From assembly GCA_965224025.1 (NCBI GenBank), contig OZ245033.1, positions 3,552,001-3,616,000 of the forward strand: DNA of 64,000 bases. Reading direction: 5' to 3'. This document shows positions 1 to 64,000 of this stretch, one piece after another. Position 1 is the stretch's first letter. The number at the start of each line of letters is the position of its first letter. This DNA comes from Candidatus Multivorans sp. Lineage in GTDB: Bacteria > Acidobacteriota > Thermoanaerobaculia > Multivoradales > Multivoraceae. The translations under genes were made by a program, and so were the position numbers. The notes below the pieces were generated by a model. It searched no databases. It was not told the DNA's origin and saw only the letters and a list, made by a program, of their open reading frames with translations.

Positions 1-6
1 GGGAGA

Positions 7-33
7 ATGCGGGCGAGACGCCCGCGTTCCCAG
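7..33 (+). repeat. REP-like palindrome, copy 1
   Basis: ATGCGGGC-GAGAC-GCCCGCG-TTCCCAG; near-identical to 7291-7320. Confidence 0.8.
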
Positions 34-37
34 GGTT

Positions 38-994
38 CTACCGCGGCGCCAGGTCGCGGATCGTCTGCCGCAGATCGTCGCCCGGGTGCTGGAGCGCCAG
101 GGCCGGCGTATGGACACCCGCCTCGATGTACTGCTGGATGCGCTCGCGGCACTTTCCGGGAGAGCCGATAATGAAGATGTCGTGGAGCGCTTCCTCGGGG
201 ATCACCTCGACCGCCTTCTTGCGGTCGCCGGCGGCCCAGGCGTCCCACATCGGCCCGAGCAGCTCGCGGCGGCCGAGCCAGTCGTGGAAGGCGGCGTAGA
301 CAGGGACGTTCAGGTAGGCGGCCATGCCGCGGCGAGCGACGTAGTCGATGATCCCCTTGTCCTCGGTCGGCAGAACGAAGATCCGGGCCGCGATCTCCTT
401 GCCGGGCCCACCCGCGTGGACGTAGGGGACGACGGTCTTCACGTCGTCGGGAGACAGCCAGTTCAGGATCGCGCCGTCCCCCTCGCGACCAGCCATCCTG
501 AGCATGCCCTGCCGCAGCGCCGCGACCAGGATCGGTGGGCATTCCTCAAGTGGCCTCCCCATGCGAAAGCCGCGCACGTTGAAGGTCTCGAACTCCTCGT
601 CGATCCGGTCGCCGGTGAGCGCCTTCTTGAGGAACCGCACCATGTCCCGGGTCTTGTAGTAGGGCCGCTCGAAGGGGATGTCGTTCCAGTTCTCGACGAT
701 CACGTTCGAGGAGGTGCCGATGCCCATGACGAAGCGTCCGGGCGCCGCCTCGGCCATCGCGCCGACCGTCTGGGCCATCAGTGCGGGACCGCGGGTGTAG
801 GCGGGAATGATCGCGACGCCAAGGCGAGCCGTGGGCGCCCAGATCGACGCCTGCACGAGAGGCGTGAAGCCGTCGGTGCCGTTCGATTCAGAGGACCAGA
901 AGTCGGTGTAGCCCAGGTCCACCATCTCCTTGATCAGGTCCTCCTGCTCCGCCAGGGGCAGGCCGAATGGGATCGTCATTCCGTATCGCTGCAT
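38..994 (-). CDS. LLM-class (probably F420-dependent) oxidoreductase
   Basis: LLM motifs GYTDFWSSE, RLGVAIIP, GRFVMGIG, AGREGDG; ATG start chosen at MQRYG. Confidence 0.85.
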   Translation of the reverse strand: MQRYGMTIPFGLPLAEQEDLIKEMVDLGYTDFWSSESNGTDGFTPLVQASIWAPTARLGVAIIPAYTRGPALMAQTVGAMAEAAPGRFVMGIGTSSNVIVENWNDIPFERPYYKTRDMVRFLKKALTGDRIDEEFETFNVRGFRMGRPLEECPPILVAALRQGMLRMAGREGDGAILNWLSPDDVKTVVPYVHAGGPGKEIAARIFVLPTEDKGIIDYVARRGMAAYLNVPVYAAFHDWLGRRELLGPMWDAWAAGDRKKAVEVIPEEALHDIFIIGSPGKCRERIQQYIEAGVHTPALALQHPGDDLRQTIRDLAPR

Positions 995-1110
995 CGTCTG
1001 CAAGCCTCCACAGCGGCGGCCAGGGCCGCAGCTCTAGATGTTCCGGTTCGGGGTTGTCGAGCCCGGATTGTAAGGCAGAGCGGCAGCCTGGCCGCGGGGC
1101 GTCCCCGCTT

Positions 1111-1143
1111 CCCGGGAACGCTGGCATCCCTGCCCGCATCCGG
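1111..1143 (-). repeat. REP-like palindrome, degenerate copy
   Basis: Reverse complement reads CCGGATGCGGGCAGGGATGCCAGCGTTCCCGGG. Confidence 0.65.
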
Positions 1144-1223
1144 CGCGGATCGACAATAGACCGGCTCTCCTATACTGACCGCCCTCGCACGCCGCAACAC
1201 GAACCGCCTGGAGACCTCGCGCC

Positions 1224-2354
1224 ATGGGACCACTCGACGGCTACCGCATTCTCGAAATCGCCGGCATCGGACCCGGCCCCTTCTGCGCCATGGTGCTCTC
1301 CGATCTGGGCGCCGAGATCGTCCGTATCGACCGGAAAGCGTATGCCGGACGCGGCTCCAAGTTCGACGTGCTGAACCGAGGGCGGCGCTCCCTGGGCATG
1401 GACCTCAAGCGACCGGAAGCGGTCGAGGCGGTGCTCGACATGGTGGAACGGGCGGACGGCTTGATCGAGGGTTTCCGTCCGGGCGTCATGGAGCGGCTGG
1501 GACTAGGCCCGGACGTGTGCCTTGAGCGGAACCCCAAGCTCGTCTTCGGACGGATGACCGGTTGGGGGCAGAACGGCACGATCGCTCATGCCGCGGGCCA
1601 CGACATCAACTACATCGCCCTCTCAGGGGTACTGCATTCGATCGGCAACAACGGCGGCAAGCCGGTGCCGCCGATCAACCTGGTAGGCGACTTCGGCGGC
1701 GGCGGCATGCTGCTCGCCCTGGGCGTGGTCGCGGGCCTGCTCGAGGCCCAGAAGTCCGGCAAGGGCCAGGTCGTGGACGCCGCGATGACGGACGGCTCGG
1801 CGCTGCTTCTCGCCGCCGTCATCGGCATGCGCGGCGCCGGCGTGTGGAAGGACGACCGGGGATCGAATCTGCTCGACAGTGGTTCTCATTTCTACGACAC
1901 CTACGAATGCGCCGACGGAAAGTACGTCTCGGTCGGCTCGCTCGAGCCGCGGTTCTACGCCCTGCTGCGCGAAAAGGCGGAGTTGACCGGCAACGAGTGG
2001 GACGACCACATCGTGAACCGCGACCGCTGGCCCGACCTCTCCGCCAGGCTGGCCGAAGTGTTCCGCACCAGGACCCGCGACGAGTGGTGCCAGATCATGG
2101 AGGGCAGCGATGTGTGCTTCGCGCCGGTACTCACCATTGGCGAGGCGATCGAGCATCCGCACAACCGGTCCCGCCGGACGTTCGTGGAGGTCGACGGCGT
2201 GCCGCAGCCGGCGCCGGCACCCCGTTTCAGCCGCACGGAGGTGGCGGTCCAGGGGCCGCCGCCCAAGGCCGGCGAGCACAGCGACGCCGTGCTGGCGGAC
2301 TGGGGGTTCAGCGGGGAGAGAATCGACGGTCTGCGCGCGGCGGGAGCGATCTGA
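1224..2354 (+). CDS. CaiB/BaiF family III CoA-transferase, alpha-methylacyl-CoA racemase-like
   Basis: [30 protein letters not shown] and [10 protein letters not shown] motifs. Confidence 0.92.
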
Positions 2355-2358
2355 GGAG

Positions 2359-3906
<1,548 letters not shown>

Positions 3907-3955
3907 GTCCGTGACCATGAAGGACCGAGAGACTCGACCATTTCGCGGGCGAGTC

Positions 3956-4291
3956 ATGCCCGCCGTAACCCCCAACGTCCTCGACCGCATGGTCCGCGCC
4001 ATCGTCGACGAAGTGGACCCCGAACAGGTCATCCTGTTCGGTTCCCGCGCACGCGGCGAGGCACGGGACACGTCGGACATCGACCTGCTCGTGATCGAGG
4101 GGGAACCGTTCGGACCCGGGCGGAGCAGGCACAAGGAGATGAACCGGCTCTATCGGGCGCTGAGGGAGTTCCGGCCGCCGACGGACGTGCTCGTCTTCTC
4201 CCGTGCGGATGTCGAGTACTGGCGGGACTCGCTGAACCATGTCCTGGCGCGGGCGCTGCGGGAGGGGAAAGTGCTCTATGAGCGACCCTAA
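3956..4291 (+). CDS. Minimal nucleotidyltransferase (MNT antitoxin)
   Basis: VILFGSRARG...SDIDLLVI (GSX10DXD); overlaps the downstream HEPN gene; alternative start at 3917. Confidence 0.9.
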   Translation: MPAVTPNVLDRMVRAIVDEVDPEQVILFGSRARGEARDTSDIDLLVIEGEPFGPGRSRHKEMNRLYRALREFRPPTDVLVFSRADVEYWRDSLNHVLARALREGKVLYERP

Positions 4292-4694
4292 GTGCGCGCG
4301 GATGATGCTCGACTCGGCCGCGAAGGACCTGCGGTCCATGCGGCTTCTGGAAGATGAAGGGCCGGAGGAGTCGTTCGGCTTCCACCTGCAGCAAGCCGGG
4401 GAGAAAGCGCTCAAGGCATGGATCGCGATCCCGGGCGGACTGTACGAGTTGACCCACAGCCTTGAGACGCTGCTTGACCAGCTCGAGAAGTGCGGCGCCG
4501 ATGAGGCTGACGTCGAGCGCTTCCTCGGCATCGCCGGCTTCACGCCCTACGCGGTGGAGTTCCGCTACTTGGGAGTGGATGAGGATACGGAACCGATCGA
4601 CCGGGCCAGCGCCATCGCTCTGGCAACCGAGCTGCTCGATCACGTGCGAGCCGACCTCGCGGCGGTCGAGGAGAAGCGTTCGGGCGACGGCTGA
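4278..4694 (+). CDS. HEPN domain protein (HEPN-MNT toxin-antitoxin partner)
   Basis: FHLQQAGEKALKA, THSLETL and YAVEFRY HEPN signatures. Confidence 0.88.
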   Translation: MSDPKCARMMLDSAAKDLRSMRLLEDEGPEESFGFHLQQAGEKALKAWIAIPGGLYELTHSLETLLDQLEKCGADEADVERFLGIAGFTPYAVEFRYLGVDEDTEPIDRASAIALATELLDHVRADLAAVEEKRSGDG

Positions 4695-4732
4695 AGCGGA
4701 GCGGTTCTCTCCACACCGCTGAGTCCTCGCCT

Positions 4733-7216
4733 TCAGCCGGCAGTTCTAACGTTCTCCACCGCCCGCCCGATCCCTCCCGCGACGCTCTCTATCTCGTCGA
4801 GCGCGGCGCCAGCCGGCCCGTTGGGCGCGCACTCCAGCAGCGAGGCCATCCATCGCAGGTCCTCCGCGTACTCTCGCAGCCTCCGCCGGTAACCCTTGCG
4901 GTTCTTCGTGCAGACCAGGGTGTAGGGGCTGCCGCGCCGCTCCGTCACGTGATCGATGTCGAGCTCGTAGCCGTCGATCGTTCGGTGAAGGTGCTTCCGC
5001 CGGTCCTTCCGCACGCTGAACCGCCCGACCTGTTCCTCGGGATCCCGGCAGAAGGCGCGCAGCCGGGAGCAGTCCTCGCAATCGCACGGAATCTCCGCGG
5101 CGATGGTCCAGTCCCCGGGCTCGGCGGGAATGCCGGAACTGCGCGCCAACAGGAAGTCGGCGGCCTGCCTCCACAGCAGCGCATAGACCGGGGACCGGGC
5201 GAGCGCCTCGTCCTCGTGCATTCCCTCGAGTGCCGCCGGGAGCATGCGGCCCGGGGTCACGATCTTCGGATGGTCGCCGACGGCCCAGGCGGCCGACATG
5301 GCCACTTCGGCGAGATCGAGGGGCCGCGCCAGCAGGAAGAGGTCGCGCACCGCCTCGTCGTCGATCCACTCTCGCGGCGGTTTGTCCCCCACCTCGTCGT
5401 CGATCCCTGTCCACAGCCGCGTGCGCGCCCAATACCGGTCGAGCAGCGTCGATCCGCGGGCGTCCCGGTCGGCGCGCGCCTCGACCTGCCGCTTGAGTGC
5501 GGCTTCGAGACCGGTCAGGGCGGCGCCGACGGACTTGTGAAGCACGTCGCGCCAGGCGACGTCATCGGTCAGGTCGGCAACCTCCTCCGCGAGTGCAAGC
5601 AGATCGACGACGCAACCGGGACGGCGCGGCAACTGCTTCTCCACCAGGCCGACAAGGAACTCGCCCGTCTCTTCGGCGCCGATCAGGGGCATGACCTCCG
5701 CGAACGCTTCGTTCTCGCTGCCGTCGTACTCCGCCATCACGGCGCGCCGCAGGAAACCGACGGCGAGATCGGCCGCATCGGCGGCGGCGAGCAAACGGAG
5801 CATCGCGCCGCGGTCCTGCGGTCGATAGTCGTCGCTGTCGACCGGCCAGATCTCGACGAGCCTGATCAGAAACCGCCGGGCGCCGTCCGGTGCGCGTTCG
5901 CTTTCAGCCGCGACGCGAGTCGCCGCCCAGGCCACGGCGCCGTCGATGCCGGCGCCGGCGCCGGCGCCGGCGAGGATGTCCACGGTCTTTTCCCGGGGCC
6001 AGACGACCAGCGCCGCCAGCCGGTAGATCAGCTCCAAGGTCGGGCCATCGTTGCCCGTGGAGCCTTCCAGGCGGCGGTCGTCCGGTTCGGCGTCGGCAAG
6101 GGCGTCCCGGGGCAGAAGCTCCCGGTCGTTCACCGGGACCTCGCCCAAGCGCGGCTGGCTGCCGTCGCGAGCCGCCCATGAGTCCAGGGCCTCCCACCGG
6201 TCGAAGACCTCGTCCATCGTGGCGTCGTCCTCTTCGTCGTCCTCCCAGTCCCAACCCCATCGGTCGTAGCCCGGGTAGAACTCGGGGACGCCGTGCTCCT
6301 CGATCCGAAGTACGGCGGCGTACAGCTCGCAGTCCGCGAGATCCGCGGCGGCCCCGAGCACCTTGGCCACGGCCGCATCCGTGTTCTTCAGCGTGCCGAA
6401 CGACAGGCCCTCTTCGCTGTACTCGTGTTCGAGAAGCCACACGAGCTTGTCGGCGCCGCCCTCCTCGGCTCCGCCCTCGCCCTGCCACCTCCTAAGGCAT
6501 TCCGCGACCGGTGTCGCCAGGTCCGTGTAGTCGGGCGCGCCCATACCGGCCTCGGCGGAGTCCAGGCGCAGGCTGAAGACGAGAGACACGCGATGCCCTT
6601 CGGCGACGGGCCGCACTTCGTGCAGGCAATCCGCATAGAAGGCCGCGAAGGCCACTTCGGAGGGCTCGCGCGCGGTCATGTCGAAGGCGGTCTCCCTGTC
6701 GCCGTGACGCACCACGATCTCGCCGCCTGCCCCGGTCGTCGGCAACGACAGCGAGAGAGTCGCCACCATGCCGGAGACCTTCTCGGTGTCGCGGTGCTCG
6801 TCGAAGAAGCCTCCGGGCCGGTAGACGAGCAGCTTGTAGAGGTCAGCGCCGAGTCGCTCGACGGGCAGCCCGAGCCCTTCCGCGACGAGGGCCATGATCT
6901 TCGCAAGCGAATCCGGCCACGCTCGGCCGAGCAGTCGAACCTTTCGAGCGTCGATCTGCCAGCTATCCCGGACCGAAGTGTCCACGACAGTGCGCGTGCC
7001 CTTGCCGTACGGAGCGCGCTCCGCTGCACCGATCAGGGCGTCGATCTGGACGCGGGAGACAGGGAAGGACAGGTCTCCCACGCCGTCCACCACGACGCGC
7101 GGCATGGCCAAATGCAGCCGCCCACCGACGCAGTAGTCGCCGGGGCGGTCCACGGACCGCAGGAGGTCTTCGAGCCGCTCGTGCTGCTCGCCGTACTCGA
7201 TGCTCTGAATGCCCAT
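4733..7216 (-). CDS. Large 2OG-Fe(II) oxygenase family protein
   Basis: LYKLLVYRPGGFFDEHRDTEK (HxD), FYADCLHEVRPV..GHRVSLVF (distal H and R); C-terminal CDCEDC; start uncertain (7216 or 7228). Confidence 0.85.
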   Translation of the reverse strand: MGIQSIEYGEQHERLEDLLRSVDRPGDYCVGGRLHLAMPRVVVDGVGDLSFPVSRVQIDALIGAAERAPYGKGTRTVVDTSVRDSWQIDARKVRLLGRAWPDSLAKIMALVAEGLGLPVERLGADLYKLLVYRPGGFFDEHRDTEKVSGMVATLSLSLPTTGAGGEIVVRHGDRETAFDMTAREPSEVAFAAFYADCLHEVRPVAEGHRVSLVFSLRLDSAEAGMGAPDYTDLATPVAECLRRWQGEGGAEEGGADKLVWLLEHEYSEEGLSFGTLKNTDAAVAKVLGAAADLADCELYAAVLRIEEHGVPEFYPGYDRWGWDWEDDEEDDATMDEVFDRWEALDSWAARDGSQPRLGEVPVNDRELLPRDALADAEPDDRRLEGSTGNDGPTLELIYRLAALVVWPREKTVDILAGAGAGAGIDGAVAWAATRVAAESERAPDGARRFLIRLVEIWPVDSDDYRPQDRGAMLRLLAAADAADLAVGFLRRAVMAEYDGSENEAFAEVMPLIGAEETGEFLVGLVEKQLPRRPGCVVDLLALAEEVADLTDDVAWRDVLHKSVGAALTGLEAALKRQVEARADRDARGSTLLDRYWARTRLWTGIDDEVGDKPPREWIDDEAVRDLFLLARPLDLAEVAMSAAWAVGDHPKIVTPGRMLPAALEGMHEDEALARSPVYALLWRQAADFLLARSSGIPAEPGDWTIAAEIPCDCEDCSRLRAFCRDPEEQVGRFSVRKDRRKHLHRTIDGYELDIDHVTERRGSPYTLVCTKNRKGYRRRLREYAEDLRWMASLLECAPNGPAGAALDEIESVAGGIGRAVENVRTAG

Positions 7217-7290
7217 TTCTCTGTTCAAGCACGATTCAGAGTGGCCGACCCGGCCGGTGCAGAACCGTTCCGAAGTCCGCTGCCCCGCGT

Positions 7291-7320
7291 CGGATGCGGG
7301 CGAAACGCCCGCGTTCCCAG
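7291..7320 (+). repeat. REP-like palindrome
   Basis: CGGATGCGGGCG-AAA-CGCCCGCG-TTCCCAG. Confidence 0.8.
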
Positions 7321-7409
7321 GGCCGGAACGACGTACCGTCTTGCTTCACAAGGTCCCGCGCAGGCAACTTCCATCTGAACGACCTTCGCAGACATGTCCC
7401 GAGGCCCCA

Positions 7410-9326
7410 TCAGCGATTGGGGAGATCGAGTGCGATTGCTTCCAGCAGCCGCGGGACGTAGTTACGGAACCGGCGGTCAAGACCTTCCCGCTCACTCGGC
7501 AGAGCGGCCAGCCGATCCCTCCACGCCTGCTCGTTCGGCGCGCCCAGCACCGCCGGGTCGAGGTAGTCCAGCGCGTTCAGGGCCAGCAGAGCATCGAAGA
7601 AGTCGTTTTCCTCGATCGAGGCCGAGTCCAGCAGGAGTTCGACGACGGGCGCCCGGTCCGTCTCCTCTCCGAAGCGTCCCAGCGCCTCGGCGGCATGGAT
7701 GCGGACGGGCGCCGACGGGTCCCGGAGCGCGGCGCGGAGTTCGGCGAGCGACGCCTGCACGGCCCGGTCGCCGCGGGCTCGCAGTCCAACGGCGGCCCAG
7801 GCGCGGACCGCGGAGTCCGGGTCGCCGAGCAGCCTCTTGAGGCGGTCCGTGGCCGCGTCGTCCCACGACGAACGGTCGGAAGCCAGCTCCGCGGCGGCCA
7901 GCACCCGTTCCACCTGGTAGCCGCCCTGGCCGTAGGCCCACGGTACGGCGCCCATCGCCGCCGCGCGCCGGTGCATTTCGCCTTCGGGCAGAAAGCCGAG
8001 GTCGCGAACTGTCAGGAGTTGCCGGCGCAGGATTCCGGCGAGCCGTTCCCGTTTGGCCTCGTGCTCCGGTGAGTCCGCCAGGTTGTGGACCTGGTCCGGA
8101 TCGTTGTCGAGGTCGTATAGCTCCTCGCTCGGTTTCTCACGCCAGAAAGCCGCTTGGACCTCGTTGAGCTTTCCCTCCTGGAAGAGGCGCAGCCAGACCT
8201 GGGTGGTCGGCGTCTCCATCTGGTACGAAAGACGCTGGCCGTAGGGGCGATCGATCACGAAGTTGCGGGCGTAGACGTAACGCTTGTCCCGCACGCTACG
8301 CACCATGTCGTAGCGCTCGTCCATCCGGTCGGAGAAGCCGAAGACGGCCTCGTTCGGCGCCCCCTCGTAGGCGCCCAGGAAGGCCCGGCCCTGCAGGTGC
8401 GGCGGCGGCTCGATGCCGGCCAGGCTCAGCATCGTCGGCGCGAAGTCGATGAATCCGACCAGGCGGTCCGAGCTGCCGCCGGGCTCGTACTCCGCCGGCG
8501 CCAGGTGGCGGTACTTCGTAGGGATAGAGACGATAAGTGGCACATGGAGACCGGTCTGGAGCGCGGCGCGCTTGCCGCGGGGCAGGCCGGGGCCGTGGTC
8601 GCCCCAGTAGAAGATGATCGTGTCGTCGGCCAGGCCGGCCGCCTCCAGCTCGGCCAGGCGCTCGCCGACCAGCGCATCCATCTCGGTCAGCTTGTCGTAG
8701 TACTGGGCCCAGTCCTGCCTGACCTCGGGCGTGTCCGGGTGGTAGGCCGGAACTCTCACCGCAGCCGGATCGTGGACCGGCGTGTGGGGGCGCCGCCGGA
8801 TCTGGCTCTCATGGCTGACGGTGAAGTTGAAGACGGCGAAGAAGGGAGCGCCTTCGGGACGGTTCCGCCAGTGCGCCTCGCGGGACGACTCGTGCCACAC
8901 GGGATCCTCGCCTCGGGGGCCCTGGCCGCCGGGCTTCTCGAGGTTGTAGTCCTCCTTGGCGTTGTTCGTCACGTAGTAGCCGGCTTCCCGCAGGTACTGG
9001 GGGAAGAAGCGGAAGCCCGCCGGCAGCCGGGATCGACTGCGCATGTGATGGGCGCCCGTGGACGCCGGGTAGAGACCGCTGATGATCGTGGTGCGGGCCG
9101 GCGCGCACACCGGGACCGTCGACCAGGCATTGCGGTAGATCAGGCCGCGGGCCGCGAGCGCGTCGAGGTTCGGGGTCGTGGCGTAGTCGTCGCCGTAGGC
9201 GCCCAGGTGCGGACCGTTGTCCTCGCTGGAGACCCAGAGGATGTTGGGGGGTGGCAGGTCCGCGGCCGGCGGCTGTGCGGCTACTGGCGTGACAAGAAGC
9301 GCAAGGGCGGCGAATCCACGGAGCAC
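7410..9326 (-). CDS. Secreted sulfatase with C-terminal HEAT repeats
   Basis: Signal peptide; PNILW, CAPAR (CxPxR), GDHG, EELYDL; HEAT-like units DPDSAVR and DPSAPVR. Confidence 0.9.
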   Translation of the reverse strand: MLRGFAALALLVTPVAAQPPAADLPPPNILWVSSEDNGPHLGAYGDDYATTPNLDALAARGLIYRNAWSTVPVCAPARTTIISGLYPASTGAHHMRSRSRLPAGFRFFPQYLREAGYYVTNNAKEDYNLEKPGGQGPRGEDPVWHESSREAHWRNRPEGAPFFAVFNFTVSHESQIRRRPHTPVHDPAAVRVPAYHPDTPEVRQDWAQYYDKLTEMDALVGERLAELEAAGLADDTIIFYWGDHGPGLPRGKRAALQTGLHVPLIVSIPTKYRHLAPAEYEPGGSSDRLVGFIDFAPTMLSLAGIEPPPHLQGRAFLGAYEGAPNEAVFGFSDRMDERYDMVRSVRDKRYVYARNFVIDRPYGQRLSYQMETPTTQVWLRLFQEGKLNEVQAAFWREKPSEELYDLDNDPDQVHNLADSPEHEAKRERLAGILRRQLLTVRDLGFLPEGEMHRRAAAMGAVPWAYGQGGYQVERVLAAAELASDRSSWDDAATDRLKRLLGDPDSAVRAWAAVGLRARGDRAVQASLAELRAALRDPSAPVRIHAAEALGRFGEETDRAPVVELLLDSASIEENDFFDALLALNALDYLDPAVLGAPNEQAWRDRLAALPSEREGLDRRFRNYVPRLLEAIALDLPNR

Positions 9327-9328
9327 GG

Positions 9329-10543
9329 CTACACCACCCGCTCGGCGCGGAATGCAGCGATCTCGTCGCTGCTGTAGCCGAGGTCGCCCAGGAGTTCGTC
9401 CGTATGCTCCCCGAGGGTCGGCGCCCGGTGGCGGATGGTCGCCGGCGTCTCCGTGAGCCGCACTGAGGGCCGGGCCACGGGGGCCGGCCGCGCCATGCCC
9501 GGGTAGTTCAGATCGACGAAGGACTCGACCTCGGCGATGTGAGGGTCATCCAGCGTTTGCTGCATCGAGTAGGCAGGCGCCGAGGGGATCATCGCCGCAT
9601 TCAGCGCATCGACGGCTTCGGCCGTCGACCGCGAGCCGCACCAGGCATTCATCCGCTCGCCGATCGGCCCGGCGTTTTCGCCGCGTGCCAGGTCGTCGGC
9701 GAAGCGGGGATCGTTCAACCAGTCGATCTCCTCGCTGGCCGTGCCCGCGCCGTTGTCGGCGCCCATCAGCTCCACCCAGCGCTTGAACAGGGGCTCGCCG
9801 ATCACCGAGCACAGCACCCAACCGTCGGCGGTCCGGTAGAGATCGGATGGCGCCGAGGTCTGTCCCCGGTTGCCCGTCGGCTGGCGGTCCCGCTGGATGA
9901 CCGCCTGCTCGATCAGGTTGCTGTTGCCCATCATCAGCGCCGTCTTGAGCAGCGCGCCCTCGACCATCTGGCCCTTGCCGGTCTGCTGCCGGGCCATCAG
10001 CGCCGCCAGCGTGCCGTAGGCGCAGGAGAGGGCGGTCCCGAAGTCGACGAACGGCGCCGCGGCGCGCCGTGGCCGATCCGGATCGCCGGTCATGTACGCG
10101 ATCCCCGACATCACCTGACCGATGCCGTCGAAGCCCACGCGATCGCTGTAGGGCCCGCCTCGACCGTACGCGGACACCGTGGTGAGGATGATGTCCTCCT
10201 TGACCTCCCGGAGGCTTTCCAGGTCGAGCCCCATCGCCTCAAGCGTCGCCGGCGGCAGGTTCGCGACCACGACGTCGGCGGTCGCAACGAGCTTGCGGAC
10301 GATCTCGCGGCCGTCCGGCTTCATTGGATTGAGCGTCATGGACCGCTTGTTCCGGTTCATCTGCAGGAACATGCCACCCTCGCCGGTAGGCGTCACCGGC
10401 GCGATGAAGCGGTCCTCGCTGCCTCGCACCTTCTCGATGCGGATCACGTCGGCGCCGAGATCACCGAGCAGGGCGGCACAGAAGGGGCCGGCGATGTAGC
10501 GGCCGAAGTCCAGAACGCGAACGCCGGCGAGCACCTGATGCAT
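9329..10543 (-). CDS. CaiB/BaiF family III CoA-transferase
   Basis: VRVLDFGRYIAGPF, NRNKRS, GFDGIGQ, APTLGEHT. Confidence 0.92.
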   Translation of the reverse strand: MHQVLAGVRVLDFGRYIAGPFCAALLGDLGADVIRIEKVRGSEDRFIAPVTPTGEGGMFLQMNRNKRSMTLNPMKPDGREIVRKLVATADVVVANLPPATLEAMGLDLESLREVKEDIILTTVSAYGRGGPYSDRVGFDGIGQVMSGIAYMTGDPDRPRRAAAPFVDFGTALSCAYGTLAALMARQQTGKGQMVEGALLKTALMMGNSNLIEQAVIQRDRQPTGNRGQTSAPSDLYRTADGWVLCSVIGEPLFKRWVELMGADNGAGTASEEIDWLNDPRFADDLARGENAGPIGERMNAWCGSRSTAEAVDALNAAMIPSAPAYSMQQTLDDPHIAEVESFVDLNYPGMARPAPVARPSVRLTETPATIRHRAPTLGEHTDELLGDLGYSSDEIAAFRAERVV

Positions 10544-10675
10544 GGAGACTCCCTGGGTCTGGAAGGCTGATCACCGAGGCCGGAAGGCCGGGATCGTAGC
10601 AAGGCCCAGGCTCCTCTATACTCGCGCGCCACCCTCGAACGCGACACCCACGCAACAACGTGCCTGGAGAAAGAG

Positions 10676-11683
10676 ATGAAGGTTGACGGCGGACTCCCCA
10701 CCGATCTGCGAGAAGTCCCGACCCGCATACGTGAACTCGAAGATGCCGGCTTCGCGGCCGCGATGACCGCGGAGACGGCACACGACCCGTTCTTCCCGCT
10801 GCTGCTCGCCGCGGAACACAGCGAGCGGATCGAGCTGATGACCTCGATCGCGGTCGCGTTCGCCCGCAGTCCGATGACCCTGGCCAACGTCGGCCACGAC
10901 CTGAACGCCTACTCCAGGGGGCGTTTGATCCTCGGCCTGGGGTCCCAGATCCGGCCCCACATCACCAAGCGTTTCAGCATGCCCTGGTCGAGCCCGGCCA
11001 AGCGGATGAGGGAGATGATCCTGGCGATGCGGGCGATCTGGAAGAACTGGTACGACGGCGAGCGGCTCCGCTTCCAGGGCGAGTTCTACTCCCACACCCT
11101 GATGACGCCGATGTTCACGCCGACGAACACCGAGTACGGACCTCCCAAGGTCTTCCTGGCCGCGGTCGGGCCGCTGATGACGGAGGTCGCGGGCGAAGTG
11201 GCGGATGGCCTGATCGTTCACCCGTTCACGACCCAGTCCTACATGCGCGATACGACCCTGCCGGCGATCGAGCGCGGTCTGGCAACCGCCGGCCGCGACC
11301 GTTCCGACTTCCAGATCACCTACCCCGGCTTCATCGTTTCCGGCCACGACGAGAAGACGTTCGAGGCCACGAAGCGGGCGGTAAAGAAGCAGATCTCCTT
11401 CTACGGTTCGACCCCCGCCTACCGTCCGGTGCTCGAATCCGAGGGCTGGGGCGAGCTGCAACTCGAACTGAACCGGATGTCCAAGCAGGGCCAGTGGGAC
11501 GAGATGGGCCTTCTCATCACCGACGAAATGCTTGACGCCTTCGCGGTGGTCGGCGAACCGGACGGCATCGCCTCGGCCGTCCTCGCGCGCTACGGCGACG
11601 TCGTGGACCGCATCAGCCCCAGCCTCCGCTTCCTCGACGATCGAACGCAACGCGACGTGATCGCCGCCCTGTCGGCGAACTGA
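10676..11683 (+). CDS. F420-dependent LLM oxidoreductase (TIGR03617-like)
   Basis: AETAHDPF, IAVAFARSPM, LGLGSQIRPHI, FYGSTPAY. Confidence 0.88.
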   Translation: MKVDGGLPTDLREVPTRIRELEDAGFAAAMTAETAHDPFFPLLLAAEHSERIELMTSIAVAFARSPMTLANVGHDLNAYSRGRLILGLGSQIRPHITKRFSMPWSSPAKRMREMILAMRAIWKNWYDGERLRFQGEFYSHTLMTPMFTPTNTEYGPPKVFLAAVGPLMTEVAGEVADGLIVHPFTTQSYMRDTTLPAIERGLATAGRDRSDFQITYPGFIVSGHDEKTFEATKRAVKKQISFYGSTPAYRPVLESEGWGELQLELNRMSKQGQWDEMGLLITDEMLDAFAVVGEPDGIASAVLARYGDVVDRISPSLRFLDDRTQRDVIAALSAN

Positions 11684-11729
11684 ATCGAAGCCACCGCTCG
11701 AACGACACGCTCAACAGGAGTTGCACGCG

Positions 11730-13319
11730 ATGAAGGAACTCATCTTCCACCGGTTCTTCGTCCCCGCCCTTAAATACCTGCCCAACCAGGAGTCCATCAT
11801 CGACGGCGCCTACAGCGCGACCTTCGGGGAGCACGCCGACCGCACGATGCGCCTGTTTTCCGCGCTCACCGGCGAACTCGGCATCGGCCGCACCGACCGC
11901 TTCGCGGTCATGGCGCTCAACTGCCACCAGTACGTCGAGCTGTACCACGCCGCCTACCTCGGCGCCGGCGTGATCAACCCGCTCAACCTGCGCCTGGCGG
12001 GCAAGGAACTCGACTACATCGTCCGCGACTCCGGCACCGAGGTCGCCTTCGTCGACAAGACGTTCGCGCCGGCTTTCGCTCAGGCGATGGCGCTTGCGGG
12101 CGACGACTGCACGGTCCGCCGCACCGTCCTGATCGACGGCCCCGACGACAACACGGACGCTCCCTACGACCTCCGCTACGAGGACCTGATCGCCGGCAGC
12201 GATCCGGTCCTGCCCGACGAACCCGAGGAGACCGATCCGGTGGTCCTGATGTACACCGGCGGCACGACCGGCCTGCCAAAGGGCGTTCTCTGCAACCAGC
12301 GCGCCGAGATCCTGAACACGTACCACGCGGTGATGCGCTTCCCCCAACTCTCCGAAGGCACCGCGCTGCTGCAGACGCCGATCTTCCACGCCGCTTCCAT
12401 GGTGGGCGTGATCGCGACCCAGACGTTCGGCGGCAAGATGGTCCTGATGCCCATGTTCGACCCCGGCAGAGCACTCGCGTTGATCGAGAAGTACAAGGTG
12501 ACCACGACGACCATGGTGCCGACCATGATCCACATGTTGATGAGCCACCCCGACTTCGCGCCCGAGAAGCTCTCCTCGGTGCGCAACCTGGCCTACGGCG
12601 CCTCGCCGATGCCGGCGGCCCTGCTCGACCGGCTGCGGACCCTGTTCCCGGAGATGGAGATCGGGCAGGGCTACGGCATGACCGAGAGTTCGTCGCTCCT
12701 GACCGTGCTCGACGCCGAGGACCACAAGGCCGGCGGCGGCCGCCTGCGCTCCGTGGGACGGGCCGTGCCCGGCGTCGTGCTACAGGTCCAGGACGAGGAC
12801 GGCAACGAACTGCCCACCGGCGAGGTCGGCGAAGTCTGCGCCCGGGGCGGCAACTACATGACCGAGTACTGGAACAAGCCCGAGGCCACCGAAGAGGCGT
12901 TCCAGGGCGGCTGGTACCACACCGGCGACGCCGGCTACCTCGACGAAGAGGGCTACCTGTTCCTGGTCGACCGGGTCAAGGACATGATCGTCTCCGGCGG
13001 CGAGAACGTGTACTCGGCCGAGGTCGAGAGCGCGATCTCCACCCATCCGGTGGTCGGCCAGGTCGCCGTGATCGGCACTCCCCACGACGTCTGGGGCGAG
13101 CAGGTCCACGCGATCGTCGTACCGAAGGAAGGCGTCGAAGTCGACGAGAGTACGGGCGCCTCGATCATCAGCCACGCCCGCGAGTCGATCGCCGGCTACA
13201 AGGCGCCGAAGTCCGTCGAGTTCCGGGCCGAGCCGCTACCGCTCTCGGGCGCGATGAAGGTGTTGAAGCGCGAGTTGCGCGCCCCCTACTGGGAAGGCAA
13301 GGAGCGCGGCATCAACTGA
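11730..13319 (+). CDS. Long-chain acyl-CoA synthetase (AMP-binding)
   Basis: YTGGTTGLPKG, YGMTE, TGD, DRVKDMIVSGGENV. Confidence 0.93.
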   Translation: MKELIFHRFFVPALKYLPNQESIIDGAYSATFGEHADRTMRLFSALTGELGIGRTDRFAVMALNCHQYVELYHAAYLGAGVINPLNLRLAGKELDYIVRDSGTEVAFVDKTFAPAFAQAMALAGDDCTVRRTVLIDGPDDNTDAPYDLRYEDLIAGSDPVLPDEPEETDPVVLMYTGGTTGLPKGVLCNQRAEILNTYHAVMRFPQLSEGTALLQTPIFHAASMVGVIATQTFGGKMVLMPMFDPGRALALIEKYKVTTTTMVPTMIHMLMSHPDFAPEKLSSVRNLAYGASPMPAALLDRLRTLFPEMEIGQGYGMTESSSLLTVLDAEDHKAGGGRLRSVGRAVPGVVLQVQDEDGNELPTGEVGEVCARGGNYMTEYWNKPEATEEAFQGGWYHTGDAGYLDEEGYLFLVDRVKDMIVSGGENVYSAEVESAISTHPVVGQVAVIGTPHDVWGEQVHAIVVPKEGVEVDESTGASIISHARESIAGYKAPKSVEFRAEPLPLSGAMKVLKRELRAPYWEGKERGIN

Positions 13320-13347
13320 GTCGAGGCATCAACTGGGTGCACCGCCC

Positions 13348-14823
<1,476 letters not shown>

Positions 14824-14893
14824 GAATCGCAAGATCCTCCTGATCGGCCCGGCCATTTCCGTGCCGTTCCTGGTCCGGGTGTACGCGATTGTG

Positions 14894-16921
14894 TCACTTC
14901 GGTTCGGACTTCCCCGCTGCCGCCACGATCCGCAGCACCGCGGCGCCGTAGCGCTTGACCGTGGCCGGCCCAATGCCGGGGATCGCCAGCAACTGATCAC
15001 GGTTCGCGGGCCTGACGGCCGCGACCGCGACCAGTGCGCGGTTCTGGAGCACCGTGTACGCCGGCCAGCGCTTCTTCCGGGCCTCCTCCAGCCGCCAGTC
15101 GCGCAGGGCCTCGACCAGGGCCGGGTCGGCGTCGGCGTCCGCGATCTCCACCGCCATGGCGGCCTTGTGCTTCCGGCGCGCCTTCGGCTCATCCGGCGGT
15201 TCGTCCGGCAGCAACACCTGCCCCGTCAGGTCGATACCGCGGCGACGGCCGCCCGGCGTCAGGCCGGCCCGCTGATACCGGATCGTCTCGCCGTCCTTCT
15301 GGAACGAGTCGTCCTCCACGAACACCACGCGCGCCTGGCCCAGCGCGCCGAGAAGGTCCTCGAACTCGCCGCGGTCGTACGAGCCATGGACCGACCGGAA
15401 CTCCTGGAACAGCCGGCCGGTCCCCTGCCCCTCGCGGCGCCGCAGCAGCGACACCACGGTTTCCATCGCCTGGACCTCTTCGGGCAAGGGCGACCGGAAC
15501 CGGCGCACGAGGCAGTCGTCCGGACGGCAGACATCGCACACGCCGCAGAGCGCGCCGCTGTCCGCGCGGTCGCCGAAGTGCCGTACCAGGCGCAGCATTC
15601 GGCAGCCCCGGTGGTCGGCGAAGCGGGTCATCTCGTCGATCTGGTCCAGGCGGTGCTGGCGTTGGACGCGGTAGGTCCGCAGCCACGAGTCCCCGCCCCG
15701 GCGCACGCGGTAGCCACCGCCAATGGCCGCGCCGCCATGGATTCGGAGTTGATCGAGAGCGGCTTCGAACACTTCCTCGTCGAAACGGAGCCGGCGCTGC
15801 AGATCGGCCTGGTCACGGGGCTCGTCGGAGAGCGTGTCGTAAAGCTCCTTGAGATAGCCGATCTCCGGATAGGAGAGCTTGTGCAGGAACTCCTGGGTGC
15901 GACGATCGGCCCAGGAGTACAGGAGCAGCGCCCGGGCCGGCTCGCCGTCGCGGCCCGCGCGGCCGATCTCCTGGTAGTAGCCCTCCACCGTCGCCGGCAT
16001 CGCGGTGTGGATCACGGTGCGGATGTTCGGCTTGTCGATCCCCATGCCGAAGGCGGTGGTGGCGACCACCACTTCGATCTCGCCGTCGAGAAACGCGGCC
16101 TGCGCTTCGTCCCGCTCCGCGGTCGGCAGCCCGGCGTGGTACGGCGCGGTCGGGAAGTTGTCGGCCAGCCGGCCTGCGAGAGCCTCCGTCTCCTTGCGTG
16201 TCGGCGCGTAGACAATGGCGGGGCGCCGCTCACTCTCTCCCAACACCTCGGCAACCACCGCCGCCCGGGCCCCGGGCCGCTTCGGCACCACCTCCACTGC
16301 AAGGTTGTCGCGCCGGAAGCCGTAGATGTAGCGCTCGTCCCCCTGCAGATCGAGCTGTGCCGCGATGTCGTCCTGGATGCGCGGCGTCGCGGTCGCGGTC
16401 AGGGCGAGCACCGGCGCGGGGCGCAGGCGCGGCAGACGCTGGCCCAGGAGCCGGTAGTCGGGACGGAAGTCATGCCCCCACTGGGAGATGCAATGCGCTT
16501 CGTCGACCGCGATCAGGGCCGGCCGGCAGCGCTCCAGGAACTCGATGAAACCGGGCACCCCGAGGCGCTCCGGCGCGATGAACAGGAAGTCGAGCTCGCC
16601 GTCGCGATACAGCCGGCAGGCCTCGCGCGACTCGTGGCGCGGCCGTCCCGAGTGGATGCGCTCGGCGCGCAGACCGATCTGGCGCATCTTGGCCGTCTGA
16701 TCTTCCATCAGGGCGATCAGCGGCGAAAAAACCAGGGTGGGGCCACCGCGCAGCAGGCCCGGAAGCTGGTAGCACAGCGACTTGCCGGCGCCGGTCGGCA
16801 TGACCACCAGACCGTCGGCCCCGTCCGCGGTGCGCCGGCACACTTCTTCCTGGTGAGGCCGGAAGCCCGAGTGGCCGAAGACGCTCCCCAGCCGTCCTTT
16901 CAAATCAAGAGCCGTTGCCAC
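14894..16921 (-). CDS. recQ: RecQ family ATP-dependent DNA helicase with HRDC domain
   Basis: MPTGAGKSLCYQ, DEAHCISQWGHDFRP, QEIGRAGRDG, Zn-binding cysteines, C-terminal HRDC. Confidence 0.95.
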   Translation of the reverse strand: MATALDLKGRLGSVFGHSGFRPHQEEVCRRTADGADGLVVMPTGAGKSLCYQLPGLLRGGPTLVFSPLIALMEDQTAKMRQIGLRAERIHSGRPRHESREACRLYRDGELDFLFIAPERLGVPGFIEFLERCRPALIAVDEAHCISQWGHDFRPDYRLLGQRLPRLRPAPVLALTATATPRIQDDIAAQLDLQGDERYIYGFRRDNLAVEVVPKRPGARAAVVAEVLGESERRPAIVYAPTRKETEALAGRLADNFPTAPYHAGLPTAERDEAQAAFLDGEIEVVVATTAFGMGIDKPNIRTVIHTAMPATVEGYYQEIGRAGRDGEPARALLLYSWADRRTQEFLHKLSYPEIGYLKELYDTLSDEPRDQADLQRRLRFDEEVFEAALDQLRIHGGAAIGGGYRVRRGGDSWLRTYRVQRQHRLDQIDEMTRFADHRGCRMLRLVRHFGDRADSGALCGVCDVCRPDDCLVRRFRSPLPEEVQAMETVVSLLRRREGQGTGRLFQEFRSVHGSYDRGEFEDLLGALGQARVVFVEDDSFQKDGETIRYQRAGLTPGGRRRGIDLTGQVLLPDEPPDEPKARRKHKAAMAVEIADADADPALVEALRDWRLEEARKKRWPAYTVLQNRALVAVAAVRPANRDQLLAIPGIGPATVKRYGAAVLRIVAAAGKSEPK

Positions 16922-16988
16922 GACGCCGAAAATCCTCCTAGGATATGCCTCCGTCTGACAACGACTCCCCTCCAGGAGGCTTCTGCCA

Positions 16989-17987
16989 ATGGCCCGACCC
17001 TACCGAATCTTCGGCGCCGAACTCTCGCCCTATTCGATCAAGGTGCGCTCGTACTTTCGCTACAAGGGAATCCCCCACGAGTGGCTCCGCCGCAGCCCGG
17101 CCAACCAGGACGAGTTCCGGCGTTACGCCAAGCTGCCCCTGGTGCCCCTCGTCATCACGCCCGACGACCGGGGCATGCAGGACTCGACGCCCATCCTTGA
17201 GGCGATGGAGAACCAGTACCCTGAGCCTTCGATCCACCCGGACGATTCCACCGCGGCGTTCGTCTCGGTGCTGCTCGAAGAGTTCGGCGACGAGTGGGGC
17301 AACAAGTGGATGTTCCATTACCGCTGGGCCCGGCCCGCGGATCAGCAATCCGGCGCCCGCCGCATCGCCCAGGGCATGAACCCGGACGCCGATGAGGCGA
17401 CGCTGAAGGCGATGACCGCCCAGGTCAAGGAACGGATGGTCCCCCGTGTCTGGTTCGTCGGCTCGAACGAACGGACCGCGCCCCAGATCGAGCAGTCGTT
17501 CCTCGACACGATCGACCTGATCGAGGCCCACCTCGACGGCCGCGACTACCTGTTCGGCGGGCGACCCGCCTTCGGCGACTTCGGCGTCGGCTTCCAGATT
17601 CACCAGGCATGGACGGATCCGACACCCGGCGCCTTGCTCGAGGAAAGGGCGCCTCGCACCGTCGCCTGGGTCAAGCGCCTGGTGGACCCGACGGCGAACG
17701 GCGACTTCGAGGATTGGGAGTCGCTCGCGCCGACCCTCATGCCCTTGATCGAGCAACAGGTCGGCGGCATCTTCCTGCCCTGGAGCGTCGCCAATGCGGG
17801 CGCCATCGCCAGCGGGCAGGAAGACTTCTCGGTCGGCCTCGCCAGCGGCGACTGGACCCAGAAGCCGCAGAAGTACCATGCCCGGTCTCTGGCCGCGCTG
17901 CGCCACAAGTACGGGGAACTCTCCGATCGCGGTCCAATCGACGCGGTGCTGGAATCGACCGGCTGTCTGCAGTGGCTAACCGCCTGA
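16989..17987 (+). CDS. Glutathione S-transferase family protein
   Basis: SPYSIKVRSYFRYKGIP, cis-Pro LVP, MQDSTPI, YLFGGRP..GD. Confidence 0.88.
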   Translation: MARPYRIFGAELSPYSIKVRSYFRYKGIPHEWLRRSPANQDEFRRYAKLPLVPLVITPDDRGMQDSTPILEAMENQYPEPSIHPDDSTAAFVSVLLEEFGDEWGNKWMFHYRWARPADQQSGARRIAQGMNPDADEATLKAMTAQVKERMVPRVWFVGSNERTAPQIEQSFLDTIDLIEAHLDGRDYLFGGRPAFGDFGVGFQIHQAWTDPTPGALLEERAPRTVAWVKRLVDPTANGDFEDWESLAPTLMPLIEQQVGGIFLPWSVANAGAIASGQEDFSVGLASGDWTQKPQKYHARSLAALRHKYGELSDRGPIDAVLESTGCLQWLTA

Positions 17988-17991
17988 CCGG

Positions 17992-18759
17992 CTAGCCTTC
18001 GCTGCCCCTTTCGCGCGACCGGCGCCGCCAGAACCTCTCCATCGCCTGTTTCGGTTCGCCGGTCCCATAAGCGGCCCTGAACGCGGCGACGCCCGCTTCC
18101 ACGGCCTGGTCCAGGGGCAGGTTGAGCCAGCGGCCGATCAGCCTCTTCTGCAGCGCCAGGGCGCCTGGACTGAGGCGCAACAACCGCTCGACCTTGGCGT
18201 TCACCGCCGTCTCCAGGTCTTCGGCAGCTACGACCTCGCCCACGAGCCCGATCCGCGCCGCCTCGGCGGCGTCGATCGGATCGCCAAGGAACAGCAACTC
18301 TCTGGCCCGGCCAAGGCCGATGAGGCCCGGCAGCAGGGCCGCCTCGATCACGGACGGCAGTCCCAAGTGCGGCTCCGGCATACCGAAGATCGCGTCGTCG
18401 GCGGCAAGCGAGAGGTCGCAGGAGACGAGGAGTTCCAGACCCGCGCCCAGAGCCGCGCCGTGAACCTCGGCGACGACCGGCGCCGGATGCTCCCGGATGG
18501 CGAGGAACGCCTCGTGCAGACCGCGGATGAAGCGTTCGGCGCCGACGGCGTCGAGACCTTCCATCTCGCGAATGTCGGCCCCGCCGCAGAACACCCCGTC
18601 GCCGGCAAGGACCAGCACCCGTGGGCTGGCGGCCGCGGACTCGCGGACCGTGTCGCGCAACTCCGCGGTCGTGGCGGAGTCGAGCGCATTCGCCCTGAAA
18701 CTCCGCGTCAGAGCGATTCGTGCCACCTCCCCGTCGGCTTCGAGTCGTACGTTCGACAT
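17992..18759 (-). CDS. Enoyl-CoA hydratase/isomerase
   Basis: FCGGADI, VHGAALGAGLEL, FGMPE. Confidence 0.9.
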   Translation of the reverse strand: MSNVRLEADGEVARIALTRSFRANALDSATTAELRDTVRESAAASPRVLVLAGDGVFCGGADIREMEGLDAVGAERFIRGLHEAFLAIREHPAPVVAEVHGAALGAGLELLVSCDLSLAADDAIFGMPEPHLGLPSVIEAALLPGLIGLGRARELLFLGDPIDAAEAARIGLVGEVVAAEDLETAVNAKVERLLRLSPGALALQKRLIGRWLNLPLDQAVEAGVAAFRAAYGTGEPKQAMERFWRRRSRERGSEG

Positions 18760-18869
18760 CGCGCCCGGCATCGTACTGCGCTGACGCTCCTTCCGGCTTC
18801 GAAGCGTCTATCGGCGCGGCCCGGGACCGGCCGCACCCACCGGTTCAGCATTGCTGCTCTGATACAAGA

Positions 18870-20327
18870 ATGACACGGATCATGTCTTTTCGGTCGAGGA
18901 TGAGGAACAGCGCCGCCCAGCGGTCCATCGCCGGCTCGATCGGCGCGATCCTGCTCGGCGCGATGCTGCCCTGCGGGGCGACCGCGGGTTCCGAGAGCAG
19001 CAGCGATCCCAAGACCCGCGCCGACTGGACCGCCGCGGCCCAGGTCATCGAAGCGGTCGAGTCGAGCCGGCGGGAGATACGCCGCGCCGCCTTCGGCGAC
19101 GACGCGGCAACTCGGAACTGGTCGACGCAACCATCCACGGACGCCCGATTCGAGGCTGAGTTCCGGCCGGCCTCGGACGACGCGGCGACCCTGATCTTCG
19201 ACGCCTCGCCCGGGCGCCCGGTCAGGCTCGTGATCGTCCCGGGCGGCGCAGACCTCTCACCGGTAACGAGGACTTTGGATACGACTGCCGGGGACCTGAG
19301 CCCACTGATCGCCGAGATCCGCCAGCTTGCTCTGCTCCGACCACCGGCGTCCCTGGGCCAAATCGTCCGGCTCGGCGACGAGCTGGGTCACAAGCTCCTT
19401 GCTCCGGCCGCCGACCAATTGCGCGGGGCCTCGCGACTGGTGCTGCTGGCCAATGGTCCCCTGGTCGAACTCCCCTTCGGGGCTATCCGGGCGCCCAGGT
19501 CCATCGATCCCCAGGGACGGTTCCTGGTCGAGACCAGGGACCTGTGCTTGTTGACTCCGGGCGGAGTCCGCCTTCAGACAGCAACTGAAGGCGAACGCCG
19601 GCAACAACCGCCGGTGGCCGCCGCCATCGCCGACGCCGTGTACCGACCTCCGGCGCGGCCGCTCGGTGCTTCGATGAGCGATGGCGGCATCTCCTGGCGG
19701 CGGCACGCCGCGCGCCGCAACCAGTCCCACACCCTGGAGGAGCTGGCCCTCGCGAACGTGGCCGCCTTCGGCCCGGAGGCCACTCCGGCAGCGCTGTGGA
19801 AACTTGGCATTCTCCACGACATCGACGTGCTCCACCTCGCCGTCGAGGCGCTCGTGGACGCCGGGGATCCCGCCGCCTCGGCCCTGCTGCTTTCTGCCAG
19901 GCGCTACGACCAGCCGGCACGTCGGGTCGCGGTCGGCGACCTCGCGTTGGATCTCGACCTCGGCCGAGATCCCGTCGTCGTGCTTTCCGGTCTCGACACA
20001 AACGGCGCCGGCCTGGGGCCTAGTCCCTTCGTGGACGCGTTCGACGCCGCCGGCGCCACTTCCGTCGTCAGTTCGCTGTGGCCGGTCGTCGACGAAACGG
20101 CAACCAAGCTGTTCGAGGTCTTCTACCGTCGCCTCGCACTCGGCACACCGCCCTCCACCGCACTCCGCGAAGCCCAGTTGACGCTCCTCGCGGGGCCGCT
20201 CCGATTCGACCAGGGGGAAAATCTTGAACCCGCGGAGTTCGATGCCTCCCACCCCTTCTACTGGGCCGGATACGGAGCGCATCAACGCTCAGCCGGGGCA
20301 TGCAGCCGATCCGCCGCGTTGGATTGA
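18870..20327 (+). CDS. CHAT domain protein, catalytic His/Cys dyad absent
   Basis: GPLVELPFGAI, AGATSVVSSLWPVVD, ALREAQL and HPFYWAGY CHAT signatures; start uncertain. Confidence 0.8.
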   Translation: MTRIMSFRSRMRNSAAQRSIAGSIGAILLGAMLPCGATAGSESSSDPKTRADWTAAAQVIEAVESSRREIRRAAFGDDAATRNWSTQPSTDARFEAEFRPASDDAATLIFDASPGRPVRLVIVPGGADLSPVTRTLDTTAGDLSPLIAEIRQLALLRPPASLGQIVRLGDELGHKLLAPAADQLRGASRLVLLANGPLVELPFGAIRAPRSIDPQGRFLVETRDLCLLTPGGVRLQTATEGERRQQPPVAAAIADAVYRPPARPLGASMSDGGISWRRHAARRNQSHTLEELALANVAAFGPEATPAALWKLGILHDIDVLHLAVEALVDAGDPAASALLLSARRYDQPARRVAVGDLALDLDLGRDPVVVLSGLDTNGAGLGPSPFVDAFDAAGATSVVSSLWPVVDETATKLFEVFYRRLALGTPPSTALREAQLTLLAGPLRFDQGENLEPAEFDASHPFYWAGYGAHQRSAGACSRSAALD

Positions 20328-20444
20328 GCTCGACACCAGAGTTCAACGCCGCACTGGCCGAACAGCGGGTGCTCGACCGGCGGCTCTGGGAATGAACGGT
20401 CCGGCACTTCGCAGCGGCGAACACCGGGGATAGGATCGCGCGCC

Positions 20445-20939
20445 ATGATCGAACGGACGCAACGCAACCAACCGCGCGTGGCCACGGCGCCGTGCGCGCT
20501 GCTCGTAGTGGTCACGGCCCTGTCCTGTGGCGACTCCTCGTCATGGACCCCCGTCTACTACGATCCGGTCATGGCCGACCTCCTGGCGTCGCCGATGGAA
20601 GAACTGATCGAGCATGACGCCAGAATCGAGCTGACGGCTTCACAGGAAGAGATCAAGCGCGCCGCGCTGACTGCGATCCCGGCGCCCTGCTGCAGCGACC
20701 GCACGGCCTACACGTGCTGCTGCACCTGCAACCTGGCGCGGGCCTGGTGGGGGCTTTCGAAGGTCCTGATCACCGAACACGGCCAGAGCGCCGCCGAGGT
20801 CCAGGCGAACGTCGAGCATTGGATTCGAGAGCTGCGCCCCAAGGGCTTCGCCGGGGACTCCTGCTACACCGGACGCTGCTCGACCGCCGCCAGGCACGAC
20901 GGCTGCTCGGGCATGGACCCGAACCGGATCGTGAGTTGA
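20445..20939 (+). CDS. Cysteine-rich hypothetical (lipo)protein
   Basis: Hydrophobic leader ending ALSC; PCC...TCCCTCN and CYTGRC...GC clusters. Confidence 0.7.
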   Translation: MIERTQRNQPRVATAPCALLVVVTALSCGDSSSWTPVYYDPVMADLLASPMEELIEHDARIELTASQEEIKRAALTAIPAPCCSDRTAYTCCCTCNLARAWWGLSKVLITEHGQSAAEVQANVEHWIRELRPKGFAGDSCYTGRCSTAARHDGCSGMDPNRIVS

Positions 20940-21820
20940 CGCGAACGCGCTTTCACGCGCTTCTGGTCCTCTTTCTCTTCGCCCTTCTCTGGCCCGCGTT
21001 CGGGACGGCCCAGGAAAGCAGTCCGGGCTCGGCCGCGGAGGCTGAAACCTCTTCGTCCGCAAACACCGAGCACTCGCACGAGCACCACGCGCGCGAAGTC
21101 GAGACCTTCAGCCACTCGGTCACCGTCACGGGTTCCTGGACACCGTGCACGCCCGAGGACGCGCCGCAGCCGGATTCGGTCCTCTCCCGCGAGGACCTGG
21201 AGGCGGAGGGAACGCCCTCCATGCTGGGCGTGATCCGCAACCTGTCCTTCAGCCTTGGCGCCGATCTCGAATCCGATCAGTTCGGCTCGCGCTCGGGTGA
21301 GGACCGCTCGACCCTCAACCTCCGCGGTCTGGTCCGAGCCGGTCCTTGGTGCTGCTGAACGGCGACCGGCTGACCTGGTCGCCGGGGGCGATTCCGGATC
21401 AGGCCCAACTGATGGTCGACACGAACGTGTCGCCGATGGTCGCCGTCGAGCAAGTTGAATTCCTGCGCGACGGAGGCGCCGCGACCTGTGGCTCGGACGC
21501 GATTGCGGGCGTGATGAACGTGATCACACGCAACCACTTCGACGGTCTCTCCTTCGACGGCAAGCACAGCGTGATCGACGGTTCGAACGGCGACGGCGAG
21601 ATCGGCCTCATCGGCGGCGCCCCGTTCGGCGGCGGCCGGGGCCAAGCCGTGACATCGCTCGGTCTCTCCCGCCGCGGCCCGATCCGGCTCCGCGACCGCG
21701 ACTGGGCGGTCGGGCCCTATGCCGAGAACCCCGTGGCGGCTGGTCGGGAACCGGGCGGCCGGCGTCGATCCAGCTTGGCGTCGACTACTGGCGCCACGCG
21801 TTCGGTTCGAGCTGCAGCGA
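20936..21820 (+). pseudogene. Truncated, frameshifted TonB-dependent receptor (plug domain)
   Basis: Signal peptide, VTVTGS, NLRGL/(G)PSRSLVLLNG, VEFLRDGGAATCGSDAIAGVMNVIT; frameshifts near 21331 and 21730; most of the barrel is absent. Confidence 0.85.
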
Positions 21821-21821
21821 C

Positions 21822-22955
21822 TCAGAAGCCGCGTAATTCGGCGAAGCGCTGGCGGTGGAAGGCGGCGTCACCGAAGGCGAACTCCAGCGCCCGGGCGCGC
21901 TTCATGAAGAGGCCGATGTCGTGCTCGTCGGTCATGCCGATGCCCCCGTGCATCTGCGGGGCCTCGTTGGTGACCAGGATGAGCGCGTCGGAGCACCTCG
22001 CCTTCGAGTTCGAGACCTGGAGCTGCGCATCGTCGCCGGCGTCGTCAAGCGCCCTCGCTGCCGCCATGACCGTCGAGCGGGAGAGCTCGATCTCGATGAA
22101 CATGTTCGCGGCCCTGTGCTTGAGCGCCTGGAAGGTGCCGATCAGCACGCCGAACTGGCTGCGCGACTTGAGATACTCGATCGTGCGCTCGAAGGCCTCC
22201 GTCATCAGGCCGAGCATCTCGCCGCAGAGCGCCACCGTGGCCCGATCGACGGCGCGCCGGAGCGGCGCCGCTCCGCCGTCGATCTCGCCCAGGACATCGC
22301 CGGCCCCAACGCTCACGCCGTCCAGCCGGACGATCGCCGCGTTGCGCGAATCCACCCGCTTCTGAGGCGCCACATGAACGCCCTCGGCGCTCGCCGGGAC
22401 CAGGAACAACGTCAGTCCCTCGTCGTCGCCGACTCTCGCCGGGACCACAAGACCGGCCGCGCCGACGCCGCCGACAACCTTGATCTTCTCGCCAAAGAGG
22501 GACCAGCCCCCGCCATTCGCCCGCGCCAGCGTGTCGACCCGGTCCAGACGGTAGCGGCCACCCGCCTCCAGCAGGGCCGGCGCCAGTCGCTTCCAGCCAT
22601 CGATCAGTGGACGCAGCCATTCCGCCTGCTGCCCGGCGCTTCCAGCATCGGCCACCAAGCCACCGGCCAGGACGACAGCCGACACATAGGGCTCCGGGGC
22701 AAGGCCGCGGCCCATCGCCTCCGTGATCAGCACCGTCTCGGCCATGCCCATACCCAGGCCTCCGTGGTCCTCGGCGAAGGGAATGCCGAGCCAGCCGAGG
22801 TCAGCCATCTCGGCCCACACTTCGGGGCTGTAGGCGAGTTCATCGCCGTCGTCGCGGAGCTTCCGTTGGCGGTCCACGCCGCCGTGCTTCGAAATGAGCT
22901 CGGCCGCGGTGCGGGCGAGCATGTCCTGGGGAGCGGTGAGAACGAGCGTAGCCAC
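21822..22955 (-). CDS. Acyl-CoA dehydrogenase (short partner subunit type)
   Basis: RSQFGVLIGTFQALKHR, QMHGGIGMT. Confidence 0.92.
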   Translation of the reverse strand: MATLVLTAPQDMLARTAAELISKHGGVDRQRKLRDDGDELAYSPEVWAEMADLGWLGIPFAEDHGGLGMGMAETVLITEAMGRGLAPEPYVSAVVLAGGLVADAGSAGQQAEWLRPLIDGWKRLAPALLEAGGRYRLDRVDTLARANGGGWSLFGEKIKVVGGVGAAGLVVPARVGDDEGLTLFLVPASAEGVHVAPQKRVDSRNAAIVRLDGVSVGAGDVLGEIDGGAAPLRRAVDRATVALCGEMLGLMTEAFERTIEYLKSRSQFGVLIGTFQALKHRAANMFIEIELSRSTVMAAARALDDAGDDAQLQVSNSKARCSDALILVTNEAPQMHGGIGMTDEHDIGLFMKRARALEFAFGDAAFHRQRFAELRGF

Positions 22956-24142
22956 TAGTCCGGGAGCCCCAGTACGCGTTTGGCGATGATGTTCAATTGG
23001 ATCTCCGAGGTTCCGCCCTCGATGCTGTTGGCCCGGGAACGAAGCCAGGTCCGGGTCTGGTTCAACTCAGCGGGCTCGAAGCCCTCGCCTTCCCAACCCA
23101 GGGCTTGCGGACCCCGGATCGAGAGCATGAGCTCCTCGCGGCGCATGTTCAGCTCCGTGCCGTAGTACTTGAACATCGAACTCTCAGGCCCGGGCTTGTG
23201 TCCCGCCTCGAGACCGTCGCCGTGGCGCCTGACCGTCAAGCCGTAGGACATCGCGTCCATCTCGCTCTGAGTGATCCGTTCGCGGAGCGCCGGATCGTCG
23301 ATCCGGCCCGCCTCGTCCACGCCCACGTAGTCCCGCGCCAGATCCGGCAGCGAAGTGCGCGCCCCGCCCCGTCCCATGCCGCCGATCGACGTGCGTTCGT
23401 GGCCGAGCAGGGCCTTCGCCACCGTCCAGCCGCCGTTCACCTCACCGATGACCTGGTGGACGGGCGCCCGCACGTTGTGGAAGAACGTCTCGCAGAACGG
23501 CGAGGCGCCGCTGATCAGGCGGATCGGCCGCGCCTCGACGCCGGGCGACTCCATGTCGACCAGGATGAAGGTGATGCCGCGCTGCTTCTTCACGTCCGGG
23601 TCGGTCCGCACGAGCATGAAGATCCAGTCCGCCTGGTCGGCGCCCGAGGTCCAGATCTTCTGGCCGTTGATCACGTAGAAATCGCCGTCGCGAACCGCCG
23701 AGGTCGCCAGCGAGGCGAGGTCGGAGCCCGCGTTCGGCTCGGAGTAGCCCTGACACCAGCGGATCTCGCCGCGGGCGATCTTCGGCAGATGCTCGGCCTT
23801 CTGCGCCTCGGTGCCGTGATCGAGCAGCGTCGGTCCGATCATGCTGTAGCCGAAGCCCGTGAGCGGCATCGGCAGTTCCAGACGCGCGAACTCCTCGTGC
23901 AGGACGAGCGCATCGTCGCGCGAGAGCCCGGCGCCCCCGTACTTCTCCGGCCAGGCCGGCACGGAGAAGCCCCGCTCGGCCGCCGCGAGCAGCCAGTCGC
24001 GGCTCTCCGGGTAGATGAACGGCGCCTTGCGGCCGCCGGACGCCCAGGCGCTCGGATCGGACGCCTTGCCCCGGAGAAACTCGGGTGCTTTCGCTTCGAC
24101 CCAGATGCGGGCCTCCTCTCGGAACGCGGACAGATCGCTCAT
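22955..24142 (-). CDS. Acyl-CoA dehydrogenase
   Basis: WCQGYSEPNAGSDLA, NGQKIWTS, IEGGTSEIQ. Confidence 0.94.
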   Translation of the reverse strand: MSDLSAFREEARIWVEAKAPEFLRGKASDPSAWASGGRKAPFIYPESRDWLLAAAERGFSVPAWPEKYGGAGLSRDDALVLHEEFARLELPMPLTGFGYSMIGPTLLDHGTEAQKAEHLPKIARGEIRWCQGYSEPNAGSDLASLATSAVRDGDFYVINGQKIWTSGADQADWIFMLVRTDPDVKKQRGITFILVDMESPGVEARPIRLISGASPFCETFFHNVRAPVHQVIGEVNGGWTVAKALLGHERTSIGGMGRGGARTSLPDLARDYVGVDEAGRIDDPALRERITQSEMDAMSYGLTVRRHGDGLEAGHKPGPESSMFKYYGTELNMRREELMLSIRGPQALGWEGEGFEPAELNQTRTWLRSRANSIEGGTSEIQLNIIAKRVLGLPD

Positions 24143-24390
24143 GCAGTTGCCTCAACAGGTTGAAGGCCGCGCATTCTGCCACGGAACCCAGGTGGCGCGG
24201 CCCGCGTCACCTGTGAACCGCTCCGTGCGCGAGTCATCAAGCGCGTGGACGATACGGCGCCGGCAGGAGCTTGCATCGCGGACCCGACTATAGACTCCGC
24301 CCGCCGGCGCGCGTCGACAGCGGCCGCGGTCGTCGCCACGTCCACCCTCGCTCCACCGCGTCCCTGTCACCGCTCCGCCAGAAACACAAC

Positions 24391-25980
<1,590 letters not shown>

Positions 25981-26051
25981 CGGGCCGGCTCAGAGCGACC
26001 CGGGAACGGCCCGTGCGGCAGCCTGCGCGGCGGACTGCCACGAAGGCCCGC

Positions 26052-26963
26052 CTAGAACAGCTCGCGCGCCCTGTCCTTCAGCTCCGCCAACCGCTCCGCG
26101 GCTTCGCCGACCGGCGCCGGCCAAATCACCCGCCGATCCTCGAGCTGCCGGTCGAGCCGATGCCAGAGCTCGACGTTCTTGACCTGTCCGCCGCTCTTCG
26201 TGCGCCACCGGTTGCGCTTCCATGAGTGGATCCACAGGGAGGCGCCACGCCTGAGATAGTCGTTGCCGGTGTAGACGGCCGCCGGCTGTCCCTCGGGCAG
26301 AGCGGCGAGCAGATCGAGAACGCACTCGAGTTCCAGGCGGTTCGGTGTCGTCTCCGACGCCCGACCTGTCCGTCCGTCCGAGCCGTCCGGCGTCTCCAAC
26401 TCCGCCGCCCACACGCCGCGGCCGCCGACGCATCGGACCTTGAGGAAGATTCGCGCGCTGCCGGGCGGGATCTCCACCTCCGAGTCCGGTTCGGCCGCGG
26501 CGCCGCCCCCTCGAGCCGTGATCTCGGCGCTCGCCAGGGCATCGACCCGCTCGTTCCACTCGTTCCCGGCATGGCCCTTGACCCAGTGCCAGTGGACGCG
26601 GTGGCGCTTGTTCAGACCTTCCAGGCGCCGCCACAGGTCGACGTTCTTGACCGCCCCGCCGTCGCGCCGGCGCCAGTTCTGGGCCCGCCACCGAGCCAGC
26701 CACGATGTGATCCCCTGCCGGACGTACTGGGAGTCCGTGTAGAGCTCTACCGCGCTCGGTTCGGACAGTTCGGCAAGCGCGGAGATCGCCGCCTGGAGTT
26801 CCATGCGGTTGTTCGTCGTGCTCGGCGCACCGCCCGCGAGTTCCCGCGGGTTCGCGCCCGGCGCCAGGATCACCGCCGCCCAGCCGCCCGGGCCGGGGTT
26901 GGGGCTGGCGCCGCCGTCGGTGTAGATGACAAGGGTCCGGCGGGCGGCAGGCTGGGCGCTCAC
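26052..26963 (-). CDS. rnhA: Ribonuclease HI followed by a second, degenerate RNase H-like domain
   Basis: [41 protein letters not shown]...NERVD; repeated as [21 protein letters not shown]. Confidence 0.92.
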
Positions 26964-27068
26964 GACGGCGTGAATGTAACAGTCGCCGGGCGAGATCCGT
27001 CGGCGAAGTACGGGGCCCGGTCGGGAGGTCCCGAACGCCCCATTCGGGCGCAATAGACTAGGCGGCCT

Positions 27069-30000
27069 GTGATGAATGTCTCGCGCCTGGGGCTGTCCGC
27101 GGCCGTCCTTGTCGTCCTGGCCGTCTGTGCGGGAACCGCATGGAGCCAGACGGAGTCAGAGCCCTTCGAGGGGCTTGAGTTTCGCCTCGTCGGGCCCAGC
27201 CGCGGCGGCCGGGTGACGGCGGTGGCGGGCCATACATCCCACCCGTACACCTTCTACATGGGGTCGACCGGCGGCGGCGTATGGCGCACCACGAACGCGG
27301 GCCGCACGTGGCAGAACCTGACCGACGACGACTTCGGGGCAGGCTCGGTCGGCGCCGTCGCGGTCGCCCCGAGCGATCAGAACGTGATCTACGTCGGCAC
27401 CGGCTCGGCGTGTCCGCGCGGCAACGTATCGATCGGGGACGGCATGTACCGCTCGACCGACGCCGGCGCCTCGTGGCAGCACATCGGCCTGGAGCGGGCG
27501 GGCGCGATCAGTCGCATCCGCATCCATCCCGACGACCCGAACCGGCTCTGGGTCGCGGTGCTCGGCCGGATCTTCGGCAGCAACCCGGAGCGCGGCGTCT
27601 ACCGCTCGACCGACGGCGGGGCAACCTGGGAGCAGGTGCTCTACCTATCCGACGACGCCGGCATGGCCGACCTGGAACTCGACCCCTTCAATCCGCGCAC
27701 CCTCTACGCGGCCGCCTGGCGCGTCGAGCGCAAGCCCTGGACCCTGATCGACGGCAGCGACGAGGGCGGCCTGTTCCGCTCCACCGACGGCGGCGACACC
27801 TGGGACCGCCTCGAAGGCGGCCTGCCGATCGGCGTGCTCGGCCGGATCGGCGTTTCCGCCTCGCCGGCGCGCCGCGGTCGCCTGTGGACGATCATCACCG
27901 CCGCGAACGGCCGCGGCGGCATCTTTCGCTCCGAGGACCACGGCGACTCCTGGAAGAAGGTGAGCGACGAGCCCGAGCTGCTGACGCGCGGCTGGTACTA
28001 CAGCCACATCCATGCCGATCCCGCCGACCCGAACACGGTCTGGGGCGCCAACGTCCGCTTCTTCCGCTCGGTCGACGGCGGCGCCAACTGGGAGCGCGTG
28101 TCCACCCCCCACGGCGACAACCACGACCTCTGGATCAACCCCGAACAACCCCACATCATCGTCCAGGCGAACGACGGCGGCGCCAACGTCAGCGTCGACG
28201 GCGGACGTTCCTGGTCGACCCAGAACAACCAGCCGACCGCGGAGTTCTACCGGGTCACCGTCGACAACCAGTTCCCCTACCGCATCTACGGCGCCCAGCA
28301 GGACAACAGCACGATCTCGGTCCCCTCGCGCCCGATGCCCCAACTGACCGCGACCCAGCACTGGCACTCGGTAGCGGGCGCGGAGAGCGGCCACATCGCC
28401 GTCCATCCCGAGCAGTCGCACCTGGTCTATTCGGGCAACTATCTCGGGCGCATCGACCGCTACGACCACCGCAGCGGCGCCGCACGCAACATGATCCTCT
28501 ACCCCGAGATGCAGGACGGAACGGCCCCCCGCGACCTGCGCTACCGCTTCCAGTGGAACGCGCCGATCCTGATCTCCCGGCACGATCCGGACGTCGTGTA
28601 CCACACCTCGAACTACGTCCACCGCACGCGAGACGGCGGCTGGACCTGGGAGACGATCTCGCCGGACCTGACCACGGACGACGACGAGAAACAGGGCATG
28701 CCGGGAGGTCCGGTCCAGCACGACCACACCGGCGTCGAGGTCTACAACACGGTGTTCGCGCTCGCCGAGTCGCCGCACCGGGCCGGCGAGATCTGGACCG
28801 GCAGCGACGACGGCCGCATCCACGTGAGCCGGGACGACGGTTCCACCTGGGTCGATGTCACGCCGGCCGGAATGCCGGTCGACGGCACGGTGAACTCGAT
28901 CGATGTCTCGCACCACGATCCCGACCGCGTCTACGTCGCGGCCTACCGCTACCGGCTGAACGACTACACGCCGTACATCTTCCGCACCGAGGACGGCGGC
29001 GCCACCTGGACCACCGCCACCGCGGGACTGCCCGGGAACCACTTCGTCCGCGTCGTGCGCGAGGATCCGGAGGCCGACGGCCTGCTCTTCGCCGGCGCCG
29101 AGTTCGGCCTCTACGTCTCGTTCGACCGCGGGGGCGCCTGGGAGTCCTTCCAGTTGAACCTGCCGCGGACCCCGGTCACCGACCTGCTCGTTCACACAAA
29201 CGCCGGCAACCCCGACCTCGTGCTGGCGACCCAGGGGCGGAGCTTCTGGGTGCTCGACGACCTGGGCGTGGTTCGGGAACTCGCCCGAGAACAGGCGGCC
29301 GGCGGCGGTCGCGACACGCCCCGGCTGTTCGCGCCCGAGCCGACCGTGCGCGTCGACCGGCCGGGCGGCGGCGGCGGCTTCGTGAACGGCGCTTCGATCT
29401 GGTTCCACCTTCCCGAGGCGCCCGAGGGCCCGGTCGAACTGACGATCGCCCCCGAAGGCAGCGAGCGCGTCCTGCGCCGCTTCGTCGCCCTTCCGGAGGA
29501 GGACGCCGGACAGGACGAGGACCATGACGACGAACGCCCGCGAGTCGAGTCCTTCGAGGCAGAGAAGGGCCTCAATCGCATCGAATGGGACCTGAAGGAC
29601 CAGGCGCCCCACCTGGTCGAGGGCGCAATCATGTCCCTGTCCTACACCGGCGGCCCCTTCCTGCCGCCGGGGATCTACCGGGCGACCCTCGAGGTCGGAA
29701 GCGCCGCCGAGGATGCGGAAGACGCCGACGAAACCTGGAGCGACAGCCGCACCTTCGAGGTAATCGCCGACCCCCGGCTCGACGACGTCACGCAAGCCGA
29801 CCTCGAAGAGCAGTACCAGATGCTCGACGGGCTGTCGGCGCGGTTGACGGCCGTCCACGACGCGATCGCGGGTCTGCGCAGCGTCCGGGGGCAGGCCGAC
29901 TCCCTGGGGGACCGGCTCGACGCCGCCGGGGCCGGCGAACTGCAACCCCTCGTCGATGAAGTCGCGGAGCGCGCCAAGGAGCTGAACGACCGGCTCATCC

Positions 30001-30287
30001 AGGCCAGAAGCCGCGTATCCCAGGATGCGCTGAACTTCCCGCCGAGGATCGACAACCAGTACGCCTACCTCTACACTCACGTCTTCGGCAACACCGCCCG
30101 GCCGACCGCCGGCGCGCGTCGCCGTTTCGAAGACCTTGAAGCGGAGCTGCAGCCGATCCTCGAAGCGGTGGACGAGTTGACCGGTCGCCGCCTCGAGGAG
30201 CTGAACCGGCGGGCAAGGGAACTGGAAATACCCGCCGTTCAGCCCCCGACCAGCCGCGAAGCAGATCGAGTTCCCGCACAACCGTAA
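27069..30287 (+). CDS. Secreted BNR/Asp-box repeat beta-propeller protein (VPS10-like/glycosyl hydrolase)
   Basis: Signal peptide; many S/T-x-D-x-G-x-T/S-W Asp-boxes; [20 protein letters not shown]. Confidence 0.9.
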
Positions 30288-30292
30288 CCGTC

Positions 30293-32512
30293 ATGCACCG
30301 AATCCCACTCCGGCGCGGCGCCGTCGCGCTGGCCGCCTTTCTTGCGGCCCAGGGCGGCGCCGGGGCTGCGCAGCAGGAGTCCCGTAGCGACCGACCGCAG
30401 CTCCAGGCACATCGACTCCAACAGCAGCCGGTCATCGACGGCGATGTGTTGGGGGAACCCCTCTGGCAACAGGTCGACGCAGCCACCGGCTTCCAGCAGA
30501 CGGAGCCCTTCGAAGGGCAGCCGGCCTCCGAGCGCACCGAAGTCCGGGTCGCCTTCGACGACAGCAACCTCTACATCGCCGCCATCCTCTTCGACAGCGA
30601 TGCCTCGACCCTGGTCATCTCCGACAGCCGGCGCGACGCTTCTCTCAGCGACGAGGACAGCTTCCGCTTCATTCTCGATACCTACGGCGATCGGCAGAAC
30701 GCCTTCATGTTCGGCACAAACGTCGGCGGCATCCAGTACGACGGCCAGGTGACCAACGAGGGGTCCGGCAGCGGCGGTTCGTTCTCCAGCGGGTCCTTTT
30801 CGGGCGCCAACTTGGACTGGGACACCTCCTGGACCGTAAGGACCCGCGTCGGCGATTTCGGATGGAGCGCCGAGATGGCGATTCCCTTCCGCAGCCTCCG
30901 CTTCGACTCGGGGGCCGGGACCTGGGGCGTCAACTTCGAGCGCAACATCCGGCGCAAGAACGAAACCGCGTACTGGGCGCACCTGGCCCGGCAGCACCGT
31001 CTGTACCGCGTGTCCGAGGCCGGCACGCTCGTCGGCCTGGTCGCGCCCCGCCAGCGCAATCTCCAGTTGACCCCGTATGCCGTGTCCTCGACCCGCGACG
31101 ACGGCATCGCCGACCGCGGGTCCGAGTGGGACGGCGGCATGGACATGAAGTACGGCATCACTCCGAGCCTCACCCTCGATGTGACGCTCAACACGGACTT
31201 CGCGCAGGTCGAGGCCGACGATCAGCAAGTCAACCTCGACCGCTTCAGTCTCTTCTTCCCAGAAAAGAGGCCGTTCTTCCTGGAGAACGCAGGCCAGTTC
31301 CGGGTCGGCGGCCGGAGTTCCAGCCGGGGCGGAGTGGAACTCTTCTTCAGCCGGCGGATCGGCCTCGCCGGCGGCCAGCCGGTCCCCATCCTGGGTGGAG
31401 TCCGACTCTCCGGCAAGGCGGGAGGCTTGAACGTGGGCTTCCTGAACATGCAGACCGACGAAGCCGGCGACATTCACGGCAACAACTTCACCGTCGCCCG
31501 GGTGAGCCGCGAATACCGCAACCGTAGCCGTGCGGGCGTGCTCGTCGCCAACCGCCAGGGTACCGGTTCCCTGGCGCCCGACGGCGACTTCAACCGCACC
31601 TACGCGGTCGACGGACAGATCGGGGTCGGCGACTACACCGAGCTCACCGGCTGGGCGGCCCAGACCGAGACGCCGGGGCTCACGGGCCGCGACCACGGTT
31701 TCGGCCTCGGCAGTTCCTACAGCTCGCCGTTCTGGCGCTGGCGGGCCGGCTACACGGAGATCGGCGAGGACTTCAATCCGGAGGTTGGTTTCCTCAGCCG
31801 CTCCGGCTACCGGCAGTTGAACGGCTACGCCCGCCGTCAGTTCCGGCCCGCCGGCGAGGGCCGGGTCAAGGAGTACGGGCCCCGCGTCTACTACGACAAC
31901 TTCTGGGACTTCGACGGTTTTCACCAGACACAGCGCTACTCCATCGGCGGCGAGGTCGAGTTCCGAGGCGGCGCCCAGATCAGCTTCTCGGGCGGCGGCC
32001 GCTACGAGGGGCTGGTCGAGCCGTTCCTGATTCGCGAAGACATCGAGATCGAGGCCGGCAAGTACGACGACTACGGCGTCTTCCTGTTCATGAATACGAA
32101 CCGCGGGCGCGCAGTCAGTCTGTTCGCGATGGTCCAGGCCGGCGGTTTCTTCGGCGGCGACCAGTTCGCCATCAATCCCGCACTGAGCATCCGTCTTGGC
32201 GACTACCTGACTTCGCAGATCAGTTGGTCCTACAACGACATCAAGGTCGCCGGCGGCGCGTTCAAGGCGAATCTGGGGCGTCTTCGCGTCACCTACGCCT
32301 TCAGCACGAGCCTGCTGCTGCAGGCTTTGATCCAGTACAACGACACGACCGACAGCGTGTCGACGAACCTCCGCTTCAGTTGGCTGAACGAGGCGAACAG
32401 GGGACTCTTCCTGGTCTACAACGAAATCTCCGAGTTCGGGCTCCTGGGCCGTGAGGAACCCGATCGCAGCCTCATCGTCAAGTACAACCGCGCCTTCGAT
32501 GTGTTCCGGTAG
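30293..32512 (+). CDS. CBM9-like plus DUF5916 outer-membrane-type protein
   Basis: WSAEMAIPFRSLRF, NTDFAQVEAD, FFPEKRPFFLE, LFFSRRIG. Confidence 0.88.
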   Translation: MHRIPLRRGAVALAAFLAAQGGAGAAQQESRSDRPQLQAHRLQQQPVIDGDVLGEPLWQQVDAATGFQQTEPFEGQPASERTEVRVAFDDSNLYIAAILFDSDASTLVISDSRRDASLSDEDSFRFILDTYGDRQNAFMFGTNVGGIQYDGQVTNEGSGSGGSFSSGSFSGANLDWDTSWTVRTRVGDFGWSAEMAIPFRSLRFDSGAGTWGVNFERNIRRKNETAYWAHLARQHRLYRVSEAGTLVGLVAPRQRNLQLTPYAVSSTRDDGIADRGSEWDGGMDMKYGITPSLTLDVTLNTDFAQVEADDQQVNLDRFSLFFPEKRPFFLENAGQFRVGGRSSSRGGVELFFSRRIGLAGGQPVPILGGVRLSGKAGGLNVGFLNMQTDEAGDIHGNNFTVARVSREYRNRSRAGVLVANRQGTGSLAPDGDFNRTYAVDGQIGVGDYTELTGWAAQTETPGLTGRDHGFGLGSSYSSPFWRWRAGYTEIGEDFNPEVGFLSRSGYRQLNGYARRQFRPAGEGRVKEYGPRVYYDNFWDFDGFHQTQRYSIGGEVEFRGGAQISFSGGGRYEGLVEPFLIREDIEIEAGKYDDYGVFLFMNTNRGRAVSLFAMVQAGGFFGGDQFAINPALSIRLGDYLTSQISWSYNDIKVAGGAFKANLGRLRVTYAFSTSLLLQALIQYNDTTDSVSTNLRFSWLNEANRGLFLVYNEISEFGLLGREEPDRSLIVKYNRAFDVFR

Positions 32513-34151
32513 CGGGACGCGACTCGCCAGCCCTCACCGGCCCGGCCGGAGCCTCGTCATGGCCCGCCGGGGCATGGCGGCGACATCCCATCCGCAGGCA
32601 ACGCTTGCGGGCCTCGACATGCTGCGCGCCGGCGGCTCGGCGATCGACGGCGCGGTCGCGGCCGCCGCGATGCTGGCGGTGGTCGAGCCGATGATGACCG
32701 GAATCGGGGGCGACGCGTTCCTGCTCTACTACCGGGCCGATCCCGAAGGCGGGCCCGGCGAAGTGCTGGGCCTCAACGGCAGCGGCCGCTCGCCGGCGGG
32801 GCTGGCTCGCGAGGCGCTTAACGGAGAAGCGATCGAAGCCGACTCGTGGCCGGCGGTCACCGTCCCCGGCGCGGTCGATCTCTGGGCGACCGCGCACGAG
32901 CGATTCGGCCGCCTCCGGTTTGCCGATCTGCTCGGCCCGGCGATCGAGACCGCCGAGCAGGGCTTCCCGGTCAGCGAGCGCGTGCAGAGCATGTGGCGCG
33001 CCTACGTGGACAGGTTGCGCCGCGACCAGGCGGCCGCGACGCATTGTCTCCCGGACGGCGACGCACCGGAACTCGGCGCTCTCTTCCGTTCCGCCGCCCT
33101 CGCGCGCTCGCTCCGTCGCATCGCACGGGACGGCCGGGACGCCTTCTACCGTGGACCCATCGCCGAGGAGATCGTCCGCTACGCCCATCGCACCGGCGGC
33201 TTCCTCCAGCTCGCGGACTTCGAGCGCCACGCGTCGACCTGGGTCCAGCCGATCGGCACCCGCTACCGAGGCCGCGAGGTCGCCCAGTTGCCGCCGAACG
33301 GACAGGGCCTGGGCGTGCTGCTGATGCTCAACCTGCTCGAGAACTTCGATCTGGCAGCCATGGACCTGGGAGGCGCCCTTCACACCCACCTGCTGGTCGA
33401 GGCGAAGAAACTGGCCTACGCCGACCTCCACGCTCACGTCGGCGATCCGGACGGCCATCCCCTGCACAGCGGCGGCGGCGTGCCGCTGCGCGAGCTGCTG
33501 GACAAGGGCTACGCCCGGGAACGAAGTCGACGGATCGATCCGCACCGCGCGGCATCGATCGTCGGGGCGGGCGAGATCCCCACCGGCGGAGGTCGCGTCG
33601 GCTCGGACACCGTCTACCTGGCGGTGGTCGACGGCGACGGCAATGCCGCCTCCTTCATCAACTCCCTCTTCGCGCCCTTCGGCGCCGCGATCGTGGGCGG
33701 AGACACGGGCATCCTGCTCCACAACCGCGGCGCCGGCTTCACGCTCGAGGCCGGACACCCCAACGAGTACCAGCCCGGCAAGCGTCCCTTCCATACGATC
33801 ATCCCCGGCATGGTCCTGAACGCAGGGAAACTGGAGCTCTGCTATGGCGTGATGGGCGGCCCCTTCCAGCCCCAGGGGCACGTGCAGCTCCTGACCAACC
33901 ACTACGATCACGGCCTTTCCCTGCAAGCGGCGGTCGACCGGCCGCGCTGGCGACACACCACGGGCCTGGAACTCCTGTGCGAACGCGGAACGGAACCGGG
34001 GACCGTCGCCGGCCTCGAGGACCTCGGCCACCATGTGCGGATCGCCGGCGGCGCCGAGTTCGGCGGCGCCCAGGCGATCGGCGTCGACCGCCACGGCACG
34101 CTGGCCGGCGCCTCGGATCCCCGCAAGGACGGAGCTGCGTTGGGTTACTGA
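32499..34151 (+). CDS. ggt: Gamma-glutamyltransferase
   Basis: GIGGDAF, VTVPGAV, catalytic DT (SDTVYL), PGKRPFHTIIP, GASDPRKDG; start uncertain. Confidence 0.92.
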   Translation: MCSGSGTRLASPHRPGRSLVMARRGMAATSHPQATLAGLDMLRAGGSAIDGAVAAAAMLAVVEPMMTGIGGDAFLLYYRADPEGGPGEVLGLNGSGRSPAGLAREALNGEAIEADSWPAVTVPGAVDLWATAHERFGRLRFADLLGPAIETAEQGFPVSERVQSMWRAYVDRLRRDQAAATHCLPDGDAPELGALFRSAALARSLRRIARDGRDAFYRGPIAEEIVRYAHRTGGFLQLADFERHASTWVQPIGTRYRGREVAQLPPNGQGLGVLLMLNLLENFDLAAMDLGGALHTHLLVEAKKLAYADLHAHVGDPDGHPLHSGGGVPLRELLDKGYARERSRRIDPHRAASIVGAGEIPTGGGRVGSDTVYLAVVDGDGNAASFINSLFAPFGAAIVGGDTGILLHNRGAGFTLEAGHPNEYQPGKRPFHTIIPGMVLNAGKLELCYGVMGGPFQPQGHVQLLTNHYDHGLSLQAAVDRPRWRHTTGLELLCERGTEPGTVAGLEDLGHHVRIAGGAEFGGAQAIGVDRHGTLAGASDPRKDGAALGY

Positions 34152-34182
34152 CGGCGCTTGGCGGACAGGCTTGCCCGAGCCT

Positions 34183-34404
34183 TCAGCCGAGCATCCACCG
34201 CAGTACGCCCACCGCCACCGACGCGAGACCAATTCCCCACAGCACCAGCCGCAGTTCCAGAGCCTTCAGGTCTGCCTTCGTAGCCACTCCCTCCGAGACG
34301 GCGGCGCGTACTGTCTCGACCATCGCCTCCGCCTGGGCGGCGGGTACGCCCGCCGCCTCCAGCTTGCGAGCAGCAGCCAAGGTGTCGAACATCGCGGTGC
34401 TCAT
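34183..34404 (-). CDS. DUF1640-like small coiled-coil membrane protein
   Basis: FDTLAAARKLEAAG...QAEA...ATKADL plus C-terminal TM helix. Confidence 0.8.
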   Translation of the reverse strand: MSTAMFDTLAAARKLEAAGVPAAQAEAMVETVRAAVSEGVATKADLKALELRLVLWGIGLASVAVGVLRWMLG

Positions 34405-34535
34405 GGCGTCAGTCTACGACGACGGCACACGTTCGTCTACGAAGCGGCGCTTGGAGGCAACAAGAGCCTCCAGCAGTTGACGCCGGAGGCGGACCGCGGA
34501 CGGACCCGCCGAACGGACGTGCAAGACTCCGGGCG

Positions 34536-35729
34536 ATGGACGACGCACCGGCTCCGCAGCGTCAGGATGCCGGACAACAGGTCGAGCTCCGCATCGTCCA
34601 GTCGATGGCGGACATCCCGCGACCGAGCTGGGACGGCCTGCTCAAACCGGGCGACCGGCCCTTCCTGTCCTGGACCTTCCTGGAGGCGCTCGAGCGCGCG
34701 GGCTGCGTGGCCGGTGAGCGGGGTTGGCTTCCATTTCACCTGACCGCCTGGACCTCGGAAGACACGCTTCTCGCGGCCGCTCCCGCCTACATCAAGAACG
34801 ATGGGCTCGGCGACTTCTCGCGGGACTGGGCTTTCGGCGACGCGGTGCGCGCCGCCGGCGGCCGCTTCTACCCGAAACTCGTGGTGGGAGTGCCCTTCTC
34901 CCCTGTTACCGGGCGCCGAATCCTGGCTTCGAACGGCATCGATCCGGCGCTCGCCGCGCGAATGTTGGTCCAGCTTGCCGCCCACACCGCCCGGCAAGTC
35001 GGGATCGCCTCCGTCCACGTGCTCTACCACAGCGCTACGGAGGTCGATGCTCTCGCGGCCGCCGGCCTCGCCCAGCGCGTCATGGTCCAGTACCACTGGC
35101 GCAACTACGACTACCGGACTCCGGAAGACTGGCTGGCGAGACTGCGCTCCAAGCGGCGCACGCAATGCCGGCGCGAACGCCGCGAGCCGAAGAGGCAGGG
35201 GATCGACATCCGGACGGTAAGGGGCGAGGAGATCGTTGCCGATCCGGAGCGCTGGGCGGATACCGCCTTCGACCTCTACGGTACGACCTGCGACAGATAC
35301 ATGTGGGGCGGCCGCTACCTGAACCGCGAGGTGTTCCACACCCTGTTCGGGGAGCTCGGCAACGAGGTCGAGTTGGTGATCGCCGAGCGCCAGGACCGCG
35401 TCCTCGCCGGCGCCCTCAATCTGCGCTCCGACACCCACCTGTACGGCCGCTACTGGGGTTGCCACGAGCATCACCGTTTCCTGCACTTCAACGTCTGCCT
35501 ATACCACTCGATCGATGAATGCATCGAACGCGGCGTCCAGGTCTTCGAAGGCGGCGCCGGCGGCGAGCACAAGATCAGCCGGGGCTTCGAGCCCGCGCCG
35601 GTCTACAGTTCCCACCTGTTCATGGACGAGAAGCTCAATGCCCTGCTCGCCGCCGCCCTGGAGCGGGACGCGGTCCGGCACCTGCAGGGCATCGAGGCCT
35701 GGCGCCGCAACCGGCGCCAGCTCGGCTGA
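34536..35729 (+). CDS. DUF482/FemAB-like GNAT protein
   Basis: YPKLVVGVPFSPVTGRR, LYGRYWG, LHFNVC, EGGAGGEHK..RGF. Confidence 0.9.
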   Translation: MDDAPAPQRQDAGQQVELRIVQSMADIPRPSWDGLLKPGDRPFLSWTFLEALERAGCVAGERGWLPFHLTAWTSEDTLLAAAPAYIKNDGLGDFSRDWAFGDAVRAAGGRFYPKLVVGVPFSPVTGRRILASNGIDPALAARMLVQLAAHTARQVGIASVHVLYHSATEVDALAAAGLAQRVMVQYHWRNYDYRTPEDWLARLRSKRRTQCRRERREPKRQGIDIRTVRGEEIVADPERWADTAFDLYGTTCDRYMWGGRYLNREVFHTLFGELGNEVELVIAERQDRVLAGALNLRSDTHLYGRYWGCHEHHRFLHFNVCLYHSIDECIERGVQVFEGGAGGEHKISRGFEPAPVYSSHLFMDEKLNALLAAALERDAVRHLQGIEAWRRNRRQLG

Positions 35730-35759
35730 CCGCGCTGCGCGCGGCCCTGTGCGGGAACC

Positions 35760-35765
35760 TATAAT
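35760..35765 (+). promoter_or_regulatory. Putative sigma70 -10 box of clpS-clpA
   Basis: Perfect TATAAT in GC-rich context, 10 nt before the clpS ATG. Confidence 0.55.
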
Positions 35766-35775
35766 CTGGCAAGTC

Positions 35776-36171
35776 ATGCCGCACTTCGAAGACGACGCGC
35801 GCGGGGACAGCAAGGTCCTCACGAAGACAAAGACCCGGACCCGCCTGGCCCGGCCACGGCTGTACAAGGTACTTCTCCACAACGACGACTTCACGCCGCG
35901 TGAGTTCGTCGTCGTGGTTCTGCAGCACGTCTTCCACCTGACCGAATCGGACGCCTCGCGCCTGATGCTCTACGTCCACAAGAACGGCGTTGGCGTGGCC
36001 GGGCTCTACCCCTTCTCCATCGCCGAGACCAAGGTCGCCGAAGTCGGCAGCCTCGCCCAGCAGGCGGAAGTGCCGCTGCTCTGCACCATCGAGCCCGACG
36101 AGGGTGGCGGTTCCGGAGACGGCGACGGTTCCCGCGACGACGGCCGCTCGGATAGCGGCGACGTGAACTGA
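35776..36171 (+). CDS. clpS: ATP-dependent Clp protease adaptor ClpS
   Basis: YKVLLHNDDFTPREFV, MLYVHKNG.G, IAETK. Confidence 0.95.
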   Translation: MPHFEDDARGDSKVLTKTKTRTRLARPRLYKVLLHNDDFTPREFVVVVLQHVFHLTESDASRLMLYVHKNGVGVAGLYPFSIAETKVAEVGSLAQQAEVPLLCTIEPDEGGGSGDGDGSRDDGRSDSGDVN

Positions 36172-36208
36172 AGGACTCGGGAGGGCCCTGACCATCGCTT
36201 CCGTGCGC

Positions 36209-38641
<2,433 letters not shown>

Positions 38642-38649
38642 CGATCAGG

Positions 38650-38750
38650 CCGGAGGCGGGCAGGATGCCCGCGTGCCAGTCCGTGCGCCCGATGACGGGC
38701 GCACGGACTGGTTCGCGTGTGGCGCGGGTCGCGCCACACGGGTTCCCAGG
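38650..38750 (+). repeat. ~100-bp triple-hairpin REP-derived mosaic element, copy A
   Basis: Near-identical inverted copy at 40834-40933. Confidence 0.9.
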
Positions 38751-38785
38751 TCAGATCATGCTGCCGCGCACGCTGCTAGCCGGCG

Positions 38786-39961
38786 CTACGTGTCGTCGAT
38801 CCGGGGCAGGACCTCGCTGGCAAAGCGTTCAATCGTTGTCATCAGCCGCGCGTGCGGCAGAAGCCCGTTGTAGGCCCAGAAGTAGAGCCAGGTCACCGGC
38901 AGGCGCTCACACAGGGTCTCGAGCTGGCGCGTTACGGTGTCCACGGTGCCGACGAGCGCCATGCCCGAACCCATGAAGTCGTCGAACTCCTCCCCGGTGT
39001 CCGGGTCCAGCATGCCGCGGCTGAAGCCGAAGGGATCGAACCAGGCCGAGCCGCAGAAGGCGCCGCTTGCCTTCCACAGGCGCTCGGCCTCGGTGTCGGT
39101 GTCCGCGATCACGATGTCCCGCAGAACGCCGATCCCCTCGCCGAGCGGCCGCCCGGATTCCTCGGCGAACAACTCGAACAGCGCCCGCTCCCGCTTCGGG
39201 TGAAGCGGCGGCAGAATCGCCGTCACGCCCTCCCGCGCGCACCACCGGATGCTCGCCTCGGACGACGCGAAGGGTTGGAAGATCGGCGGATGCGGCTTCT
39301 GCACCGGCTTCGGCACCACGCCGACCTGCCGCAGCACGCCATCCTCGACCCCGGCGCCCCACTGCTCGGTGGCTTCGAGCGTCCACGGCGTGCCGCCCTC
39401 GGGACCGCCGACCGGGATCTTCCAGAACCGGCCGTCGTAGTCGAGCATCGGCTCGGTCCACGCCTTCTTGATGATCCGGAAGCACTCCTCGAACGCGGCC
39501 CGGTTCGTGCTGTCGATCTCGTCCCGCTGGTGCGGCAGGGCGCCGGAGATCCCGTGCGTCTGCTGCGCCATCACGTCGACCCAGCGGCGCTGGTAGCCGC
39601 GCGCGAAGCCCGCGTTTGCGCGGCCGCCGGTCATCCGGTCGAGCATCGCGATGTCTTCGGCAACCCGGATCGGGTTCCTTGCCGGCAGCACGATCCCCAA
39701 CTGCCCGACCCGGATGTTCTTCGTCTGCATGCCGATGAACAGGTCGAGCAGCACGGGGTTGTTCGAGAGCTCGAAGCCCTCGATGTGGAAGTGGTGCTCA
39801 GTGAAGCTGATCGAGTCGTAGCCGAGATCGTCGGCCAACCTGGCCTGCTCCGAGACCTCGGCCAGCATCCGGTCGTAGAGATCGCCGCGCAGGCCGGCCA
39901 TGCCCTTCTTGATCTCGGCCCGCGAGCCGATCGAGGGCAGGTAGAAGAGAGAGATCTTCAA
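38786..39961 (-). CDS. LLM-class flavin-dependent oxidoreductase
   Basis: GYDSISFTEHHF, NPIRVAEDIAMLD, PKPVQKPHPPI. Confidence 0.9.
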   Translation of the reverse strand: MKISLFYLPSIGSRAEIKKGMAGLRGDLYDRMLAEVSEQARLADDLGYDSISFTEHHFHIEGFELSNNPVLLDLFIGMQTKNIRVGQLGIVLPARNPIRVAEDIAMLDRMTGGRANAGFARGYQRRWVDVMAQQTHGISGALPHQRDEIDSTNRAAFEECFRIIKKAWTEPMLDYDGRFWKIPVGGPEGGTPWTLEATEQWGAGVEDGVLRQVGVVPKPVQKPHPPIFQPFASSEASIRWCAREGVTAILPPLHPKRERALFELFAEESGRPLGEGIGVLRDIVIADTDTEAERLWKASGAFCGSAWFDPFGFSRGMLDPDTGEEFDDFMGSGMALVGTVDTVTRQLETLCERLPVTWLYFWAYNGLLPHARLMTTIERFASEVLPRIDDT

Positions 39962-39975
39962 GAGAGGTACAGACG

Positions 39976-40800
39976 TCAGCCGCCGCGGTCGTAGCCCGGC
40001 AACTCGCGGATCCAGACGTTGCGGAAGCGGGTCGGGTTCCGGTGGTCCTGGAGGCCGATCCAGCCGCGCGGCTCGTGCGGCCGGTCGTAGACCCCCACGC
40101 GCCGGTGGCTCGTGCGGCCGATGTATTCCTTGCGATGATGGATCACGACGCCGTTGTGGATCACGGTGACGTGGGCCTTCTTCGTCAACTCGCCGTTCTC
40201 CCAGCGCGGCGCCTCGAAGATGATGTCGTAGGTCTGCCAGGCACCGGGCGGACGCGCCGAGTTGACCATGGGCGGCGTCTGGCCGTAGATCGCGCCCGCC
40301 TGGCCGTCGGCGTAGGTCCGGTTCTCGTGCGAGTCGAGGATCTGGACCTCGTAATCGCCGTAGATCATCACGCCGCTGTTGCCGCGGCCCTGGCTGTTGC
40401 TCTCGACCTTGGCGGGGGTGGCGAACTCAAGATGGAGCTGGAAGTCGCCGAACTCGTCCCGAGTACGGATCGACCCGGTCGGCGTAACTTCCATGTAGCA
40501 GTTCTCGACCTTCCACTCGGCGTCGTCGCCGTTTCCCTTCCGCCACTTGGAGAGGTCGGCGCCGTCGAACAGCACGACCGCGTCGGCCGGAGCTGCGGCC
40601 ATATCGCTGAACGAGGCGCCGGGAGTGACCACCGGCGGCACCGGCCGGTTCGGGTCATGCACCTTCCAGGGCAGTCCCGGCAACTTCGGCGTGTCCTCGT
40701 AGCCGACGGGCTGCTGCTGCGCCGCCGCAACTGCGGTCAGCAACAGGCCCGCGGCCAGCGGGCCCGTCGCCAGAAAACGGAACGTTCGCTTCAACGACAT
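39976..40800 (-). CDS. DUF1080 (3-keto-disaccharide hydrolase-like) secreted protein
   Basis: LFDG, FGDFQLHLEF, GNSGV, YEVQILDS, LQDH..P.RFRNVW; GGAGAG RBS. Confidence 0.9.
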   Translation of the reverse strand: MSLKRTFRFLATGPLAAGLLLTAVAAAQQQPVGYEDTPKLPGLPWKVHDPNRPVPPVVTPGASFSDMAAAPADAVVLFDGADLSKWRKGNGDDAEWKVENCYMEVTPTGSIRTRDEFGDFQLHLEFATPAKVESNSQGRGNSGVMIYGDYEVQILDSHENRTYADGQAGAIYGQTPPMVNSARPPGAWQTYDIIFEAPRWENGELTKKAHVTVIHNGVVIHHRKEYIGRTSHRRVGVYDRPHEPRGWIGLQDHRNPTRFRNVWIRELPGYDRGG

Positions 40801-40833
40801 CTTTCTCTCCTCGGGCGCTGCGCCCGCATCCGG

Positions 40834-40933
40834 CCTGGGAACCCGTGTGGCGCGACCCGCACCCCACGCGAACCACTCCGTGCGCCCGTCATCGGGCGCA
40901 CGGATGGCACGCGGGCATCCTGCCCGCATCCGG
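40834..40933 (-). repeat. ~100-bp triple-hairpin REP-derived mosaic element, copy B
   Basis: Inverted copy of 38650-38750; abutted by an extra partial REP at 40811-40833. Confidence 0.9.
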
Positions 40934-40971
40934 CTATGTTTCAACGGTGAAGACGCTCTCCTCCAGGTCCC

Positions 40972-42525
40972 TCACCGCATCCGCGACGCGAGCAGCGGCT
41001 CGGACAGTTTCAGCCACTTGACGACTTCGGCACGGGTGCTCCGTGGGTCGATCAGGTCGTGGACCGAGAACCCCTCGGCCCTTGGGAAGGGAGTCCGCCG
41101 CTTGGCGAACTCGGCCTCGAGCTCGGCCCGCTTCCTGTCCGGGTCCGGCGCCGCGGCGATCTCGCGGCGGAAGGCCACCGCCACCCCGCCCTCGATCGGC
41201 AGCGCGCCGCTCTCGGCCGAGGGCCAGATCAGCACCCGACCGGAGGGGCCGTAGTGCGCCGCGGCGGCCACGCCGTACGCCTTGCGGATCTGCACCGAGC
41301 ACCAGGGCACGGTGGAACGCACGGTCGCCGCGACCGCCTCCATGCCGTAGCGAATCGTGCCGGACGCCTCCGACTCCGAGCCGATCATGAAGCCGGGCTC
41401 GTCGACCAGGCTCAGGATCGGCAGGTGGAAGGTCTCGCACAGCTCGACGAAGCGCCGGAACTTCTGTGCCCCGGCGGCGTCCATCGCGCCGCCGATGTGC
41501 CGGCAGTCGTTGGCGACCACACCGACCGTGTGGCCGTCGACGCGCGCGAGGCCCGTGATCTGGGACGGCCCGTACCCTGCGGTCATCTCGAAGAAGCTGT
41601 CCCGGTCGACGACCAGGGAGATCACCTCGCGCATGTCGTAGAGGAACCGCCGATCCCGCGGCAGGATGGAGAGCAGGCGTTCCTCGCGCCGGTCGACCGG
41701 ATCGCCGATGAAACGACGCGGCGGCAACTTGCCTGTGTTCGGCGGCAGGTAGCTCAGGAAGCGGCGAACCTGCTCCATCGCGTCGTCCTCGTCCTCCGCC
41801 ACGTTGTCGACGACGCCGCTCCGGCTGTGGACCTGCCAGCCGCCCAGCTCGTCCTTCGTCTTCTTCTCGCCCAGCGCCCGCTCGACCAACGCTGGACCGC
41901 CGATCAGAATCTGCGCCGTGTGCCGAGTCATCACCGAGAAGTGGGACGCGACCAGTCGCGCCGCCGGGAACCCGGCTACAGCGCCGACTCCGATCGAAGC
42001 CACCGGCGCCGTCCGGAGGATCTCGGCGATCGACCAGAAACGGGCCCGGGAGTAGACCGGCTCCCCCATCGGCCGGGGCGGCGTCTTGGGTGCCCCCTTC
42101 TGGCGGCCCGCGCTGCCACGGACGCTGCCGCCGCCACCCTCGAGGAAGCGCAACAGCGGCAACCGGTACTTCAGCGCTAGTTCCTCCGAGTAGACGCTCT
42201 TGCGTAACCCGGCAGGCGACGGCGAGCCCCCGGCCTGGGTGAAGTCCTCGCCCGCCACGATCACCCTCCGGCCATCGACGTCGGCAAAGCCGACGACGTA
42301 GTTCGCCGGCGTGAAGGCCACGACGCGACCTTTCTCGTCCACTTCGGCCGCCCCCGCCTGCCGGCCCTCCTCGATGAAGGAGCCCGGATCGGCGACTCGC
42401 TCGATCCGCTCGCGCACGGTCAGCCGGCCACGCTCGTGCTGCCGCGCCACCGCCTCGTCGCCGCCCATTTCGAGCGCCAGGCGCCGGCGCCGTTCGATCT
42501 CGTCGACCTCGGGCTGCCAGGACAT
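40972..42525 (-). CDS. Acyl-CoA carboxylase carboxyltransferase subunit
   Basis: GRLTVRERI, EDFTQAGGS, GGPALV, ELGG..VH, VDEPGFMIG. Confidence 0.9.
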   Translation of the reverse strand: MSWQPEVDEIERRRRLALEMGGDEAVARQHERGRLTVRERIERVADPGSFIEEGRQAGAAEVDEKGRVVAFTPANYVVGFADVDGRRVIVAGEDFTQAGGSPSPAGLRKSVYSEELALKYRLPLLRFLEGGGGSVRGSAGRQKGAPKTPPRPMGEPVYSRARFWSIAEILRTAPVASIGVGAVAGFPAARLVASHFSVMTRHTAQILIGGPALVERALGEKKTKDELGGWQVHSRSGVVDNVAEDEDDAMEQVRRFLSYLPPNTGKLPPRRFIGDPVDRREERLLSILPRDRRFLYDMREVISLVVDRDSFFEMTAGYGPSQITGLARVDGHTVGVVANDCRHIGGAMDAAGAQKFRRFVELCETFHLPILSLVDEPGFMIGSESEASGTIRYGMEAVAATVRSTVPWCSVQIRKAYGVAAAAHYGPSGRVLIWPSAESGALPIEGGVAVAFRREIAAAPDPDRKRAELEAEFAKRRTPFPRAEGFSVHDLIDPRSTRAEVVKWLKLSEPLLASRMR

Positions 42526-42577
42526 GGACGGGCATTGTAGATGCTTCGCTATCCTGCGCGGCCTGAAGGAGGTTCCG

Positions 42578-44209
42578 GTGACGTCACGACGCAAGCTCTG
42601 TGGTTGGGGTTACGAAGGGCAGGGACTCACGCCGGCGGAAGCGGACGCCTTCCGGGCCCAGACTGCCGCGCGGTTCGGCACACCGGTCGAACCGCGGGCG
42701 GCTGCGCCGCAGGTCGCCGACTTCGACCTGCGCCAGCCGCGGCTGCGGCCACCTTCCTCGCTCGCGACCCTGTTCCGAGACGACCCGTACGAACGGCTTC
42801 TCCACGCGTACGGCAAGTCCTTCCCCGATGCCGTGCGGATGTTCCGGCGCGAGGTGACGGAACCACCGGACCTCGTCGCCTATCCGGAGACCACGGAAGA
42901 CGTGATCCGCATCCTCGATTGGGCCGGTGACGCCGGCGCGGCCGCGATTCCCTTCGGCGGCGGTTCCAGCGTGGTCGGCGGCGTCGAGCCGGCGGTCGGC
43001 GGCAGCTACGCCGGCGCGGTAACCATCGATCTGCTCAAGCTCGACCAGGTGATCGAAGTCGACCGCGCCAGCCGTGCCGCGCGAATCCAGGCCGGCGCCC
43101 GCGGTCCGCATCTCGAGGCGCAGCTCCGGGAGCACGGGCTCACGCTCCGCCACTTTCCGCAGAGCTTCGAGCATTCGACCCTGGGCGGATGGATCGCGAC
43201 CCGTTCCGGCGGCCACTACGCCAGCCTCTACACCCACATCGACGACTTTGTCGAGGCGACGACCACGGTCACACCCCAGGGCATCATGGAAACCCGGCGC
43301 CTCCCCGGCTCGGGCGCCGGACCCTCGCCCGACCGGATGGTCATCGGCTCCGAGGGCATCCTCGGGGTCATCACGGAGGCATGGGTGCGCCTGCAGGACC
43401 GTCCGGTCCACCGCAGCTCGGCGGCGGTGCACTTCGCCGACTACGCCAGCGCCGTCGAAGCGGTGCGCATGCTCTCCCAGAGCGGCCTCTACCCGTCGAA
43501 CTGCCGCCTGATCGACGCGCAGGAAACCGCCGCCGCGGGTGCCGGCGACGGCTCGACCTCACTGCTCGTCCTCGGCTTCGAATCCGCCGATCATCCGGTA
43601 GAGCCCTGGATGAAGCGGGCGCTCGAACTGACCGCGGACTGCGGCGGCGATCACAGTGACTCAGCCGGCCGCTCGCACCGCGAGGGCGCCGCCGGGGCCT
43701 GGCGGGACGCCTTCATCAAGGGGCCCTACTTCCGCGAAGTCGGCGTGCCCCTTGGCGTGATCGGCGACACTTTCGAGACCGCGATCACCTGGGACCGCTT
43801 CACCGACTTTCACGCCCGGATTATGGCCCGGACCGCGGAGATCCTTGAGCAGGCGACAGGCAGGCCCGGCAGCGTCACCTGCCGCTTCACGCACGTCTAC
43901 CCAGACGGACCCGCGCCCTACTTCACCTTCTCCGCGCTCGGCGACTGGGATTGTCTCGCGGACCAGTGGCGCGAGATCAAGCTGGCCGCGAACGAGGCCG
44001 TTGTGGAAGCCGGCGGCACGGTGACGCATCACCACGCCGTGGGGCGGGACCACCGGCCGGCCGGCTACGACCGCCAGCGCCCCGACGTGTTCGCCCGTGC
44101 CCTCGCCGGTGCCAAGGCGGCTGTCGACCCCGACGGCCTGATGAATCCTGGCGTGCTGATCGATCCGCAGGGCCGGGACGTCGGCGTCACCGGCGCGATG
44201 GCGCCGTAG
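42578..44209 (+). CDS. FAD-binding oxidoreductase, alkyl-DHAP synthase-like
   Basis: PFGGGSSVVGG, HFPQSFEHSTLGGW, GSEGILG, HVYPDG, THHHAVG; AAGGAGG RBS. Confidence 0.9.
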   Translation: MTSRRKLCGWGYEGQGLTPAEADAFRAQTAARFGTPVEPRAAAPQVADFDLRQPRLRPPSSLATLFRDDPYERLLHAYGKSFPDAVRMFRREVTEPPDLVAYPETTEDVIRILDWAGDAGAAAIPFGGGSSVVGGVEPAVGGSYAGAVTIDLLKLDQVIEVDRASRAARIQAGARGPHLEAQLREHGLTLRHFPQSFEHSTLGGWIATRSGGHYASLYTHIDDFVEATTTVTPQGIMETRRLPGSGAGPSPDRMVIGSEGILGVITEAWVRLQDRPVHRSSAAVHFADYASAVEAVRMLSQSGLYPSNCRLIDAQETAAAGAGDGSTSLLVLGFESADHPVEPWMKRALELTADCGGDHSDSAGRSHREGAAGAWRDAFIKGPYFREVGVPLGVIGDTFETAITWDRFTDFHARIMARTAEILEQATGRPGSVTCRFTHVYPDGPAPYFTFSALGDWDCLADQWREIKLAANEAVVEAGGTVTHHHAVGRDHRPAGYDRQRPDVFARALAGAKAAVDPDGLMNPGVLIDPQGRDVGVTGAMAP

Positions 44210-44320
44210 CGCGGCACCCGCCCGACGCGGGCACAGTTCGGGCAGTCGTTCCAAGGTCTCTCTTGCGGAGTCCGCAGCAGGCGTTGGCGTTCCACAACGC
44301 CGTGGCGGTACCGCGAAGCG

Positions 44321-44533
44321 TCACGGGATCAGGCGGAGCAGAGCAACGACCGCGCCAACTATGACCCCGGCCTGAATGAGCAGTGCACGGTAGAGGTCGG
44401 CGCGCGTGACCAAGTCGCCGACCACATCTCGGGCAGCATCGTCAATCGCTCGCGCATGGGCGGTCGCTTGACGTTCCGGGACGCCGGCCTCCCGCAGCGT
44501 CTCGGCAGTGCGCAGCGTGTCGGTAGCGGTCAT
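44321..44533 (-). CDS. DUF1640-like small membrane protein
   Basis: DTLRTAETLREAG..ERQA...VTRADL plus TM helix. Confidence 0.75.
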   Translation of the reverse strand: MTATDTLRTAETLREAGVPERQATAHARAIDDAARDVVGDLVTRADLYRALLIQAGVIVGAVVALLRLIP

Positions 44534-44605
44534 GAGTAGCTCAGGTCCGTGTCCTGTCCGGTAAACGTGGTGCGGTCTCTCCGCGCCAGTGATTCCGCGA
44601 GGCTA

Positions 44606-45241
44606 TCAGGGGCGATTTCGCCCTCGCAACGACGGATGGCCGTAACGGACCCGTCCGCCAGTACCCTCTACGGGCTCGACGGCATCGAGCCTTGCGACCA
44701 GGGCGGCTACGTGGGGGTCCTCGACACCAAAGGCGTTGAGCGCCGCGTGCAGGTCGCGCACGTAGTCGGCGTTGGCGCCGCTCGGGCCTGTTGCTTCGCC
44801 GACTTGGGACGCGATCTCGGCGATTGGGGCCGGACCGGCGTAGTTCCGGTTGCCGGGCCAGCCCTGGTAGGTGAGGCCCGCAGCCGTTTGCGGCGACGCC
44901 GCTGAGGGGTCCGGCGCTCGCTCGGTAGACTCGTCCAGTTCAAAGTCGATCTTCATACGGACGTAGCCGCCGCGTTCTCGTATGTCCAGATCGGCGAGGA
45001 TGACGTCGGCGTCACCTTCGTCGAGACGATAGGCCATACCCCAGCAGGTGTCGTCCGGCGCCGGCGCCAGTGTCGCGACCCGGCCAGGCTGCCACGGTTC
45101 TCCGCGGTGGTCCGTCGACCACTGCCAGAAACGCCGCGCCCAACCCCGCAAGCGCGCGCGCCGGCGTTCGACGAAGGGAATGTCCGGCCGGAAGATCAGC
45201 GAGCCATAGCCGAATATCCACAGCGGACGCGGTCCATTCAC
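44606..45241 (-). CDS. chaC: Glutathione-specific gamma-glutamylcyclotransferase (ChaC family)
   Basis: WIFGYGSL, RRFWQ.STDHRG...PGRV, RERGGY, GPSGANADY. Confidence 0.9.
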   Translation of the reverse strand: MNGPRPLWIFGYGSLIFRPDIPFVERRRARLRGWARRFWQWSTDHRGEPWQPGRVATLAPAPDDTCWGMAYRLDEGDADVILADLDIRERGGYVRMKIDFELDESTERAPDPSAASPQTAAGLTYQGWPGNRNYAGPAPIAEIASQVGEATGPSGANADYVRDLHAALNAFGVEDPHVAALVARLDAVEPVEGTGGRVRYGHPSLRGRNRP

Positions 45242-45320
45242 GGCGGGCGATTGTAGCCGGCAATTCACGGCGAACCACCGTGATAACTTGCGCGGCCCGC
45301 TGCGATCCTCCGCCGCCGCC

Positions 45321-46274
45321 ATGCGCCATCTCTTCGTCATCGATCCGATCGAGCGTCTGGATCCCGAGAAGGACACCACGATCGCATTCCTGCGCGAGGC
45401 GGACAGCCGCGGCCACGACCTCGCAGTGTGCACCATCGACACACTGGAGCTCGGGCCGGACGGCCGACCTCAGGCGGAAGCCATTCCCACCCGGACCGTC
45501 GACCCAGGCCCGGGCGGCCCCTGGTACGAGGTCGGGACCGGCCGGACCGCCTTCCTCGACGAGTACGACGTGGTATGGATGCGCGAGGATCCGCCCTTCG
45601 ACCTGGCGTTCTTCTACGTCACCCACCTGCTGTCCATGGTGGCGAAGAGCACTCTGGTCGTGAACGACCCGCTGGCGCTCAGGGACGCGAACGAGAAGCT
45701 GTTCGCGCTCCGCTTCCCCGCCGTGTGCCCGCCGGCGCGGGTGAGCAGGCGCATCCCGGAGTTGCTCGCATTCCAGGAGGAGATGGGCGGCGAGATGATC
45801 GTCAAGCCGCTCGACGGCGCCGGCGGCGAGGGCATCTTCCACTTGAAGGCGGGCGACCGGAACACCAGCGCCATCCTCGAGGCGGCCACCGCCCACGAGA
45901 GCCGCTACCTGATGGCTCAGCGCTACCTGCCTGAGATCCGACAGGGCGACAAGAGGGTGATCCTGGTCGAAGGCGAGGCCCTCGGCGCCGTGCTGCGAGT
46001 GCCGGCCGAGGGCGAATCGCGGGCGAACTTCCATGTCGGCGGCCAAGCGGCGGCCACGGAGGTCGACGACCGCGACCGCGAGATCGCCGCCGCGATCGGC
46101 CCGGAGCTGGTCCGGCTCGGGATCGTCTTCGCCGGCATCGACGTGATCGGCGGCTGGCTGACCGAGGTCAACGTGACCAGCCCCACCGGTCTGCGCGAGA
46201 TCGCAGACCTCGGCGGGCCGCGCCTCGAGGTCGACGTGCTCGACGCGGTCGAGCGCCGGCGAAGAGCGGACTGA
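45321..46274 (+). CDS. gshB: Glutathione synthetase
   Basis: KDTT, MREDPPFD, NEKLF, KPLDG.GG, GDKR, EVNVTSPTG. Confidence 0.95.
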   Translation: MRHLFVIDPIERLDPEKDTTIAFLREADSRGHDLAVCTIDTLELGPDGRPQAEAIPTRTVDPGPGGPWYEVGTGRTAFLDEYDVVWMREDPPFDLAFFYVTHLLSMVAKSTLVVNDPLALRDANEKLFALRFPAVCPPARVSRRIPELLAFQEEMGGEMIVKPLDGAGGEGIFHLKAGDRNTSAILEAATAHESRYLMAQRYLPEIRQGDKRVILVEGEALGAVLRVPAEGESRANFHVGGQAAATEVDDRDREIAAAIGPELVRLGIVFAGIDVIGGWLTEVNVTSPTGLREIADLGGPRLEVDVLDAVERRRRAD

Positions 46275-46285
46275 GCGTTGCCCGC

Positions 46286-46328
46286 CCGCGGCGGATGCGC
46301 GCCGGAAGGCCCCTGCATTCCGCCGCGG
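46286..46328. terminator. GC-rich hairpin between convergent gshB and gor (REP-like, possible terminator)
   Basis: CCGCGGCGGATGC ... GCATTCCGCCGCGG inverted repeat; no U-tract. Confidence 0.45.
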
Positions 46329-46329
46329 A

Positions 46330-47718
46330 TCACCGGAGCGTCACGAACTCTTCGGCGGAGGTCGGATGGATCGCCATCGCCGCGTCGAAGTCGCTCTTCG
46401 TCGCGCCCATCTTCACCGCCACGGCGAGGCCCTGGATGATCTCCGGCGCGTCGGCGCCGAGCATGTGGGCGCCGAGGACTCGGTCGCTGCTGCGTTCGAC
46501 GATCAGCTTGACCAGGGTGCGCTCCTGGTTCTCGGTCAACGTCAGCTTGAGCGGCCGGAAGCGGCTGCGGTAGACGTCGACCTCGCCGTACCGTTCCCTC
46601 GCCTCCGCCTCGGTCAGACCGACCGCGGCCAGCGGCGGTTGGCTGAAGACGGCGGTGGCGACGGTCTCGTGGTCCACCGGTGTCGGGGCGCCGCCGAACA
46701 GCGTTCGAGCCAGACACATTCCCTCGTGGATCGCGACCGGGGTCAGGTTCAGACGGTCCGTCACGTCGCCGATCGCCCAGATGTTCGGGACGTTCGAACG
46801 CGAGAGCTCATCGACCCGCACCGCGCCGTTCTCACGCAGGGCGACGCCGCAGTCCTCGAGCCCCAGCCCCAGAACCTCGGGACTGCGGCCGGTCGCGAAG
46901 AGCGCCTCGCCGCACCGCAGCTCGCCGCCGCCCGTGAGCCGAAGCAGGAGACGGTCGCCGCCGGCCGACCCGCCGACTCCGTTGCCGGACGGCCCCGGCC
47001 CGGTCCACTCGATCGCCTCGACCTCGCAGCCGAACCGCAGGTCGATGCCGCGCGACCGCATCTCGTCGGCGAGATGGCGGCGAATCTCCTCGTCGAAGCC
47101 GCGCAGGAAGAGCTCGCCGCGGTAGATCAGGGTGACCTGGCAGCCGAGCCCGGCCAGGATGCCGGCGAACTCGACGCCGATGTAGCCGCCCCCGACCACC
47201 GCGAAGCGCTCCGGCAGACGCTTCAGGTGAAAGGCCTCGTTCGAGGTGATGGCGTACTCGATGCCGGGGATCAGCGGCCGGTGAGGCCAGCTACCCGTCG
47301 CCACCAGGATGTGCTTCGCGGTGACGTACTGCCACATTCGGTTGCCAAGATCGATCTCCACTCGATGCCGCCCGACCAGTCGCGCCCTGCCCTCGAAGAG
47401 TTCCACACCGGCGTCTTCGAGCAGGCCGCGGTAGATCCCGTTCAGGCGCTGGATCTCCCGGTCCTTGTTGGCGACGAGCCCCGCCCAGTCGAAGGCGGGA
47501 GGTCCCGCGGTCCATCCGAATCCAGGAGCTTCGCGGTAGTGGTCGGCAAATGCCGACGCACAGACGAAAAGCTTCTTCGGCACGCAGCCGACGTTGACGC
47601 AGGTGCCGCCCAGGTGGCGCGCCTCGGCGATTGCCGCCCGCGCGCCGTAGCCGGCAGCCATCCGGGCGGCGCGTACGCCGCCGGAACCGGCGCCGATCAC
47701 GAAGAGGTCGTAGTCCAC
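46330..47718 (-). CDS. gor: Glutathione-disulfide reductase
   Basis: GAGSGG, GGTCVNVGCVPKK, GGGYIGVEF, HPTSAEE. Confidence 0.95.
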   Translation of the reverse strand: MDYDLFVIGAGSGGVRAARMAAGYGARAAIAEARHLGGTCVNVGCVPKKLFVCASAFADHYREAPGFGWTAGPPAFDWAGLVANKDREIQRLNGIYRGLLEDAGVELFEGRARLVGRHRVEIDLGNRMWQYVTAKHILVATGSWPHRPLIPGIEYAITSNEAFHLKRLPERFAVVGGGYIGVEFAGILAGLGCQVTLIYRGELFLRGFDEEIRRHLADEMRSRGIDLRFGCEVEAIEWTGPGPSGNGVGGSAGGDRLLLRLTGGGELRCGEALFATGRSPEVLGLGLEDCGVALRENGAVRVDELSRSNVPNIWAIGDVTDRLNLTPVAIHEGMCLARTLFGGAPTPVDHETVATAVFSQPPLAAVGLTEAEARERYGEVDVYRSRFRPLKLTLTENQERTLVKLIVERSSDRVLGAHMLGADAPEIIQGLAVAVKMGATKSDFDAAMAIHPTSAEEFVTLR

Positions 47719-47755
47719 CGTGACCCGGAAGGAGTAGCGGGGAACTCCGGCGGCG

Positions 47756-47962
47756 CTAGCCGGGCAACCAGGCGGACAGCCGGAACAGAACCGCCAGCAG
47801 GCCGCCGCCGCCTAGCAGCCGCCACAGCAACCGAGACTCGACCCCGGCCACATCAGCACGCAACCGCTCAATGTCCGCGCGCAGCGTCTCGCGCAGCACG
47901 TCCAAGTCGGCGCGCGTTACCGGCGCCGCGTCTGGCGGCAGGGGTGAATCAGCCATTGCCAT
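47756..47962 (-). CDS. Small coiled-coil plus TM protein (DUF1640-like, N-terminally reduced)
   Basis: VTRADL..LRADI..LRADV heptads followed by a hydrophobic C-terminus. Confidence 0.65.
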   Translation of the reverse strand: MAMADSPLPPDAAPVTRADLDVLRETLRADIERLRADVAGVESRLLWRLLGGGGLLAVLFRLSAWLPG

Positions 47963-48020
47963 GCACGGCACGGTAACACATGCTTCGATTCAAGAAATGC
48001 GGCCACTAGACTCGGATCCT

Positions 48021-49037
48021 ATGGCGACCGAACGCGTCCGGACCGACCGGCCGCTCCCCCTCTCCTGGGCAACCCGAGCCGTCGCCGGCGGCACCCTGAT
48101 GGGACTGGCGAACCTGGTGCCGGGGATCAGCGGCGGCACGATGCTGCTCGCGGTCGGCATTTATCCCCGCTTCATCGAGGCGGTGGCGGACACGACCCGG
48201 CTGCGGTTCCGGCGCCAGCCGCTCCTGCTCCTGATCGTGGTGGCGGCATTCGGCGGGCTGGCCATCCTGCTGCTCGCCGGCACGCTGCGCGATCTAGTGG
48301 TTAACCAGCACTGGATTGTGTACAGCGCCTTCATCGGCCTGACCCTGGGCGGCGTGCCCCTGGTGTGGCGCCTCGCCCAACCGGCCGGACGCGCCGTGTG
48401 GGGCGGTGCAGCGGGCGGCTTCGCTGCCATGACGGCGCTCGCCCTCCTCCAGAGTGCACCCGCAACAGGCGGGGCCGCGGCCAGCGGGCCGCTCCTCCTC
48501 GCCGTTGCCGGCGCCGCCGCCGCCGCCGCCATGATCCTGCCCGGCCTGAGCGGTGCCTACCTGCTGCTGGTCCTCGGTCAGTACGTGCCGATCCTCGGCG
48601 CGGTCGCCCATCTGCTCGTCGGGCTCAGCAGCCGCGATGCGGGGGCCCTGGTCGATGCGGCAGGTGTCCTGCTGCCGGTTCTCCTCGGCATCGCCGCCGG
48701 CGCCACGGTGATCAGCAACGCGGTGCGGCTCGCCATGCGCCGCTTCCGGCAGGCCACCCTGGGTGTGCTCCTGGGGTTTCTTCTGGGCGCCGTGGTCGGC
48801 CTCTGGCCGTTCCAGGCGCCGGTTCCGCCTGAGATCGGCGATCTGCTGGCTGGCCAGCCGGTCACTGCCGAGACCTTGGCGACCCTGCAGCCGGCGGACT
48901 ACCCGTTCGAGACCTTTGCGCCGACCGCGATCCAGGTCGGCTCGGCCCTGGTTCTCGTTGTCGGCGGCTTTCTCCTCGCCTGGGTCGTCAGCCGATTGGG
49001 CTCGGCGTCCACCGACCAGCGCGAAACGCATCCCTAG
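48021..49037 (+). CDS. DUF368 membrane protein
   Basis: MGLANLVPGISGGT and AMILPGLSG repeat motifs. Confidence 0.92.
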   Translation: MATERVRTDRPLPLSWATRAVAGGTLMGLANLVPGISGGTMLLAVGIYPRFIEAVADTTRLRFRRQPLLLLIVVAAFGGLAILLLAGTLRDLVVNQHWIVYSAFIGLTLGGVPLVWRLAQPAGRAVWGGAAGGFAAMTALALLQSAPATGGAAASGPLLLAVAGAAAAAAMILPGLSGAYLLLVLGQYVPILGAVAHLLVGLSSRDAGALVDAAGVLLPVLLGIAAGATVISNAVRLAMRRFRQATLGVLLGFLLGAVVGLWPFQAPVPPEIGDLLAGQPVTAETLATLQPADYPFETFAPTAIQVGSALVLVVGGFLLAWVVSRLGSASTDQRETHP

Positions 49038-49105
49038 GAACTCGCGGTGGCACGGCTGCGCTACAGTCCCGCCGCCCAGACAGTTCAACCTGGAGTTCCT
49101 CGAAG

Positions 49106-50437
49106 ATGAGCACCCGACGCAAGCCCATGCTTTCAGCAACCGCCCTTTTCTCCCTGGGCCTCGTCCTGCTGCTTACCCCAATCGGGGTCTCAGCGGCGGA
49201 CGGCCGCACCGTCATCCATGCCGGTTCCCTGGTCGACGTAGAAGCCGGCGAGGTCCTTGGCCAGCACTCCATCCTGGTCGAGGGCGAGACGATCACCGCG
49301 GTCGAGGAGGGCTTCGTCGACCCGGAAGAGGGCGACACCCTGATCGACCTCTCCGGTCACACCGTCCTGCCCGGTCTGATGGACATGCACGTCCATCTGA
49401 CCTCGCAGCAGGCGGGCGCCGCCTCCTACCTCGAACGCTTCCAGCAAAGCCCGGCGGACGCGACCGTCAAGGCCCTGATCTACGCCGAGAGGACGTTGCT
49501 CGCCGGCTTCACGACGGTCCGCGACCTGGGGGGCGAAACGACGGCGATCCTCGCGGTGAGGAACGCGATCAACCGGGGCGAGATGCCCGGTCCCCGAATC
49601 TTCGCCGCCACGGCCTCGCTCGCCACCACCGGCGGCCACGGGGACCGGACGAACGGCATGCGGCCCGATCTTCAAGGCGACCCCGGGCCCAAGCAGGGCA
49701 TCGTCAACGGGATCGAGGACGCCCGCAAGGCGGTTCGGCAGCGCTACAAGGAGGGCGCCGACCTGATCAAGATCACCGCCACCGGCGGCGTGCTGAGCCT
49801 GGCCAAGAGCGGCCAGAACCCTCAGTTCACCGAGGAGGAGATTCGCGCGATCGTCGACACCGCAAAGGACTACGGCTTCATGGTCGCCGCCCACGCCCAC
49901 GGCGCCGAAGGCATGAAGCGGGCGATCCGAGCCGGCGTGGCGACGATCGAGCACGGCACGTACATGGACGAAGAGGCCTTCGAGCTGATGAAGGAGCACG
50001 GGACCCACTTCGTGCCGACGATCTCGGCCGGCAACTTCGTGGCCGAAAAGGCGGCGGTTCCGGGTTACTTCCCGGAGATCATCCGGCCCAAGGCGGCGGC
50101 GATCGGCCCGGTGATCCAGGACACCTTCGCCAAGGCCCACCGCGCCGGCGTGCCGATCGCCTTCGGCACCGACTGCGGAGTCTGTCCGCACGGCAGCAAC
50201 GGCCAGGAGTTCCTGTTCATGGTCGAGGGCGGCATGGCGCCGATGACCGCGATCCAGTCGGCGACCACGGTCACCGCGAAGCTGCTCGGCATCTGGAACG
50301 AAACCGGCTCGATCACCGCCGGCAAGGCAGCCGATCTGATCGCGGTCGAGGGCGACCCGATCGCCGACGTCACGCAGCTCCAGGATATCCGCTTCGTGAT
50401 GCGGGCGGGCCGGGTCCACAAGTCGCCGGCCGACTGA
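49106..50437 (+). CDS. Secreted metal-dependent amidohydrolase (Xaa-Pro dipeptidase-like)
   Basis: PGLMDMHVH, GFTTVRDLG, IKITATGG, AHAHG, IEHG, FGTD. Confidence 0.92.
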   Translation: MSTRRKPMLSATALFSLGLVLLLTPIGVSAADGRTVIHAGSLVDVEAGEVLGQHSILVEGETITAVEEGFVDPEEGDTLIDLSGHTVLPGLMDMHVHLTSQQAGAASYLERFQQSPADATVKALIYAERTLLAGFTTVRDLGGETTAILAVRNAINRGEMPGPRIFAATASLATTGGHGDRTNGMRPDLQGDPGPKQGIVNGIEDARKAVRQRYKEGADLIKITATGGVLSLAKSGQNPQFTEEEIRAIVDTAKDYGFMVAAHAHGAEGMKRAIRAGVATIEHGTYMDEEAFELMKEHGTHFVPTISAGNFVAEKAAVPGYFPEIIRPKAAAIGPVIQDTFAKAHRAGVPIAFGTDCGVCPHGSNGQEFLFMVEGGMAPMTAIQSATTVTAKLLGIWNETGSITAGKAADLIAVEGDPIADVTQLQDIRFVMRAGRVHKSPAD

Positions 50438-50450
50438 AAGCCGGCGGTCC

Positions 50451-51203
50451 GTGACGCTCCAACTCCAGGTTCTCGGCTGCGGCGACGCCTTCAGCAGCGG
50501 TGGGCGGCTTCATACCTGCTTCCTGCTCCGGGGCGAGGCTGGTGACGGCCAACTGCCGCCCACCCTGCTCGACTGCGGCGCGACCTCGCTGACGGCGATG
50601 AAGGGCCGGGGGATCGAGCCGGCATCGGTCCGTACGACCCTCATCACCCACCTGCACGGCGACCACTTCGGCGGACTGCCCTTCCTGCTGTCGGATGCCC
50701 ACTACCGCGCTCACCGCACCGAGCCCCTGACCCTGGCCGGTCCCCCGGGTCTCGCGAAGCGACTCGCCCAGGCGCAGGAGGCCTTCTACCCGTCGTCTAC
50801 GAAGCGCGACCTCGCCTTCGAACTGGAGATCGTCGAACTCCACGAACGCCGGCCGGCCGACATTGGCGGCCTTCGGGTGACGCCGTTCGAGGTCGTCCAC
50901 CCGTCCGGCGCGCCCAGCTACGCCCTGCGAATCGAGTACGGCGGCCGCGTGCTGGCCTTCTCAGGCGACACCGAGTGGACGCAGGCCCTGGTCGATGCCG
51001 CCTCCGGCGCCGACCTGTTCATCTGCGAGTGCAACTCCTACGACCGGCCGATCCCGAACCACCTGAACTACCGCGATCTGCTCGCACGGAGGCACCTCTT
51101 CGACTTCCGGCGGATGCTGCTCACCCATCTCGGAGACGACATGGTGGACCGCCGCGGCCTCGAGATCGGAGCCCTGGTCGAGGGCCGGACCTACGACGTT
51201 TGA
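50451..51203 (+). CDS. MBL-fold metallo-hydrolase (RNase Z-like)
   Basis: LGCGDAF, THLHGDHFGG, FSGDT, LTH. Confidence 0.9.
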   Translation: MTLQLQVLGCGDAFSSGGRLHTCFLLRGEAGDGQLPPTLLDCGATSLTAMKGRGIEPASVRTTLITHLHGDHFGGLPFLLSDAHYRAHRTEPLTLAGPPGLAKRLAQAQEAFYPSSTKRDLAFELEIVELHERRPADIGGLRVTPFEVVHPSGAPSYALRIEYGGRVLAFSGDTEWTQALVDAASGADLFICECNSYDRPIPNHLNYRDLLARRHLFDFRRMLLTHLGDDMVDRRGLEIGALVEGRTYDV

Positions 51204-51278
51204 CCGGGGCCAAGTAGCTGAGCCACGGCTCAACCTTCGCTGTTACACTCCGCGTCCGAAACCGACCCAGGAGCAGAA

Positions 51279-52391
51279 ATGAACTTCGATTTCTCGGATG
51301 CCCAAAAGGCATTGAAGCAGCAGACACGCGGCTTCCTCCGCGCCGCCTGCGACACGACCGTGCCGCGGCGCGTGCTGGAGAACGCGGACGAGCCCTTCGC
51401 CCGCGATCTCTGGCAGCAGATCTGCGCCAACGAGTCGCCCGGGATTGCGATCCCCGAGGAATACGGCGGCATCGGCTTCGGCTACCTCGAGCTCTGCGTC
51501 GTCGCCGAGGAACTCGGCCGGGCCATCGCGCCCGTGCCCTTCTCCTCCTCCGTCTACCTGGCCACCGAGGCGGTGCTGCTGGCTGGTTCGGAGGACCAGA
51601 AGCAGGCCCTTCTGCCGAAGCTCGCGGCCGGCGGGGCGATCGGCACCTTCGCTCTCTCCGAAGGACCCGGCCAAGCCACGGAAGCGAACCTGCAGGCCAC
51701 GCTCAAGGACGGCCGTCTTTCAGGCACCAAGATGCCGGTACCCGACGGCGATGTGGCGGACCTCTGCGTTGTCGTCGCCAGGGACGGTGGCGGCACGTCG
51801 CTGGCCGTCGTCGATCTCACCGGCGACGGCGTGTCGCGCGAACCGGTGGACACGCTCGATCCCTCACGCTCCAACGCCCGGATCACCTTCGACGGCGCCG
51901 AGGCCGAGCTTCTCGGCGAGTCCGGCCGGGGCTGGGCTCTCAAGGACCGCGTCTTCGACCGCGCCGCGGTGCTCTTCGCCATGGAGCAGCTCGGCGGCGC
52001 CGACGCCTGCCTCGAGATGGCGATCGGCTACGCCAAGGGACGCTACGCCTTCGGCCGGCCGATCGGCTCGTTCCAGGCGATCAAGCACAAGCTTGCCGAC
52101 ATGTACATCAAGAACGAACTGGCACGGGCCAACTGCTACTACGGCGCCTGGGCTCTTTCGACCGACGCCCCCGAACTGCCGGTGGCGGCGGCGGCGGCGC
52201 GAGTGGCGGCGATCCAGGCCTTCCATTTCGCCTCGAAGGAGAACATCCAGACCCACGGCGGCATCGGCTTCACCTGGGAGTCGGACTGCCATCTCTACTA
52301 TCGCCGCGCCAAGCTGCTGGCGCTCGGCATCGGCAGCGAGCGAGTATGGAAGGACCGGTTGATCTCGAGTCTGGAAGAGGAGGCCGCCTGA
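51279..52391 (+). CDS. Acyl-CoA dehydrogenase (short partner subunit type)
   Basis: FGRPIGSFQAIKH, IQTHGGIGFTWE. Confidence 0.92.
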   Translation: MNFDFSDAQKALKQQTRGFLRAACDTTVPRRVLENADEPFARDLWQQICANESPGIAIPEEYGGIGFGYLELCVVAEELGRAIAPVPFSSSVYLATEAVLLAGSEDQKQALLPKLAAGGAIGTFALSEGPGQATEANLQATLKDGRLSGTKMPVPDGDVADLCVVVARDGGGTSLAVVDLTGDGVSREPVDTLDPSRSNARITFDGAEAELLGESGRGWALKDRVFDRAAVLFAMEQLGGADACLEMAIGYAKGRYAFGRPIGSFQAIKHKLADMYIKNELARANCYYGAWALSTDAPELPVAAAAARVAAIQAFHFASKENIQTHGGIGFTWESDCHLYYRRAKLLALGIGSERVWKDRLISSLEEEAA

Positions 52392-53617
52392 TGGACTTCA
52401 ACGACACCCCGGAACAGGCCGCATACCGCAGCGAGGTTCGCGCCTGGCTCAGCGCCAACGCGGCGCCGCGCAAGGACCGCCCCAGCGTCAGCCGCAGGCT
52501 GGACGCCGAGGAAGGGCTCATCCTCGCCAAGAACTGGCAGAACAAAAAGGCCGAGGCCGGGTACGCCTGCCGCCACTGGCCGACCGAGCACGGCGGACAG
52601 AGCCGGCCCATGATCGAGACGATCATTTACGACCAGGAGGAGGCCCGGTTCGACGTGCCGACCGGCTTCTTCGGCATCGGGCTCGGCATGTGCGGCCCGA
52701 TCATGGCGAAGTACGCCACCGAGGAGCAGCAGGCGCGCTACATCCCGCCCATGATCCGCGGCCAGGAGGTCTGGTGCCAGTTGTTCTCCGAGCCGGCGGC
52801 CGGCTCCGACGTCGCCGGACTGCGGACCCGCTGCCACCGCGACGGCGACGACTGGGTGGTCAACGGCCAGAAGGTCTGGACGTCCGGCGCTCACTACTCC
52901 GACTACGGCATCCTGGTGGCCCGCCACGACTCGTCCCTGCCCAAGCACAAGGGCCTGACGTTCTTCTTCATCGACATGAAGTCGCCCGGAATCGACGTCA
53001 AGCCGATCAAGCAGATCAACGGCGGCTCCAACTTCAACGAGGTCTTCTTCACCAACGTCCGCGTGCCGGACGCCCAGCGTCTCGGCGCAATCGGCGAGGG
53101 CTGGCAGGTCGCGATCGCGACCCTGATGAACGAACGCCTCGCCGTCGGCGACGCTCCGCCGCCCGACTTCCGCGAAGTGATGAAACTGGCCGCGAGTTGC
53201 CTCCTCGACGGTAGGCCGGCGCTCGATGACTCCGCCGTGCGCGAGAAGATCGCCGACTGGTACGTCGAATCGATGGGCATGGTGCACACCAAGGCACGCA
53301 CTCTGACCGCCCTGTCGCAGGGCCGGGTCCCCGGCCCTGAGAACTCGATCGGCAAACTCGTCTCCGCCTCAAAGCTGCAAGACGTGTCCTCCTTCGGGGC
53401 CGACCTGATGGACATGGGCGGCGTGATCACCGACCCCTCCCTGATGCCGGCCTCGGCCCTTTTCCAGCAGTCCTACCTCTACTCTCCCGGCCTCCGCATC
53501 GCCGGCGGCACCGACGAGATCCTGCGCAACATCATCGCCGAACGCGTCCTCGGCCTCCCCGGCGAGATCCGCGTCGACCGCGACGTCCCCTACAGCGACA
53601 TTCCGACGGGCACTTGA
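52391..53617 (+). CDS. Acyl-CoA dehydrogenase
   Basis: WCQLFSEPAAGSD, NGQKVWTS, IAGGTDEI. Confidence 0.94.
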   Translation: MDFNDTPEQAAYRSEVRAWLSANAAPRKDRPSVSRRLDAEEGLILAKNWQNKKAEAGYACRHWPTEHGGQSRPMIETIIYDQEEARFDVPTGFFGIGLGMCGPIMAKYATEEQQARYIPPMIRGQEVWCQLFSEPAAGSDVAGLRTRCHRDGDDWVVNGQKVWTSGAHYSDYGILVARHDSSLPKHKGLTFFFIDMKSPGIDVKPIKQINGGSNFNEVFFTNVRVPDAQRLGAIGEGWQVAIATLMNERLAVGDAPPPDFREVMKLAASCLLDGRPALDDSAVREKIADWYVESMGMVHTKARTLTALSQGRVPGPENSIGKLVSASKLQDVSSFGADLMDMGGVITDPSLMPASALFQQSYLYSPGLRIAGGTDEILRNIIAERVLGLPGEIRVDRDVPYSDIPTGT

Positions 53618-53660
53618 GGCACTGAGCTTCGCATCTAAGCAACCACGGGAACAAGCAGCA

Positions 53661-54491
53661 ATGGACGAAAGAGAGTTCGCGTACGATGTGGGCCTGTCGT
53701 TCGCCGGTGAGCAGCGCGGTTACGTCGAGAGCGTCGCTGACGCACTCCGGTCGCGGGGAATCCGGGTCTTCCTTGACAAATACGAACGAGCGGCTCTGTG
53801 GGGTAAGAACCTGTATGAACACCTAAGCGATGTGTATCAGAACCGCTGCCGCTACTGCATCCTGTTTGTGTCGGCCGACTACGCCCGGAAGGTCTGGATG
53901 AATCATGAGCGGAAGAGCGCCCAAGCCCGCGCCATTTCAGAGAAGAGCGAGTACATCCTCCCGGCAAGGTTCGACGACACAGAGGTTGATGGTCTCCTCA
54001 AGACCGTTTCCTACGTAGACCTCAGGGAGACTACTGCTGAGGAGCTCGTCGAGATCACCCTTGCGAAGATCGGGACACCGGAGCGTCGTAACTACTTGCC
54101 CCCTGTGCCCGATAGGCTCTTCGAGCTCCTGGGAATCGAGGAGGACGCCCAGGCACAGGAAGCCGCGCACTCCCAAGCATCGTCTTTCTTGCGGGCCCTA
54201 CGGCGAATGACAGCCGACGAACGTAACGCTGTACTTTGCCTGTTTCGCTTCGGGTGCGACGTAGACTTGCCTGAGAATGTCCATATCAACGCTGATCTTC
54301 TCCGCCGACACACGGGCAGATCGATAGCTACCCTTGAGCGCTTGCTTGGTGACGTCCAATCTCTCGGATTCACCTGTTCCGTCAGAAAGGCCACGGATGG
54401 CGATCACTCCGTCCATGGGACGCTCTTGGGCGAGTCCTACATGTTCGATCTGACTTGGATAGATCTACAAGCTATTCACGACTATCCGGAG
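53661..54491 (+). pseudogene. TIR-domain protein, 5' part (codons 1-277), interrupted by the IS
   Basis: YDVGLSFAGE, VFLD, FVSADY..KVWMNHE, YILPARFDD; frame continues at 57206 once the IS and one TSD are removed. Confidence 0.9.
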
Positions 54492-54509
54492 GGGGATTAT
54501 ATATTAGGC

Positions 54510-54538
54510 TTGACACGGGCGCTGATTTCCCGTAGTGT
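54510..54538 (+). promoter_or_regulatory. Putative sigma70 promoter of the transposase operon
   Basis: TTGACA (inside IRL), 17-nt spacer, TAGTGT. Confidence 0.65.
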
Positions 54539-54566
54539 CTAGGGACACTGGACGGGAGATGAAACG

Positions 54567-55553
54567 ATGAAGCACAAGGCACCCGGCAAGGCTTACCGCA
54601 AGGGACTGACGTTCGTGCAACTGGCGCGGATGTTCCCCGATGAAGCAGCCGCGCGAGACTGGTTCGAGACGTACCTTTGGCCCGATGGAGTGAAGTGGTG
54701 CCCGAACTGCGGCGGCGACAACACGCACGCATGCAAGCACAAGCAGATGCCGTACCGCTGCCGCGACTGCAAGCGGTACTTCAGCGTCAAGACCGGCACG
54801 CTCATGGCTGGTTCGCCGTTGCCTCTGTTGACGTGGCTCTACGCGATCTACCTCGAACTCACATCGCTCAAGGGCGTATCGAGCATGAAACTGCACCGTG
54901 ACCTAGGCGTCACTCAGAAGACCGCTTGGCACATGCTCCAGCGCATCCGCGAAGCGTTCGCCGCCGAAGGGCCGGAAGTCCGGTTCGACGGTCCCGCCGA
55001 AGTGGACGAGACGTACTTCGGCGGTCTGCGGAAGAACATGCCGAAGTGGAAGCGTGCGGAGCTTGAAGGTCGCGGCACGGTCGGCAAGACCGCCGTGGTG
55101 GGCATCAAGGACCGCGAGACCAAGAAGGTCGCGGCGAAGGTGGTCCGCTCCACCGACGGCGAGACCCTACAGGCGTTCGTGCGCGAGCACGTCGAACCCG
55201 GCGCGATGGTGTACAGCGACGATACCGGGGCGTACAGCGGTCTGACCGAGTACGAGCGTGGCACGGTGAAGCACTCGGTCGGCGAGTACGTGGACGGCAA
55301 GGTCCACACGAACTCGATCGAGAGCTTCTGGTCGATGCTCAAGCGGGCGCACAAGGGTGTGTTCCACAAGATCAGTCCGAAGCACCTGCAACGCTACGTC
55401 GATGAGTTCGCGGGTCGGCAGAACATCCGCGAGTACGACACGCTGGCGCAGATGGTCGCCGTCACGGAGGGACTCGCGGGCAAGCGGCTCCGCTATCGTG
55501 ACCTGATCGCCGACAACGGCCTGCCGTCGGGCGCGCGCGAGGCCGCCGCATGA
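54567..55553 (+). CDS. IS1595-family DDE transposase
   Basis: Zn ribbon CPNC..CRDC; HTH region GVSSMKL..LGVTQKTAW; EVDETY, YSDD, HTNSIESFWS, YVDEF. Confidence 0.96.
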   Translation: MKHKAPGKAYRKGLTFVQLARMFPDEAAARDWFETYLWPDGVKWCPNCGGDNTHACKHKQMPYRCRDCKRYFSVKTGTLMAGSPLPLLTWLYAIYLELTSLKGVSSMKLHRDLGVTQKTAWHMLQRIREAFAAEGPEVRFDGPAEVDETYFGGLRKNMPKWKRAELEGRGTVGKTAVVGIKDRETKKVAAKVVRSTDGETLQAFVREHVEPGAMVYSDDTGAYSGLTEYERGTVKHSVGEYVDGKVHTNSIESFWSMLKRAHKGVFHKISPKHLQRYVDEFAGRQNIREYDTLAQMVAVTEGLAGKRLRYRDLIADNGLPSGAREAAA

Positions 55554-56996
55554 CCATCCTCGGTTCGTTCAGTCTGGTTCCAAACAGCCTCTACTACGGC
55601 GACTGCCTCGAAGTCATGGGCGGTTGGCCAGCCGAGTCGGTGGATCTGATCTACCTCGATCCGCCGTTCAACTCGAAGGCGGACTACAACCAGTTGTTCG
55701 GCACCGAGAACGGCGTGCCGGCCCAAGTTCGGGCGTTCACCGACACATGGACATGGAACGACTCGGCGGCCGAGCGGTACGACCGTTTCAGCCGTGCAGT
55801 CGCGCATCCCGCGCACAAGGCGGTAGTCGGCCTGCACATGGCGCTAGGTCCATCGGGGATGCTCGCGTACCTCACCTACATGGCCGAGCGGCTCGCGGAG
55901 TGCAAGCGCCTGCTCAAGCCGACCGGCTCCATCTACCTGCACTGTGACCACACGGCGGGCGCGTACCTGAAGATGCTCATGGACGCGATCTTCGGAGCGA
56001 ACAATCGCCGAAGCGAACTCCACTGGTACTACTACAACAAGATGCACGACAGCCGGAAGAAGCTGTTTGCTGCCGCCACGGACACAATCTTCTTCTATGT
56101 CAAGGATGTGGACTCCGGTTTTTCGTTTGAACAACTTCAAGAACGCCGCGAAAAGCCCGTCAAGCAGCTTGTACGAGCCAAAGTCAACGGCCGCATGGTC
56201 AACAAGCGAGACGAAGACGGTCGGCTGATGTACCAGACCAAGACACATAGAACCATTGACAATGTGTGGCGGATACCCTGTTTGCAACCAGCATCGAGGG
56301 AGAGATTAGGCTATCCAACACAGAAGCCCCGTGCGCTGTTGGATCGCATCATCAAGGCGTCTTCTAGGGAAGGTGACTTGGTGCTTGACCCGTTCTGCGG
56401 TTGTGGCACGACGATAGACGCGGCGAATCGACTGCAACGGCAGTGGGTCGGCATCGACCTTTCACCGTTCGCCACTCGCCTTGTGCGTGACCGCAGGCTC
56501 AAGGATGCGAGTATCCAGATCTTCGGTATCCCGACAGATGTTGAAGGCGCACGGCTCCTGCTACGCAACAACCCGTTCGACTTCGAGGCGTGGATCGTTA
56601 CGTCGGTGGACGGGCTGGCGGCGAACGAGGTCCAGGTAGGCGACGGCGGCATCGACGGGCGCGGCAGGATGTTCACCGTGCCGGACGATGAAACAGGCTT
56701 GGTGCTCGCTCAGGTGAAGGGGGGGGTACACCGCATCGGCGCTGCGGGACTTCGAGGGCACGATGGGCCGCGAGAACGCCACGGCGGGCATCTTCGTCAC
56801 CTTGAAGCGCGTCACAACGTCCAGTGCCCGCGCGGCTGCCAAGGCGATGGGCGAGTACCGCGTAGGCGCGACGCGCTACCCTCGGCTCCAGTTCTGGTCC
56901 GCAGAGGAGTATCTGAGGGGCGTCCGTCCTCACCTACCCGCGATGGCCGACCCGTACACCGGCAAAGCAGTTCAGACCGACATGTTCACCGGATAG
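55550..56996 (+). pseudogene. Beta-class N6/N4 DNA methyltransferase fused to an Mrr-like nuclease; out of frame at a G8 tract (possibly phase-variable)
   Basis: YLDPPFN (motif IV), YPTQKP, VLDPFCGCGTT (motif I), FE..GDGGIDG..AQVKGG; natural C-terminus (YTASALRDF..GIFVTL..YPRLQ) lies in another frame after G8 at 56719-56726. Confidence 0.88.
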
Positions 56997-57009
56997 CAGG
57001 GAGGAAGCG

Positions 57010-57192
57010 TTGCCCAAGAAGCCGAAGCGCCACACGGAACACAAGAAGGTGTACAAAGCCGAGTACGGCGGCGCTACGCCCGCGCAGGTCACGCTTGCGC
57101 TTCTACGCTACCGTCCAAACGCACCCGAAGCCGTCACGAAGCGTTTGCCACCGCAGGTTCAAGCCGACCCCGCTATCAAGTCTAGTGTATAA
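57010..57192 (+). CDS. Small basic IS-encoded protein (60 aa)
   Basis: GGGAGG RBS before TTG; stop TAA lies inside IRR; ATPAQVTLALLR helix. Confidence 0.55.
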   Translation: MPKKPKRHTEHKKVYKAEYGGATPAQVTLALLRYRPNAPEAVTKRLPPQVQADPAIKSSV

Positions 57193-57205
57193 TCCCCATC
57201 CGGAG

Positions 57206-57340
57206 ATGATGGTCGCTCATGCAATGGTAGTGGCGGCCACCGAGAACTACTGTGAAGAACACGGAGGCGAGTTCCTCGATCGTTTAGACTTCTCCCAGCT
57301 TGCTACCGCAACGGCGACCGCAGAAGATCACGAGGTGTAG
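57206..57340 (+). pseudogene. TIR-domain protein, displaced 3' part (44 codons)
   Basis: In frame with 53661-54491 across the TSD (HDYPE/MMVAHAM...HEV*). Confidence 0.85.
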
Positions 57341-57562
57341 GCTGAATCGTGCCGCAGGTCCTTCGGCGAGCCGGCCACTCTCGGCGAGGTGTTTAGGGGC
57401 GGGAGTTGCATCTCACTTCTCGGGTTTGCGGAAGTAGACGACGGAGTTCTTGCGGTCTCGCGTGGTCTTAAGGTCGGCCGCGAGCACCTCAATGTCGGGG
57501 GCAAGGGGCCGATGAAGTACCTGTACAATCGCGAGACCTCTACTTCGTCCTGGCCTCCGGGG

Positions 57563-59707
57563 CTAGAACAGGGGTTCTTGGGTCGCCACGTCGGTCCCGT
57601 TGGTCCGTTCTCGCGCAGGGAGCCTTGAGGGGCTCGGTGCGGCCGCCAGCGCCTCTAGAGCGGCTTCGACGTCATCGCTGAGAACGTCCATTTCCTCCGA
57701 CGATGTGATCGTCGTGAGGAGTTGGCCAAAGAGCACGATCTTCCGATCGTTGCGCGAGAGGGTGAAACCCGCATCAGCCAGCCGGAGCAGCTTTCGCTCT
57801 GCTACCTTGATCGCCACTTGGCGGCTGAAACTGCTCTCGGAGGCGGCGCCAACCTTACGGCACACCGTCGCTATGTCGAGCTGAATGGGTTCTTTCGCTT
57901 GCGCCTTCGGTGTCGCCACCGACATTTCAGCCTTCAACGGGTGGGCGTTTACGACTTGGAATCCGGCACTCAAGATCGCTTCGGCCAGCGCCGCCCACCC
58001 GGCATTTCGTGAATGGTGATATGTGAACACGAGTAGACCGTCATGCCTGAGCACGCGATGAGCCTCCCGGAACACCCCTGTGAGCTTCTCTGCGAACCGG
58101 TCAGCGTCGACATCCTGGACTTCACCCTTCGCCCGTGTCGATGACACCCCCTCGACAAAGCCACGCGGCGTTAGCTGCTGCCACGCAAAGAAGAAATCAG
58201 CCAACTCAGAGTAGTGAACGTTGTCGAAAAAGGGTGGATCAGTGAGAACTAGGTCGACGCTCTCCGGGGCCAAGTCTGTAAACGCCGAATCGCCGCAGGA
58301 GAGGTACAGGGAGCGCGGCGTGTAAGCTCCGTCATGCCGCCACGGCTTTATTGCGCCAGTGAATGGCCGCGAGCACACCACCGAACGCTTCCCGTTCGTT
58401 GCGCTCTTGAGCTCAGTTGGTGCCTTGTGATACTTAGCCGCACGCAGAAGCCGGCTACGGAAAAGACTCGCGAAAGATCCCGAACTCTTCGGTGTGCCCC
58501 AGAGATTCGCCTCAATGGGAGTGCGCTCCGGCTTCAAGATGTGGTGGGCGAACATGTGTCGAACCGCGCCGGTGCCTTCGCCCTTGTATGAGGCGAACAT
58601 GTTGTTGAACTCTAGTACGCCGGAGAAGAGGGTCAAGAATGCGTCGCGTCCCTTCTCCACAGGCAGGGCGGCGATGGCCTCGTGCAATCACCCTAAGGCG
58701 AGGAGCTGCCTCACGTTGAAGAAGTCGCGCCACTCCCGGAAACCGTAAGCCATCGCCTGCCGCGTGTTGTGGCCAGTCTGCAGCGCAAGTGTCGGAAGCC
58801 TGAAGCTCTCGCGTTCAAGTTCGCGCAGCAAGAGCTGCCGGCAGGCACCAAAGGCATAGTGATCATCCGTCGTCGCTGGCAGATACTCCTTTCGACCATC
58901 CTTGGTCAGTACAAGCTTGCCATACAGACGATAGCGCGGCGGCTTACCGCCTCTCAACGAAGCCGGCCGCACAGCGAAGCTCTCACCACAACTCCGGCGG
59001 GACGCCTTCGAGCCCCGCGCGATCCCTTCCCTCGGGTCAAAACGCAGCGCACATGACGGACACGTAGCCTCCTTGTCCGTGTAGAGCCCGGTGAACCAAG
59101 AGTCGCACCTAGGGCAGAGCACCTGAACTGCAGGCTTGCGCTTCGGATAGGCGTTGCGCGCCCGCATCCACGAGGAGAACAGGTCCACCGAGTTCCTACA
59201 GACTGGGCAGGCGGCTTGCATCACCCAGAAGAAGTAGAGAACCGTCGCCGGCCGGCCGCACAAGTCACGGGTCTCGTAGAGGCGCAGAATCCGTGCACCC
59301 ACATCCCGGCTAAGTGCCCTAAACGTCTCCTCAAGTACGTCGCTCTGCAAGCTCCCCAAAGCCACTCTTACGGCTTCTACCGCCACTGGATTGATGTCGC
59401 GGCCCAGCGCCGCGAGGCCGAGCTTGTGTGCCTCTCCCAACGTGGTACCGGAACCCATGAAGGGGTCGAACACGGTAATACCGGCGTAGTCCTGCGGCTC
59501 GTGGAACGCGTGCGTGAGGTCGTCATCCTCTCCGAGAATGCAGCCTAGCGTGATTCCCCGAAAGACGGATCCGAGACGCTTGGCCCACCACTTGTGGATG
59601 TGGTAGATCGGCCGGTGCACTTCCTTGCGCCAACTCTCGCGCCTCGCCAGCGCCGACAGGAACTCAAACGGGAAATGGTCGGTCTCGATCAGGCGGCGGC
59701 CAAGCAT
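57563..59707 (-). pseudogene. DUF1156-like Zn-ribbon adenine DNA methyltransferase with an in-frame TGA
   Basis: IHKWWAKR, FDPFMGSGTT (motif I), several CxxC, TDPPFFDN (motif IV); two abutting same-frame ORFs separated only by TGA at 58688-58690. Confidence 0.88.
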
Positions 59708-59708
59708 C

Positions 59709-60461
59709 TCAGCGCGCCTCCTCATTCATCGTCACAGTCGAACCTGGCGGGCCTAGGCGCCAAGCGCGGAATCGGTGTTCCCGACCGGCATGCGGGTTCG
59801 TCACTCGATCTACGATGAGGTCGTTCGTGCGCAGGTCGAAGGCGTACGCCGCTACGAGTTCCGCAGCCTCGCTCCGAACCAACTCGCCAACTTCAACGAA
59901 CCGCTCCCCTGGCTCCTGCCCTTCCGGCAGAATCAGTGTGCGATGGTGCGCGAGACCATCCGCAAGTCGAAACGGCGTCGGGACCACATACATCTTCCGA
60001 TCGCGGATCATTAGGTCGCCGTAGGTCCCAAAGCCCCTCACGCTCTTATTCTTGTGTATGTAGTCATGGTCGGCGTTCAAGAAGTCGCCGTGAACGAAGA
60101 CCAAGTCCAGCACCGGATAGACGCTGCCGTCCGGATGCTTGGGATAGCGGCCGAACACGTAGTAGATTGCTCGACCGTTGTGGAATCCTGTCGGAACCTG
60201 GCTTTTGCTGTCGAAAGTAGCGTGTCGGCCCGGATACGCCAGCCCCTTCAGCTCGTAGCCCTCCGTGAATCGCACCAGCCGAAAGTCGGGATAGCTGTTC
60301 CGGCCGCCCTGTTCAAAGTTGAGCCCCGTTTCGCGAAGGCGCTCCTTGAACCAGTTCTGGAAGTGGAATTCCTTGTCGCTCAGACTCTCGCGCACGATCA
60401 GAGACCCACCTTCGATCGCCTTGACGCATTGCCGGAAGATGTTTGGGGCTTGCAGCGCCAT
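59709..60461 (-). CDS. Putative PD-(D/E)XK type II-like restriction endonuclease
   Basis: SYPDFRL...GYELK motif; directly upstream of the methylase gene on the same strand. Confidence 0.7.
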   Translation of the reverse strand: MALQAPNIFRQCVKAIEGGSLIVRESLSDKEFHFQNWFKERLRETGLNFEQGGRNSYPDFRLVRFTEGYELKGLAYPGRHATFDSKSQVPTGFHNGRAIYYVFGRYPKHPDGSVYPVLDLVFVHGDFLNADHDYIHKNKSVRGFGTYGDLMIRDRKMYVVPTPFRLADGLAHHRTLILPEGQEPGERFVEVGELVRSEAAELVAAYAFDLRTNDLIVDRVTNPHAGREHRFRAWRLGPPGSTVTMNEEAR

Positions 60462-60581
60462 CACCGCCTCTCAACCGGATTCGACTGTACCAAGGTCTGC
60501 GGGGGCCAGACGAGACGAGCCGACGGTTCTCCTAACTGTCCATGTCCATCATGAGGCTCCGTGCCCTATTGTGTGCCTCGT

Positions 60582-60610
60582 TGGCCCCTCATGGTGGCCC
60601 CTCATGGTGG
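60582..60610. repeat. 13-bp tandem direct repeat
   Basis: TGGCCCCTCATGG twice plus TGG, upstream of the nuclease-methylase operon. Confidence 0.6.
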
Positions 60611-60939
60611 AACGCTACAGCATCGCCGGTACGCGGTCCACAGACAGCGAGGGATTTCGGCGGTTCCTCTAGTCCAAGTCAGTGGCGGAGTGTAGCCGCC
60701 CGGTTCGAGCTCGTGAGACTCACACGGCCCTGCGGGGATGCGGAAGTCCCATCGGGAGGTCTCTTGGGGAGTCTGGTCGTTCAATGCACATGAGCGTCAT
60801 GACGCATACGAGCGCTCCCCAGGACGGCTTCCGACCGCCGAGCGGGGCCCCGCAGTCCACAGCGTGAGGTCGAATCCGTCTAAGTCCTTGATGCCTCCGT
60901 TGCAGCGGGAGTATCGTCCCATAGGAAGAAGGGCGTGAC

Positions 60940-61275
60940 GTGAGCAGCCAGTCGCTTCAGGAAGCTAGCCGGGCTCTCCGCCGGGAACTTCCCCACATCA
61001 GGGCAGCGGTGCACCGCATCGTCCATGAGGTCTTCCCCGGCCTGCGGTTCACGAACATCTGGGTGCAGCCCGCCAGATCCTGGTACGGCGACGAGGTCGT
61101 CGACGTCTGGGCGATCTACGAGGGTGACGTTGAGGCTCAGGAACAAGCCGAGGGCCTGATCTCGTTCCGAAGAAGGGTCCGCGACCTGCTCTGGGACCAG
61201 GATCTGGAGGCAACACCCAGCATCCACATGGTCACGCAGTCCGATGCGGGAGATTGGCGCCCTGAAGGCCTCTGA
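60940..61275 (+). CDS. Hypothetical protein, probable partner/antitoxin of the downstream HEPN gene
   Basis: 111 aa alpha/beta ORF overlapping the HEPN gene start; no canonical GSX10DXD. Confidence 0.65.
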   Translation: MSSQSLQEASRALRRELPHIRAAVHRIVHEVFPGLRFTNIWVQPARSWYGDEVVDVWAIYEGDVEAQEQAEGLISFRRRVRDLLWDQDLEATPSIHMVTQSDAGDWRPEGL

Positions 61276-61725
61276 TCTTCTCGTCTCCGCCGGGCAGCAG
61301 CTCCCCTCCGGCCGCGGGCGGCCGCTGCGAACTCATCTTCGCCGTGCTGTGAGCACGGTCTACTACGCCCTCTTCCACTGTTTGGCGCAGTGCTGTGCAG
61401 ACACTCTGGTTGGGAAGACGCTCGAAGGACTCGTGCCTGGAATCTGGCCTACAGGTCGCTGTCTCACGGCCGAGCTCGTGAGGCATGCAGCCAGAAGCAC
61501 CTGGTCCGAAGCTTCCCCCGGGAGATTCAGGACTTCGCCGATCTCCTTGTTGACCTCCAGAAGGAACGCCACACGGCCGACTACGATCCGGCTCAGTTCT
61601 TCTTCAAGTCCAATGTCGAAGGCCACCTACGGAGCGCCCAAGCTACCGTCGAGCGATTCGAAAAAGCCGACATCCGAGACCGACGTGCGTTCGCGGCACA
61701 CGTCCTGTTCAAGGAACGGCCGTAG
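61244..61725 (+). pseudogene. HEPN domain protein, frameshifted
   Basis: LRRAVSTVYYALFH in one frame; AYRSLSHG..LQKERHTADYDP in another; shift at GGGAA near 61412. Confidence 0.82.
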
Positions 61726-61861
61726 CTGAACCCTCACTCAACTTCCGATAGTCATTGCCACCAACAAGGGCCGCCCGGACGCCACCCCGACACCCTCCGG
61801 TCTCCGGGAGGGCGGGTGAGCCCGACTCCGGTCCGCGCACCGCCGCGCAGCAGCGCAGGCG

Positions 61862-64000
61862 CTAGCTGTCGTTGGCGAGTTTGCGAAAGTACTCGTCGAC
61901 GAGTTCGCGGTAGCCGGCGGGAACTTGGTCGGAGTTGCCGAGGTAGACGCGTTCGGTGTCGGCGCCGCGCAGATCGCGCCACAGGCGGTACTCGAACTGC
62001 CGGAGCCCTTCGACGATGTCGCGGCGGAGGGACTCGAGGGCGAGGGGATCCCGGTTGAGCCCGAGCAGGTTCAGATCGCCCATCCGGCGCAGCACCTGAT
62101 CCAGGTCGGAGGTGTCCATCCGCTCGCGCCGGAGTTCGCCTCTCAAGGCCTCGAGGTCCTGCTGCCGCTGCTGCAACTCGCGATCGAACTGGCGCAGGTC
62201 CTCGGCGGTGAAGATGCCGGGCTGATAGTAGCCGCCGGAACTCGATCCGTACTGGTTGGCACGACCCCAGTCCCTGGCGCCGCCTTGCTGGTTGCGAGCG
62301 CCACCGCGCTCTGAAGCCTCGCCCGGTTGGCCACCCTCCTGGTTGCCGCCCCGCTGGTCGCCACCCTGTTGCTCGCCGCCCTGCTGCTGGCCACCTTGTT
62401 GGTCGCCACCCTGCTGCTCGCCGCCCTCCTGCCGGCCCTCCTGTTCGCCCCGCTGGCCGGGACGCTGGCCGAGCCTGGCGCCGGCCTCGGCCCGGTCGCG
62501 CAGACGGGCCTCGAATGAAGACAGGTTCTCGACCAGGTCGCGAGTCCGCTCAAGCATGTCATCCTGGCGCTGGCCTCCCCCTTCGCCGACGCTCTCCCGC
62601 GCTTCGGCGATCCGCTCCGCCACTTCGTCGATGTCTTGGCGGATCTGACCCTCGAACAGGCGCGCGAACTCCGCGTCACGGCCGGCCAGCACACCCTTCG
62701 AGTAGCGGATCTTTTCCTTCAACTGCTCGTCCCGGATCACCTCGGCCGAGGCCTGCAGCTTGCGCGCCGCCTCCGGCTGCTCGTCGCGGGCGCTTCTCGT
62801 CATCCGGTTGAGCTGGGCTTCCAGGCCGCCCACCTCATCGGTCAGGCGATCCTTGCGCTCCATGATCCGCTCGATGAACTCCGAACGTTCCCGCGCCGTG
62901 AGATCGCTCCGGCGCCGGCCGCCTTCGCCCTCCTGACCCGCCAGCTCTTCAACCTGCTCCTCGATCCGGCTCTGCATCTGCGATACGCGCTCGGCGCGCT
63001 GCTGCAGTTCCTCCATTTCCCGGCCGAGTTGCCGGCGGCGGTTGCGGTCCAGCAGCCGGCGCGCGTCGCGCAGCTTGTCCAGGGCCGCGATCCCCTGCGC
63101 CCCGGCACTCGACCGGGAACCGGAGGCGCCGGCCTGTGAGCGCTTCATCTGCTCGACCGCCTCCCGCAACGCCTGGGTCGTCTGCTGGAGTTCCGCACGC
63201 TGCTGCTCGCGCGCCAACCGTTCCAGCCGCCTCGCCAACTCCTCGGTTTCGTCGATCAGTTGCTGCTGACTGCCGCCGCCGCCGCCGCCCTGCTGCTGGC
63301 GACCCCGCAACCGGTTCTGGCGCTCGTTCTCACGCTGCTGGCGGCGGGCCAGCTCGCGCAACTTCTGCATCAGTTCGTCGATCTCGGCCTGCGCCTGCTC
63401 GGCGGCGCCCCGCTGCACCGTCTCGTACTGGTTGCGCAGCTTGTCGAGTTCCAGCTCGAACAGATCCGCGAGGTCCTCCGATAGCTGCTGGTTGCCGCCG
63501 CCACCGCCGCCGCCCTGCTGGAACGAGATCGTCAGTTCGCGGAATGCGGATTCCGCCCGCTGCAGCGACGCCAGGGCCTGCTTCTCCACCGTCATCGCCT
63601 CATCAGGCCGCTCCGCCTCGAGTTCCCGCTGGGCGGCCGCCATCTCCGTGCCGGCCTGCTGAAGGAATTCGATGATCTGGGAGAACTCCTCGTCCTCGAG
63701 CAACTGCTGGCCGCGGTTCCCCATCCGCGTGATCAGCGAGCCGACCTGGTCCCGCAGGCGTCCCTGCATCAGGGCGATCGTGGTCAGGTTCTCGGACATC
63801 TCCTTGCCGGAGTACTCCTCCGCGTCCCTGACCAGCCGGAAGGTGGCCGAGATGATCATCTTCTGCTGCACCGACAGCGTGTTGTCGAAACCGCCGTCGC
63901 CACCCATGCCGCCGCCGCCCTGCTCGGCCTGCCTGTAGTTCCGATCGAAGGGCCTGATCTCCAGGAAGTAGATGTCGCTGATCACGGGCTTCGAGCGCCC
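61862..64000 (-). CDS. Large Gln/Gly-rich coiled-coil protein (DUF4175-like), C-terminal part; gene runs off the window
   Basis: SDIYFLEIRPF, LADLFELE, long heptads, terminal VPAGYRELVDEYFRKL. Confidence 0.8.
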   Translation of the reverse strand, partial: GRSKPVISDIYFLEIRPFDRNYRQAEQGGGGMGGDGGFDNTLSVQQKMIISATFRLVRDAEEYSGKEMSENLTTIALMQGRLRDQVGSLITRMGNRGQQLLEDEEFSQIIEFLQQAGTEMAAAQRELEAERPDEAMTVEKQALASLQRAESAFRELTISFQQGGGGGGGNQQLSEDLADLFELELDKLRNQYETVQRGAAEQAQAEIDELMQKLRELARRQQRENERQNRLRGRQQQGGGGGGSQQQLIDETEELARRLERLAREQQRAELQQTTQALREAVEQMKRSQAGASGSRSSAGAQGIAALDKLRDARRLLDRNRRRQLGREMEELQQRAERVSQMQSRIEEQVEELAGQEGEGGRRRSDLTARERSEFIERIMERKDRLTDEVGGLEAQLNRMTRSARDEQPEAARKLQASAEVIRDEQLKEKIRYSKGVLAGRDAEFARLFEGQIRQDIDEVAERIAEARESVGEGGGQRQDDMLERTRDLVENLSSFEARLRDRAEAGARLGQRPGQRGEQEGRQEGGEQQGGDQQGGQQQGGEQQGGDQRGGNQEGGQPGEASERGGARNQQGGARDWGRANQYGSSSGGYYQPGIFTAEDLRQFDRELQQRQQDLEALRGELRRERMDTSDLDQVLRRMGDLNLLGLNRDPLALESLRRDIVEGLRQFEYRLWRDLRGADTERVYLGNSDQVPAGYRELVDEYFRKLANDS

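Follow-up and report, generated by a model that had tools for sequence, protein, structure and literature searches.

A run of eight G residues (G8) divides the passenger gene of a mobile IS1595 transporter element (tIS) of Candidatus Multivorans sp. into two reading frames, and the gene is probably a phase-variable, mobile single-chain restriction-modification (R-M) gene caught in the OFF state and perhaps decaying. The element occupies positions 54492-57197 (2706 bp) of the window, by which we mean the whole 64,000-nucleotide stretch of DNA that was analyzed. Its features and those of its insertion site are the following:

53661..54491, + strand, TIR-domain target gene, 5' part (PF13676)
54484..54491, + strand, left target-site duplication (TSD) ATCCGGAG, identical to 57198-57205
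54492..54515, + strand, left inverted repeat (IR), 24 bp, begins GGGGATTATA, 20/24 against the right IR
54510..54538, + strand, putative transposase promoter TTGACA-N17-TAGTGT, predicted from the sequence
54567..55553, + strand, IS1595-family DDE transposase with N-terminal Zn ribbon, 328 aa (PF12762, PF12760, NF033547)
55550..56718, + strand, cargo gene, 5' part: beta-class amino-methyltransferase and the first Mrr-like nuclease half up to QxK (PF01555)
56719..56726, + strand, G8 run, which puts the gene out of frame; the nearest homologs have a register equivalent to 10 G
56727..56996, + strand, cargo gene, 3' part: second Mrr-like nuclease half in another frame (PF04471)
57010..57192, + strand, micro-ORF of 60 aa located 3' of the cargo gene, with GGAGG (its own RBS) ahead of a TTG start
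57174..57197, - strand, right IR, 20/24 against the left IR
57198..57205, + strand, right TSD ATCCGGAG, a perfect 8-bp match to the left one
57206..57340, + strand, TIR target gene, 3' part, last ~45 codons, matching the C-terminus of P0139 and P0140

The first-pass annotation had described a complete 2706-bp element with 24-bp IRs (20/24), a perfect 8-bp TSD and an intact transposase, and all of this was confirmed in the sequence and with profiles. In addition to the terminal IRs and the 8-bp TSD, the IS1595 family is recognized by the DDE_Tnp_IS1595 domain (PF12762, E 1e-39) and the Zn finger (PF12760, E 3e-7; cysteine motifs CPNC at 45 and CRDC at 65) of the transposase, which scores 187.5 bits against NF033547 (cut-off 75). 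The element ends are GGGGATTAT; in the ISNwi subgroup of IS1595 the ends are ggnnatTAT and the catalytic motif is subgroup-specific. According to the available text, tIS carry a transposase and a passenger between the IRs (Siguier, Gagnevin and Chandler, 2009, via PMC11891212, PMC5704250, PMC8101967), and the present element resembles them in its single Zn-ribbon/DDE_Tnp_IS1595 transposase, ~24-bp IRs, 8-bp TSD and passenger placed between the IRs. The Zn finger is given there as N-terminal in all IS1595 groups but IS1016 (PMC8101967).

The genome holds four full-length copies of 99.8-100% identity, each with different flanks, which makes the element more than a chance find and shows that the passenger inside the IRs, a methylase-nuclease fusion, travels with it as had been proposed. 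The transposase is 100% identical across the copies and the terminal base is the same in 4/4. The 8-bp TSD is perfect in two of the four, in 4/4 copies of an intact paralog family (family B, four identical copies in the genome) and in element E. The copy listing suggested by the annotation yielded, besides the three additional copies, eight further IS1595 elements of the same genome that are related and carry a methylase, and a methylase homolog adjoins 12/12 IS1595 transposases of the genome. Among PLSDB plasmids nine records matched, two of them near full length, at <60% identity.

Judged by protein homologs, the element interrupts a TIR gene: P0139 (88% identical) continues into the sequence beyond the element, and the empty site could be reconstructed from such homologs. 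Among the joints listed from the sequencing-run contigs, with 157 further joints outside the listing, none was an empty-site joint. The letters of the proposed promoter are in place, with a perfect -35 (TTGACA, at the inner end of the left IR), but the -10 matches at only 3/6 positions and a consensus scan of 54450-57250 returned no promoters. Some sister elements have TTGAC(A/T) with a better -10.

The cargo gene is coupled to the transposase stop by the ATGA overlap at 55550-55553 that had been pointed out earlier, and the reported beta-class methylase motifs and Mrr-like nuclease were likewise recovered (PF01555, PF04471, DPPF/FCGCG, conserved D/QxK). PF01555 covers aa 31-310 (E 5e-50), and the motif order is DPPF (aa 37-40), a target recognition domain (TRD; ~aa 161-240) and FCGCG (near aa 282). 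A modelled intact homolog had M.BceJIV, M.RsrI and CcrM as top Foldseek matches, and those listed were methylases only. By motif order and fold the cargo fits a beta-class amino-methyltransferase, the activity being predicted. The TRD is 17-18% identical to the nearest homolog vs 62-100% elsewhere; it has been exchanged between close relatives. The piece behind the G run matches PF04471 (Mrr_cat) in the +1 frame with 21.0 bits at a cut-off of 21; the same profile is precomputed for many homologs. In 72 homologs the PD-QxK nuclease motif is nearly invariant (both Asp 72/72, Gln 71/72, Lys 71/72). The nuclease domain had no sequence match in the PDB (best E 0.1), and among sister elements the module is either Mrr-type or HNH. 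Methylase and nuclease form one intact chain in family B and in 148 homologs found; in the G8 copy this chain is broken. Translation of a 77-aa nuclease fragment could begin at an internal ATG (56763), but the first helix behind the run would be missing from it.

The frameshift at G8 is real and not an assembly slip. Contigs of three sequencing runs from three studies, X1 (depth 120.8; possibly the source sample), X3 (4.1) and X5 (3.1), span G8 with no other letters and no gaps, although contigs drop rare variants and have no indel row at G8. Among the listed pieces of a further run, X6, none extends over G8. A homopolymer error of the long-read assembly is largely refuted by these gapless runs and hardly credible: the assembly has three contigs and a systematic miscall would affect all four copies alike, but genome-wide, frame changes are rare at G/C6 (9/287 called cases) and G/C7 runs (3/37), compared with 33/2031 at random sites. 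The length of this intragenic run sets the frame, and 7 G would yield a loop one residue shorter than the 10 G register. The run lies inside the nuclease domain, after the complete methylase domain and directly behind the catalytic QxK, so that the OFF form retains the methylase domain without the nuclease. Any poly-G gating as proposed would concern the nuclease part and not the whole gene.

As for the phase variation suggested for this gene, repeat gating recurs in the cargo class, as shown below, but G8 itself is invariant in the data. The length is the same in 4/4 genome copies and in the three bridging runs, and no length variants were detected in the copies, contigs or other-assembly proteins compared. 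In X3, which derives from another study, both the insertion site and G8 are unchanged, indicating that OFF has been stable. P0011 and P0133, from other assemblies but in the same protein cluster, share the OFF frame, and no in-frame members occur among the 15/16 cluster members listed. MutS and MutL are present in the host, and G8 is below the usual G9 cut-off of a survey of phase variation (PMC5909438), although according to its available text G7-G8 can vary in Campylobacter jejuni and Neisseria meningitidis, and related elements reach G9-G11. Further methylase damage was found in 3/4 copies: a Tyr to Cys change in two, at a position invariant in 72/72 homologs, and a +1 insertion in another. 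Within the element no stop occurs in the G8 frame, so the tail is set by the insertion site (596, 619, 667 aa). The uniform G8, the extra damage and the missing stop, together with broken adjacent defence genes and the intact family B in the same genome, speak for a pseudogene, i.e., weakly selected cargo in which a Gly-rich loop slipped, the frameshift became fixed before copying and the run is a mutational sink. We regard this as possible, if on the unlikely side; the origin of the run and the repeats of the sister elements argue against it.

The nuclease domain of the G8 copy clusters with its intact counterpart in L002 (98/99), and that of genome G023, frameshifted at a G11 run as assembled (L003/L184), clusters with the intact domain of family B (96/99). 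At the run site the sequence of either intact sister is GGC GGT GGA, and DNA identity between the two G-run domains is 53%; the pure G run has two origins, in separate clades but at the same site. For a pseudogene, one site would have had to lose the three interrupting bases on two occasions, with the downstream half still conserved. Indeed, behind the run 77/88 aa are identical to the intact sister while 29/48 four-fold sites differ (before the run, 55/63 aa are identical), and this region, counted as a whole, has 4 departures at 122 conserved columns, relatives having 2-19. The nuclease part behind the run has remained under purifying selection. In the host background only 2/1180 Gly-Gly-Gly triplets begin with GGG GGG.

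A family-wide protein search for the run at this site found the domain in 3/57 genomes and the run only in G023, and a genus-wide pattern search matched 6/42 genomes, of which only G000 and G023 are real; the four others were dropped for having no transposase or methylase match. A metagenome scan for the run at the nuclease site covered 11 loci and found none, and in a phylum sample with the domain in 27/401 genomes no run occurred among the loci fetched. The out-of-frame tail as a protein query matched P0011 solely. One viral pattern match was an unrelated gene, and L035, whose frame shifts close to the same motif, was left out of the count as its run reaches no more than G6.

At the level of the cargo class, the counts support repeat gating as a recurrent trait of IS1595 methylase cargo. 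Runs of G/C of at least 8 are present in 6/37 IS-linked vs 3/163 other distinct homologs (Fisher p 0.0015; the cut-off was set after G8 was known and the loci counted are kin), at three different sites, some in frame and some out. The held-out loci alone are not significant (1/8 vs 2/62, p 0.31); this IS set was drawn around G083, G471 and G473 and is small because few loci are found there (3/81, 3/41 and 3/41 genomes). In synonymous shuffles of 33 in-frame IS-linked genes, 4 G runs compare with 0.65 expected, a number reached in 0/300 shuffles, and the 152 other genes have 1 run vs 4.3 expected. All four in-frame runs are G9-G10 and none is 7-8, which, with the excess over the neutral shuffle, is again difficult to reconcile with a pseudogene. 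C runs favour one to a degree: IS cargo has 1 vs 1.3 expected and the others 0 vs 16.7, and since IS cargo is without the usual C-run avoidance, relaxed selection accounts for part of the signal. Any repeat is found in 17/37 IS-linked vs 18/163 other homologs. Sister elements carry non-triplet 5' repeats with units of 5-11 bases that vary between copies, a further point against simple decay: C1 and C2, otherwise identical copies in the same genome, have 7 vs 4 units, and the otherwise identical L187 and L188 in G021 have 12 vs 11, which changes the frame of the leader.

A fixed tract length would also be compatible with recoding, in which the ribosome (+1 on GGG-G) or RNA polymerase slips on G8 and makes mostly methylase and little full-length nuclease. 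G8 and G11, both known cases, need the same +1 shift, 4/120 intact homologs have the shorter loop expected from it, and a low nuclease-to-methylase ratio could be useful. The other IS-borne G runs, however, are in frame and within the methylase, folding of the RNA behind the run is no better than that of shuffled sequences (z -0.39), and the intact sisters are without the slippery site; we consider recoding very unlikely.

The reading of a phase-variable R-M gene caught OFF would work as follows. A recently active IS1595 transporter element carries a single-chain restriction-modification-like passenger whose translation is coupled to that of the transposase. The exchangeable TRD of the beta-class amino-methylase would pick the target site for a fused Mrr-type PD-QxK nuclease module (HNH in sister elements). 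The G run would be a slipped-strand contingency locus evolved from GGC GGT GGA in the loop that follows the catalytic lysine: 10 G (perhaps also 7) would give the whole enzyme, whereas with 8, 9 or 11 G the methylase domain would still be encoded, and may be active, and the nuclease fold would be halved. The lineage would have spread through the genome while OFF (G8), a state from which reversal is presumed; with mismatch repair in the host, G8 would slip slowly, and decay may now have set in among some copies. That the switch is real but serves another function, such as Mrr-like action on foreign methylation, an addiction or transposition-linked module, or an epigenetic methylase only, seems unlikely. 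Mrr_cat/PD-QxK is known from modification-dependent enzymes, the MspJI family in the available text (PMC12707154), and we found no solved structure joining both domains. Against this, the model of the intact homolog shows no sign of a dedicated domain for reading methylation, and Mrr-type or HNH modules with a swapped TRD fit a non-specific cutter steered by the methylase.

Type IIG methylases are gamma-class, and in RM.BpuSI, as far as it is described, an N-terminal nuclease precedes the methylase; the present cargo has a beta-class methylase first and the nuclease last. It may work like a Type IIG enzyme, though it is not filed as one. Cj0031 of C. jejuni NCTC11168, a phase-variable Type IIG R-M with poly-G (G9 ON/G10 OFF), is similar in its single methylase and nuclease polypeptide, intragenic poly-G and variable TRD, and alleles of other strains carry an interrupted run, 4G-A-4G (PMC4889913). 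In the available text M.TaqI serves as the comparison for Cj0031, both activities are predicted to be lost together on switching, and no IS is described (PMC4889913), whereas in the G8 cargo the methylase is beta-class, the nuclease C-terminal and the run behind the whole methylase domain. Simple repeats are reported for 662/3805 Type III mod genes (17.4%; PMC5909438), and phasevarion mod genes, as far as described, share the beta-type amino-methylase, the exchangeable TRD and repeats including G runs (modH, modJ, modL, modU); the cargo differs in having no separate Res gene, a fused nuclease, a minimal transposon and a G8 under the G9 cut-off. Units in which terminal IRs and 8-bp TSD enclose R-M genes have also been described, one from Neisseria combining a homolog of Type IIG enzymes with the decayed remnant of a COG3677 transposase-like gene; in the available text these units have no intact transposase, beta-methylase/Mrr fusion or repeat switch (Furuta et al., 2010, PMC2853133). 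Among tIS, methyltransferases are on record as passengers (IS220, IS1380 family; PMC11891212, PMC5704250, PMC8101967), and the IS1595 passengers named in the same available text are regulators and lincosamide resistance (ISNha5, MTnSag1, tISCpe8), with no methylase-nuclease fusion and no repeat switch. The earlier designation as an undescribed system was too strong, since IS1595 passengers, IR-bounded R-M genes and poly-G single-chain R-M have each been published. Only the combination may be new: a literature search, with most subscription journals outside it, found no IS1595 methylase-nuclease passenger with a repeat switch.

More tentatively, and we hold it to be doubtful, IS1595 elements might spread single-chain R-M with a mutational safety catch: poly-G within the active-site loop of the nuclease would have been selected twice (in the G8 and G023 lineages), the enzyme would arrive methylase-ON/nuclease-OFF and methylate the host first, and a later slip would arm restriction, OFF being of benefit in a naive host. 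The out-of-frame bias of 5'-repeat-gated cargo (16/18 with a start call, the starts being heuristic and many loci kin) fits this logic. If so, DNA slippage would let a restriction enzyme become established in a naive cell with no need of a controller protein, and the two activities of the single polypeptide would be uncoupled; a run affecting the nuclease only would make testable how a mobile restriction enzyme enters an unmethylated host. Phase-variable methylases have mostly been studied on pathogen chromosomes. Minimal transposons with repeat-switched single-chain R-M, in which target regions and nuclease modules can be swapped, would offer a route to spread, diversify and silence defence and methylation patterns, and could be a source of compact new enzymes. 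Should the gene be a pseudogene, the G8 copy would be an ordinary decaying passenger of a class that is still uncharacterised.

The micro-ORF behind the cargo gene had no Pfam or Atlas match. Related elements (A, B, L188, L189) have its motif Y-x(2-3)-ATP-x-Q/E-VA at their 3' end as well, and a looser form is present in L096 and L127.

The element belongs to the IS1595 family, and its inverted repeats, target-site duplication (TSD) and intact transposase were borne out as first annotated. Two features are central:

54492-57197: IS1595 element, 2706 bp, with 24-bp inverted repeats (20 positions matching)
56719-56726: run of eight G (G8) in the cargo gene

The 8-bp TSD ATCCGGAG flanks the element on both sides. 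The transposase (328 aa) has profile matches to the IS1595 Zn ribbon and the DDE domain, and its stop overlaps the cargo start (ATGA), confirming the overlap behind the proposed coupling of passenger to transposase. The proposed promoter boxes are present, but the -10 box is weak and a consensus scan yields no promoter. The element ends with an ORF of 60 codons, preceded by a GGAGG site, and several related elements end with a comparable micro-ORF. The element truncates a TIR-domain gene, separating its last ~45 codons; an 88% identical homolog of that gene continues into sequence 3' of the right TSD.

As the first-pass annotation held, the passenger combines a beta-class methylase with an Mrr-like nuclease. 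The first 390 codons encode the amino-methylase (PF01555, aa 31-310) together with half of the Mrr-like domain, whose remainder resumes behind G8 in the +1 frame, to 56996. In 72 aligned homologs both nuclease Asp residues are invariant and Gln and Lys occur in 71, a conservation that is not fully independent because the rows were chosen by similarity to that region. The AlphaFold model of the nearest intact homolog (pLDDT 87.7) resembles beta-class methylases and places the G run in the loop that joins the strand with the catalytic Lys at its end to the helix that follows. The target-recognition region is only 17-18% identical to that of this homolog, compared with 62-100% for other 40-residue blocks. 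The cargo may work like a Type IIG enzyme, from which it differs in domain order.

Four copies of the element (99.8-100% identity) are present in the genome, along with eight other IS1595 transposases that each have a methylase homolog next to them. Family B comprises four identical copies with the methylase-Mrr fusion intact; the cargo of C (two elements), D (one) and E (one) is a methylase with what we take, from motif recognition, to be an HNH-type nuclease. The main difference between C and D is a block within the target-recognition region that cannot be aligned. Perfect 8-bp TSDs occur at the window copy, its copy A3, all four B copies and E, and are absent at copies A2 and A4; the element moves as one unit with its cargo. 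A Tyr invariant in 72 homologs is Cys in two copies and another has a second frameshift, so that only the window copy retains a clean methylase domain. Elsewhere in the genome (G000:C1) lie:

909278-911983 (+): A2
2130591-2133297 (-): A4, 1.22 Mb from A2 and in opposite orientation
about 240900-245900 and 1568000-1573000: the elements C1 and C2
1968000-1972600: D

The left 8 bases of A2 equal the right 8 bases of A4 and the remaining two flanks differ, which fits an inversion between copies with a one-sided deletion, or misassembly. C1, C2 and D also carry a 507-aa peptidase-like ORF on the opposite strand beside the methylase-HNH gene. Two further IS1595 elements (L189, L186) have the same ends and different cargo, in L189 an ORF that resembles a C5-methylase by its motif, and in L186 a protein that looks secreted and begins with a 6-residue repeat.

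The G8 frameshift is genuine. Contigs of three studies (X1, X3, X5) span the run without any difference, X1 being possibly the source sample; among the X6 pieces listed, none covers it. X1 covers the element at a depth of 121-146 and its surroundings at 21-22, as expected for several copies. Frame changes at G/C6 runs (9/287) and G/C7 runs (3/37) are near the level of random sites (33/2031), and of five G8 runs called genome-wide the four frame-shifted ones are the element copies. An assembly error is thus extremely improbable.

Ten G would restore the register of 98/120 homologs and seven-G spacing occurs naturally in 4/120; the nuclease could accordingly be switched on by a single slip or by two. 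The annotated poly-G gate stands as a real frameshifting run, but the whole gene is not gated: the run sits behind the methylase, and the OFF state should lose the nuclease only, so that the tailed product may still methylate. We consider it most likely, at somewhat better than even chances, that the run is a contingency locus, at present OFF, and that the gene holding it is mobile and encodes a single-chain R-M-like enzyme. That the element arrives methylating and is armed later by a slip is rather doubtful. On a separate axis, it is unlikely that the nuclease is something other than a self-protecting restriction enzyme.

The contingency reading draws on the origin of the run. Among 47 alignments read at the nuclease-site motif (two duplicate pairs), runs of at least 8 occur only in this element and in one of genome G023, where G11 is likewise out of frame. 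A 9-row domain tree places an intact G009 gene beside this element (98/99) and family B, likewise intact, beside the G023 element (96/99). Both intact sisters encode the three glycines as GGC GGT GGA, and the bases flanking each run agree with the respective sister; the pure run therefore arose twice. In long ORFs of the host, GGG GGG starts just 2/1180 Gly-Gly-Gly triplets. Identity to the sister is equal behind the run (77/88 residues) and before it (55/63) and about 60% of four-fold sites differ, so the half behind was translated for nearly all its history. At the G023 locus (L184:1-3700, G023:C1) the transposase is followed by the methylase-Mrr gene with its G11, then by 33 codons that repeat the end of the transposase, and lastly by a methylase-HNH gene; this tandem suggests that a second cargo unit was captured.

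Repeats also concentrate in IS-borne cargo. G/C runs of at least 8 occur in 6/37 distinct homologous methylase genes adjoining an IS1595 transposase vs 3/163 others (p 0.0015), near-duplicates, including L225 with its own G10, having been removed beforehand, with the loci being kin and the threshold set afterwards. One non-IS row (L169) belongs to a genome that is unpublished (G108), and none of the claims rests on it. Among loci added only once the hypothesis existed the counts are 1/8 vs 2/62 (p 0.31), which counts against a switch. Four in-frame IS-linked runs (G9-G10) compare with 0.65 expected by synonymous shuffle, a number reached in 0/300 shuffles (excluding L001, L184, L022, L064 and 11 non-IS genes); non-IS methylase genes avoid runs. 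Repeats of 7, 8 or 11 bases between start and methylase body occur in 11/37 vs 12/163 genes, and any repeat in 17/37 vs 18/163. Unit number differs between otherwise identical copies, 7 vs 4 in C1/C2 (~5 kb identical except three 8-base units) and 12 vs 11 in G021, where the leader frame changes. In G556, two IS-linked genes (L225, L222) share the motif at which a G9-G10 run sits but not their target-recognition regions; in L225 the run extends into the conserved Phe codon. Long repeats also occur in homologs that have no IS1595 transposase nearby (L040, L238, L083, L041, L253: G12 and, with a frameshift, G9 as well as C20, 13 x 5 bases and C12), which indicates that gating is not confined to IS.

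A fixed pseudogene is a possible, though less probable, explanation. The four copies, the three runs and two other-assembly proteins show no length variant of G8, contigs being unable to reveal rare alleles. The host has MutS and MutL, which counts against a switch, and G8 falls below the G9 cut-off of a repeat survey (PMC5909438). IS cargo shows no avoidance of C runs, and relaxed selection therefore contributes; the long translation of the half behind the run was noted above. The G8 frame continues past the element into flanking DNA and the other OFF frame would stop after 26 codons. Recoding at G8 is very unlikely.

In the literature, passenger-carrying IS1595 elements and tIS that bear methyltransferases (PMC11891212, PMC5704250, PMC8101967), R-M genes flanked by inverted repeats with 8-bp TSDs (a 2010 report, PMC2853133) and repeats common among Type III mod genes (PMC5909438, PMC12707154, PMC3711429) are already described. 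Poly-G phase variation was shown for the single-chain Cj0031, whose two activities are predicted to be switched jointly (PMC4889913); here OFF should remove the nuclease alone. The claim of an undescribed system goes too far, each part being published; for the combination, an IS1595 methylase-nuclease passenger with a repeat switch, no paper was found in the literature searched, which included neither ISfinder nor REBASE nor the family paper of 2009. The locus adds a run that lies within the nuclease and arose twice where an interrupted codon triplet had been.

Beyond the element lie:

57563-59725 (-): DUF1156-like methylase gene, interrupted by one in-frame TGA at 58688-58690
59709-60464: 251-aa ORF without Pfam match, preceding that gene
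60940-61729 (+): gene pair, the second gene split across two frames

The 251-aa ORF may be the nuclease partner of the DUF1156-like methylase. The gene pair, without a match in Pfam or NCBIfam, resembles a nucleotidyltransferase/HEPN toxin-antitoxin module by its motifs, and together with the TIR gene it looks like a decaying defence island.

Follow-up and report, generated by a model that had tools for sequence, protein, structure and literature searches.

A G8 tract takes the predicted nuclease out of frame in a methyltransferase-nuclease gene carried by an IS1595-family element of Candidatus Multivorans

The window (the whole stretch of 64,000 nucleotides of DNA analysed here) contains an insertion sequence of the IS1595 family whose passenger gene encodes a predicted DNA methyltransferase followed by a predicted Mrr-type nuclease, and a run of eight guanines lying directly behind the catalytic codons of the nuclease takes the rest of it out of frame. 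On balance, and with no great assurance, we favour the view that this is a real poly-G tract, fixed here at an off length, that the nuclease half is disabled and that the gene is being lost in most of its copies. To judge from sequence comparisons, this cargo family carries such tracts repeatedly, and the longer ones would be truly variable.

An IS1595-family element with a passenger gene

The element is 2,706 bp long. It is bounded by imperfect inverted repeats of 22 bp, is flanked by a target duplication of 8 bp and contains a passenger gene; the identity shared by its four copies in this genome starts at 54492. Its transposase contains both the IS1595 DDE domain (PF12762) and an N-terminal zinc ribbon (PF12760) and scores 187.5 bits with the transposase model NF033547, for which the cutoff is 75. 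The transposase stop codon overlaps the start codon of the cargo gene (ATGA, 55550-55553). The features of the locus are as follows, in window positions:

54484-54491, no strand: left copy of the target-site duplication, ATCCGGAG, with an identical octamer at 57198-57205
54492-54513, plus strand: left terminal inverted repeat (GGGGATTATATATTAGGCTTGA), complementary to the right end at 18 of its 22 bases
54567-55553, plus strand: IS1595-family transposase, 328 aa (PF12762, E 1e-39; PF12760, E 3e-7; NF033547, E 2.7e-55)
55550-56726, plus strand: cargo gene in frame 0, predicted beta-class N6/N4 DNA methyltransferase and first half of an Mrr-type nuclease (GDGGIDGRG ... LAQVK GG), assigned from PF01555, solved relatives and a structural model
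56719-56726, plus strand: G8 homopolymer within the Lys-Gly-Gly(-Gly) codons, for which the in-frame lengths are G7, G10 and G13
56727-56996, plus strand: remainder of the nuclease domain with the C-terminal tail, in the +1 frame (89 codons and a stop)
56727-57340, plus strand: frame-0 tail of the uncorrected ORF, crossing the right end of the element into flanking DNA
57010-57192, plus strand: small conserved ORF of 60 aa, with a TTG start and GGGAGG upstream, without a Pfam family
57176-57197, minus strand: right terminal inverted repeat, pairing with the left one
57198-57205, no strand: right copy of the target-site duplication, ATCCGGAG, matching the left octamer

The preliminary description had spoken of a jumping gene, and this is what we find: the gene is the cargo of an IS1595 element with inverted repeats, a target duplication and four copies. 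The 60-aa ORF is situated behind the cargo gene and before the right inverted repeat, and has a good ribosome-binding site. Its counterpart in L035, another element of this family, is 68% identical to it over 53 aa, and the copies of the related family F2 described below match it weakly.

In the window, the element interrupts a TIR-domain gene (53661-54491 and 57206-57340; PF13676, E 2e-18, with weak matches to ThsB and retron-TIR proteins), whose frame resumes for 45 codons past the right target duplication. It is followed on the minus strand by a DUF1156/PglX-like methyltransferase gene (57563-59725), which occupies a single frame and is listed as two ORFs because of an in-frame stop at 58688-58690 (...QLLALG, the stop, then LHEAIA...). 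A 251-aa ORF without a family match (59709-60464) overlaps this gene upstream and may encode its nuclease partner. Further along, a tandem 15-nt periodicity with seven copies (62313-62467) lies inside a long minus-strand ORF (61862-63985).

A methyltransferase fused to an interrupted nuclease

A Pfam profile search matches residues 31-310 of the cargo protein to PF01555 (N6_N4_Mtase, E 1.1e-49), so that the methyltransferase motifs all lie upstream of the tract, as had been claimed from the sequence. They come in the order DPPF (37-40), then FCGCGTT (282-288, with FCGCG at 282-286 as the FxGxG motif), and the nearest solved relatives of this domain are CcrM, M.RsrI and M.MboIIA, by sequence as well as by fold. 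Behind it, and only in the read-through form, residues 341-432 match PF04471 (Mrr_cat) with 26.0 bits against a cutoff of 21, in a domain that spans the tract; as encoded, with G8, the Mrr_cat domain is cut at residue 392. The catalytic-type signature D...QxK takes the form GDGGIDG ... QVK. Among 48 homologues D365, D369 and K390 are invariant and Q388 is present in at least 90%, which agrees with the QxK nuclease motif first described, and the succession of PF01555 and PF04471 agrees with the domain order given with it. Eight further residues invariant in these homologues (R399, F401, A410, G413, W449, P463, P468 and G471) are all encoded 3' of the tract and are lost with G8. In an AlphaFold model (48 homologues, pLDDT 85.9), the LAQVK strand (384-389) is followed by a helix (395-407) and another strand (412-417); the tract falls between the first strand and the helix, and the nuclease core is therefore predicted to be interrupted mid-way. 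Foldseek with the whole model gave methyltransferase structures only among the matches listed.

As in Mrr and other PD-(D/E)xK proteins of the Mrr_cat type (PF04471), there is a D...QxK signature and a Pfam match above the cutoff; unlike in Mrr, the predicted nuclease domain sits behind a methyltransferase and ends after the QxK strand. Type IIG restriction-modification (R-M) enzymes of the MmeI-like kind hold an N-terminal nuclease, a gamma-class methyltransferase and a target-recognition domain in one chain. The layout here differs from theirs, since a beta-class methyltransferase comes first and the Mrr-type nuclease is C-terminal. The protein may work like a one-chain R-M enzyme. If the model is right, a ribosome reading G8 would leave the nuclease frame after strand 3 of the PD-(D/E)xK core, and an unrelated tail would take the place of the helix, of strand 4 and of the conserved C-terminal portion, leaving the nuclease dead. 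The methyltransferase half could still be made, and its methylase activity is probably kept in the window copy.

Reading frames across the tract

The G8 run is located at 56719-56726, directly 3' of the QVK codons (...CTC GCT CAG GTG AAG GGG GGG GTA CAC...), and is thus a homopolymer inside an ORF, as in a contingency locus. Frame 0 is open from 55550 to 57340 (596 aa) and continues past the tract into an Arg-rich tail (KGGVHRIGAAGLRGHDG...). Skipping one base in the tract, which is equivalent to G7, yields a protein of 481 aa ending in ...DMFTG with its stop at 56994-56996, and G10 yields one of 482 aa; the +1 frame downstream of the tract reads YTASALRDFEGTMGRENATAGIFVTL...DMFTG and ends at 56996. 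Sequence and frame translations therefore agree with the original observation that G8 right after the nuclease QxK throws the C-terminus out of frame, and also with the 481-482 aa, ending at 56996, predicted for G7 or G10. An ORF scan finds no stop in frame 0 inside the element, so that the tail of each copy is set by its insertion site, and tail length does vary by copy (total lengths of 596, 619 and 547 aa). Such an insertion-site-dependent tail is unlike an evolved two-product design. For annotation, this means that the 596-aa ORF is best treated as a frameshift artefact and the locus as an IS1595 passenger gene with its nuclease half disabled.

G8 could itself be functional if some transcripts or ribosomes shifted +1 on it and so produced the full-length enzyme at a low, safe level. 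Recoding is common in insertion sequences, G8 is invariant in all copies, and the 89-codon frame behind it is open and 88% identical to that of the intact orthologue. Yet in orthologues and paralogues this protein is encoded in one frame throughout, frame 0 is free of stops as far as the end of the element, an allele from another assembly (P0001) has a 1-base deletion inside the supposed shifted frame, and G runs are not usual slippery sites for RNA polymerase. We consider programmed recoding to be very improbable.

The G8 length is real and constant in the available alleles

All six alleles have G8, namely the four genomic copies and two alleles from other assemblies (P0131 and P0001). The same length, with no other letter and no gap, is present in the contigs that span the tract in four public runs from three studies (X1 record 3 at depth 173, X2 record 15 at depth 121, X3 record 24 at depth 4.1 and X5 record 31 at depth 3.1), of which those from X1 and X2 possibly derive from the same sample as the genome assembly. 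This last point, together with the proneness of long-read assemblies to errors in long homopolymers, is what can be said for a sequencing or assembly error hiding a true length that is in frame. Against it, the four copies are separately resolved by copy-specific SNPs and are all G8, the K-mer contigs agree at depths of 173 and 121 as well as in two other studies, the two alleles from other assemblies are in the same frame, and the assembly has G or C runs up to G11, so that its homopolymers are not compressed across the board. An error of this kind, which had been named at the outset as one of two findings that would refute the proposal, is thus not borne out, and we give it hardly any credence.

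The count of allele lengths suggested for raw reads was made on contigs, where only G8 appeared; minor alleles in raw reads are beyond the reach of contigs, which also miss the real 2:2 SNP at 56313, so that the presence of G8 is proven and minor lengths may be hidden. Across the six alleles and the contigs from three studies no variation in tract length between copies, assemblies or runs was seen. Nor did an in-frame state turn up beside the out-of-frame one among the protein matches or in the 16-member cluster of close alleles: the best 120 of 8,000 scored proteins include no in-frame allele near 100% identity, and the closest intact protein among these listed matches (P0002, labelled at source as from a Holophagales MAG) is 69% identical. 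Within the cluster, P0133, P0132, P0131 and P0001 all read KGGVHRIG, out of frame, and P0134 is a 160-aa fragment of copy D; P0001 and P0131 each have one further indel downstream of the tract. Metagenome pattern scans for any tract length between the flanks of this element, or between those of its relative in genome G029, gave no matches, not even for G8, and are therefore uninformative as to length.

The results on alleles and contigs weigh on the idea of a working contingency locus, in which reversible slippage between G7, G8, G9 and G10 would toggle the nuclease under constant methylation, so that restriction would be exerted in a subpopulation only. We consider this possible, if on the unlikely side. 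The frame downstream of the tract is open and conserved, as a switch would require, but the length is the same in the six alleles and in the contigs of the three studies, and no in-frame allele exists among the best 120 of 8,000 proteins or in the 16-member cluster; G8 is, moreover, one step away from G7 and two from the ancestral-looking KGGG (G10). In the earlier proposal that slippage could toggle restriction and leave methylation intact, the position of the frameshift behind the methylase has stood up; a change in length is not seen, with six of six alleles at G8 and none in frame.

Copies of the element and decay of the cargo

The four copies in this genome (family F1, copy A being that of the window) measure 2,706-2,707 bp. 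A and B each have a perfect 8-bp duplication at their ends, and the flanks of C and D are exchanged. Copies C (C1:909278-911983) and D (C1:2130591-2133297) are without matching target duplications and the left flank of C is the right flank of D (ATTTGAAT), which points to a mis-join or to a recombination event between two copies in inverted orientation, 1.2 Mb from each other.

G8 is shared by all four, which otherwise differ only at about 56030, where copy D has an extra A, and at two SNPs (56313 and 57071). The additional A of copy D shifts the frame of the methylase at about codon 161, and Y255, which belongs to the GYPTQKP motif and is invariant in the 48 homologues, is replaced by Cys in copies B and C, as well as in P0001. 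The methylase half is thus damaged in three of the four copies, and only that of the window is undamaged: it has no further lesion, and its 89 codons downstream of the tract are still open. Both the damage to three methylases and the fact that substitutions and an indel have accrued elsewhere in the same copies, with the tract unchanged, speak against a contingency locus at work. Under our preferred reading of a tract fixed at an off length, that length would be older than at least three transpositions and unchanged since, while the passenger gathers further lesions. We reject a TnsA-like role of the nuclease in transposition, as the element has moved at least three times with the nuclease already broken.

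Three related families (F2, F3 and F4) accompany F1 in the same genome. F2 comprises four identical copies (C1:266966, 474868, 1309513 and 1996518) encoding an intact methylase-Mrr fusion of 528 aa, F3 three copies (C1:241766, 1568891 and 1971221) and F4 one (889454). The nuclease module fused to the methylase is of the Mrr type in F1 and F2 and an HNH module in F3 and F4. Counted over the four families, no fewer than twelve IS1595 elements of this genome carry methylase-nuclease passengers; in F4 the methylase seems to be shifted out of frame close to the N-terminal end. Since F2 has reached four copies with an intact nuclease and no tract, a toggle is unnecessary for spread in this genome.

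The same glycine codons in orthologues and paralogues

The closest orthologue (G019), which is linked to a transposase and intact, encodes KGGGY with mixed codons (AAG GGC GGT GGA TAC), and the intact F2 paralogue encodes KGGGF with the same ones (AAG GGC GGT GGA). Both lack the tract, which counts against a contingency locus. Poly-G would be a replacement of these usual mixed Gly codons after the catalytic QxK, probably by way of an in-frame ancestor with G10 (KGGG) or G7. When the 89 codons downstream of the tract are compared with those of the G019 orthologue, 41 are identical, 37 synonymous and 11 non-synonymous (amino-acid identity 88%, as mentioned above); on this synonymous excess, the break is young on the scale of the history of the gene.

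Among the 42 genomes of the genus, three contain the Mrr-type cargo, which falls into five lineages. Three of these lineages use mixed codons and are intact; the remaining two have pure poly-G and have lost the frame. The second of these, in genome G029 (L011; 84% DNA identity to F2), has G11 at the identical KGGG codons, is out of frame and has no other lesion. Genomic Gly codons are GGC (0.64), GGG (0.15), GGT (0.11) and GGA (0.10), from which the probability of three GGG in a row is about 0.0035. This improbability of a pure GGG triple (~0.35%) favours a contingency locus, and so does the fact that two lineages of the genus have poly-G in these very KGGG codons (G8 here, G11 in G029); two independent conversions of three Gly codons to GGG, at ~0.0035 each, seem unlikely on these codon frequencies. 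A neutral reading of the poly-G in both broken lineages nevertheless exists: a chance G run is a hot spot for frameshifts, so that runs will be over-represented among broken alleles, and runs tend to grow by misalignment mutagenesis. That two IS1595 lineages of one genus have each evolved a working restriction-only switch, by convergence on the same Lys-Gly-Gly-Gly codons, is, in our judgement, unlikely, though worth keeping in view.

Outside the genus, the longest G run at this site is 5 in 71 homologue matches from other phyla that span it in one frame, and mixed codons are used throughout for [QS]-V-K-[GSA]-G. When 401 genomes of the phylum were scanned, the pattern A-Q-[IV]-K with G7 or longer behind it was matched at two sites outside the present genome (L124 and L125), neither of them homologous, and the reversed control pattern likewise gave two sites. 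The question whether homologues favour pure GGG at KGG receives a divided answer: G11 in G029 says that they can, and G019, F2 and the 71 matches from other phyla use other codons. The same is true of simple pseudogenisation, which had been equated with a tract invariant in the population and absent from homologues: it is invariant in the six alleles and the contigs, and it is absent from the G019 orthologue and from F2, yet G029 has G11.

At the scale of the genome (5.14 Mb), base composition predicts about 1,158 runs of at least eight G or C; 25 are observed, four of them in the copies of this element, and the tract seems on these counts to exceed chance expectation. The ORF context of the other 21 long runs is too noisy to be used, as a GC content of 67% opens long frames in many frames. 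Two of the long runs, G10 at C1:5008986 and C10 at C1:5046502, have mutually reverse-complementary contexts ~37 kb apart and are part of an inverted repeat.

Variable tracts at another site in transposase-linked relatives

Among homologous loci of other phyla, six of the eight with an IS1595 transposase directly upstream contain a G9-G11 run inside the gene, compared with no G or C run of at least 8 in any of the 72 loci without one. Five of the six tracts are at the methylase motif LMDAIF..FRNEIVW, and the sixth (L056) is nearby. The loci with G9-G15 tracts (L142/L143, L164/L165, L151-L156, L046-L050 and L056) come from MAGs of Rhodothermales, Paracoccaceae, Gemmatimonadaceae and Halioglobus; in all of them except L056 the tract is at the methylase motif (DAIF..FRNE). 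Their tract lengths have to be read with the proviso that long homopolymers can be miscalled in MAGs. In G450, two copies (L164/L165) with 0 mismatches in 2,662 nt have G10 and G12, and in G448 two copies (L142/L143) with 3 mismatches in 2,774 nt have G11 and G15. Six copies in G449 (L151-L156), four of which are identical to each other, all have G9 and are all out of frame. Two alleles with such tracts are in frame (L050 with G11 and L143 with G15) and eight are out of frame. Slippage in general makes longer tracts more mutable; here, as far as the sequences go, tracts of 8-9 look stable and longer ones mutable.

This recurrence of length-variable poly-G, at another site and in both frame states, favours a contingency locus, and it makes selection for a mutable tract in the cargo family plausible. 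Retention in related genes is uneven, since the tract is absent from G019 and F2, is present as G11 in G029 and occurs at another site in six of the eight transposase-linked relatives. The further suggestion that a toggle could let the gene establish safely in an unmethylated host meets with the same mixture: F2 has spread to four copies, intact and without a tract, which tells against a need for a toggle within this genome, and the G11 of G029 and the variable tracts of the relatives are in favour of the suggestion.

Comparison with known systems and significance

Homopolymer switches of R-M genes have been described in a few host-adapted pathogens whose genomes are low in GC, with phase-variable examples in Campylobacter and Neisseria in addition to Helicobacter. 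According to one report (PMC3936762), homopolymer on/off switching of R-M genes is established in Helicobacter, including the single-chain Type IIG genes JHP1272 and HP1353-HP1354, and tracts of >8 bp are likely variable, which lends some support to a contingency locus here. As in these Helicobacter pylori genes, a G/C homopolymer lies in a single-chain R-M gene and a frameshift picks the part that is made; in H. pylori, however, lengths vary by strain and both states are documented, and here only G8 is found. The gene of the window also differs from those of Helicobacter in that it rides in an insertion sequence and that it belongs to an acidobacterial symbiont of high GC content.

Transporter insertion sequences (tIS) of the IS1595 family, carrying passenger genes, were reportedly described by Siguier, Gagnevin and Chandler in 2009. 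Our element has in common with them a DDE transposase with a zinc ribbon, short inverted repeats, an 8-bp duplication and a passenger between the repeats, but its passenger is, unlike theirs, a methyltransferase-nuclease fusion, translationally coupled to the transposase (ATGA) and containing poly-G. Furuta et al. (PMC2853133) cite Siguier et al. 2009 for R-M systems and apparently solitary methylase genes flanked by insertion sequences. In the literature covered, with subscription journals outside its scope, we found no description of an IS1595 passenger consisting of a methylase-nuclease fusion, with poly-G tracts.

What the window holds is the same device, or its wreck, in a one-protein methylase-nuclease on an insertion sequence of a high-GC symbiont, and in several phyla the tracts of related elements differ in length from one to another of otherwise identical copies. 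If a convergent switch were at work in the two lineages of the genus, constant methylation of the host combined with a nuclease armed in rare cells would amount to a mobile, self-protecting and stochastically armed restriction system, and this would be part of a wider poly-G habit among jumping methylase-nuclease genes. If the tracts are indeed switches, these elements would be mobile R-M genes that keep their toxicity in check, a point of relevance to the spread of selfish R-M systems and to their settling in new genomes.
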